Positions 1 to 42,081 of a stretch of 42,081 nucleotides of DNA are shown one piece after another (position 1 is the first letter of the stretch; every line of letters starts with the position of its first letter). Source of the DNA: Candidatus Sericytochromatia bacterium (lineage in GTDB: Bacteria > Cyanobacteriota > Sericytochromatia > S15B-MN24 > UBA4093). Where the stretch lies: assembly GCA_036676985.1 (NCBI GenBank), contig JAKFBU010000062.1, positions 1 to 42,081 on the forward strand. Reading direction: 5' to 3'. The translations under genes and the position numbers were made by a program. Under the pieces are notes generated by a model, which saw nothing but the letters and a program-made list of their open reading frames with translations, did no database searches and was not told the origin of the DNA.

Positions 1-2097
1 GACCCCCGCGGCATCGCCTTCGACGCCACGGGCAGCGCCTACGTCTCGGACGGCACGGCCAACCGGCTCTACCGGATCGACGCCACCTCGAGCGCCCCGG
101 TGAACGTCACCGTCTCGGGCGATGCGCTCAACAACCCGCGGGGCATCGCCTTCGGCTCCGACGGTCGCCTCTATGTGGCCAACTTCAACGCCAACAACGT
201 CCTGGGCGTCGCCATGAACGTCGCCGGCAACTCGGGCGCGAGCGCCATCTTCAAGCAGGGCCTGAGCGGCCCATGGGGCGTGGCCTTCGACTCGGTGGGC
301 AACATGTACGTCAGCAACAACCGGGGCAACTCGCTCTACCGCTGGCACAAGGACAGCGACACCATGTCGCCCTACGCCGACATGCCGACCCCGGGCGGCC
401 TGGTCGCCGACCGCTCGGGCTACGTGTACGCCATCGACAACTTCTCCAACAACCTCTACCGCATCACGTCGCTCGGGGACTCGGCGCTCTTCGCCAGCGG
501 CCTGAGCGCGCCCACCGGCATCGTGAAGGTCGGCGACGTCCTCTACGTGCTCAGCCGGACCAACAACAGCCTGGTGGCCGTGGACACCACCACCACGGCC
601 CTGAGCACCGTGGCGCGGGGCTTCAACCAGCCCATCGGACTCACCTACGACAACGTGCGCGACTGCTTCTACGTCACCAACGTGGGCAACGGCACCATCA
701 CGCGGGTCCAGCGCAGCAACGGAGCGGTCACGACCGTCATCACGGGCCTGCCCGGCTGGAACAGCGGTCCGGCGGGCATTGCCTACCGCGCCGGCAAGCT
801 CTACGTCTCGGTCGGCAGCTCGGTGCGCGCCTACGACGTGACCAACTTCGGGGCCGGCTATACCAGCAACACCTCGGTCATCGACCAGCTCAAGGGCCTG
901 AGCCGGGACAACTCGGCGAGCGCCAACGCGGGCTCCTTCTACATCGCCACGGGCACCAATCATCGGATCCTGCGCATCAACAACGATGCCATCAACACGG
1001 GGTTCAACAGCAAGGACGGCACCAACTACGTGGAGGTCTTCAAGGCCCAGGCCGACGACGCCAACCTCAACAACCCCCGGGACGTGGCCGTCGACGGCTC
1101 GGGCAACGTCTGGGTGGCCAACGAGAACAGCCACCGCCTGACGAGCTACAAGCCCGACGGCTCGATCCACGTGGCGGCCATCAACAGCGGCACCCAGCCG
1201 TTTGCCGTCAACTTCGACGGCACCTACATCTGGGTGGTCAACTACGGCTCCAAGAACCTCGTGGCCTACAACCCCGCCACCGGGACGGCGGCCATGACCC
1301 TCACCTGCGGAACGGATACGCCCCGCAACATCGCCTTCCGGGGGACCACCATGTACGTGGTCTGCAACGAGGGCATCGGCACCATCCCCAACTACGCCAC
1401 GACGGGCACCTACGGCCGCATCACCACCCTGGGCGCCAACTCCGCCGACATCGACGTGGCGAGCGACGGCACCATCTACGTGATGCGCAGCCAGGGCTAC
1501 CGCATCCCCGCCGACCTCAGCGGCGAGATCCAGTGGATCACCAACTACGACGGCCCCAACTTCATCTGGAAGATCCCGGGCCAGGACGACTTCTACTACA
1601 CGGACTACTACCGCTTCGGCAAGACCAGCCACGGCAACCACAACTACCGCATGTCCGGCTCACGCCGGGATGCCCATGGCTACCGCCTGGCGGGCGTCGA
1701 CTCGAACCTGAACGTCTACATCCAGGGCGGCACCACCTGCGGCAAGGATGCCACCACGCGGATCCAGCCCGGTGCCCGCCAGCGCGAGTGGTGGTACAGC
1801 GAGGACGACGGGGACTGCTACGACCAGACCCAGGGCGCCTTCGCCGCCGACGAGTCCGGGCAGCTCTTCATCGTCGTCTACCGCGGCATGGCCGTCCAGA
1901 AGCTGGACGCCACGGGCACCCAGACCAACGTCGTCGGTGGCCTGGGCTCGTCTTATACCTCGTACGGCCTGTGGTCCGACACCACGGGCTCGACCCTCTA
2001 CCAGACCAGCAGCTCGCACCACCGCGTCGACCTGATCAACGTGGCGGCCAAGACCCGCACCATTCAGCCCTACGGGCTGAGCGGCGCGGAAATGTAG
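1..2097 (+). CDS. NHL-repeat / beta-propeller surface protein, 5' truncated by window edge
   Basis: Frame +1 is open from base 1 (DPRGIAFDATGSAYVSD...). Repeated PxGIAFDxxGxLYV NHL-like motifs. TAG at 2095-2097. Confidence 0.85.
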   Translation, partial: DPRGIAFDATGSAYVSDGTANRLYRIDATSSAPVNVTVSGDALNNPRGIAFGSDGRLYVANFNANNVLGVAMNVAGNSGASAIFKQGLSGPWGVAFDSVGNMYVSNNRGNSLYRWHKDSDTMSPYADMPTPGGLVADRSGYVYAIDNFSNNLYRITSLGDSALFASGLSAPTGIVKVGDVLYVLSRTNNSLVAVDTTTTALSTVARGFNQPIGLTYDNVRDCFYVTNVGNGTITRVQRSNGAVTTVITGLPGWNSGPAGIAYRAGKLYVSVGSSVRAYDVTNFGAGYTSNTSVIDQLKGLSRDNSASANAGSFYIATGTNHRILRINNDAINTGFNSKDGTNYVEVFKAQADDANLNNPRDVAVDGSGNVWVANENSHRLTSYKPDGSIHVAAINSGTQPFAVNFDGTYIWVVNYGSKNLVAYNPATGTAAMTLTCGTDTPRNIAFRGTTMYVVCNEGIGTIPNYATTGTYGRITTLGANSADIDVASDGTIYVMRSQGYRIPADLSGEIQWITNYDGPNFIWKIPGQDDFYYTDYYRFGKTSHGNHNYRMSGSRRDAHGYRLAGVDSNLNVYIQGGTTCGKDATTRIQPGARQREWWYSEDDGDCYDQTQGAFAADESGQLFIVVYRGMAVQKLDATGTQTNVVGGLGSSYTSYGLWSDTTGSTLYQTSSSHHRVDLINVAAKTRTIQPYGLSGAEM

Positions 2098-2108
2098 GAG
2101 ATTCACGC

Positions 2109-5100
2109 ATGCTGCGTCGCTTGCTCACCATCGCCGTCGCCTCGTTCATGCTGGCGGGCTGCCTCAAGCCCATCGCCAGCACGCTGACGAGACCGGACCA
2201 GACCGTGACCGCCCTGTCGGCCGCGCACCTGCATGGGCAGATCGGCACCATGAAGGGCTATCACGTCCAGCTCACGGACCTCCTCGAGGACTTCGCCAAG
2301 GGTGCGACCGTCTCCCTCATCGAGGTCTCCACCGGCAACACGGTCGGTACGTCGATCGCCGACGCGAGCGGATCCTTCGTCATCAAGTTCGGAGCCTCGT
2401 TCACCGCCAAGCGGGCCAATCCGACCGACGCGCGCTCGATCGGCTACTACCTGGAGGCCGTCAAGGGCCTCCAGGGCGGCAACTCCGCGCCCAACCAGGC
2501 GGGAGCGGACGCCATGCGCCTCCGGACGCTCATCTGGTACGACTTTGCGAACAACGGCTGGATCAGCCTCGGCAACCAGACGCCGGGCCCCATCAACGTG
2601 AGCATCGGCACCACCTCCGTCGCCTTCTACATCAACCAGCAGCTGGTCAACGCCCAGGCCGTGACCCCGGAGGCCTACATCGGCTCCCTGAACACCCTGG
2701 TCGATCCCCCCGCCTACCTGGGCGCGGGCGCGGGCGTGCTCGCGGGCACCGGCGTCCGCAACCTCGCGGCCGACATGTACTCGGACCTTTTCACCCAGAT
2801 CACCAATGCCGTGGCCAAGGACCAGGATCCGCTGCACTCGATCGTGCTCAGCCCCTCCGGCGGAGCGGTCAACACCCAGACGAGCTTCACCTTCGCCGGC
2901 ATGTCCCCGCTCGCCGGCAGCATCGGCACGACCGTCACCATCGCCGGCACCGGCTTCGAGCCCGGCAACATGACCGTCAACTTCGTCGGCGCCGCGGCCA
3001 CCATCAACGTGGGCTCGAGCAACGCCACCACCCTGGTGGTCAACGTCCCGGCGGGCGCGCGCAGCGGCCTCATCCAGCTCACGCTGAACGGCGTCAACAC
3101 CTACTCCACGCCCTTCAGCGTCACGAGCCACGACGGCCACCTCGTGTACTTCACGGATGCCGGCGGCAATACGACCCTCTACTCGGTCACCAACAGCCTG
3201 GGCACACTGGTCCGGGTGAACCCGAACGGCAGCACCTACACGCTCAGCACGGCCCTCTCGTCGCCCCGCGGCGTGCTCGTGAACCCGGAGGGCGCGACGT
3301 CCGCCCCCTACAAGATTTACGTGGCCAATGGCGACAACCGCGTGGTCCAGATGGACAGCACGGGGGCCATGCTCGATGCCAGCTGGCTCGCGGTCACGGA
3401 TCCGTACGCCCTCTCGCTAGGGCCGGACGGCGACCTCTACGTGGCCCAGCGCAGCTCCAACCAGATCACGCGCTTCGACGTGAACTGGGCGGCCGGGACC
3501 CTGACGGGCACCGTCGCCACCTACACCGGCTTCTCGGCGCCTTCGGCCCTCGCCTTCGACCCGAGCGGCTACCTCTATGCGGTCGAGACGGCCCAGGGTC
3601 GGGTGGTCCGCTTCCGCCCCCAGGCCGGGGACACCGGCAGCGTCGCCCTGTCGCCCGTGGTCTATCCCACGGCGCCCACCGCCCCGCACAACTGCGAGGT
3701 CTGGGCCTACGTGCCGGATCCCCAGGGCATCGCCATCGACACGGCCGGCAACAGCTTCGTCACGAGCCAATCCAACAACGTCGTGATGCGGGTCGATCCG
3801 GTGGGCAACCTGACCTCCTTCGCGGGCGTGAGCGGGGCCCGGTCCATCGCCCGCGACGCCGCGGGCAACCTCTACGTAAGCGAGCAGACCCGCAACTTGA
3901 TCCGCCGCATCACCCTCGCCGGCGACCAGCGCATCCATGCCTTCGGCCTCTCGGGTCTGCGGGGCCTGGCGGTCGACGGCTCGAACAACCTGTACGTCTC
4001 GTTGTCCAACGTGGGCGCCATCCTCAAGGTCGACAGCGATCTCAAGACGACGTCCTCGCTCATCTCGGGCATCGCGCCGCCGTCGGGCCTCACGTTCCGC
4101 AACGGCAAGCTCTACATCGCCCACAACGACGACGGTACGCCGAACAAGCCGTGCTGCGGAGGCAACAACGGCCCCTCCGTCAGCGAGGTGGAGCTCTCTG
4201 GCGCCGCTCGTTCGGTGCTCACGTCCGGGATCTACTGGCCCGGCGCCGCCGAAGTCAGCGACGACGGCGCCACGTACTACGTGGGACGGGTCTACGGCAC
4301 GTACGGCGCCTGGCCCGACTCCATGTGGTGGTACAACACCTGGGACAACGCCGGCATCAACGTCGTCAACCCCGGGGCCGGGACCAACGTCCACCGGCGG
4401 CCGGTCGTGCCCCAGTTCAGCGCCGACGGCTACTGGAACACGCTTGCACAATCGATTGAGCGGGTGGATGTCGATCGCTGGCTCTACACGAGCTCGGTCC
4501 GCAAGAAGCTCGTCATGTCCGTCCGGCTGAACGGCCGGGACGGCACCAACGAGTGGCGCGACATCACGCCCCCCGGCTTCACGAACAAGGTCTTCCCGAA
4601 CGACATCTACGACGTGGTCTACGACGGTAGCCAGTACGCCTACGTCGCGTGCCGGGACGGCAACATCTACCGGATCGACCTGAACAACGTCACGGGCGTC
4701 CCCGGCACCATCTCGGTCCCGGGCGGCTACCCCTTCGGCATGACCATGGTGGGCGGCACGCTGTACGCCACCGACCCGGGCGCCAACAAGATCCACGCGA
4801 TCGCCTCGCCCGCGACGGCCACCACCGTGACGAGCTCGACCGCCGCGGCCGCCGTGGCGCAGCCCCGTGGCATCACCAACTATGGCGGCACCCTGTACGT
4901 CACGGACTACACCAACCGCCAGATCATGGCCGTCACGCCGGGCACCTGGGCGGTGGCGACGCACATCACGGGCCTCGCCGGCAGCCCCACGCGGGTGCGG
5001 GCCTTCAACGACGGCCGGCTCCTGGTCCGGGTGAGCGACGGCGTCATCTACCAGATCTCGACGGGCACCCCCGCCGCCACGGCCTACCGATCCACGATCG

Positions 5101-5579
5101 GCTGCACGGGTTGCGACTCGTACGAGTTCTACATCGACGCCTCCAACGGCGTGCACTGGGGCTACCCGATGCGCTGCTGGCAGCGCGGCAACGATGGCCT
5201 GCTGCATACGCACTCGGTCATCCGGGATGGGGACTGGCTCTACATGGGCGCCACCAACGCCATGTACGCCATGAACCTCAACACCGGCAACGACCTGGTC
5301 ATCAACGGCATCGGCAACGTCTTCGGCGTCGCGGTGGATCCCGACACGCGCATGCTCTTCACGGGCAGCACGGGCGGCGAGATCTACGGCATCGACGGCA
5401 CCACCCGGGTCATCTCCAATGGACCTGACCTGAACCAGGCCATCTGGGGCATGGCCTACAACAACGGCAACGACCGCCTGTACGTGGCGGCCAACGGCAA
5501 CAACTCGCTCTACGAGGTGAACCCCAGCGGCTGGACCCAGTCCCAACTCAAAGTGGGGCTGAATTCGCCGATGTTCTAG
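2109..5579 (+). CDS. Large lipoprotein with N-terminal domain, IPT/TIG domain and many NHL/beta-propeller repeats (~1156 aa)
   Basis: TAGGAG RBS before ATG 2109. Signal peptide with lipobox MLAGC. IPT-like SPLAGSIGTTVTIAGTGF. Repeated PxGIAxDxxGNxYV motifs. The upstream extension to 273 is a shadow of the previous gene. Confidence 0.85.
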   Translation: MLRRLLTIAVASFMLAGCLKPIASTLTRPDQTVTALSAAHLHGQIGTMKGYHVQLTDLLEDFAKGATVSLIEVSTGNTVGTSIADASGSFVIKFGASFTAKRANPTDARSIGYYLEAVKGLQGGNSAPNQAGADAMRLRTLIWYDFANNGWISLGNQTPGPINVSIGTTSVAFYINQQLVNAQAVTPEAYIGSLNTLVDPPAYLGAGAGVLAGTGVRNLAADMYSDLFTQITNAVAKDQDPLHSIVLSPSGGAVNTQTSFTFAGMSPLAGSIGTTVTIAGTGFEPGNMTVNFVGAAATINVGSSNATTLVVNVPAGARSGLIQLTLNGVNTYSTPFSVTSHDGHLVYFTDAGGNTTLYSVTNSLGTLVRVNPNGSTYTLSTALSSPRGVLVNPEGATSAPYKIYVANGDNRVVQMDSTGAMLDASWLAVTDPYALSLGPDGDLYVAQRSSNQITRFDVNWAAGTLTGTVATYTGFSAPSALAFDPSGYLYAVETAQGRVVRFRPQAGDTGSVALSPVVYPTAPTAPHNCEVWAYVPDPQGIAIDTAGNSFVTSQSNNVVMRVDPVGNLTSFAGVSGARSIARDAAGNLYVSEQTRNLIRRITLAGDQRIHAFGLSGLRGLAVDGSNNLYVSLSNVGAILKVDSDLKTTSSLISGIAPPSGLTFRNGKLYIAHNDDGTPNKPCCGGNNGPSVSEVELSGAARSVLTSGIYWPGAAEVSDDGATYYVGRVYGTYGAWPDSMWWYNTWDNAGINVVNPGAGTNVHRRPVVPQFSADGYWNTLAQSIERVDVDRWLYTSSVRKKLVMSVRLNGRDGTNEWRDITPPGFTNKVFPNDIYDVVYDGSQYAYVACRDGNIYRIDLNNVTGVPGTISVPGGYPFGMTMVGGTLYATDPGANKIHAIASPATATTVTSSTAAAAVAQPRGITNYGGTLYVTDYTNRQIMAVTPGTWAVATHITGLAGSPTRVRAFNDGRLLVRVSDGVIYQISTGTPAATAYRSTIGCTGCDSYEFYIDASNGVHWGYPMRCWQRGNDGLLHTHSVIRDGDWLYMGATNAMYAMNLNTGNDLVINGIGNVFGVAVDPDTRMLFTGSTGGEIYGIDGTTRVISNGPDLNQAIWGMAYNNGNDRLYVAANGNNSLYEVNPSGWTQSQLKVGLNSPMF

Positions 5580-5588
5580 GTGGTGAAC

Positions 5589-5966
5589 ATGAAGGCCTAC
5601 CGATACCGACTCGCGCCCCTGCTGCTGATGGCGCTCGTCACCATCCTCAGCGGATGCCCGGAGCCCATCGACGATCCGGTCGGAACGACCGGGCGCCGCC
5701 GGCCCACGCCCACCCCGCTCGGAGGGCAGGTAGGCGGCGCCACGCCCGTGCCGCAGGACGGCAATCCGGCGGGCAACGTCACGGGCAAGGTGCCGACCCC
5801 GACGCCCACCGGGGGAGCGACTCCTTCGCCGAGCCCGTCTCCGACCCGGGCCCCGATCCAGACGCCGGTCCCCGCGGAGACCAACACCCCGGCGCCTGAT
5901 CCGAGCCCCACCGAGTTCAATCCGGTCGGCGAGAATCCCTTCGTCACGCCCTTACCCGAGCCCTAA
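5589..5966 (+). CDS. Pro/Thr-rich small lipoprotein
   Basis: AGGTGG RBS, ATG 5589, lipobox ILSGC, PTPTP/PSPSP low-complexity body. Confidence 0.7.
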   Translation: MKAYRYRLAPLLLMALVTILSGCPEPIDDPVGTTGRRRPTPTPLGGQVGGATPVPQDGNPAGNVTGKVPTPTPTGGATPSPSPSPTRAPIQTPVPAETNTPAPDPSPTEFNPVGENPFVTPLPEP

Positions 5967-5969
5967 GTG

Positions 5970-6006
5970 TCATCCCCCCGGCGACTTGCCGGGGGGATGA
6001 TTTCTT
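5970..6006 (+). terminator. Intrinsic terminator between convergent genes
   Basis: 13-bp stem tcatccccccggc/gccggggggatga followed by tttctt. Confidence 0.75.
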
Positions 6007-6025
6007 AGGGCCCTTCAGGGGTGAG

Positions 6026-6403
6026 CTAAGCCTTGTTGGCGTGGTCGAGGAGCTCGATCTCATAGCCGTCCGGGTCCTCGATGAAGGCCATGAAGCCGGA
6101 GCTCGTCTCCATGGGCTCCTCGGTGATCTTCACTCCGCGCGCCCGCATCTCCTCGACGGCCCGGGGGACGGAGTCCACCAGGAACGCGATGTGGAAGATG
6201 TCCTCGGCGAGCCGGAAGTCGGGGTCCCAGGGCAGGAAGGCAAGCTCGAGCTCGGTGCCGCCGTCCGGCAGGCGCAGGTGCGCCAGCTGCGAGCCGCGCG
6301 GCGAGCTGTGCCGTACCCGCACCTGGAAGCCGAAGTTGTCTTCGTAGAAGCGGACGGAACGCTCCAGGTCGCGGACCTTGAGCCGGGTGTGCAGGAATTT
6401 CAT
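6026..6403 (-). CDS. VOC family protein (lactoylglutathione lyase / glyoxalase I-like)
   Basis: FLHTRLKVRDLERSVRFY...HIAF...AFIEDPDGYEIEL metal-binding motifs. GGAGGT RBS. Confidence 0.85.
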   Translation of the reverse strand: MKFLHTRLKVRDLERSVRFYEDNFGFQVRVRHSSPRGSQLAHLRLPDGGTELELAFLPWDPDFRLAEDIFHIAFLVDSVPRAVEEMRARGVKITEEPMETSSGFMAFIEDPDGYEIELLDHANKA

Positions 6404-6478
6404 GAGGGGCACCTCCAATCGCCATTGAGCCGCGGGCGCTGATCGCCCGGCATCCTACCATCCGGGCAGCCAGAACGC

Positions 6479-6512
6479 AAAAAGCGACGGGCCCTTCTTT
6501 CGAAGGGCCCGT
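6479..6512 (-). terminator. Terminator downstream of tRNA-Gly
   Basis: acgggcccttc/gaagggcccgt stem with a nearby U-tract on the minus strand. Confidence 0.7.
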
Positions 6513-6516
6513 TCAG

Positions 6517-6588
6517 AGCGGATGAAGAGATTCGAACTCTCGACCCCCTCCTTGGCAAGGAGGTGTTCTACCACTGAACTACATCCGC
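6517..6588 (-). tRNA. tRNA-Gly(GCC), CCA not encoded
   Basis: GCGGATG-TAGTTCAGTGGTAGAAC-ACCTCC-TTGCCAA-GGAGG-GGGTC-GAGAG-TTCGAAT-CTCTT-CATCCGC-T folds into a canonical cloverleaf. Confidence 0.97.
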
Positions 6589-6606
6589 GTTGCTTGGTAT
6601 GTACCT

Positions 6607-6635
6607 ACTATAACCGTTCCATGCCGGTCTGTCAA
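6607..6635 (-). promoter_or_regulatory. sigma70 promoter of tRNA-Gly
   Basis: TTGACA-N17-TATAGT on the minus strand, 18 nt upstream of the tRNA. Confidence 0.8.
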
Positions 6636-6728
6636 ATGCTTGACCCAAAATTTCCTCCAATTTAAGGCTTTGGCCCCCACGACCCTCCTCCAGGGCGCAC
6701 AGCGCCTGGCTTGGAGGACGCGCAAGGG

Positions 6729-6737
6729 TGATATAAT
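6729..6737 (+). promoter_or_regulatory. Extended -10 promoter of prfA
   Basis: TGaTATAAT about 32 nt upstream of ATG 6770. Confidence 0.6.
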
Positions 6738-6769
6738 GAAACGATTGATGCCCCCGATAGGTGAGGACC

Positions 6770-7864
6770 ATGCTCGAAAAGATTCAAATCGACAAGCTGC
6801 ACGAGGTGGAGCGCGCGTACCACGATCTGGGCGAGCGCCTCAGCGACCCCGTCGTGCTCTCCAACCAGGAGCAGCTCCGCAAGTACGCCAAGGCCCGCTC
6901 CGACATGGAGGTGACGGTCGAGCTGTTCCACGCCTGGCAGGAAGCGACCAAGCAGCTCGCGGACGCCCAGGCCATGCGCCGTACGGAGAATGACCCCGAG
7001 CTGCGCGAGATGATCGAGCTCGAGCTCCAGGAGCTGGAGCCCAAGGTCGTGGATCTCGAGAAGAAGCTGACCATCCGGCTGTTGCCCCGCGACCCCAACG
7101 ACGACAAGGACATCATCATCGAGATCCGCGGCGGCGCGGGCGGCGACGAGGCGGCGCTCTTCGCGGGCGACCTGTTGCGCATGTACACCCGCTACGCCGA
7201 CAGCCGCGGCTGGAAAACCGAGCTCATGTACCTCAACGAGCAGGAGCTCGGCGGCGTCAAGGAAGCCTCCCTGTCGGTCAAGGGCGACGGCGTCTACTCG
7301 CGCATGAAGTGGGAGTCGGGCGTGCACCGCGTGCAGCGTGTGCCCGTCACCGAGGCCTCGGGCCGCATCCACACCTCGACGGCCACCGTGGCGGTCCTGC
7401 CCGAGGCCGAGGAGGTCGAGTTCGAGATCAACCAGTCGGACCTGCGCTTCGACACCTTCCGGTCGGGCGGCGCCGGCGGCCAGAACGTCAACAAGGTCGA
7501 ATCGGGCGTGCGCGTCACCCACATCCCCACCGGCCTCGCGGTGGCCTGTACGGTCGAGCGCTCGCAGCTCCAGAACAAGGCGCGCGCCCTCGAGCTGTTG
7601 CGCACCCGCCTCTACGACATGAAGGTCCAGGAGGCCGAGAGCGCCTACGCCTCCGAGCGCAAGAGCCAGGTGGGCACGGGCGATCGCTCCGAGCGCATCC
7701 GCACCTACAACTTCCCGGAGAACCGCGTGAGCGACCATCGCATCAAGCTCACGCTCAACAAGCTCGACCGCATCTTGAACGGCGACCTGGACGAGGTGCT
7801 CGATGCCCTCATCTCGGCCGACCAGTCCGAGAAGCTCCAGCAGCTCACCGAGCAGCCGGTCTAA
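6770..7864 (+). CDS. prfA: Peptide chain release factor 1
   Basis: [25 protein letters not shown] (RF1-type PxT), [22 protein letters not shown]. Confidence 0.97.
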
Positions 7865-7872
7865 GCCCCGTC

Positions 7873-7907
7873 AAAAAGCCCCCGCGGCCAGGCCGCGGGG
7901 GCTTTTT
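7873..7907. terminator. Bidirectional intrinsic terminator
   Basis: aaaaagcccccgcggcc-a-ggccgcgggggcttttt between convergent genes. Confidence 0.9.
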
Positions 7908-7917
7908 CGTGCGGATG

Positions 7918-9294
7918 CTAGAACTGGAAGGTGCCCCCGACCTTGAGGCCGTAGACGAGCTGGGAGCCTGCGGCGCCGAGCAGGTAGCTGCGGGCCGTGC
8001 CCTCGGTGAAGAGGCGCATGCCGCCCATCCCGAAGCCGAGGCCCAGCGATCCGATGGCCTCCGAGCCCGAGATGGGCGCGACGACCTGACCTTCGGTCCG
8101 GGTATCGACGCGGTTGACCGTCGTGCCCGCGGTGTAGCCGCCCGCGCCCGCGCCGGCGGTGGTGACGTTCTGGGTCACCTCGTTGCTGACGACCGTCACC
8201 GTGTTGGTGGTGGCGGTGCCGATCAGGACCGGTGCGTAGCCGACCTGCGAGTAGACCTGCATGCCGCCCAGGGCGTAGGTGGCGTTGAGGCCGAGCACGG
8301 GCCCGAGCGCGAACAGCGACATGTTCGAAGCGTAGGACTGGTTGTACTTCCAGGAGCGCGTGACGGTGGCCGTGTCGGCCGCCGTGGCCCCGACCGCATT
8401 CTCGGTCTCGGAGGCCACATCCCCCGAGTTGTTGGCGCCGGTGGTCTTGGCCGTGAAGCTGCGGCTCTCGAAGGCCGTCGGAATGGTGAAGCCGCCGAAG
8501 AACGACACGGCGCCCGACGGATTGTCCCAGACGACGTAGTTGGCGTTCAGGCCCACGTCGTTGAGCCAGAAGGTCCGGCCCTGGGTGTAGGACGCGCCGC
8601 CCGTCGAGGTGAACGTGCTGTTGGGGGCCGCGGCCGCGCTGGTGCCCGAGCGCAGCACGAAGGCCGACGCCCCGGCGGGGGTGGTGAAGCCGCCGTAGGT
8701 GGTCGATACCACCGTGCTGCCGGCACCGCCCGTCGGGCCGATGGTGGTGGTGAGGGTGCCGACCCCGAGGCCCGCCCCCGGGGTGATGGAGATGGTCTCG
8801 CCCACCACCGTGGTCTGGGCGCCCGAGACCGTCGTGAGGAAGGTGCTGGCCTGCTGGCCGTTCAGGTGCTGGATGTTGGTCGTCTGGCCGGCGTTGAGGT
8901 AGGCACCGAACAGGTTCGCACCGAGACCGAGGCGATCCGCGCCCCACCAGGTGCCGTCCACCCCGTACATGAGGCCGATGCCGTCGCCGAAGGAGCCGAA
9001 GTTGCTCACCGACGGGCTCGCGTTCGAGGTCGTGGTGGTGGTCGTGCCCTGGGTGGTCGTGTTGGTGGTGGTCTTGGACTGCGTGCGGGCGAGCGACGTG
9101 TTGGCGTTGCCGGCCTCGAAGGCCGGGCCGATGAAGAGGCGCAGCTCGGTGCCCGTGCGTGCGCCGGCCGCCGGCGAGGTGGCGGCCGCCGGCGCTGCGG
9201 TCGAGTTGGAGCGGCGGATCTGGGCGTGGCCGGGGGCGGCCGAGAGGCCCACCAGGCTCACGCTGAGGGCCACGGGCAGGATGATGTGCTTCAA
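7918..9294 (-). CDS. Secreted Thr/Gly-rich protein, probable outer-membrane beta-barrel
   Basis: GGAG RBS, TTG start, Sec signal (..APGHA/Q), alternating amphipathic strands, C-terminal YGLKVGGTFQF ending in Phe. Confidence 0.7.
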   Translation of the reverse strand: MKHIILPVALSVSLVGLSAAPGHAQIRRSNSTAAPAAATSPAAGARTGTELRLFIGPAFEAGNANTSLARTQSKTTTNTTTQGTTTTTTSNASPSVSNFGSFGDGIGLMYGVDGTWWGADRLGLGANLFGAYLNAGQTTNIQHLNGQQASTFLTTVSGAQTTVVGETISITPGAGLGVGTLTTTIGPTGGAGSTVVSTTYGGFTTPAGASAFVLRSGTSAAAAPNSTFTSTGGASYTQGRTFWLNDVGLNANYVVWDNPSGAVSFFGGFTIPTAFESRSFTAKTTGANNSGDVASETENAVGATAADTATVTRSWKYNQSYASNMSLFALGPVLGLNATYALGGMQVYSQVGYAPVLIGTATTNTVTVVSNEVTQNVTTAGAGAGGYTAGTTVNRVDTRTEGQVVAPISGSEAIGSLGLGFGMGGMRLFTEGTARSYLLGAAGSQLVYGLKVGGTFQF

Positions 9295-9375
9295 ACGAGG
9301 ACTCCTTAATCGTGTCGGGATGCGGCGACGGTGTAACGAATGATAACGCCTGCTCGCGAACCTGCCAAGAAAGCG

Positions 9376-9401
9376 AAAAACCCCGGCCGAACGGCCGGGG
9401 T
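9376..9401 (-). terminator. Terminator downstream of tRNA-Sec
   Basis: ccccggcc/ggccgggg stem followed by TTTTT on the minus strand. Confidence 0.8.
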
Positions 9402-9407
9402 CAGGAG

Positions 9408-9501
9408 CGGAGGCGTGTAGGAATCGAACCTACCAAGGCCGGGTGAACCGACCTTCGCTGGTTTTGAAGACCAGAGGGCCCACCAGGACCCCTTCGCCTC
9501 C
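9408..9501 (-). tRNA. selC: tRNA-Sec (UCA), intact copy
   Basis: GGAGGCGA-AG-GGGTCC TGGT GGGCCC-T-CTGGT CTTCAAA ACCAG-CG-AAGGTCGG TTCAC CCGGCCTT-G-GTAGG TTCGATT CCTAC-ACGCCTCC-G: UCA anticodon, 6-bp D stem/4-nt loop, long variable arm. selA/selB are nearby. Confidence 0.95.
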
Positions 9502-9504
9502 CTG
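9445..9504. repeat. att direct repeat copy 1 (5' 57 nt of tRNA-Sec + 3 nt leader)
   Basis: gaaccgaccttcgctggttttgaagaccagagggcccaccaggaccccttcgcctccctg is identical to 16112-16171. Confidence 0.95.
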
Positions 9505-9516
9505 AACAACCTAAGC

Positions 9517-9545
9517 ATCATACCATGCCCGTTTGAGGTTCCCAA
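9517..9545 (-). promoter_or_regulatory. Element-supplied promoter for the intact tRNA-Sec
   Basis: TTGGGA-N17-TATGAT with TGn extended -10 (tgG TATGAT), 15 nt upstream of the tRNA 5' end and inside the element. Confidence 0.65.
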
Positions 9546-9630
9546 GTGGGCTTCGCCCCACCGCAAACCAGCGTATCCGCTAGTTCTGTTTCTGCCGTTG
9601 AAGACTTCGATGAATATAGGAGGAGTCTTC

Positions 9631-10746
9631 ATGTCTGACTATCTAAGCATCCAAGCAGCTGCCGCCCTGGTTGGCGTGAGTGAGTCCTCACTTCAGAAGA
9701 AGTGCAAAGCAGGAGAAATTCCAGCGATACGCGTTGGCAAGCAGTATCGTATTAGGCGAACTGACCTGGAAGCCTGGGTTACGTACGTCCCAATGCCCAA
9801 GGAAATCGGCGGTATGGCCCAGCCAGGCGATGCATTGGCCATGTTTGAGGCCATTGATCGCTGGCAAGGCTTTATGAGCTTAAAGGAGTTGTCTCCCACA
9901 ACCAGGGCCAGCTACTATGCCTGCCTCATCTCGTTCCTCAAACAGCTAGAGTTCACAGGAGCGGGCGTTCCACGGCCGTCTCAACTGTTTCGGCGAGAAA
10001 CCCTAGTGAGAGGACTTGAGGGGTTTGCCGCAAAGTCCCACAGTCACAAGCGGAACGTAGCAAACGCAATCATCTCGTTCGGGCGTTTCTTAGTGTTTGA
10101 AGGCAAACTTCAACCAGACGCATTGCAAGTGATTCGCGACCTACGCCCAACGCGTGGGCCAGCGCCACGCCGCACCTGTTTGAGGGTTAATGACGCACCG
10201 AAGTTATTCCATGCGATCTCTATTCGAACGGCCGACCCCCATGAAAATATCACCTTAGCAGCTATTGTCGGCGTTATGTTGTACTGCGGCCTTCGTGTAT
10301 CTGAAGCCCTAAGCCTGTGTGTTGGCGATGTGTCTCTCCAGGAAAGGAGCATCGCCGTTCGCCACGGAAAAGGCAAGAAGGATCGCAAGGTTGGAGTTCG
10401 GCGAGAACTAGTTCGGCTAGTCGAGAATTACTTAGCGGTTCGGCCTGAGATCAGAGAGCGACAAGGTGAATTGGCTTGTAGGAATGAAGATCGATTCTTC
10501 TTACGACCTGACGGAATCACCTGGAACAAGGATCAGATCGCCTGGCGCATGAGACAGCTCTCCAAACTCCTCGGTTACCAGATTGGGGCCCACTCACTTA
10601 GAAGAGCGTTCGCCACCCAAGCCGTGGCGCAAGGACGCTCGCTACGATATGTTCAGCAAGCACTAGGCCATTGCTCTATCGCCGTAACCGATGCATATGT
10701 ACGGACATCGGAAGCCGAAGCTGTTGAAGCGATGAAGGAATGGTAG
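9631..10746 (+). CDS. Tyrosine recombinase/integrase with N-terminal excisionase-type (HTH_17) domain
   Basis: AGGAGGAG RBS. N-terminus YLSIQAAAALVGVS...GEIPAIRVGKQYRIRRTDL. Catalytic R (GLRVSE), K (GKGKK), HxxR (AHSLRR), H (LGH), Y (TDAY). Confidence 0.92.
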   Translation: MSDYLSIQAAAALVGVSESSLQKKCKAGEIPAIRVGKQYRIRRTDLEAWVTYVPMPKEIGGMAQPGDALAMFEAIDRWQGFMSLKELSPTTRASYYACLISFLKQLEFTGAGVPRPSQLFRRETLVRGLEGFAAKSHSHKRNVANAIISFGRFLVFEGKLQPDALQVIRDLRPTRGPAPRRTCLRVNDAPKLFHAISIRTADPHENITLAAIVGVMLYCGLRVSEALSLCVGDVSLQERSIAVRHGKGKKDRKVGVRRELVRLVENYLAVRPEIRERQGELACRNEDRFFLRPDGITWNKDQIAWRMRQLSKLLGYQIGAHSLRRAFATQAVAQGRSLRYVQQALGHCSIAVTDAYVRTSEAEAVEAMKEW

Positions 10747-10913
10747 CGAGACTCCAAGATAGTCCGCCTGCTGACGGCACTTGCCGCAGATCGAAAGCTT
10801 CGGGCCATTAATACTTGACGATAGGAAAGTTCGACGAAGAACCATGGAATGCCGTTGTCTGGGAACCCAACTCAATAACACTGACGCCAGCTTCTGAAAG
10901 TTGGCCTTCCTAC

Positions 10914-11180
10914 TCAATCGCCCTCGCCATATAGCAGCCAAGCAGCGCTTACCCCCAAGACCCGCGCCAATGCAATAACCTCTATATCAGTCACTGGGCG
11001 ATCACCTGCTTCAAGCCTACTGATTGTCGTTCTACCGACTGGCTGACTAACGGCACAAGATAAGGCCTCAGCAAGATCGGCTTGATCAAGCGGTGGCAAG
11101 TGCGCAAGGCGGGCCGCCCTTACGCGTCCGCCTACGATATTCTTCGTTCCCTTTTCAATCGCTCTTTTCGGCCTCGCCAT
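10914..11180 (-). CDS. XRE/Cro-C1 helix-turn-helix regulator
   Basis: NIVGGRVRAAR...DQADLAEAL...RTTISRLEAGDRPVTDIEVIALARVLGVSAAWLL. Confidence 0.85.
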   Translation of the reverse strand: MARPKRAIEKGTKNIVGGRVRAARLAHLPPLDQADLAEALSCAVSQPVGRTTISRLEAGDRPVTDIEVIALARVLGVSAAWLLYGEGD

Positions 11181-11225
11181 TGCCTTGTCTTCCTGACCAG
11201 GCAAGCGTATGCCGATTCCACGTAT

Positions 11226-11250
11226 CCTGTGTGCATCAGATGCACACAGG
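11226..11250. promoter_or_regulatory. Palindromic operator candidate between divergent XRE and NHL genes
   Basis: cctgtgtgcatc-a-gatgcacacagg (12-bp perfect arms). Confidence 0.55.
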
Positions 11251-11363
11251 GTAAAAAGCTGGCAAGCATTGGTTGGCAAGGACTTGTATTGGGTAACATG
11301 TGAATGCTAGCCAGCATGAACAAAATCTTGTATCGAGTCGCAAGAGAATCGGAGGATGAAACA

Positions 11364-13406
11364 TTGAAACGAATCGCCGCTCTCAGCTTGGTTTTACTGT
11401 CAGCTGGTTGCACGGGTCTTGGAATTGGGCTCATTCCGCCAAAACCTGGAAATGATGCGGTCGCGTCACTACCAACCACGACTCCAAGCCAGACGCCAAC
11501 CAATGAGAGTCCCTCGATCAGAGAACTTGCAGGATCTGTCACAACCTTCTTTGGCATTGGTAGCCGATATTTGGACGGACCTCGCAACACTGCAAGCTTT
11601 GTTCGCCTAGAAGGTGTCACGATTACCTCCACTGATGAAGTGTATGCTATCGATGGAAACACGATTAGAAGGATTGATGCATCTGGCAATGTTTCTACCC
11701 TTGCAGGTGATATAGAGGAGGGGGACGCCGACGGTATCGGGCGTGAGGCTCGCTTCAAACAGCCGACCCGTATCACAATTGACCAGCAAGGTAATCTCTT
11801 GGTGGTTGATACAGGAAATCATAGGATTCGTAAGATTACACCTGACGGGACTGTTTCAACGTTGGCGGGGAGCACTTCTGGACTTGAAGATGGCGTTGCC
11901 AATTCGGCAAAATTCGATTCGCCGAAGGGAATTGTCGTTGACGCATCGGGAAATGTCTTCATATGTGATACTGGGAATAGCCGCATTCGCAAGATTACGC
12001 CCCAAGGAGTCGTTACAACATTGGCTGGCGGTACAAGCGGCTTTGCGGACGGATTGGGAACTGATGCAAAGTTCATGTGGCCGAGAGGGCTAGCAATTGA
12101 TTCGAATGGCAACCTGTATGTTGCAGATCAAGGAAATTATCGAATTCGAAAGATCACTCCAGGAGGCGAGGTGTCAACCGTCGCAGGAGGTTTATATGGA
12201 CACGCAGATGGCATAGGCAACTCTGCTCAGTTTAAGTCTCCTATGGATATTGCTTGCGATGACTCAGGAAAACTGTATGTTATCGATATGGGCTATGTAA
12301 GAGTTATATCCTCCCAGGGAGTTGTCTCTACAAGTGCTGGTGCTTCTCAGGAATGGGGTCCAAATGCGATTGCATTAAGGCCAGATGGCGGCCTGATATT
12401 GACAGACCATTACTATTATCGCCTGTGGAGTGTGTCAAATCAAGGCGAGATAACTTCTTTCGCGGGTATTGGAACAGACAAACCAAGTCCGATCGCTGAG
12501 CCAAGCGGAATTTGTTTCGATAGCAGCGGCAACCTAATTATTGCCCGTATCAGAAGTTGCATTAGTAAGGTTACACCTAGCGGCGAATTGTCAACTGTTG
12601 CTGGAATCACCAGAAATGGAAACGCCTATGTCGACGGCGGATGGGTAGATGGACTTATTAGTGAAGCACGCTTTAGCGATCCGTTGGGAATCGCTATGGA
12701 TAAAGGAAATAATGTTTACGTAGCTGATACTGGAAACAATGTAATCAGAAAGGTAACACCGAACGGAACGGTATCAACGTTTGCTGGCGTCGGCTATGGT
12801 TTTGCTGATGGTGCAAGTTCTAGCGCCAGATTCAATGCTCCAAGCGATGTTGCAGTAGATAGCTTTGGCAATGTGTATGTTGCCGATACTGGGAACCACC
12901 GAATCCGTGTTATCTCACCTCAAGGCGAGGTATCAACGTTAGCAGGAGGCACGCAGGGTGCCTCAGATGGTCTAGGAAATAGTGCACAATTCTACAGTCC
13001 CAGCGGACTTGCGCTTGATACGTCAGGCAACATTTTTGTCGCTGATCGGGATAACTGTAGAATTCGCAAAATAACCCCTGAGGGGAGCGTCTCAACAATT
13101 GCAGGCAGTTCCCCTGGATTTATTGATTCCATCGGGCCTGGGGCTCAGTTCAAGTATCCGACTGATGTCATCGTTGATTATGCTGGCAATGTGTTCGTTG
13201 CCGATCACGACAACCATCGGATTCGAAAAGTCCTACCCGACGGAACGGTTTCAACGCTAGCAGGGGGAACTCAAGGCCACGCCGACGGGTTCCAAGATGA
13301 AGCGCGATTCATCGGGCCTCGCTATTTGGCTTTCCACAAAGACGGAAGGCTCTTTGTAAGCGATGCTGCAGGGGACTTGGGACATACAATTCGAATTGTT
13401 GAATGA
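11364..13406 (+). CDS. NHL-repeat lipoprotein (element cargo)
   Basis: GGAGGA RBS + TTG, lipobox LSAGC, about 12 repeats of DG...A.F..P.GIAVD..GN.YVADTGNHRIRKITP.G.VSTLAG. Confidence 0.9.
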   Translation: MKRIAALSLVLLSAGCTGLGIGLIPPKPGNDAVASLPTTTPSQTPTNESPSIRELAGSVTTFFGIGSRYLDGPRNTASFVRLEGVTITSTDEVYAIDGNTIRRIDASGNVSTLAGDIEEGDADGIGREARFKQPTRITIDQQGNLLVVDTGNHRIRKITPDGTVSTLAGSTSGLEDGVANSAKFDSPKGIVVDASGNVFICDTGNSRIRKITPQGVVTTLAGGTSGFADGLGTDAKFMWPRGLAIDSNGNLYVADQGNYRIRKITPGGEVSTVAGGLYGHADGIGNSAQFKSPMDIACDDSGKLYVIDMGYVRVISSQGVVSTSAGASQEWGPNAIALRPDGGLILTDHYYYRLWSVSNQGEITSFAGIGTDKPSPIAEPSGICFDSSGNLIIARIRSCISKVTPSGELSTVAGITRNGNAYVDGGWVDGLISEARFSDPLGIAMDKGNNVYVADTGNNVIRKVTPNGTVSTFAGVGYGFADGASSSARFNAPSDVAVDSFGNVYVADTGNHRIRVISPQGEVSTLAGGTQGASDGLGNSAQFYSPSGLALDTSGNIFVADRDNCRIRKITPEGSVSTIAGSSPGFIDSIGPGAQFKYPTDVIVDYAGNVFVADHDNHRIRKVLPDGTVSTLAGGTQGHADGFQDEARFIGPRYLAFHKDGRLFVSDAAGDLGHTIRIVE

Positions 13407-13463
13407 TTCTCGACGTATGGAGAACGGGGTCCTTTGCAGCAAGTACAAGGTAGGAAATTCGAG

Positions 13464-13810
13464 CCGCCCTTGAGGGCGGATAGGTGGGTGATCGCTCGGG
13501 CCTTAAGCTAAGGGTAGCGCCCGAGCGTGCAGTTACAGGGACCGAGGCATGAGTGGGAAGGTGGAAGCCGTGCCGAGGCCGCTCCTATGAGGTTTCGCCC
13601 CCCTCGCTTCACTACAATCCCATCATTATTGGGGGTGAAGGGGAAGTGGCGGGAGAGGCGGAGCACGTGCGCCACTGTGGACGCCGTGCTAAAGCCGTGA
13701 GGGAGGCGAAAGCCGCTGCTGCTTGCTGCTCCGCAAGGGGCATCCCTGGTCCACTGCACTAGCCCAAAGAGGGCGATGGGGTTTAGGGGCCTCTTCGCCC
13801 TCTCTGGGCT
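13464..13810. other. Multibranched structured non-coding region (single-strand origin or ncRNA candidate)
   Basis: Nested complementary segments 13527-13541/13743-13759 and 13593-13607/13697-13711, plus at least five local hairpins. Confidence 0.55.
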
Positions 13811-13902
13811 CATTCCAAGTGTTGTAAGATTCTTCAGTTGCTACTTTCCTTCTAGAACCTCAGCCCGACAGACGGGCAACGACAAAGAGGAGATGGAAGG
13901 AA

Positions 13903-14253
13903 ATGACCATTAGATCTTGGTGCGCGGCCTGCTCAGAGCCGATTGATGATCCTGAGTTCCGCCTCAGCCACTCGGGCGGAGCCTGTGCTGTAAGCGTAAC
14001 TAGAAGCTTAGATAGCGCCCTACACCCTAGACATGCAGCTTCAGAGAGCTTGGCTGCCTGGCTTCGATGCTACCTGGAGGCCGTTGATGAGGATGGGCGC
14101 ATGGTGGCGCCTATCAGCGGAATTGATGCACGCGGCTTCCTTTACCTGCGAAAGACGTTCTTTCGGCTTGCCGAGCGCCAGGGCTCCGAACGAATAGCAA
14201 GGGTTTTGGTACTCAAATGGAGAGAGATCTATGCCGCGTATTTCAACAGCTAG
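13903..14253 (+). CDS. Hypothetical protein (116 aa, N-terminal CxxC)
   Basis: Purine-rich RBS (gaggag/ggaagg) before ATG. WCAACSEP. No recognised family. Confidence 0.5.
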   Translation: MTIRSWCAACSEPIDDPEFRLSHSGGACAVSVTRSLDSALHPRHAASESLAAWLRCYLEAVDEDGRMVAPISGIDARGFLYLRKTFFRLAERQGSERIARVLVLKWREIYAAYFNS

Positions 14254-14475
14254 CCCGAACTACCTCTCTTGTGACCACTTAGTCGCGGATTACGCTTCGA
14301 CTTTCGGTAGGCTGCCACGTCCCGTTTCCGTTTCTCTCCCCTGACCCAGTGAGACGCCCGTACCCCTTTCGTGAAGGCGAGGCAAGGCGCGTCCATCAAG
14401 TGAGCGGAGGGCGATCCAAAGTCAGAAAGGGACCACCCCCGCGTAGATCACCCCTCGGCGGGGGCTAAGCTACAC

Positions 14476-15492
14476 TTACTCAAAGTATAGGTAAGTTCCC
14501 CTGGCCCAAGAGGGTGGAAACACCAAGCACTTTTCGTCGACGAGTTGGGATATGGACTTGAACTCAAAGCGTTCAACAAGCTGGGGCGTCTTGCTGATGT
14601 CGATCCCCTGGGGGAGAAGCTCCTTCCGATGCTTGTAGAAGGTACTCTCCGACATCCCGTTCCTGACATCGAAGCCACTCAACCACAGGTGATAAGTTCG
14701 ACGTACCGTAGTAGGCACTCTGTCATCAGCCTCTATTGGCAACGAAAGATTGGTAGGCATCACGAGCCTGTCAGCCTGCTCCCGCAGGAGATGGAATCCA
14801 GTCATCTGATCCCACGCCGCAGGAAAGCAAAGATTCTTTTGATGAAGCTTTCGCTCATGAAAGGTTACTTCGAAGCGGAGGAGGCCTCTACTGAAGTCCA
14901 AGAGACGAGGATAGTCCTCACTAAGGAGTAGGGATAGGTTTGCATTTCGGCCAAACTCTACCCCCTTGTTATAGAGACAAATCGTCAGGGTCCTAGATCC
15001 CTTGCCAATGTATATGGTTGGGGATACTTCCCGCTCAACCGATACTCTGGACCTTGCACCACGCAGACTAATGGCCCCTGCAGCTGCGGAAAGGTACCTG
15101 GAAACGACAAAGTCGTTAGGCAGACGAAGGTTGAAATTCACGGAAACGGACTTGAGGCGGACCTGTCCATCCAGGATTTCCTGGGCAAGCGCCGCGGGTA
15201 CGTCTATTCCCGCCTTATCTAGAACAGAGAAGATCGCCTTAGGAAAGACGCTCATAAGATTGCTCGGGCCAAAAAGGTTATGTCCCTGAAGGAACTTCGA
15301 AGGGTTAACCTGAATGGCAAGCTCATGGCCAATATCAGCAACGACATTCCTGCTCGTTAGCCAAGCGATGGCCCCATGCTGACCTTGCACCGACCTTGGT
15401 TCTGGCCGACCTTCTCTCCAGGTAGCACTATGCCTCAAGGGGAGCGTTACACGAAGTCCATCGATCATCGCCGCGTTGAGATCCATTTCCAT
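14476..15492 (-). CDS. Phage/plasmid replication protein, gene II/X family (rolling-circle initiator)
   Basis: MIDGL.., NPSKFLQGHNLFG, TIYIGKGSR..LYNKGVE, LLRFEV, and C-terminal TYHLWLSGFDVR..MSESTFYKHRKELL..GIDI typical of Phage_CRI/Phage_X (rep_II_X) proteins. Start uncertain (15468-15519). Confidence 0.85.
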   Translation of the reverse strand: MEMDLNAAMIDGLRVTLPLRHSATWREGRPEPRSVQGQHGAIAWLTSRNVVADIGHELAIQVNPSKFLQGHNLFGPSNLMSVFPKAIFSVLDKAGIDVPAALAQEILDGQVRLKSVSVNFNLRLPNDFVVSRYLSAAAGAISLRGARSRVSVEREVSPTIYIGKGSRTLTICLYNKGVEFGRNANLSLLLSEDYPRLLDFSRGLLRFEVTFHERKLHQKNLCFPAAWDQMTGFHLLREQADRLVMPTNLSLPIEADDRVPTTVRRTYHLWLSGFDVRNGMSESTFYKHRKELLPQGIDISKTPQLVERFEFKSISQLVDEKCLVFPPSWARGTYLYFE

Positions 15493-16111
15493 AGATTGCT
15501 CTCTTTCTTGTGGCTGCAATTCCTCCTTTCAGTCCTACGCAAGCCAAAGCACACTCAACTGAGCGCCGAAATCGACACTCAGATCCACATGTTTTTAGGC
15601 TTGTTAGGGTGAGCAACCTGGTTCGGTCGATGGGCCAAGGCCATCGCCTTGCGTTAAATCAATCCGCACGAATGCAGCTATGGCCGTGCGAGCCTACACT
15701 AGCCTAGCTTGCTACAGTTGTCAAGCCCGATCTAAAAGACCGTTGATCTTGAACGCTCGCAAAAAATTTTCCACGGCCGACTGATAACGAACGAAGCCGA
15801 GGTTACCTGGTTTCCACGCCCTACCCCCCGCACCCTGCAACGGAGCAAGATACGTGTCGCGCGCTGAACGGCACAATGGCCTACGTTAAACAAGCCTTGG
15901 AAGGGCGAGTAGACAAACTATAGAGGAAAGCCTGCATCCCTTTGCGGGAGCGACCATCTGTCGGATAATGGCCGACAAGTTACCCTAAATCTTCAACGGA
16001 CGGAACGGATTTACCCGCAGTAGCCAAACGGGTGGGCACGCTTTTTATATGGTGCTTAATAGCGCAACTATGGCGCAAGATAAGGATCGTTGGCCTGGCA
16101 TCTACCTGGCC

Positions 16112-16171
16112 GAACCGACCTTCGCTGGTTTTGAAGACCAGAGGGCCCACCAGGACCCCTTCGCCTCCCTG
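16112..16171. repeat. att direct repeat copy 2 = truncated 5' tRNA-Sec fragment at the native selC position
   Basis: Identical to 9445-9504. Lacks the 3' variable arm, T-arm and acceptor 3' strand. Confidence 0.95.
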
Positions 16172-16196
16172 TGGGCGGCGGACCGCCCATTTCGTC

Positions 16197-16225
16197 AATC
16201 TATCGGGTTGAAAGCGCCTTGTCAA
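16197..16225 (-). promoter_or_regulatory. Native selC sigma70 promoter (now upstream of the truncated tRNA copy)
   Basis: TTGACA-N17-TAGATT on the minus strand, followed by leader hairpin tgggcgg/ccgccca and the tRNA 5' end at 16168. Confidence 0.75.
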
Positions 16226-16455
16226 ACGTTGCGCCGGATCGAGCCGGGCCGGGGCAGGACCATGAAGGCCGGCCGCGCGGGCTCGGCGGCGGCTTCGGGA
16301 GTGCCCGGGGCGGGCGTGCCGGGGCCGCTCAGGATCTGGCCGTAGTTGTCCAGGATGAGCTGGCAGGGCGAGCAGATCCACTGGCCCGCCCGCTTCCCGA
16401 TTCCCGGGGTCGTGCGATTCTGGCAATAAGGGCAACGGCCGCCATGGGTCACCAT
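16222..16455 (-). CDS. Small zinc-ribbon protein
   Basis: GAGGGGAG RBS. CPYC-x16-CSPC followed by a Pro-rich tail. Confidence 0.6.
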   Translation of the reverse strand: MVTHGGRCPYCQNRTTPGIGKRAGQWICSPCQLILDNYGQILSGPGTPAPGTPEAAAEPARPAFMVLPRPGSIRRNV

Positions 16456-16576
16456 CGATTCGCTCCCCTCCTCAACTCCGGTCGCTGTGACCCATCATGC
16501 CCCAACTGGCGGCGACGAATCGGTGGGGATCGTCACCGCCAGTCGCGATCGCGGCCTTTCGGCCAAGCCGCGGGCG

Positions 16577-18453
<1,877 letters not shown>

Positions 18454-18457
<4 letters not shown>

Positions 18458-19851
18458 GCGCGCAGCACTCCTTCCAGGGCGGTGATGATCCGCTCCACGT
18501 CCCCCTCGAGCAGCGTGCGCGGGTCCAGGAGGACGGCGTCGTGCTCGATGCGCGTGACCACGGGCGGGTCCGCGCGGCGCAGGCGATCGGCCAGGGACTG
18601 GGCGTCCATGTGCCGGGGCCGCAGGGAGACGAGCACGGTCGGGATCAAGGTGGCGGGCAGGGAGCCTCCGCCCACCTGGGACTGGCCCTCGGGCATGGTC
18701 ACGGTCAGCTCCTCGCCGAACTGCTGACGCAGGGGCGCTGCCAGCTGCTCGGCGTCCTTGCGCAGGTCCTCGATCCGGCGCGTGAGCATGCGCAGGGTGG
18801 GAATCTCGGTCATGGCGCGCTTGGGGTCCAGGTAGGCCCTGAGCGTCTGCTCGAGGCCCGCGAGCGTCACCTTGTCCTGCCGGAGGGCGCGCAGCATGTG
18901 GTTCTTCTTGAGGCGGGCGATGAGCTCCCGCTTGCCCACGATGATGCCGGACTGGGGACCGCCCAGGAGCTTGTCGCCGCTGAACGTCACCAGATCGATA
19001 CCCGCCTTGACCGTCTCCTGGACCGTCGGCTCCTTGGGAAGGCCGTAGGCGGAGAGGTCCACGAGCACGCCGCTGCCCAGGTCCTCGACCGACAGGACGT
19101 CGTGGCGCTGGGCGATCGCGGCCATCTCCTCGGGCGCGACCTCCGCGGTGAAGCCGACGATGCGGTAGTTGGAGGTGTGGCAGCGCATGAGCATGGCCGT
19201 CTCGGGGCTGATGGCGCGCTCGTAGTCCTCCGGGTGGGTCTTGTTGGTGGTGCCCACCTCGACGAGCCGAGCACCCGAGGCCGTGAGCACCTCCGGAATC
19301 CGGAACGAGCCGCCGATCTCGATGAGCTGACCGCGCGAGACGACGACCTCGCGGCCGCGCGCGAAGGTGTCCACCACCAGGAGCACGGCCGCCGCGTTGT
19401 TGTTGACGATGACGGCGGCCTCGGCGCCCGTCAGGCGGCAGAGGAGCTCCTCGACGTGGGCGTAGCGCGAGCCGCGCTTGCCCGTCTCGAGGTCGAACTC
19501 CAGGTTGGAGTAAGCGCAGGCGATCTCGGCGAGCGGCTCCAGGAGCTGCGGAGCGAGGGGGGCCCGACCGAGGTTGGTGTTGAGCACCACGCCCGTCGCG
19601 TTCACGACGCGGCGCAGGTTGGCGCGCGTCTCCGCGCGCAGCAGCTCGAGGGCCCGCTCGATCACGGACTCGGCCGTGGGCGGCTCGCCGCCGGCGCGGA
19701 CGGCGTCGCGCGCCTCGGACAGGACCCGCTGCAGGGCGGCGACGATGCGCGCATGGTCGTAGCGGGCCATGGCCTCGACGACGGGCGGGGCGTTGAGCAG
19801 GGAGCTCACCGAGGGCAGGGCCCTCAGACGGAGGTTCAAATCATTGGTCAT
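18454..19851 (-). CDS. selA: L-seryl-tRNA(Sec) selenium transferase
   Basis: LRALPSV, VVNATGVVLNTNLGRA, VNNNAAA, EIGGSFRIP, FSGDKLLGGPQ (PLP Lys). ATGA overlap with selB. Confidence 0.97.
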
Positions 19852-19983
19852 GGCACAAGTTTACCGGAGGGGCCTGACACTCCGCCAGCGGCGTCATTCC
19901 GAGGCGGCCTTTGGGTATAAGCTCCTTTGACGGCGCACAGCCCCTGACTGCAGGGGTCCCTGCGCGCCCCCGATGGAAGCACC

Positions 19984-20922
19984 ATGGCCACGATTCTCAT
20001 CGCCGACGAGTCCCGTCTGCTGCAACGCAACCTGACCATGACCCTCCAGCGCGCCGGCTACGACCTGCTGCTGGCAAGTGACGGCTATGAGGTGCTCGCG
20101 ACCTGCTCCCGGCAGACGCCGGACCTCATCCTCATGGAGTGCGGCATGGAGCGCATGGCCGGCGTCGAGGCCGCGCGCGTCATCCGGACCAACCCGAACA
20201 CGCAGCACCTGCCCATCGTGCTCATGTCGAGCGAGGATCGCGAGCTGCGCAACGCGCGCTTCGTGGGAGCGAACGACACCATCCTCAAGCCCATCGAGAC
20301 CAAGGAGCTCTTGACCAAGGTCAACCGCCTCCTGGCGCCATCGCCCGAGGCGGACCGACCGATCGCCCTGTTGCTCGGGCCCGAGCCCATCCGGACCAAC
20401 GTCATCCGCCTCTTGGGCTCGAGGCAGGTCGCGCTGCCGCCCATGCCCGTGGAGCTCAAGCCGCAGCAGGCCCTCGAGATCGAGTACGACGCGCCGGGCG
20501 GGGTGAAGATCAAGCGGGATGCGACGGTCCACAGCCTCATGGACGACGGGGTGGTCCTCAGCCTGGGCAGCAGCGTCAACGTCGAGCAGCGCCGCCGGCA
20601 CTTCCGCAAGGCCGTCGAGATTCCCGTGCGTTACCGCCTGCCGGGTGACTTCTTCCGGCTCGGCCAGACGCTCGACATCAGCGGCGGCGGCATGCGGCTC
20701 TCGGGCGTGGGGGGATCCCCGGAGACGGGCCTCACGCTGGACTTCCAGCTGGTGCTGGATCCGTCCATGTTCATCACGGTCCAGGGCATCATCCGGCGGC
20801 TGATCCCCACCGACCACGGGCGCTTCGAGGTCGGCGTCGAGTTCCTCGCCATCGACCCCAAGGTCCAGCAGGAGCTGACCATGTTCCTGTTCGCGGGCGC
20901 CCCGAACCAGGTCACCACCTGA
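19984..20922 (+). CDS. Receiver-like domain + PilZ domain protein
   Basis: ILIADES...DLILME...LPIVLMS...KP REC fold. PilZ QRRRHFR and DISGGG motifs. Confidence 0.85.
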   Translation: MATILIADESRLLQRNLTMTLQRAGYDLLLASDGYEVLATCSRQTPDLILMECGMERMAGVEAARVIRTNPNTQHLPIVLMSSEDRELRNARFVGANDTILKPIETKELLTKVNRLLAPSPEADRPIALLLGPEPIRTNVIRLLGSRQVALPPMPVELKPQQALEIEYDAPGGVKIKRDATVHSLMDDGVVLSLGSSVNVEQRRRHFRKAVEIPVRYRLPGDFFRLGQTLDISGGGMRLSGVGGSPETGLTLDFQLVLDPSMFITVQGIIRRLIPTDHGRFEVGVEFLAIDPKVQQELTMFLFAGAPNQVTT

Positions 20923-20934
20923 TAGAATCGGATC

Positions 20935-21282
20935 ATGCTGATTGACGTTCTGGCGTACATCGCCGATCACCAAGGGGCTCCTGTCACCGAGATCAAGAAG
21001 CGCTTCGGCCTCTCCTCGGATCTCGCGGCCAACCTGCTCATCCAGCTCGAGGACGCGGGCTACCTGCACGAGCAGGTGCTCGAGGCGTGCCACCACATGG
21101 ACGAGCACGGCAACCCCGTCTCGAGCGGCTGCGGCAGCTCGGGCTGCAGCACGGGCGGGTGCAGCTCGTCATGCGCGGTGGGCGAGGCCTTCGAGCGTGG
21201 CTGCTGCGGCATGAACAGCCCCTATAGGGTCACGGAGCGGGGCATGGAGTTCCTCGCGCGGATGCGGGCGCTCGCGGGATAA
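20935..21282 (+). CDS. FeoC-like winged-helix protein with Cys-rich wing
   Basis: wHTH (LAYIADH..EIKKRFGLSSDLAANLLIQLEDAGYL), then CHH..GCGSSGCSTGGCSSSC..CC, then YRVTERG. Confidence 0.6.
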   Translation: MLIDVLAYIADHQGAPVTEIKKRFGLSSDLAANLLIQLEDAGYLHEQVLEACHHMDEHGNPVSSGCGSSGCSTGGCSSSCAVGEAFERGCCGMNSPYRVTERGMEFLARMRALAG

Positions 21283-21286
21283 GGAA

Positions 21287-21319
21287 CCGTTCGCCCTTCG
21301 AGAGCCTCAGGGTGAACGG
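21287..21319. repeat. REP-like palindromic element
   Basis: ccgttcgcccttcgagagcctcagggtgaacgg. An inverted copy with 1 mismatch lies at 27321-27353. Confidence 0.75.
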
Positions 21320-21355
21320 TCTTAGTGTGGGCTGTAGCTCTTTATCAGGGCCGAA

Positions 21356-23485
21356 CTAGCGCTTCCCGTACAGCATCTGATAGGTCCACAGGTTGCCGTA
21401 GACCTTCTTCACGTAGTGACGCGTCTCGGGGTAGGGGATGAGCTCCACCCAGACGTCCACGTCCTCGCTGCCGTTCTTCGCGATCCACTTCTTCACGGCG
21501 TTCGGGCCCGCGTTGTAGGCCGCCACCGCGAAGACCGGGCGGTTGTCGAGCTGCTTCTGCACGAAGCCCAGGTAGTACGCCCCCAGCTTCAAGTTCCAGA
21601 ACGGGTCCGTGAGGTGCCGGACCGGGCCCGGCACCTTGCGCGCCACCCAGTCGGCCGTGAAGGGCATGAGCTGCGCGAGGCCGAGCGCTCCCACCCATGA
21701 GCGCGCCTTGGGATCGAACAGGCTCTCCTGCTTGACCAGGGACGTCATGAGCAGGGGGTCGATGCCCTGCGGCTCGGTCGCCGCCTGCATCAGGGGATAG
21801 AAGCCGAGCGGGTAGCTCAGGAACGGGTCCGTGCCCTCGGAAAGCTTGATGGCCTCGCTGTAACGGCCGCCCTGCAGGGCGAGCCAGCTGCGGAGGTTGT
21901 CGGAGAGGTCGGACTTGCGAGCCAGGCGCAGGGCCGGCTCCACCTGACCGAGGTACAAGAGCTCCTTGACCGATGCCGGGAAGCCCGCGATCTGACGCAG
22001 GTACTGCGCCGTGCGGGCCTCAGGCTGCACGGCCTTGGGGTCCAGCAAAGTCGAGAGGTCGTCGGGCGTGCTCGCCACGTCCACCGGCCGGACGTCGAAG
22101 CCCGGATCGTCCTGGCCGGCCTCGATGGCCTGCAGGCGGTGGTGCGATCGCCAGCCGTAGTACGACCGCGGGCTGCGGCGCAGCACCTCGCGGTAGATGG
22201 AGGCGGCCGCCTGGTACTTGCCCTCGCGCTCCTGGAAGCGCGCGAGCCAGTAGGCCCCCGACGGGCCCTGTACCTTGACCAGCACCTCGTAGCCCATGCT
22301 CGCGGCCCAGCGCTTGGCCTCGGCGAGATTGCCCGCCTGGTAGGCACGCCAGATGAAGCGCCAGCGGGCCTCCGTGGCCTCCTCCGAGTCGTCGTAGCGC
22401 GCGATGAGGCGCTTGTCGATCGTAACGGCGTTCGCCTCGTCGTCGACCCGACGATACGCCCGGCTGAGGCGATCCAGGGCCTCCAGGCCGTCCTCTCCTT
22501 GATCCGCGGCCGCCTGGCGGTAGAAGTTGGCCGCCGCCTTGGTATCCTTGCGCTTCTCGGCCATCTGAGCGAGCACGATGTAGCCCCGGGCCCTCAGGCC
22601 GGCATCCTTGGCCATGGCCTGGCGGATGAGCTTCTCGCCGCCCTTGGCGTCCCCCAGGCGCCAGGTGGCGCGCCCCTGGCGAAAGAGAGCGAGCGGTGAG
22701 CCGAGCCCCTTGACCATGGTCAGGGCGGGGCCGTACTCGGCGGCCTCCAGGAGGTCGCCCGCGAGATCCAGGCGCTCGCCGGCGGTGAGGCCCGGCAGCT
22801 TCGCGAGCTCGCGCGCCACGCCGAAGCGGTACGTCCCATTCGGGTAGCGGGAGCGGTAGGCCCGCAGGTTGGCACGGCGCTCCGCATCCGAGCCTTCGGT
22901 CCCGAGCAGGTACAGGGCGCGCTCGACGAGCGGATCACTGGGGGCAGACTTCACCAATTGGCGCAAGTATTGCAGGCCCGCGGCCGGGCGGGTGGGCAGC
23001 GTCATCTCGCCCAGCGCGAGGAGCGCCTCGGTCGCGAGCGGCCCACGGGCGTGATCCCGCACCAGGCGCGCAAAGGCTCGCTCGGCAATCCCTGCATCCG
23101 ACGACTTGAGGGCCCGAGCGCTCGCCAAAAGGGCCCAGTCGGGGGCGGAGCGGTCCTCGGCGATCGCCTTCCAGCGGGCCTCGGTCTGGGGGCGGCGTCC
23201 CGCCCGATCCAGGCAGTCCAGCCACGCCACGCGCGCGCGCAGCCCCCAGGTCCCCTGGAACCGGTTGGCCATGGGCTCGAAGCGGTCGGCGAGCTCCGCC
23301 CAACCCTGCTCCGCGCCCCCCGCAAGGAGCGTGCGATAGGCCTGCATGGTCCGCTCGAAGTCGCGCCGCGCGGCCTGATCCGGCTCGGCCTGGCCGAAGA
23401 AGGCCGCTGCTGGCAACGGAGACGGGGCGGGCCCGGCCAAGAGCAGGGTCGAGGCCAGGACGAAGGAGGAAATCAGTCGCTTCAC
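21356..23485 (-). CDS. Soluble lytic transglycosylase with TPR-like repeats
   Basis: GTG start overlapping the suhB stop, signal peptide, SLT motifs KQES, GALGLAQLMPFTA, AAYNAG, IPYPETRHYVKKV. Confidence 0.9.
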   Translation of the reverse strand: MKRLISSFVLASTLLLAGPAPSPLPAAAFFGQAEPDQAARRDFERTMQAYRTLLAGGAEQGWAELADRFEPMANRFQGTWGLRARVAWLDCLDRAGRRPQTEARWKAIAEDRSAPDWALLASARALKSSDAGIAERAFARLVRDHARGPLATEALLALGEMTLPTRPAAGLQYLRQLVKSAPSDPLVERALYLLGTEGSDAERRANLRAYRSRYPNGTYRFGVARELAKLPGLTAGERLDLAGDLLEAAEYGPALTMVKGLGSPLALFRQGRATWRLGDAKGGEKLIRQAMAKDAGLRARGYIVLAQMAEKRKDTKAAANFYRQAAADQGEDGLEALDRLSRAYRRVDDEANAVTIDKRLIARYDDSEEATEARWRFIWRAYQAGNLAEAKRWAASMGYEVLVKVQGPSGAYWLARFQEREGKYQAAASIYREVLRRSPRSYYGWRSHHRLQAIEAGQDDPGFDVRPVDVASTPDDLSTLLDPKAVQPEARTAQYLRQIAGFPASVKELLYLGQVEPALRLARKSDLSDNLRSWLALQGGRYSEAIKLSEGTDPFLSYPLGFYPLMQAATEPQGIDPLLMTSLVKQESLFDPKARSWVGALGLAQLMPFTADWVARKVPGPVRHLTDPFWNLKLGAYYLGFVQKQLDNRPVFAVAAYNAGPNAVKKWIAKNGSEDVDVWVELIPYPETRHYVKKVYGNLWTYQMLYGKR

Positions 23486-24267
23486 TAGTCTTCTCCGTCG
23501 GATTCCGCGAGCACGCCCCTCATGGCCTCGTGCAGCCGGCCATTGGATGCCAACAACTTCTTGCCATAGACGTCGAAGGCTTGGCCCCGGTAGTCGCTCA
23601 TGCGGCCACCGGCCTCTTCGACGATGAGGGAGCCCGCGGCCACGTCCCATGCCGAGAGGCCCGCCTCCCAGAAACCGTCATACCGTCCGCAGGCGACATG
23701 GCATAGGTCCAGGGCGGCCGAACCCGCTCTCCGCACCGCCTGGCACAGGAGGAGGAAGGCCTTGAAGTGCTCGAGGTTCGAGCCCTTCTGGATGACGCTG
23801 TAGGGAAAGCCCGTGGTCAACAGCGAGCGGCGCAGCTCGTCGACCGAGGAGACGCGGATGGGCACGCCGTTGAGGGTCGCTCCCTGGCCCCGCTCGGCGC
23901 TGAACAGCTCGTCGAGCACGGGGTTGTAGACGGCACCCACGATGATCCGGCCCTCACATTCGAGGCCCACCGAGACGCAGTAGTACGGAAAGCCGTGCGC
24001 GTAGTTGGTGGTGCCGTCCACCGGATCCAGGAGCCAGCGGTAGGCCGAGCCCGAAGTCGTGAGGCCCTCCTCCTCGCCCAGGATCTCGTGGTCCGGGAAG
24101 GCCTCGGCGATCCGCCCGCGCATGTAGGCCTCGGAGGCGCGATCCACCTCGGTGACGAGGTCGATCTCCCCCTTGTACTCGATCCGGAGGGTGGTGCCTT
24201 GGTGCTCGCGCAGGATGCGCCCGGCACCGACGGCAAGGGATTCGGCAAACGCACGATAATTCTGCAT
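23485..24267 (-). CDS. suhB: Inositol monophosphatase
   Basis: DLVTEVD, GEE, WLLDPVDGTTNYAHG, GSAALDL, WDVAAG. Confidence 0.92.
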   Translation of the reverse strand: MQNYRAFAESLAVGAGRILREHQGTTLRIEYKGEIDLVTEVDRASEAYMRGRIAEAFPDHEILGEEEGLTTSGSAYRWLLDPVDGTTNYAHGFPYYCVSVGLECEGRIIVGAVYNPVLDELFSAERGQGATLNGVPIRVSSVDELRRSLLTTGFPYSVIQKGSNLEHFKAFLLLCQAVRRAGSAALDLCHVACGRYDGFWEAGLSAWDVAAGSLIVEEAGGRMSDYRGQAFDVYGKKLLASNGRLHEAMRGVLAESDGED

Positions 24268-24382
24268 GCGGTCATGCTAGCATATCCCGGCCCGGGAAGG
24301 GGCGTCGCCGCCCACTTCTTGGGTCCCTTCGGAGCGATTCGGGGCTCCATCGGGGTACAAAGCGATCGACTGGAGGTCCATC

Positions 24383-25198
24383 GTGCTCCCCATCCTGTTG
24401 CTCGCCCTCAGCGCCACCCCCTCGGCACCCGCCCCGGCGTCACCCGCGCCTGCGGCCGTCGCGGCGGCCGAGGAGTTCGCCGTCGACGTCACCGAGCAGG
24501 TGCGCACCGCCCGCGGCGTCCGCCTCGGCCTCGCCGTCACCAACCGGACGGGCGCCACCAAGCTCTTCGTGCACCTCGAGCCCAACGAGTCCGACGCCAA
24601 GACCGTGCTCTTCATGCCGAGCGCCCAGCGGGACCGCATGACCTTTTACCTGACGAGCGACGGCTCCGAGCTCTACCAGGCCACCCTGCTCTTTCCCGTG
24701 GACGCGGCGGCCACCTCGGCGGTGGTGGTGGTCGGCGAGGCCGTCACGCCTTACCGTCAGGCCGGACGGGTGCTGGACCTGACGCAGTCGGTGGCCCCGC
24801 CCGCACCGGCCGCCGCTGACCCGACGCCCGCCCCGGAGGTCGCCGCGAAGCCCGGCGAGCGAGTGATGGCCCGCTACAAGCCGCCCGTGAGTGCGCTGGG
24901 CGAGGTCCTGCTCAAGGACGGCACCGCGGGCCCCGACGGCCGGGGCTGGACCCGCGTCTATACGGACCTGCCGGACGTGAGCCTGGATCAGGTGGCCCTC
25001 GCCATCCAGAAGCCCAACCAGATCTGGAGCGGGCCGGGCGGCATGCTCTTCATCGCCAAGACGAACAAGGCCCAGGCGATCGCCCTGGAGGTCCGCGACT
25101 CCGAGGTCGTCTCGGCGCGCTTCCTGACCAAGGAGAGCTTCCCGCGCTCGGTGGGGCCGGGCACGAGCTATCCGAAGCGCATCTACGTGGGGCGCTAG
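24383..25198 (+). CDS. Hypothetical secreted protein
   Basis: GGAGG RBS + GTG, hydrophobic N-terminus, Pro/Ala linkers, host-like codon usage. Confidence 0.65.
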   Translation: MLPILLLALSATPSAPAPASPAPAAVAAAEEFAVDVTEQVRTARGVRLGLAVTNRTGATKLFVHLEPNESDAKTVLFMPSAQRDRMTFYLTSDGSELYQATLLFPVDAAATSAVVVVGEAVTPYRQAGRVLDLTQSVAPPAPAAADPTPAPEVAAKPGERVMARYKPPVSALGEVLLKDGTAGPDGRGWTRVYTDLPDVSLDQVALAIQKPNQIWSGPGGMLFIAKTNKAQAIALEVRDSEVVSARFLTKESFPRSVGPGTSYPKRIYVGR

Positions 25199-25200
25199 CG

Positions 25201-25248
25201 CCTCTAAGACGAAAGGCGAGCCCGCGGGCTCGCCTTTCGTCTTAGAGG
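25201..25248. terminator. Bidirectional terminator (perfect 48-bp palindrome)
   Basis: cctctaagacgaaaggcgagcccg|cgggctcgcctttcgtcttagagg between convergent genes. Confidence 0.8.
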
Positions 25249-26258
25249 GACCGTCCCAGAGCCTGGGCGCTCGCCCGCATGCCCGCCATCAGCTCCTCGA
25301 ACTGGTTCGGGTACAGGCTCTGCATCCCGTCGCTCTTGGCCTCCTGGGGGTTGCGGTGCACCTCGACCATGATGCCGTCGGCGCCGGCGGCGATCGCCCC
25401 GCGAGCGACCGGCCCCACCAGCTCGCGGCGGCCGGTGCCGTGGGAGGGGTCACCCACCACCGGCAGGTGCGAGAGCTGCTTGATGACGGGGATGGCGTTG
25501 AGGTCGAACATGTTGCGGGTGTACTCTTCGAAGCTGCGCACGCCGCGCTCGCACATGATGACCTGGGAGTTGCCCTCGGCGAGGAGGTACTCGGCCGCGA
25601 GCAGCCACTCCTTGAGGGTCGCGGACGGGCCGCGCTTGAGCATGACGGGCTTCTTGGCCCGGCCGGCCCGGCGCAGGAGGGCGAAGTTCTGCATGTTGCG
25701 GGCGCCCAGCTGGATGATGTCCGCATACTCCTCGACCATCTCGAGGCTCTCCATGTCGATGGCCTCGGTGATGATGGCGAGGCCGTAGGCCTCGCGGGCC
25801 TTGGCGAGGAGCTTGAGGCCCTCGAGACCCATGCCCTGGAAGGAGTAGGGGCTGGTGCGGGGCTTGAAGGCGCCGCCTCTCAGCACCCGGGCGCCGGCCT
25901 TGGCGACGGCCTCGGCGGTCTCCATGAGCTGGGCCTCGCTCTCGACGCCGCAGGGGCCGGCCATCACGACCACGTCGGAGCCGCCGATGGCCACGCCGTT
26001 GGGCAGGGTGATGACGGTGTCGTGGGCCTGCCACTCGCGGCTGACGAGCTTGTAGGGGGCCGAGACGTGGATGACCTCCTTGACGCCGGGCAGTCCCTCG
26101 ACGGTGCTGGAGTCGACGCGGCGGTCGTTGCCGACGACGCCGATGGCGGTGCGGTGCTCGCTGGGGATGGGGCGGGCCTCGAAGCCCATGGCCTGGATCG
26201 CGGCGATCACGCGCTCGATGTCGGCTGGTTGGGCGTCATGGGCCATGAGAACTAGCAT
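25242..26258 (-). CDS. aroF: 3-deoxy-7-phosphoheptulonate (DAHP) synthase, type I-beta with N-terminal regulatory domain
   Basis: AGPCGVES, RGGAFKPRTSPYSFQG, QLGARNMQNF, LKRG, CERG, DPSH. Confidence 0.93.
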   Translation of the reverse strand: MLVLMAHDAQPADIERVIAAIQAMGFEARPIPSEHRTAIGVVGNDRRVDSSTVEGLPGVKEVIHVSAPYKLVSREWQAHDTVITLPNGVAIGGSDVVVMAGPCGVESEAQLMETAEAVAKAGARVLRGGAFKPRTSPYSFQGMGLEGLKLLAKAREAYGLAIITEAIDMESLEMVEEYADIIQLGARNMQNFALLRRAGRAKKPVMLKRGPSATLKEWLLAAEYLLAEGNSQVIMCERGVRSFEEYTRNMFDLNAIPVIKQLSHLPVVGDPSHGTGRRELVGPVARGAIAAGADGIMVEVHRNPQEAKSDGMQSLYPNQFEELMAGMRASAQALGRSL

Positions 26259-26371
26259 TGGGCAGGCTCCTTGCTGGGTAACGGGTCGACCTGATCTATA
26301 CCCGAAGGCCGTGGCGGGTACAAGCATTTAGGAAGCGGGCAGGGTCCCGCAAAGGGAGGAAATCGACAGCC

Positions 26372-27235
26372 ATGGCGCGCATTTTCGTGGGCATGCCCGT
26401 GATCGGGGGCTATTATCCCCAGATGGTCTCCAGCCTCTTGCGGCTCATGCAGGAGAATCCGGGCAATCACCAGTTCGTCTTCAAGACCTACTTCAACGAG
26501 TCGATGATCTCGCGGGCGCGCAGCAAGCTGGCCACCGAGTTCCTGGCGTCCGACTGCGACTATCTGCTCTTCATCGACGCCGACCTGGAGTTTCCGGCCG
26601 ATGCGGTCGATCGCTTGATCCGGCATGACCGGGACTTCGTGGCGGCGCCCTACAGCATCAAGAACCTCCCGGCCCGGTGGGCGCTCGCGTTCGGCGATGA
26701 GCAGCCGACCTACGTGGAGGGGCTCTTGAAGGTCCGGACCGTGCCGGCGGGCTTCACGCTCGTGAAGCGCGGGGTCTTCGAGGCGCTGGTGAGCCCGGAG
26801 CTGACGTTCCAGGAGGAAGGGGACGATACGTCGTACTATGCCTTCTATCTGCCGTTTCTCCACGAGTCCGAGAACGGTCGTCGGGTGTTCCTCTCGGAGG
26901 ACTTCGCGTTTTGCCAGCGGGTGCGCGACAAGGGCTTCGAGATCTACTGCGACTTCGACGTGCGGCTGAGCCACTGGGGGACGTACCGGTACCAGGTGGC
27001 GGAGGTGGACGGCAAGCTGCCGAGTCACCCGATGTTGCCCGCGGTGAGCGAGTTCGGGTCCATGACGGCCACGGTGGCGGGGCTCATGGAGCAGCCCGGC
27101 GTGGGCGCGGACCAGGACTACGCGGCGTTGCTGCAGAACATGATGAGCTCGTTCTCGGAGGTCGGCAGCATGTTGCAGGATTTGGTGGCGGGCAAGGAGC
27201 AGCCCGCGGCCGAGCCCGGCAAGGGCGAAGGCTGA
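26372..27235 (+). CDS. GT-A fold glycosyltransferase-like protein
   Basis: ESMISRARSKL, LLFIDAD (DxD), GFTLVKRGVFE, LSEDFAFCQR...GFEIYCD...LSHWG. Confidence 0.75.
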   Translation: MARIFVGMPVIGGYYPQMVSSLLRLMQENPGNHQFVFKTYFNESMISRARSKLATEFLASDCDYLLFIDADLEFPADAVDRLIRHDRDFVAAPYSIKNLPARWALAFGDEQPTYVEGLLKVRTVPAGFTLVKRGVFEALVSPELTFQEEGDDTSYYAFYLPFLHESENGRRVFLSEDFAFCQRVRDKGFEIYCDFDVRLSHWGTYRYQVAEVDGKLPSHPMLPAVSEFGSMTATVAGLMEQPGVGADQDYAALLQNMMSSFSEVGSMLQDLVAGKEQPAAEPGKGEG

Positions 27236-27243
27236 TCAACTCG

Positions 27244-27271
27244 ACGCCCCCCGATCTGGGGGGCGTTTCTT
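27244..27271 (+). terminator. Intrinsic terminator after glycosyltransferase
   Basis: acgcccccc/ggggggcgt stem + ttctt. Confidence 0.6.
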
Positions 27272-27306
27272 AATTTGCCCATTCAGAAGAATGTAATAGC
27301 CTTACT

Positions 27307-27367
27307 GCCCCACAACAATCCCGTTCACCCTGAGGCCCTCGAAGGGCGAACGGTTTTGTTGTGGGGC
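27307..27367. repeat. REP-like palindrome with extended inverted flanks
   Basis: gccccacaacaa-[ccgttcaccctgaggccctcgaagggcgaacgg]-ttgttgtggggc. Confidence 0.7.
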
Positions 27368-27500
27368 TCACTTAAGGGCTGCGCCCGACTTCTCACCTAC
27401 ACTCTGGGGGGCACTTAAGGGCTACGCCCGACTTCTCACCTACTCTCTGGGGGTCACTTGAGGGCTGCGCCCTTCTTCTCACCCGCACTCTGGGGCTCGC
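27362..27500. repeat. 43-bp tandem repeat, 3 copies plus partial
   Basis: Unit tgggg(ct/gg/gt)cactt(a/g)agggct(g/a)cgccc(ga/tt)cttctcacc..c(a/t)ctc starting at 27362, 27405, 27448 (partial at 27491). No unique spacers. Confidence 0.85.
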
Positions 27501-27525
27501 TCCTCGCATCCCACTCCCGCGCAGC

Positions 27526-27553
27526 AAAAAGCCCCGGCCTGGCGGCCGGGGCT
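27526..27553 (-). terminator. Terminator after IscA-family gene
   Basis: agccccggcc/ggccggggct stem + U-tract on the minus strand. Confidence 0.75.
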
Positions 27554-27567
27554 CCGTCGTTCTGGGC

Positions 27568-28002
27568 TTAGTGGCTGCAGCCGCAGCCGCCGCCACCACA
27601 GCCGCCGCCGCTCTTCTTGGCGTGGCTGTGGCCGTGATCGTGACCCTCCTCGTCCTTGGGACGGAAGGAGGTACCGCAACCGCAGCTCGACGCCGCGTTC
27701 GGGTTGCTGATCGTGAAGCCACCACCCATCAGCTCGTTCTTGTAGCCGACCTCGGCGCCGTCCAGGTACTGCGCGCTGAACGGATCCACGATGACCTTGA
27801 TGCCATCGACCTCGAACTGCTGGTCGTTGGGCTTCGCCTCGTCCAACCCCATGCCGTAGCTGAAGCCGCTGCAACCACCGGGCTTGACGTACACGCGCAG
27901 CGCGAGATCCGTCCGGGTCTGGGAGGCGAGCGCCTCCTTGAGCTTGGCGGTGGCGTCAGCCGTCACCGTGAGATTCGGCTTGACCTCGGTCGAATTGACC
28001 AT
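27568..28002 (-). CDS. HesB/IscA family A-type Fe-S carrier with His/Cys-rich tail
   Basis: LRVYVKPGGCSGFSY, NPNAASSCGCGTSF, tail GHDHGHSHA...GCGGGGCGCSH. Confidence 0.92.
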   Translation of the reverse strand: MVNSTEVKPNLTVTADATAKLKEALASQTRTDLALRVYVKPGGCSGFSYGMGLDEAKPNDQQFEVDGIKVIVDPFSAQYLDGAEVGYKNELMGGGFTISNPNAASSCGCGTSFRPKDEEGHDHGHSHAKKSGGGCGGGGCGCSH

Positions 28003-28105
28003 GTGTATCTACCTCCTAGACCAGCGAGCTGGCGGCATCTGAACAATTTCCCTGGTTAAATTATAGCGCCCGTCCCCGCCCGGAGACAAGCCTGCATCCC
28101 CGGGC

Positions 28106-29170
28106 TCAGTCCGCAACAGTCACGAAGGTCAAGTCCTGCGGGCCGTCTCCGACAAGGAGATCCGATCCCGTGGCCGCTTCGGTCTTCAGGTCGATCATGC
28201 GGATGGAGTCCGACGCGAAGTTCGTCACGTAGGCCGTCTCGCCGAAGACCTTGAAGTTGCCGCCGCCCGACGCGATGCGGTCGGCGACGCCGCGCCGGAT
28301 CTCGCCCGTCTCGGGGCTGAAGGAGACCATGCCCCCGCCCGCCGACGCATACGCCCGGGTCGCGCTCACGTACTGCACCGAGTGCGCCGGTGCCCCGAAG
28401 GCGATGGTGCGCACCACCGTGTCGGTGGCCGGGTCGATGACGGCCAACCCTTCCTGGACGGTGACGACCACCCGGCCCGCGGGGTCCGTCGAGATGTCCC
28501 CCGGCGCGAAGTAGCTCGCCAGCGCGTCGTCGGCGAGCGCGATCGTCTTCAGGCGAGCCCGGGTCGCGACGTCGTAGACGTGCACGCCCGAGAAGGTGTA
28601 GGTCGCCGCGTAGGTCGGAGGACCGCCGTAGGTGGCCTCCACGGCCGGCACGTAGACCTTGCCGCCCGCAACAGCCGCGCCGCCGCCCGGAGCGCCGGCC
28701 GGAACGCTGACCGTGGCCTCCAGGGCCTTGGTCCCCAGGTTGAACCAGGCGAGGTCACGGGACATGTAGTTCACGACCAGCCCCTGGCCGCCGGACACGA
28801 GGTTCAGGCTCATCGGGTTGGCCCCCGTGGGCAGGAGCAGGGTGTCCAGCTTCGCCCGGGCCCGCAGGTCGAGCTTGTAGACATCCGCGTCGCCCGAGTT
28901 GACGAGGTAGGTGACCGCCCCTTCGGTCGCGAAGTGGTTGGGGTAGAGGCCGGTCGTCATGATGCCCTTGGTGACCTGGAGGGTCTTGAGATCGATCTCG
29001 TCGATGGTCTTGCCGAGGCCGTTGAAGACGTACAAGTAAGTCCCACCGGTCGAGGCAACGGTGCCCGTGGTGGTGGGGGGCTGAGTGGCCGTCGGCTTAG
29101 GAGCCGTGAAGAGGGAGTCGCAGCCGGCGAGCAGGGTCGCGAGGGCCGCCGCGGTGAGTAGTCGACGCAT
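28106..29170 (-). CDS. YncE/BtuG-like beta-propeller lipoprotein (probable cobalamin-binding)
   Basis: AGGAG RBS, lipobox LLAGC, YVTN-like repeats (YLVNSG, YVTNFASDSI, VGDGPQD). Directly downstream of btuB. Confidence 0.75.
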   Translation of the reverse strand: MRRLLTAAALATLLAGCDSLFTAPKPTATQPPTTTGTVASTGGTYLYVFNGLGKTIDEIDLKTLQVTKGIMTTGLYPNHFATEGAVTYLVNSGDADVYKLDLRARAKLDTLLLPTGANPMSLNLVSGGQGLVVNYMSRDLAWFNLGTKALEATVSVPAGAPGGGAAVAGGKVYVPAVEATYGGPPTYAATYTFSGVHVYDVATRARLKTIALADDALASYFAPGDISTDPAGRVVVTVQEGLAVIDPATDTVVRTIAFGAPAHSVQYVSATRAYASAGGGMVSFSPETGEIRRGVADRIASGGGNFKVFGETAYVTNFASDSIRMIDLKTEAATGSDLLVGDGPQDLTFVTVAD

Positions 29171-29178
29171 GGGTTCTC

Positions 29179-31026
29179 CTAGAAGGTGTGGGCCCATGCG
29201 GCCAGGAACGTCCTGCCGGGCATGGGGTAGTAGGGTTGCAACTGGTAGTAGGTGTTGGTGAGGTTCTCGCCCGAAACGATCAGGCGATCGGCACCCGACA
29301 GGTCGTAGCCGACCCGGGCGGAAACGAGGGCGAAGGGCGGCAGGGACTCCGTGTTCTGGGCCGTGGTGAAACGCCGACCCGTGTAATCCCACGCCACCGC
29401 GATCGAGAGGGCGGGCAGCGGTCGCCAGGTCGTGGCCGCCCGCAGGACCCAGTCCGGCCGGTACAAGAGGGCCTTGCCGGCCGTCGCCCCGGCGGAAGAC
29501 CGGTCCAGGGCCTCGAGCCACGTGCCCCCGCCCTCGAAGGTCCAGGCCTCGCCGATCAGGTAGGTCGCCTTGAGGTCGATCCCCCGGGTCTCGGTCTGGC
29601 CCAGGTTCTGCGGCGACCAGACGCCCCGGGCGTCGGGCAGCCACATGAGGGTGTTGGTCCCGAGGCTCGCGAAGAGAGCCCCCTCCAGCCGGAGCTCCGG
29701 GGTGAGGAAGGCCTCCGTCCCGAGCTCGGCGCTCGTCGTGCGCTCGGGCTGTAGCGCCGGGTTGCCCGCCGCCGTGGAGGTCGCCGGCCAGTAGAGGTCG
29801 TTGAAGGTCGGCGCCCGGTAGGCCTGGCCCACGGAGGCCCAGAGCCGCTGCCGGTCCGAGACGCGGTAGTTGGCGCCCAGGCGAGGACTGGCGCTCAGGC
29901 CGAAGGTCGAGTGGTGATCGAACCTCAGGTTCCCGAAGACCGACAGCGCCTCGGCGGCATACCACGTCTCATGGGCGAACGCGCTCACGACCGTCCGCGC
30001 CTTGGGGCCCAGGGTGCTGCTCGATAGCCCGTCCTGCGTGACGCCCCCGCCCAGGCTGAGCAGGTGGCCGTCCAGCTCCCACTCGGCCACCGACTGCACG
30101 TCGGTGCTGTCGAGCAACGTCTCGGAAGCGGGGCTCACGAGCGAGCCCGGATCCGCATAGTTGAGGGCATAGCGGCGATGGGAGAGGCTCGTCGTCTGGT
30201 GCGGGCCGTCCGGGTGCCACTGGCTCCAGGACAGGTTGCCCAGGACGTCGAGGTCGTGTTGACGCGCCCGGGGCGACGGATAGTTGACCGGTCCCGGAAC
30301 GCCCTTGTCCTGGTTCGAGAGGCTGAGGGCGAAGCGCAGGGTATCGTAGCCCCAGGCGCGTTGGCCACCGATCGAGACGTCCAGGCCCTCGAGGCCCGAG
30401 TTGACCCGGCTCGCCTCCGCGTCCCGGTAATAGTAGGGGTAGTCGTTGACGGCCGTCGTCCGGCGGACGCCCACCGTGACGGCCGCCTCCGCGAGCTCCT
30501 GACCCGTCTCGAGCTGGACGTAGCGCTGCCCAAAGCTCCCGAGACCGCCCTCCACCCGGCTTTGGGCAGACCGGGCGGTCTTGAGGTGGATGACGCCGCC
30601 CACCGCTTCCGAGCCGTAGAGGCCAGAGGCCGCCCCCTTGAGGATCTGGACCTCTTCGACGCCGACCAAGGACACGGTGGAGAGGTCCACGCCGCCCAGG
30701 ACCGGGCTGTTCAGCTTGACGCCGTCCTTGAGGACGAGGATCCCCTCGCCGAGCGAGCCCCGCAGGGTCGCGGTGGCGAGCTGGCCGGTGGCTCCCAGGC
30801 GGCGCACCGAGAAGCCGGGCAGGCGGGCGAGGAGCTGGGCGAGATCCGCGGCCCCGTGGGCCCGGAGGGCCTCGCGGCCGAGCACGGTGACGCCCTGGGG
30901 GGCATCCGGCAGCCGGGGGCGCTTGCCCTTGACGAGCACGGGTTGGAGGTCCAGGACCTCGGCCGCGGCCGCGGGCAACGCGGGCATGGCGAGGACGAAC
31001 GCCGCCAGCAGCGGGCGAATGCGCAT
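29179..31026 (-). CDS. btuB: TonB-dependent receptor, probable vitamin B12 transporter
   Basis: Plug motifs (LRGS, VLKDGVKLN, VQILKGAASGLYGSEAVGGVI), YRAPTFNDLYWP, GNPALQPE, ENLTN..Y..PGR...terminal F. Cobalamin riboswitch upstream. Confidence 0.88.
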   Translation of the reverse strand: MRIRPLLAAFVLAMPALPAAAAEVLDLQPVLVKGKRPRLPDAPQGVTVLGREALRAHGAADLAQLLARLPGFSVRRLGATGQLATATLRGSLGEGILVLKDGVKLNSPVLGGVDLSTVSLVGVEEVQILKGAASGLYGSEAVGGVIHLKTARSAQSRVEGGLGSFGQRYVQLETGQELAEAAVTVGVRRTTAVNDYPYYYRDAEASRVNSGLEGLDVSIGGQRAWGYDTLRFALSLSNQDKGVPGPVNYPSPRARQHDLDVLGNLSWSQWHPDGPHQTTSLSHRRYALNYADPGSLVSPASETLLDSTDVQSVAEWELDGHLLSLGGGVTQDGLSSSTLGPKARTVVSAFAHETWYAAEALSVFGNLRFDHHSTFGLSASPRLGANYRVSDRQRLWASVGQAYRAPTFNDLYWPATSTAAGNPALQPERTTSAELGTEAFLTPELRLEGALFASLGTNTLMWLPDARGVWSPQNLGQTETRGIDLKATYLIGEAWTFEGGGTWLEALDRSSAGATAGKALLYRPDWVLRAATTWRPLPALSIAVAWDYTGRRFTTAQNTESLPPFALVSARVGYDLSGADRLIVSGENLTNTYYQLQPYYPMPGRTFLAAWAHTF

Positions 31027-31027
31027 G

Positions 31028-31057
31028 AAAAAAAGCCCTCTTGGCAGAGGGCAAAAA
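31028..31057 (-). terminator. Riboswitch expression-platform terminator abutting btuB ATG
   Basis: gccctc-tgccaa-gagggc followed by TTTTTTT-c-ATG. Confidence 0.75.
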
Positions 31058-31093
31058 GCAACAAGCGGAGGGATCGCATCCCGGTCCGTGCTG

Positions 31094-31213
31094 GCTCTTT
31101 GCCGCGAAGAGCGTGTGGCACAACCTCCGGGACGGGCGATCGGGCTTGGGGGAGATCCCCCTTTACCGTTGCGGGACAGCGCCGGACTTTCACCGGACTT
31201 CCCCCGTCCAAGA
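31094..31213 (-). ncRNA. Cobalamin riboswitch (compact form)
   Basis: GGGAAGTCCGGTGAAAGTCCGGCGCTGTCCCGCAACGGTAA...AAGCCCGATCGCCCGTCC (B12 box), plus a downstream kissing-loop hairpin gctctt-cgcggca-aagagc. Confidence 0.92.
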
Positions 31214-31225
31214 GTATAGGCGGTC

Positions 31226-31254
31226 AGTATAGGACGCTTGTCCTATCCGGTCAA
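31226..31254 (-). promoter_or_regulatory. sigma70 promoter of riboswitch-btuB
   Basis: TTGACC-N17-TATACT. Confidence 0.75.
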
Positions 31255-31370
31255 GTTAGACGTTTCCAAGGTTAGCGCCCGCGGCTTTTCCGTAGGGCAG
31301 CGAGAGATAAGGGATAGCGCAGCTAAAGGGACCTCGAACGTCATCTCTCGCTGTCCCGAAGGAAAGACGC

Positions 31371-32426
31371 TTAGAGCATGAGGGTGGCGTCGCCGAACGA
31401 GTAGAAGCGGTACTCCCGCTCGATGGCCTCCTGGTAGCTCTCGAGCATGAGCTCGCGGCCCGTCTTGCCGGCGGGCGGCTGCTGGTCCGCGAAGGCCGAG
31501 ACGAGCATGAGGAGGGTCGACTTGGGCAGGTGGAAGTTGGTCACGAGCGCGTCCACCACCCGGAAGCGGTAGCCCGGGTAGATGAAGATGCGCGTCTCGC
31601 CCGAGCCCGGCGTGAGCACGCCCGACTGGGCCGCATGTTCGAGGGTGCGCACGGCCGTGGTGCCGACGGCGACCACCCGGCCGCCCCGCTCCTTGGTGCG
31701 CTGGACGGCCTCCACCGTCTCCGCCGAGAGGCGGAAGCGCTCGGAGTGCATCTCGTGCGACGTGACGTCCTCGACCGTCACCGGGCGGAAGGTGCCGAGC
31801 CCCGTGTGCAGCGTGACGGAGGCCGTCTCCACCCCCTGCGCGCGCAGGGAGGCGAGCAGGTCCGGCGTGAAGTGCAGGCCGGCGGTGGGAGCCGCGACGG
31901 CCCCCTCCTCGCGGGCGTAGACCGTCTGGTAGCGGTCCGAGTCCTCGGGGCGCGCCGCGATGTAGGGGGGCAAGGGGAGCTCGCCGTGGAGGGCGATCGC
32001 CTCCCGCACCGGCCGCTCCGCCGATTCCAGCTGGATCAGGCGCGAGCCGTCCGGCTCGACGCCCACGACCGTCCCCGCAAAGCCCGGCCCGAAGGTGATG
32101 ACCGTCCCCTCGGGCGCCTTGCGGCCGGGACGCACCAGGGCGAGCCAGCGATCGCGCGCCACCTCCTCGAGCAAGAGGACCTCGATGCGGGCTCCGGTGG
32201 CGCGGGTGCCGTAGAGCCGGGCGGGAATCACCTTGGTGTCGTTGAGGACCAACAGGTCGCCGGGCTCCAGGTACTCCCTGAGGTCGCGGAAGAGCCGGTG
32301 CTCCCGCTCGCCCGTCGAGCGGCGGATGACCATGAGCCGGCTCTCGTCCCGGCGCTCGGCCGGAACCTGCGCGATGCGGGCCTCCGGAAGGTGAAAGTCG
32401 TAATCGGTAAGTTTCAGCGCCGCCAT
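31371..32426 (-). CDS. queA: tRNA preQ1(34) S-adenosylmethionine ribosyltransferase-isomerase
   Basis: YDFHLPEARIAQ, NDTKVIPARL, PLPPYI, YQTVYA, AAPTAGLHFT, VGTT, TNFHLPKSTL, YRFYSFGDA. Confidence 0.97.
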   Translation of the reverse strand: MAALKLTDYDFHLPEARIAQVPAERRDESRLMVIRRSTGEREHRLFRDLREYLEPGDLLVLNDTKVIPARLYGTRATGARIEVLLLEEVARDRWLALVRPGRKAPEGTVITFGPGFAGTVVGVEPDGSRLIQLESAERPVREAIALHGELPLPPYIAARPEDSDRYQTVYAREEGAVAAPTAGLHFTPDLLASLRAQGVETASVTLHTGLGTFRPVTVEDVTSHEMHSERFRLSAETVEAVQRTKERGGRVVAVGTTAVRTLEHAAQSGVLTPGSGETRIFIYPGYRFRVVDALVTNFHLPKSTLLMLVSAFADQQPPAGKTGRELMLESYQEAIEREYRFYSFGDATLML

Positions 32427-32590
32427 GCTTCCCCGTACAGTTGCAACCCCATCAGGACCGCCACGATGATCACGTAGCTCTGCGGGAGCTTCTTGCCGGA
32501 ACTCAGGCGGTTAAACTGGCGCCAGGCGAGGAACAGCGCGGCCCATTCGACCGCGTAGAGCGCGTAGCGTAGGATGACCGGCCATGTCAC
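32414..32590 (-). CDS. Small two-TM membrane protein
   Basis: GTGA coupling to the spoIID stop and overlap with the queA start. Two hydrophobic segments. Confidence 0.55.
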   Translation of the reverse strand: MTWPVILRYALYAVEWAALFLAWRQFNRLSSGKKLPQSYVIIVAVLMGLQLYGEAWRR

Positions 32591-33756
32591 GGCGTTCCCC
32601 CGGATGAGATGCTGGAAAGCTGCGTGGTCGGATAATAGTATGCCAGAATCTGCTGGTAATTGTAGCCCCGCTCCCCGAGCGCCTTGGCGCCCCACTGGGA
32701 GAGCCCGAGCCCGTGCCCGTGGCCGCGTCCGGCGAACGCGAAGGCCGCCGGGCGGCCGCTGCCGCCGTAGCCGACCACGTTGAAGAGGGTCGAGTAGAGC
32801 CCCGCGCTCCGGCGCACCACGTCGCCCGAGACGACCTTCTCGCCCTGGGTGCCGACGACCTTGACCCGCCGGACCCGGCCCGAGTAGCTGCGCTCGAGCA
32901 CCTCGAAGCGGAGCGGATCGCCGATCCGCACGCCCTCCTTGGCGAGCCCCGAGCGCACGGAGGCCAGGGGCACGTTCTTCTGCCAGAGGTAGCGGGGGCT
33001 CTGCTGGTCGTAGTCCGGCAGGGCCTGGAGGTAGGCCCGTTGCTCGCCCCAGACGGCCGCGCTCGTCTCGGTGAAGCCCCCGGAGCTCGCGTGGAAGTAG
33101 GCCGCGATCACCCGGCCGTTCTGGGTCAGCACCTGCCCCAGCGTCTGATCGACCGCCGCGTTGCTGGAATGCGTCTCGACGCCCGCCCCCCGGTAGACCT
33201 GGTTCTCGGTGGTGGGCTTGACGTCGAAGCCGCGCGCGCCGAACTGGCCGCGCTTGGCGAGCGCGTAGGTGCGCGCGGCCACCGCCTGGGCCTTGAGGGC
33301 CTCCAGGGGCCAGCGCGGATTCATCTCGGCGGGGATGACGCCGTACAGGTACTGCTCCAAGGGGACGCGGTTGATGACCGTCAGGCGCGACCCCACGGCC
33401 CGCAGCTCGATCTCGCCCCGGTACCAGCGCCCCGCCCCGAAGGCGAGGGCGACCTCGTCACCTTGCGGACGCGGCACCAGGCGCACGACGGAGCCCGGGA
33501 CCACCAGGCGGCTGCCGCGGCCGGAGAGGGCGATGCCGCCCCCCTCGCGCCGCGCCTCCCAGCCCTCCATGGACCGGGTCGTCCCCACGGAGCGGCCGGA
33601 GGCGTCGACGATGACGCCCGCCACCGAGGTCGCCACGACGGCCTTGGCCTGACCCTCGGCGAGTCCGACCCGGAGGAAGGGGACGTCCGCCGCGGCCGGC
33701 CCCGCCCACAAGCAGGCAAGCACGAAGGCGAACAGGGGGACGACGAGGGCCTGCAC
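32587..33756 (-). CDS. SpoIID/LytB domain protein
   Basis: YRGEI, INRVPLEQYLYGVIPAEM, EALKAQAVAARTYA, QVYRG, GHGLGLSQWGA, YQQILAYYYP. Confidence 0.93.
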   Translation of the reverse strand: MQALVVPLFAFVLACLWAGPAAADVPFLRVGLAEGQAKAVVATSVAGVIVDASGRSVGTTRSMEGWEARREGGGIALSGRGSRLVVPGSVVRLVPRPQGDEVALAFGAGRWYRGEIELRAVGSRLTVINRVPLEQYLYGVIPAEMNPRWPLEALKAQAVAARTYALAKRGQFGARGFDVKPTTENQVYRGAGVETHSSNAAVDQTLGQVLTQNGRVIAAYFHASSGGFTETSAAVWGEQRAYLQALPDYDQQSPRYLWQKNVPLASVRSGLAKEGVRIGDPLRFEVLERSYSGRVRRVKVVGTQGEKVVSGDVVRRSAGLYSTLFNVVGYGGSGRPAAFAFAGRGHGHGLGLSQWGAKALGERGYNYQQILAYYYPTTQLSSISSGGTP

Positions 33757-33774
33757 CGGACCTCCGGACGTGAA

Positions 33775-34371
33775 CTAGCCGGGGAGACCGAGGCGGGTGG
33801 GCGGCCAGAACCGGACCACCGCCTTGCCGATGATGTTCTTCTTGGGCAGGAAGCCCCACACATGGCTGTCCGCCGAGTTGTTGCGGTTGTCGCCCATCAC
33901 GAAGACGTGATCGGCGGGCACCACCACCTCGCGGCCGTCATGGAAGTAGGCCCCGGGGTTCTCGGGATCGGGCATGCGGTAGTCGGGGGCCTCCTTGACG
34001 TAGGCCTCGCTCAGGAGCTGCCCGTTGCGGTAGACCTGACCGTCGCGCACGGCGAGGCGATCGCCGGGCAAGCCGATGACGCGCTTGATGAAGGCGTTGT
34101 TCTCCCGGAAGCCCGCGGTCGGAGGCGGATTGAAGACCACGATGTCGCCGTGCTCGGGCTGATCGAAGTGGTAGGTGATCTTCTCGACGATCAGGCGATC
34201 GCCGACCTCGAGGGTCGGCAGCATCGACTCGGACGGGATGTAGCGAGCCTCGGCGACCGTGGCTCGCACCCCAAGGGCCAGCACCAGGGCGATCGCGAAG
34301 GTCTCGATCGTCTCGCGGGTGCGAGACTTGGGCTTCTTCGCGGTACGTTTGCCGAACTCAAACCAGGCCAT
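33775..34371 (-). CDS. lepB: Signal peptidase I
   Basis: IPSESMLPTL (Ser), FIKRVIGLPGD (Lys), MGDNRNNSADSHVWG. Confidence 0.95.
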   Translation of the reverse strand: MAWFEFGKRTAKKPKSRTRETIETFAIALVLALGVRATVAEARYIPSESMLPTLEVGDRLIVEKITYHFDQPEHGDIVVFNPPPTAGFRENNAFIKRVIGLPGDRLAVRDGQVYRNGQLLSEAYVKEAPDYRMPDPENPGAYFHDGREVVVPADHVFVMGDNRNNSADSHVWGFLPKKNIIGKAVVRFWPPTRLGLPG

Positions 34372-34470
34372 CCGATGTCTCCAATTCGGCGCTCCATGCG
34401 CCTTTGAGGGGCGAATCACACAGTATCTTACCATGGGGATAGACCCCCAAAACCTGGAATCGGTTCCCGA

Positions 34471-35244
34471 CTAGCAGAGCTGCAGCAGGCGCAGGGAGAG
34501 GTAGGAAGCCGCCAGGCAGAACAGGAGCAGGAGCGGCTTGAAGCCGGGCTCGAAGCCGGAACGCCGGCACCAGATCGCATAGCCCAGCGACAGGCTCGGC
34601 GCCACGGCGAGACTCACGAGCGGCCACAGCGCCAGGTGGTGCTGGAGAAAGGCGAGCACCCCCGCCGTGAAGGCGAAGAGCTGGAGCGGGATGGCCCACG
34701 CCATCTGGCGAAAGGCGATCTCGGCCATCACCGTCGGGTTGAGGGCGAAGAACCGGCTGGTCTTGCGCGCCGTGAGCGCCGAGCCGTAGCGATAGACCAG
34801 GAAGAGGACGATGACCCCCGCCGCCGAGAGCACCAGCCCCGCCGACGCGAGCGCGCCGCCCGCCGTCAGGACGGGCCACAGGCTCGCTCCTTGGAGGTCC
34901 ATGGGCGGGCACGGCCGTAGGAGCAAGGTCCCGAGCACCACCGACAGCCCTGCTGTCAGCCCGAGGATGCGCGTGGCGAACTCCCACTCGAGGATGAAGT
35001 AGAGGGCGAGCGACGTGACGGCGACCAGGCTCCACAGGGGGATGGCCTGCAAGGCGGCCAGGCCGATGCCGAGGCCCGCGAGCGTCCCCACCGCCGCGGT
35101 GAGGAGCGCCAGGTAGGCGATCCGATCGATCTCGTGGCTGGGGCGGAGCAGCTTGAAGAGGTAGATGAGGACGGCCGCTGCCGACGAGATGACGACCAGG
35201 TCCCGCCAGAAGTCGATCCATTCGAGGGCCAACGTCGGGCTCAT
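34471..35244 (-). CDS. Polytopic membrane protein, divergent CcsA/cytochrome-c-assembly-like topology
   Basis: About 8 TM segments with spacing reminiscent of CcsA. ATGA-coupled to the cyclase gene. No WWD motif. Confidence 0.55.
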   Translation of the reverse strand: MSPTLALEWIDFWRDLVVISSAAAVLIYLFKLLRPSHEIDRIAYLALLTAAVGTLAGLGIGLAALQAIPLWSLVAVTSLALYFILEWEFATRILGLTAGLSVVLGTLLLRPCPPMDLQGASLWPVLTAGGALASAGLVLSAAGVIVLFLVYRYGSALTARKTSRFFALNPTVMAEIAFRQMAWAIPLQLFAFTAGVLAFLQHHLALWPLVSLAVAPSLSLGYAIWCRRSGFEPGFKPLLLLFCLAASYLSLRLLQLC

Positions 35245-35909
35245 GCGCCCTCCTCGGACCAGCCGACCAGAGCGTAGGCCCGGACGGGCTCCCGGCGGCC
35301 CTTGATGGCAACCAGGCCCAGATCGCGGACGATCGCCCGCCCCTCCACCATGGCATGGGTGGCGCCCGAGAGGATCGAGTCGGTGTGGAACTCCTTGTTC
35401 AGGGCTTCGAGGCGCGCCGCCGTATTCACTGCATCCCCAATCACGGTCGTCTCGCGGCGGTGCGCCCCTCCGATCTCGCCGAGAATCGCCCGCCCCGAGG
35501 AAATGCCGATCCGGACCTTGGCGGGCCGCCGTCCCTCTGCGAGCAAGCGCTCCTGCAGGGCGGCCACCTCCGCCTGTATGCCAAGCGCCGCGCGTACGGC
35601 GAGCTCGGCGCACGCCTGAGGACTGGGCCCGGTCCAGACCACCAGCATAGCATCACCGATAAACTTATCAACCGTGCCGCCGAAGCGCTCCACAACAGCG
35701 GTCATGACCGTGAAGTACGCGTTCAGGAGCGCGACGACCTCGGCGGCCGGCAGCTGCTCGGTCATGGTCGTGAAGCCCTCGAGGTCGGCGAAGAGCACCG
35801 TCACCTCGCGGTCCTCGCCAGCGGCAAAGCCCCCCGCGCTCGCGCGGGGGGCTTCGAGTGGCTGGTGTTGCTCGCCCCCGCGGGCGGGGGCGCGACGGAA
35901 GAACCGCAT
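35241..35909 (-). CDS. Class III adenylate cyclase catalytic domain (stand-alone; start uncertain)
   Basis: VLFADLEGFT, DKFIGDA, RIGISSG, TVIGDAVNTAARLE, IKGR. Confidence 0.88.
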   Translation of the reverse strand: MRFFRRAPARGGEQHQPLEAPRASAGGFAAGEDREVTVLFADLEGFTTMTEQLPAAEVVALLNAYFTVMTAVVERFGGTVDKFIGDAMLVVWTGPSPQACAELAVRAALGIQAEVAALQERLLAEGRRPAKVRIGISSGRAILGEIGGAHRRETTVIGDAVNTAARLEALNKEFHTDSILSGATHAMVEGRAIVRDLGLVAIKGRREPVRAYALVGWSEEGA

Positions 35910-35955
35910 GGGGCACCAAGGCGGTGCGCCGGGGAGACCCGGCGCACCTGGGGGC

Positions 35956-37830
35956 TTAGAAGCCGATACCGGTCGAAACGGCCAGGTTGATCGACTTGAA
36001 GTCGGGGTCCGTACCGGCGGCCAGGTCCAGCTTGGTCAGGAACAGGTTCATCCCCAGACCCGCGCCGTACACGGGATCCTTGCCGCCGAAGCGGGCACCC
36101 GCGCGGGCGTAGAGGAAGTTGAGGATGTTCCACTCCAGACCCGCCTGGAGGCTGGGACCGTAGCTCTGCTGGGTCGCCGGGTTGACCTCCAGCGATTGCT
36201 GGACATCACCCATCAGGTTGAAGCCGAGGGGCAGACGGTAGGTCGCACCCAGGGCGAACACGGTGGGCTCGGTGTCCGTGAAGTTGATGTTGGTCGTGCC
36301 GTCCGGCGTGAAGGAGAACTTGCTGCCGTCGAAGGACGTCTTGAAGTTCGTCTGGGTGCCGGGCCAGAAGACGGCCGCGTTGTAGACCGAAGCGCCCAGG
36401 GAGAGCGCGTCGTCGAAGTCCACCACCGCGCCGACGTCGACGCCGGTGCCGATGGAGCTCGCCGCGCGGCTCTTGAGGGTCATGCCGAGGGCCTTGTTGT
36501 AGTCGAGGCTACCGAAGCTCTCCAGCTTCTTCTGCATGTCGGCGGCCTTCGAGTAGTCCTTGGAGAACTCGTCGAGGGCGGTGGTCAGGGTCTCGAGCGG
36601 CTCGCTGAGGTTGATGGAGGCCTCGGCGGTGAGGGTGCCCGGAGCGCCGAGGCTCAGGGGCTGGGAGCCCGCCGCCGTCTCGATGGGAGCCTGGATGGAG
36701 CCGGGGCCGCCGAACACCTTGAAGGCGCCGCCGACCGAGGCGCGAGCCTTGGGGAAGCCGGGCAGGGCGGGGAAGGGGATGGGCTGCGACAGCGTCACGG
36801 CCCCCGTGCCGTAGGCGCGGTTGGTCTCGGCGACCGTGAAGGTGCGGGCGCCGGTGTCGGACGCGCCGTCCTTCATGAAGACGCCGAAGCCGTCCTTGCT
36901 CGTGATGGTGTCGCGCACCGCCATGACCTTCTGGCCGATCTCCGCGGGGCTGATGTCGTTCTTGCCCATCGCGTCCTTGAGGTCCTTGATGTTCTGCGTG
37001 AGGCGCTGGTCAAGGGTCGGGAAGTTGGTGACGGTCTTCATGATGACCGGCGAGGCCACCGTGAGGTCCAGGCGGCCATCCCCCCAGGCGCGGACGCCCA
37101 GGGCGCCCCACGCCAGGCCGCCGCGCTGCGGAGCGGGCTCTTCGCGCTTGATGACGGACTTGACGGGCTGATCGAGCTTGCTCTGGCTCGTGGCGATGGC
37201 CGCGCTCCCGGTGGCCGCGACGCTCTCGGTCGCAGCGGGCGCGGCCGCAACGACGCTACCGGTGGCCGCAGGGGCCACGCTGGTGCGAATCTGCGAGCCC
37301 TCGGGCTTCTTGGCCTCGATCTTGGCGATCGGCTTGGGCTTGGGGGGATCCACGGGCATGGTCACGCCCAGGAGCGAGGGCACGGGGATCTTGAGGCCCA
37401 GGAGGCCCGTGCGCAGGCCGAGGCCCAAGGTCAGGCCGTCGTTGGTGAGGGTCTTGACGGCGTCAGGGGTGGCCACCTGGTCGGGGGCCTTGGCCGAGGC
37501 GCGCTTGGAGGCGTCCGCAACCTCCTGCGAATACTGGAAGTAGCTCGCCATGTACTGGCCGTAGCCAAGCAGGGCCGGGACGTCGTTGGCGCCCACGGCG
37601 TTGTTGCCGAGCGACAGGCCGAGGTTCGGGCCGATGTACAGGAAGCCGCGCTGCTGGTGCAGCAGGGCCGGGTTGCTCAGCGTGCCGTTGACGTCCGCGT
37701 TGGGGTAGGCCGTGTAGTGGCCGCCCAGGGACAGGGCGCGCGGGTCGAGAGGCTCGGCAGCCAGGGCAGGCGCGGCCGCCAGGGGAAGGGTCGCGGCGAT
37801 CAGGGCGATCGCCCGGAAGGTCTTTTTCAC
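35956..37830 (-). CDS. Outer-membrane beta-barrel protein (TraF_2/DUF5723-like)
   Basis: GTG start, signal peptide, DPRALSLGG...NPALL N-terminal motif, amphipathic strands, terminal STGIGF. Confidence 0.7.
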   Translation of the reverse strand: MKKTFRAIALIAATLPLAAAPALAAEPLDPRALSLGGHYTAYPNADVNGTLSNPALLHQQRGFLYIGPNLGLSLGNNAVGANDVPALLGYGQYMASYFQYSQEVADASKRASAKAPDQVATPDAVKTLTNDGLTLGLGLRTGLLGLKIPVPSLLGVTMPVDPPKPKPIAKIEAKKPEGSQIRTSVAPAATGSVVAAAPAATESVAATGSAAIATSQSKLDQPVKSVIKREEPAPQRGGLAWGALGVRAWGDGRLDLTVASPVIMKTVTNFPTLDQRLTQNIKDLKDAMGKNDISPAEIGQKVMAVRDTITSKDGFGVFMKDGASDTGARTFTVAETNRAYGTGAVTLSQPIPFPALPGFPKARASVGGAFKVFGGPGSIQAPIETAAGSQPLSLGAPGTLTAEASINLSEPLETLTTALDEFSKDYSKAADMQKKLESFGSLDYNKALGMTLKSRAASSIGTGVDVGAVVDFDDALSLGASVYNAAVFWPGTQTNFKTSFDGSKFSFTPDGTTNINFTDTEPTVFALGATYRLPLGFNLMGDVQQSLEVNPATQQSYGPSLQAGLEWNILNFLYARAGARFGGKDPVYGAGLGMNLFLTKLDLAAGTDPDFKSINLAVSTGIGF

Positions 37831-37855
37831 GGATTCTGTTCCTCTCAACACGCGG

Positions 37856-38632
37856 CTACTGCGTCACCTGGAAACCGGAGCCGTCCGAGACGCCGATGGC
37901 GAAGCGGATGGCCTTCTCGTCGATCTTGAGCGGCGAGACGATCCAGGCGTAGGTCTTGCTGGGGTCCAGCTGGTCGCTCGAGACGCCCGAGTCCGTCTTG
38001 GCGAACTTGGGGTCCATGCCCTTCATGAGGTCCGTGATTTCCTTGGTCATGGCCGCCATGTCCGAGGGCGTGCCATACGCGACCTCGTAGTCCGTCGCGC
38101 TGACCGAGTGCGAGGCGGCCTCCAGGAAGGCGTTGTAGAGGGGCACGGTGGGCGCGGCCGTGTCCGTGACCGTCACCATGAAGCCGTTGGGGGCCGCACC
38201 GTCCGCCATCTTCCAGCGGAACTTGAGGCCCGTGCGGGGAACGGTCGCAAACGGCAGGGCATCCGGGGAGATGGCCTGGGTCGTGCCCGCATCGCCCACC
38301 GTGTAGGGCTGGATGGGGCGCGCGATGGACTTCTGGTTGGCGAAGGTCGCCGTGTAGGTGTAGGTGCTGCCGTCCGGCGTCACCGAGTCCTCGCCGAAGT
38401 TCTTCGACTTGTCGATGCTGTTGAGCTCGGCACCGCCCTTGGTCATGCTCGTCAGCGCGCTGGTGCCGCCCCAGATGAGGGCCACCTTGCACTGCTCGGT
38501 GAGGCCGACCTTCATCGTGATCGAGCGGACCAAGAAGGTCTGGAGGCTGTCCTGGAGGCTGAGCGCCTCCTGGTAGGCCGCACAACCGCCCAGCAGCCCG
38601 ATGAGGGCCAAAGGAATAAGTTTCTTTACCAC
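37856..38632 (-). CDS. Hypothetical lipoprotein
   Basis: AAGGAG RBS, GTG start, lipobox LLGGC. Confidence 0.7.
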   Translation of the reverse strand: MVKKLIPLALIGLLGGCAAYQEALSLQDSLQTFLVRSITMKVGLTEQCKVALIWGGTSALTSMTKGGAELNSIDKSKNFGEDSVTPDGSTYTYTATFANQKSIARPIQPYTVGDAGTTQAISPDALPFATVPRTGLKFRWKMADGAAPNGFMVTVTDTAAPTVPLYNAFLEAASHSVSATDYEVAYGTPSDMAAMTKEITDLMKGMDPKFAKTDSGVSSDQLDPSKTYAWIVSPLKIDEKAIRFAIGVSDGSGFQVTQ

Positions 38633-38892
38633 GTTGGGACCGCTCCTTTTAGGATCCTGGCATACCCCTGGAGGGCCTTGGCCTGCCAGCGCCGGGGCCC
38701 GAGGCATTATACACCGAACAAGCAGTACCTTTTCCAGGTCATGTCCTCTTTTGCAAATCTTCACGGTAGCCCGCTCCGGTGGACACCGGCTAGCCGCTTT
38801 GCTACCATCTGACCAACCCGCGGGCCGCCCTCTGGGCACAACCGACCCGCCGCCTTCCGTACCTCCTCCCGTCCGCCAAGGAGCCTTCCCGC

Positions 38893-39453
38893 GTGAGCAC
38901 CAGCGTTCCGAGCCTTCTCGACAGCATCGACCACACCCTCATCTCCGCCGAGCAGATCGCCCAGCGATGCGCCGAGCTCGGCCAGACCCTCTCCGAGGAC
39001 TACGCCGGCAAGGACCTCTTGGTCATCGGCGTCCTCAAGGGCGTCGCCCTCTTCCTCGGCGACCTGTTCCGCGAGATCAAGATCCCCTGCGACCTCGACT
39101 TCATGGCCGTCTCGAGCTACGGAGCCTCGACCCGCTCGTCGGGCGTCGTGCGCATCCTCAAGGACCTGGACGAGACGGTGACCGGCCGCCACATCCTCAT
39201 CATCGAGGACATCATCGACACCGGCCTCACGCTGAGCTACCTGGTGCGCCTCCTGTTGGAGCGCCGCCCGGCCTCCCTCGAGATCTGCTCCTTGCTGGAC
39301 AAGCCCGCCCGCCGGCTCGTCGACGTGCCCGTCAAGTACACGGGCTTCACCATCGAGGACAAGTTCGTGGTCGGCTACGGCCTCGACTACAACCAGAAGT
39401 TCCGGAACCTCCCCTTCATCGGCGTCCTCAAGCCCGAGGTCTATACGAAGTAG
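38893..39453 (+). CDS. hpt: Hypoxanthine phosphoribosyltransferase
   Basis: VLKG, FMAVSSYG, LIIEDIIDTGLTL, LLDKP, FVVGYGLDY...RNLPFI. Confidence 0.96.
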   Translation: MSTSVPSLLDSIDHTLISAEQIAQRCAELGQTLSEDYAGKDLLVIGVLKGVALFLGDLFREIKIPCDLDFMAVSSYGASTRSSGVVRILKDLDETVTGRHILIIEDIIDTGLTLSYLVRLLLERRPASLEICSLLDKPARRLVDVPVKYTGFTIEDKFVVGYGLDYNQKFRNLPFIGVLKPEVYTK

Positions 39454-39542
39454 AATCCGCGTCCCGCCTGACTGACGGCCGCACGGTTGCTCCCCACGCC
39501 CCCTGTTCGTTTACGCGGGGTTACCCGGAGCTTTACAAAGTG

Positions 39543-39622
39543 TGGTATAGTGGACGCTAGCCGCGGCCGATGGCCGGAATTCCAATACGCCAGTTTTGGA
39601 GAGTGGGCCTTGGCCCGCTCTC
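39543..39622 (+). promoter_or_regulatory. Extended -10 promoter and rimP-leader-like hairpin
   Basis: TGgTATAGT at 39543-39551. gagagtgggcc-tt-ggcccgctctc hairpin just upstream of the rimP RBS. Confidence 0.6.
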
Positions 39623-39642
39623 TTGTCTCTAAGGGGGGTCCC

Positions 39643-40095
39643 ATGTCACGCATTGCCGATCAAGTGACCGAGCTGGCCCGACCCATCGCGGACGAGCTGG
39701 GCCTCGAGCTCTTCGACGTCGAGTACGTCAAGGAGGGCGGGACCATGATCCTGCGGGTCACCATCGACTCCGAGGCGGGCATCTCGCATGCCGAGTGCGA
39801 GGCGATGAGTCGCAAGCTCGACGAGGTCCTCGACCAGCGGGACCTCATCGCCGGCGCCTACAACCTGGAGGTCTCCAGCCCTGGAGCCGAGCGTCCCTTG
39901 CGCTCCGAGCGGGACTTCCAGCGGTTCGTCGGCAAGCGCGTGCTGATCAAGACCTACGCTCCGGTCAACGGCAAGAAGGAGTGGACGGGCGAGCTCATCG
40001 GCCAGATGGACGGCGAGATCCGCATCAAGGGCCCCAAGGGGGACATGGCGTTCCCCGCCGACCAGGTTTCCTTGGTTCGTTTGACGATCGACTAG
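39643..40095 (+). CDS. rimP: Ribosome maturation factor RimP
   Basis: GLELFDVEY, LRVTIDS..GISHAEC..SR, YNLEVSSPGAERPL. Canonical position before nusA. Confidence 0.95.
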   Translation: MSRIADQVTELARPIADELGLELFDVEYVKEGGTMILRVTIDSEAGISHAECEAMSRKLDEVLDQRDLIAGAYNLEVSSPGAERPLRSERDFQRFVGKRVLIKTYAPVNGKKEWTGELIGQMDGEIRIKGPKGDMAFPADQVSLVRLTID

Positions 40096-40136
40096 GCGTC
40101 GCCGGCGATCGAACGCAAGACAGAGGGTAGAACCAG

Positions 40137-41387
40137 ATGAAGATTGACAAGGAACTCTTCAAGCAGATGCAGCGCGAGCGCGGCGTGAGCACCGAGGTGC
40201 TCCAGGAGGCGCTCGAGGCCGGCATGCTTTCGGCCTACAAGAAGACCGCCAACCCGCGCCCCAACACCATCGCCCGGCTCGACCTCGACACCGGCGAATT
40301 CCACATCCTCGATTTGCGCGAGGTGGTCGAGCTGGTCGAGGACCCCGACACCCAGCTCCCCCTCTCCGAGGCCAAGGAAATGCTGGACGAGGCCGAGGTC
40401 GGCCAGGTGCTCGAGATCGACGTCACGCCCGACCCCAGCGAGCTGGGTCGTCTGGCCGCCCAGATGATGAAGCAGGTGCTCAACCAGCGCCTGCGCGAGG
40501 CCGAGCGCAAGGTCGTCCTCGACCAGTTCAAGGGCAAGGAAGGCGAGACCATCATCGGCACGGTGCAGCGCGTCGAGGGCCGCAACATCATCGTCAACTT
40601 CGGCAAGGTCGAGGGCATCGTGCCCGGCTCCGAGCAGGTGCCCGGCGAGAGCTACCGCCCCGGCGACCGCATCAAGGTCTTCCTGTGCGAGGTCCGCGAG
40701 ACCACCCGCGGCATGCAGCTGCTCGTCAGCCGTGCCCACGCGGGCCTGGTCCGTGAGCTGTTCGAGCTCGAGATCCCCGAGATCATGGACGGCACGGTGG
40801 CCATCGAGGCAATCGCCCGCGAGGCCGGCCACCGCACCAAGATCGCCGTGCGCAGCCGCGACGCCTCGGTCGACCCGGTCGGCGCCTGCGTCGGCGCCCG
40901 CGGCGGCCGCATCCAGGGCATCGTCAACGAGCTGCGCAACGAGAAGATCGACATCATTCGCTGGAGCGAGGATCCCACGACCTTCATCGCCAATGCCCTC
41001 TCGCCCGCCAAGGTCATGTCCGTCCAGGTCTTCTCCCTGGAGCGCACGGCCAAGGTGGTGGTGCCGGACGCCATGCTCAGCCTGGCCATCGGCCGCGAGG
41101 GCCAGAACGTGCGGCTCGCCGCCCGTCTGACCGGCTACAAGATCGACATCAAGAGCGAGACCCAGCAGCGCGAGCTCAACGCCGCCGCCCTGGAGAGCGC
41201 CATGGGCGAGATCGAGCTCAAGGAAGCCCCCTACGGCGAGGAGGGCGAGTACATCGAGCCGACCGAGGTCGTGGAGACCGAGGTCCAGGCGACCGAGACG
41301 GTCGAGGAGCAGGAGCCCGCGGCTCCGGCACCCGAGACCGCGGAAACCGAGGAGACGACGGCCTCCGAAGAGGCCGAGCGCGCCTAA
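40137..41387 (+). CDS. nusA: Transcription termination/antitermination factor NusA
   Basis: GRLAAQ..KQV, S1 and KH domains (AREAGHRTKIAV, DPVGACVG, LAIGREGQNVRLAARLTG). Confidence 0.97.
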   Translation: MKIDKELFKQMQRERGVSTEVLQEALEAGMLSAYKKTANPRPNTIARLDLDTGEFHILDLREVVELVEDPDTQLPLSEAKEMLDEAEVGQVLEIDVTPDPSELGRLAAQMMKQVLNQRLREAERKVVLDQFKGKEGETIIGTVQRVEGRNIIVNFGKVEGIVPGSEQVPGESYRPGDRIKVFLCEVRETTRGMQLLVSRAHAGLVRELFELEIPEIMDGTVAIEAIAREAGHRTKIAVRSRDASVDPVGACVGARGGRIQGIVNELRNEKIDIIRWSEDPTTFIANALSPAKVMSVQVFSLERTAKVVVPDAMLSLAIGREGQNVRLAARLTGYKIDIKSETQQRELNAAALESAMGEIELKEAPYGEEGEYIEPTEVVETEVQATETVEEQEPAAPAPETAETEETTASEEAERA

Positions 41388-41393
41388 ACGGCC

Positions 41394-41657
41394 ATGGCTG
41401 CCGAGCCGCTTCGTCGCTGCGTGAGTTGTCGCCAGTTAGGATCAAAGTTAGAATTGATCCGGGTGGTGAGGACTCCCGACGGGACCGTCATTCTCGATCT
41501 GCGCGGCAAGGCGGCCGGGCGCGGGGCTTACGTCCATCGCCGGGCCGCGTGCGTCGACGAGGCGCTCCGGCGGCGCCATCTCGACCGCGCCTTACGGTGC
41601 AGCGTACCAGCGGAGCTGGCTAGAAACATCGCCGCTCTGGGTCAGGAGCACTCCTGA
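41394..41657 (+). CDS. ylxR: YlxR (RnpM) family RNA-binding protein
   Basis: PLRRCVSCR...KLELIRVVR...GRGAYV...C. Located between nusA and infB. Confidence 0.92.
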   Translation: MAAEPLRRCVSCRQLGSKLELIRVVRTPDGTVILDLRGKAAGRGAYVHRRAACVDEALRRRHLDRALRCSVPAELARNIAALGQEHS

Positions 41658-41707
41658 CCGGAGCGGCCCGACCGGGACTTTCCGGCGGATTGGAGGAAGT
41701 AAACGAC

Positions 41708-42081
41708 ATGCGGGTACACGAACTGGCCAAGCAGCTAAACGTCCAGCCTAAGGACATGCTCTCGCTGCTGCACGAGCTCGGCTTCAACGAGATCAAGAAC
41801 AACTTCAACGCCGTGACCCCGGCGATGGTGAAGGCCGCCACCGAGAAGGTCCAGGGCCCCGAGAAGCCCGCCACCCCCGCCAAGCCCAAGGTCGCGATCC
41901 ACCGGCCCGCGCCCCCGCCCACGCCGGCGGCCCCCCCGGCCCCCAAGCCCGCGGTGACCGTGGCCGAGCCCCCCAAGCCCGCGGAGCCCGCCGCCGAGGC
42001 CCCCAAGCCCGAAGTGCCCGCCGCCGAGGCCCCCAAGCCCGAAGCGCCCGCGGCTCCGACCCCGCCCGCGCCGCCGCCCCT
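41708..42081 (+). CDS. infB: Translation initiation factor IF-2, N-terminal part (runs off window)
   Basis: GGAGG RBS. MRVHELAKQLNVQPKDMLSLLHELG IF2_N motif, Pro/Ala/Glu linker. Canonical operon position. Confidence 0.9.
   Translation, partial: MRVHELAKQLNVQPKDMLSLLHELGFNEIKNNFNAVTPAMVKAATEKVQGPEKPATPAKPKVAIHRPAPPPTPAAPPAPKPAVTVAEPPKPAEPAAEAPKPEVPAAEAPKPEAPAAPTPPAPPP

Follow-up and report, generated by a model that had tools for sequence, protein, structure and literature searches.

An integrative plasmid-like element has probably recombined with the only selenocysteine tRNA gene (selC) in the assembly of a Candidatus Sericytochromatia bacterium, rebuilding the gene from the element's own 5' part together with a promoter-like box. 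The event is recorded in the window analyzed here, that is, the whole stretch of 42,081 nt, where an island of 6,667 bp separates an intact selC gene from a displaced 5' fragment of the same gene.

The intact tRNA-Sec gene, recognized by ARAGORN with the anticodon TCA, occupies positions 9407..9501 of the minus strand and scores 75.2 bits with the Rfam model RF01852 (cut-off 47), while a second copy at 16072-16165 reaches only 31.3 bits and was counted as a fragment. The repeat search returned a single exact direct repeat of 60 nt (9445-9504 and 16112-16171, with a spacing of 6,667 nt). On the tRNA strand this identity block corresponds to tRNA-Sec positions -3..+57, and it includes the acceptor 5' strand, the D arm, the anticodon arm, and the 5' strand and loop of the variable arm. 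We refer to the copy at 9445..9504 as attR, and to the copy at 16112..16171, where the host promoter is followed by a truncated 5' selC fragment, as attL. With gaps allowed, the truncated copy runs on as a degenerate variable-arm remnant to the first T-arm bases (~16090), so that the selC piece borne by the element exceeds the 60 exact bases. Since the identity block corresponds to the selC 5' part, both this part of the rebuilt gene and the DNA upstream of it are element-derived.

The GC content is 0.46-0.58 over positions 9600-15999 versus 0.65-0.75 in the flanks, corresponding to about 50% for the island and 70% for the host. Upstream of the truncated copy are selA (18454..19851, minus strand; SelA, 5e-163), selB (16577..18457, minus strand), and a host ORF of 77 aa with a zinc-ribbon-like pattern (CxxC...CxxC; 16222..16455, minus strand) without a Pfam match. 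This layout agrees with the original prediction, according to which the 60-bp repeats span tRNA positions -3 to ~57, the copy at the native position (behind selA-selB, the zinc-ribbon ORF, and TTGACA-N17-TAGATT) is the truncated one, and the complete tRNA is found 6.7 kb away, behind element DNA with TTGGGA-N17-TGgTATGAT.

A genome of the same genus (G001) has an uninterrupted selC site. Its contig C9 aligns to the window in two pieces, 2-2324 versus 18441-16114 (82%) and 2267-5228 versus 9504-6513 (78%), which overlap by the repeat; the region of the zinc-ribbon ORF aligns at 82% identity. The empty site was also identified in metagenome contigs from two of the four runs examined, with position 9444 joined to 16112 and 6,667 nt skipped. 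Run X3 contains it on a contig of 3,840 nt (depth 35.8; 0 differences on one side and 2 on the other) and has zero depth over most of the island, and run X6, from a different study, contains it on a contig of 501 nt; run X2 gave short pieces only, with no joint at the site. The relatives lacking the island and the empty attB that the original prediction had proposed to look for are thus at hand, as the sites in G001, X3 and X6 lack exactly 6,667 bp. The insertion is precise and site-specific. A classical 3'-type integration read backwards was also considered and is ruled out by the G001 synteny on both sides.

The probable source run of the assembly (X1) yields 31-mer contigs, which do not resolve a 60-bp repeat, and its contig graph is identical for the integrated form and for an empty site plus a free circle. 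As these contigs fit both forms, the integrated arrangement in this sample relies on the original assembler. A free rolling-circle plasmid with attP and an intact chromosomal selC could have been threaded together via the shared 60 bp. The X1 contigs, which break at the repeat, are compatible with either arrangement; the depth of the repeat contig (41.6) is near that of flank plus island (20-27 + 15.8); the island contig (15.8) is less deep than the flanks (20.2 and 27.5); and the element has its own Rep. We consider such an artefact unlikely, however, because the 42-kb contig passes through both junctions, because the assembly itself has the 60-mer at just two places, both within this contig, and neither attB nor attP occurs on a contig of its own, and because in two other assemblies a related integrase has element DNA on one side and selC with host downstream genes on the other. 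Contig depth, moreover, does not equal the share of cells. Even if the artefact were real, the content of attP would still predict 5'-side integration, with an unchanged outcome.

The island encodes an integrase with an N-terminal HTH_17 and a tyrosine-recombinase catalytic domain (9631..10746, plus strand; Pfam and PHROGs), an XRE-family HTH regulator that is a candidate repressor (10914..11279, minus strand), an NHL-repeat beta-propeller protein of 700 aa regarded as cargo (11304..13406, plus strand), a 116-aa ORF without a family match (13903..14253, plus strand), and a rolling-circle replication initiator of the gene II/X family (14476..15519, minus strand; Phage_CRI, 1e-24; phrog_702). 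The integrase ORF, listed from a TTG at 9598, is whole and located outside the repeat; the gene is divergent from selC and about 130 bp from tRNA +1. The NHL-repeat protein has a putative lipoprotein-like N-terminus, as read by eye. The rep gene has the same orientation as the displaced host selC promoter, and its product is ~29-31% identical over 72-95% of its length to proteins of small gene II/X-family rolling-circle plasmids and of the inovirus I2-2. These matches belong to plasmids of 1.8-2.8 kb or a phage of 6.7 kb and, unlike this element, include no integrase among the features listed with them. The Pfam and PHROGs scan of the element ORFs recognized no excisionase gene apart from the integrase. 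Unlike in filamentous prophages, no inovirus morphogenesis gene (Zot/pI-type ATPase, coat proteins) was recognized by the same scan among the six element ORFs, coat ORFs below 50 aa being outside its range.

Relatives of the integrase form a small clade, with 7 proteins (E <= 1e-40) in a set of 5.8 billion clusters and representatives in 4 of the 401 sampled genomes of the phylum. A metagenome scan confirmed 373 of 597 stretches, of which 80 were kept; the full-length matches of at least 48% identity that we inspected were the loci L047 and L048. A peptide-pattern search of the species genomes gave four partial relatives (at most 43% identical over short segments), and viral contigs contained 14 integrase-related loci, the best being 35-39% identical over partial matches.

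A second example comes from another family of the same order (G011), where a 52%-identical integrase is divergent from an intact selC and a 5' selC fragment is located 10,625 bp upstream of the intact gene. This element has unrelated cargo, a restriction-modification system, and provides the homolog with the same 5'-tRNA duplication that had been named as a check on the initial observation. In a third case, L047, an integrase with 52% identity adjoins the selC 5' end; the evidence there is this adjacency, no displaced fragment having been found. The G007 integrase adjoins the 5' end of a tRNA-Leu gene, with no displaced fragment in 9 kb, up to ~400 bp from the contig end; in the empty-site comparison for this element, the tRNA alone matched in three of four genomes. 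On the metagenome contig L048, two clade integrases (47-48% identical to that of this element) flank one tRNA-Ser: one adjoins the 5' end of the intact gene, by adjacency only and with no displaced fragment in 4.6 kb, and the other adjoins a displaced 3' fragment in the classical mode. Both genes are ~110-165 bp from the anticodon. Across the clade, the integrase gene is found ~100-130 bp from the tRNA-derived block, and the block may be on either side of the anticodon.

An inverted pair of 18-23 nt is confined to the element's two inner ends (two matches in 42 kb versus 0.06 expected). We describe its members, at 9585..9607 and 15987..16009, as the arm-type sites P and P', which are probably bound by the integrase. 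Both the G011 and the L047 element retain site P, and in G011 only the integrase-side copy was found, with no inverted partner within 3 mismatches. The P/P' pair is symmetric about tRNA position ~37, and the anticodon comprises positions 35-37. The two G011 selC copies are identical only over -3..+46 and have different variable arms, which places the crossover within that stretch, 5' of +47. The identity block contains the anticodon arm, and the crossover most likely occurs in the anticodon stem-loop region. In the anticodon-loop sublocation (Williams 2002, as given in the review PMC8371274), strand exchange is described as taking place in the loop, with the symmetric stem flanking it.

A terminator-like hairpin with a T run (9379..9402, minus strand) was detected by sequence scan in host DNA just after selC, and G001 has an equivalent sequence after its gene. 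The consensus scan gave two promoter-like sites, both on the minus strand: the element-borne TTGGGA-N17-TGgTATGAT (9517..9545), whose -10 hexamer ends 15 nt before tRNA +1, and the native TTGACA-N17-TAGATT (16197..16225), which now points at the selC fragment and the element. The same TTGACA and TAGATT hexamers precede the intact selC of G001. With 10/12 consensus matches for the host site and 9/12 plus TG for the element site, both look like ordinary sigma-70-type promoters of comparable quality. A TGgTAnnnT box is found 11-15 nt upstream of +1 in all three selC elements (this element, G011, and L047), the distance being 11 nt in the latter two. The same layout is found at five of the six native selC loci of family f3, and a tyrosine recombinase is absent from the selC contigs of all five. 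In G011, the consensus scan gave no -35/-10 promoter in front of either the selC of the element or the native copy, so the argument from G011 depends on an extended -10 picked by eye. An origin of the element promoter by copying from the present host was ruled out, since the native promoter of the genus differs in layout.

In the mechanism that we propose, attP would carry a selC piece that starts just ahead of the gene, spans the anticodon arm and reaches into the variable arm, with the promoter-like extended -10 box in front of it. Conservative recombination would then produce attL, with the host promoter and the host selC 5' part up to the crossover followed by element DNA, and attR, in which the promoter and 5' part come from the element and the 3' part and terminator from the host. 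The sole tRNA-Sec gene would thereby lose both its native promoter and read-through from selA-selB, and its transcription would have to start in element DNA, with TTGGGA-N17-TGgTATGAT as the most likely site. The gene content indicates that the host needs selC, as the assembly contains a single intact copy, no other intact gene being present to supply the tRNA as had been envisaged, and selD and an fdhA-like frame have one in-frame TGA each. The suggested dependence of tRNA-Sec supply on an element promoter stands insofar as the upstream DNA is element-derived, has a promoter-like extended -10, and serves the sole selC; the use of that promoter is what we infer. Most plausibly, the element promoter keeps integration neutral for a selenocysteine-using host, rather than having a regulatory role.

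A more tentative reading, possible but on balance doubtful, is that promoters are exchanged reciprocally in the service of the element, within one small integrase clade that restores the tRNA in two mirror-image ways. While the element is a circle, its promoter would drive transcription across the selC fragment and on into rep; once integrated, the displaced host selC promoter would drive the first element genes. The first gene or genes facing the host promoter are rep in this element and the restriction-modification operon in G011, and in both cases they are co-directional with it. The consensus scan found no other promoter-like site between attL and rep, and no terminator-like sites above chance were found in this element or that of G011.

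The original prediction had also proposed a reversible regulatory switch, in which tRNA-Sec supply, together with all the UGA-Sec decoding that depends on it, would alternate between two expression states as the element integrates and excises. Occupied and empty sites do both exist in nature, the promoter layouts differ (a host -35/-10 with a 27-nt leader and an element extended -10 with a 15-nt leader), and the insertion uncouples selC from the co-directional selA, selB, and zinc-ribbon genes. The two promoter-like sites, however, show no sign of differing strength or regulation, no separate excisionase gene was recognized, and the element promoter is more simply what any 5'-side integrator needs to spare selC. 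The unrelated cargo of G011 at the same site is also easier to reconcile with a neutral docking site than with a regulatory device of the host. The switch found no support here, and we give it little probability. Least credible of all is that selC is silent in a host with a decaying selenocysteine trait, or is made by read-through from deeper in the element: a second promoter-like site (TAGTCA-17-TATATT, 9641..9613) does lie further upstream on the same strand, but selA, selB, selD (with its TGA), and the fdhA-like TGA gene are all intact, read-through from the XRE gene must traverse ~1.1 kb of antisense integrase, the adjacent gene being on the opposite strand, and the extended -10 is kept in all three selC elements despite 52% integrase identity.

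The selC islands of E. coli are classical selC integrators. The Pf-tRNA-Sec filamentous prophages (PMC7549136) are described as having a gene II-type Rep and HTH_17 excisionases; they share with this element the target gene and the type of Rep, but theirs is a 3'-end block with the host promoter kept, whereas here the block is -3..+57 and host DNA is found only on the 3' side of the intact selC. A literature search, in which phrases with 5' were not searchable, found no published 5'-side selC integration. The initial claim of novelty was nevertheless overstated, and 5' tDNA displacement is, in the accounts cited here, a known minority mode, rare but described. Islander (Hudson, Lau and Williams 2015, PMC4383910) reports 159 islands with a 5' fragment versus 3,760 with a 3' fragment, of 3,919; the comparison is one of counts. 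The present locus has the layout of those 5' islands, with an intact tDNA preceded by a 5' fragment in the same orientation, a tyrosine integrase between the two (Phage_integrase, 6e-26), an interval of 6,667 bp within 2-200 kb, and a gene restored from the island's own copy of the 5' part.

According to the review PMC8371274, pTN3-like archaeal elements use the tRNA 5' half and part the tRNA from its original promoter, a mode seldom seen in bacteria. The pTN3-like/TKV4 integrases of Thermococcales (Cossu et al. 2017, PMC5495485; PMC8371274) are described as 'suicidal', with attP located within an integrase gene that integration splits, and the rebuilt tRNA is said to use the integrase promoter. 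Our element resembles them in that attB is the tRNA 5' half and the rebuilt tRNA depends on element DNA; in contrast, its integrase is unsplit and divergent from the tRNA, with a separate promoter-like box facing the tRNA. The dusA-associated islands (Farrugia et al. 2015, PMC4482086) likewise replace the 5' end of their target with element sequence, with putative -10/-35 sites before and after integration, although that target is protein-coding rather than a tRNA, and the integrase families differ.

This locus offers a clean bacterial case of 5'-side tRNA-gene integration, empty site included, in which the sole selenocysteine tRNA gene has been made reliant on mobile-element DNA. Knowledge of selenocysteine decoding is unchanged by it. 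The case is useful for island-finding software that assumes 3' fragments and for understanding the evolution of att sites, and, since a promoter comes with such an attP, it is relevant when choosing integrases for genome engineering. If the reciprocal, mirror-image reading were true, the clade would be a natural system in which to study how an attP identity block changes sides of a symmetric core.

Two tRNA genes were called in the window by ARAGORN, one of them a tRNA-Sec gene (selC, anticodon TCA) on the minus strand at 9407-9501, which scores 75.2 bits with the Rfam model RF01852 (cut-off 47). A second match to this model, at 16072-16165, reaches only 31.3 bits. An exact 60-mer is repeated at 9445-9504 (attR) and 16112-16171 (attL) with a spacing of 6,667 nt, and is the sole long repeat within 8500-17500. 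On the tRNA strand, it starts 3 nt before the gene and extends into the variable-arm loop, to position 57. A gapped alignment of the truncated selC copy at attL extends through a decayed variable-arm remnant into the very start of the T arm. The genes selA and selB and a 77-aa ORF of the CxxC...CxxC type are located upstream of this copy and share its strand.

The genome G001, from the same genus, has an empty site. Its contig C9 aligns to the window in two parts (2-2324 to 18441-16114 at 82% identity, and 2267-5228 to 9504-6513 at 78% identity) that overlap by the repeat, while window positions 9505-16111 are without counterpart. In G001, the end of the zinc-ribbon ORF is directly followed by TTGACA-N17-TAGATT, then by an intact selC with a hairpin terminator behind it, and finally by the downstream sequence also present in the window; thus it is the truncated copy in the window that stands at the native promoter. 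The intact selC at 9407-9501 accordingly has host DNA on its 3' side only. A contig joining position 9444 to 16112, and so skipping exactly 6,667 nt, was present in two of four public sequencing runs: X3, a further sample from the window's probable source study, and X6, from another study. The X3 contig spans 3,840 nt at a depth of 35.8 with zero and two differences on its two sides, and depth in X3 is zero over most of the island. In X6, a 501-nt contig with the joint occurs together with 151-nt pieces of the element itself. The rebuilt selC therefore does not differ from the native one of the population, and the insertion site is polymorphic in nature. The original prediction of 5'-side integration, leaving selC behind element DNA, is thus well supported by the repeat, the G001 alignments, and the X3 and X6 joints.

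Elsewhere in the window we noted a 1,768-aa ORF (273-5579, plus strand) and a tRNA-Gly(GCC) gene (6516-6588), whose distance to selC is the same in G001. The 27-nt leader from the native -10 box to selC (16166-16196, minus strand) contains a short GC-rich inverted repeat, and the G001 leader has a different small palindrome at the equivalent place.

In the assembly graph of X1, the probable source run, this site is made up of pieces of the flanks, a single piece of 6,667 nt for the island, and a single 60-nt piece, the contigs of this run being 31-mer unitigs broken at the repeat. Such a graph is equally compatible with an integrated element and with an empty selC site plus a free element circle that were mis-joined in assembly. 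Depth is 20.2 and 27.5 on the flanks, 15.8 in the island, and 41.6 in the repeat; these values are indecisive, and contig depth does not equal the share of cells. In the genome's own assembly (GCA_036676985.1), however, the 60-mer is present only twice, both times on the window contig, and we regard a mis-joined circle as quite improbable. Even in that case attP would be unchanged in content, and integration would thus be predicted to have the same outcome.

The integrated element has a GC content of 46-58% between the repeat copies, compared to 65-75% outside. Its integrase (9631-10746, plus strand) combines an N-terminal HTH_17 domain with a tyrosine-recombinase catalytic domain. Also encoded are an XRE-type regulator (10914-11279, minus), an NHL-repeat protein of 700 aa (11304-13406, plus), a 116-aa ORF without family match (13903-14253, plus), and a gene II/X-type rolling-circle Rep (14476-15519, minus). 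This Rep shares about 30% identity with its counterparts in 1.8-2.8-kb plasmids and in inovirus I2-2. The six element ORFs scanned gave no recognisable phage structural family, and we therefore name it an integrative plasmid-like element rather than a prophage. Matches to the rep gene (14710-15288) were found on short contigs in X2 (groundwater) and X6; the X6 pieces show zero or one difference, one with a 9-nt deletion, and a separate X6 piece, which covers attR on its element side (9498-9648), matches the window without differences. The element or close kin is therefore present beyond the source sample.

The integrase is rare in every collection searched. Matches were found in four of 47 genomes of the class (E <= 1e-20, the window's own counted), in four of 401 genomes of a phylum sample (E <= 1e-60), and in seven of 5.8 billion protein clusters (E <= 1e-40, self counted). 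G011, a genome from a different family of the window's order, encodes an integrase of 52% identity whose gene is divergent from an intact selC, and has a 5' selC fragment 10,625 bp upstream of that gene (43 bits, versus 69.4 for the intact copy), so that the 5'-tRNA duplication recurs in an integrase homologue. This 10.6-kb element (L044, contig C14, 5568-16308) has an integrase of the same type and an unrelated cargo, namely a XamI-type endonuclease, an Eco57I-like methylase, and a 1,192-aa protein without Pfam match. G013, from the genus of G011, has selC and the downstream genes in common with it, and shares neither the integrase nor the upstream DNA. A third integrase (52% identity) occupies the same divergent position at the selC 5' end on the metagenome contig L047. 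In a 14-row tree, which left out P0001 (the query itself) and P0006 (taken as the G007 protein), the selC integrases of the window, G011, L047, and the homologues P0002 and P0003 form one clade (support 99/98). We also observed a 44%-identical integrase in G007, divergent from the 5' end of a tRNA-Leu(TAG) gene (L045, contig C1, 10920-17268) and followed by HNH, DUF3854, and DUF927 (primase-helicase-like) genes; no displaced tRNA-Leu fragment was found there in 9 kb, a stretch that stops about 400 bp before the end of the contig.

The two selC copies of G011 are identical from -3 to +46 only. Beyond +46 they have differing variable arms, each internally compatible, and upstream 20 nt are alike without being identical; the crossover therefore fell between -3 and +46. 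In the window, an inverted pair of sites with three mismatches between them lies about 85-105 nt inside each element end (9588-9605 minus, 15989-16006 plus), these being the only two matches in 42 kb, with 0.06 expected. On the attP circle, the centre of symmetry of the pair falls at about tRNA position 37, the anticodon being 35-37. The integrase-side site is kept in the G011 and L047 elements, and no inverted partner of it was found in G011. The symmetry centre and the G011 limits together point to strand exchange in the anticodon stem-loop region, which would be the classical symmetric sublocation.

A consensus scan found the host promoter-like site TTGACA-17-TAGATT at 16225..16197 (10/12), an element site TTGGGA-17-TATGAT preceded by TG at 9545..9517 (9/12), whose -10 hexamer ends 15 nt before tRNA +1, and a weaker site at 9641..9613. 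The same scan found no promoter before either selC copy of G011. The G011 and L047 elements have a TGgTAnnnT box that ends 11 nt before +1, and a box of this type also precedes the native copy in G011. Among six native selC loci of family f3 (a count that leaves out the element-side G011 locus), five carry a TGnTAnnnT box that ends 11-12 nt before +1, with no Phage_integrase match on the selC contigs of those five genomes; in the sixth it is about 37 nt away. In the window's own genus, the native promoter-like site has a different layout. The element site thus looks like a selC promoter of the f3 lineage that was carried along with the attP arm, although the negative scan of both G011 copies speaks against this. 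It is likely that selC is transcribed from the element site.

A search for a second intact selC found none above cut-off: the window's tRNA-Sec is the sole one in the assembly (79 contigs, 100% estimated completeness), and the best five of ten further sub-threshold matches are ordinary tRNA-Ser, Leu, Gly/Pro, and Lys loci. One in-frame TGA occurs in selD and one in a 1,014-aa formate-dehydrogenase-alpha-like frame (C26:280471-281394 and C27:47599-49638, respectively), making both candidate selenoprotein genes, and selA and selB are intact in the window. An element integrating on the 5' side would therefore be costly to the host if it brought no working promoter, and this cost is the simplest reason for the presence of the element promoter.

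The displaced host promoter is co-directional with the first genes behind it in both complete elements: rep in the window, 590 nt away, and the restriction-modification genes in G011. Window positions 15400-16500 contain no other promoter-like sites and only two weak terminator-like hairpins, which is the chance level, and the corresponding stretch of G011 has no terminator-like site. It may therefore be that promoters are exchanged reciprocally and to the benefit of the element.

On the metagenome contig L048 (1813-11116), two integrases of the window clade (47% and 48% identical to the window's) flank one tRNA-Ser. One adjoins the 5' end of the intact tRNA-Ser(TGA) gene (9804-9891, 60.6 bits) and the other a 65-nt 3' fragment of the same tRNA (1813-1877), called as a tRNA by ARAGORN and without an Rfam score. 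The arrangement resembles a classical 3'-type element in tandem with a 5'-type one, and suggests that in this clade the identity block can lie to either side of the anticodon. Next to the fragment, the host flank has a Guanidine-II riboswitch match (1659-1709, 38.9 bits, cut-off 32).

Integration on the 5' side of tRNA genes is of a kind already known and rare in bacteria. Islander, whose filters expressly admit a 5' fragment upstream of the gene, counts 3,919 islands in total, of which 3,760 have a 3' tDNA fragment and 159 a 5' one (PMC4383910). [quoted passage not shown] The dusA islands are reported to replace the 5' end of their target, with putative -10/-35 boxes upstream afterwards (PMC4482086). 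A 27-bp 3' block is given for the Pf-tRNA-Sec phages (PMC7549136). We found no selC 5'-side case in the literature, a weak blank given that phrases containing 5' are not searchable. The original prediction had the repeats, the truncated and intact selC, and both promoter-like sites right in every detail; its reversible regulatory switch is without support. What is new here is the target side, the 5' side of selC, together with the small clade of integrases and the arm sites that have the anticodon at their centre.
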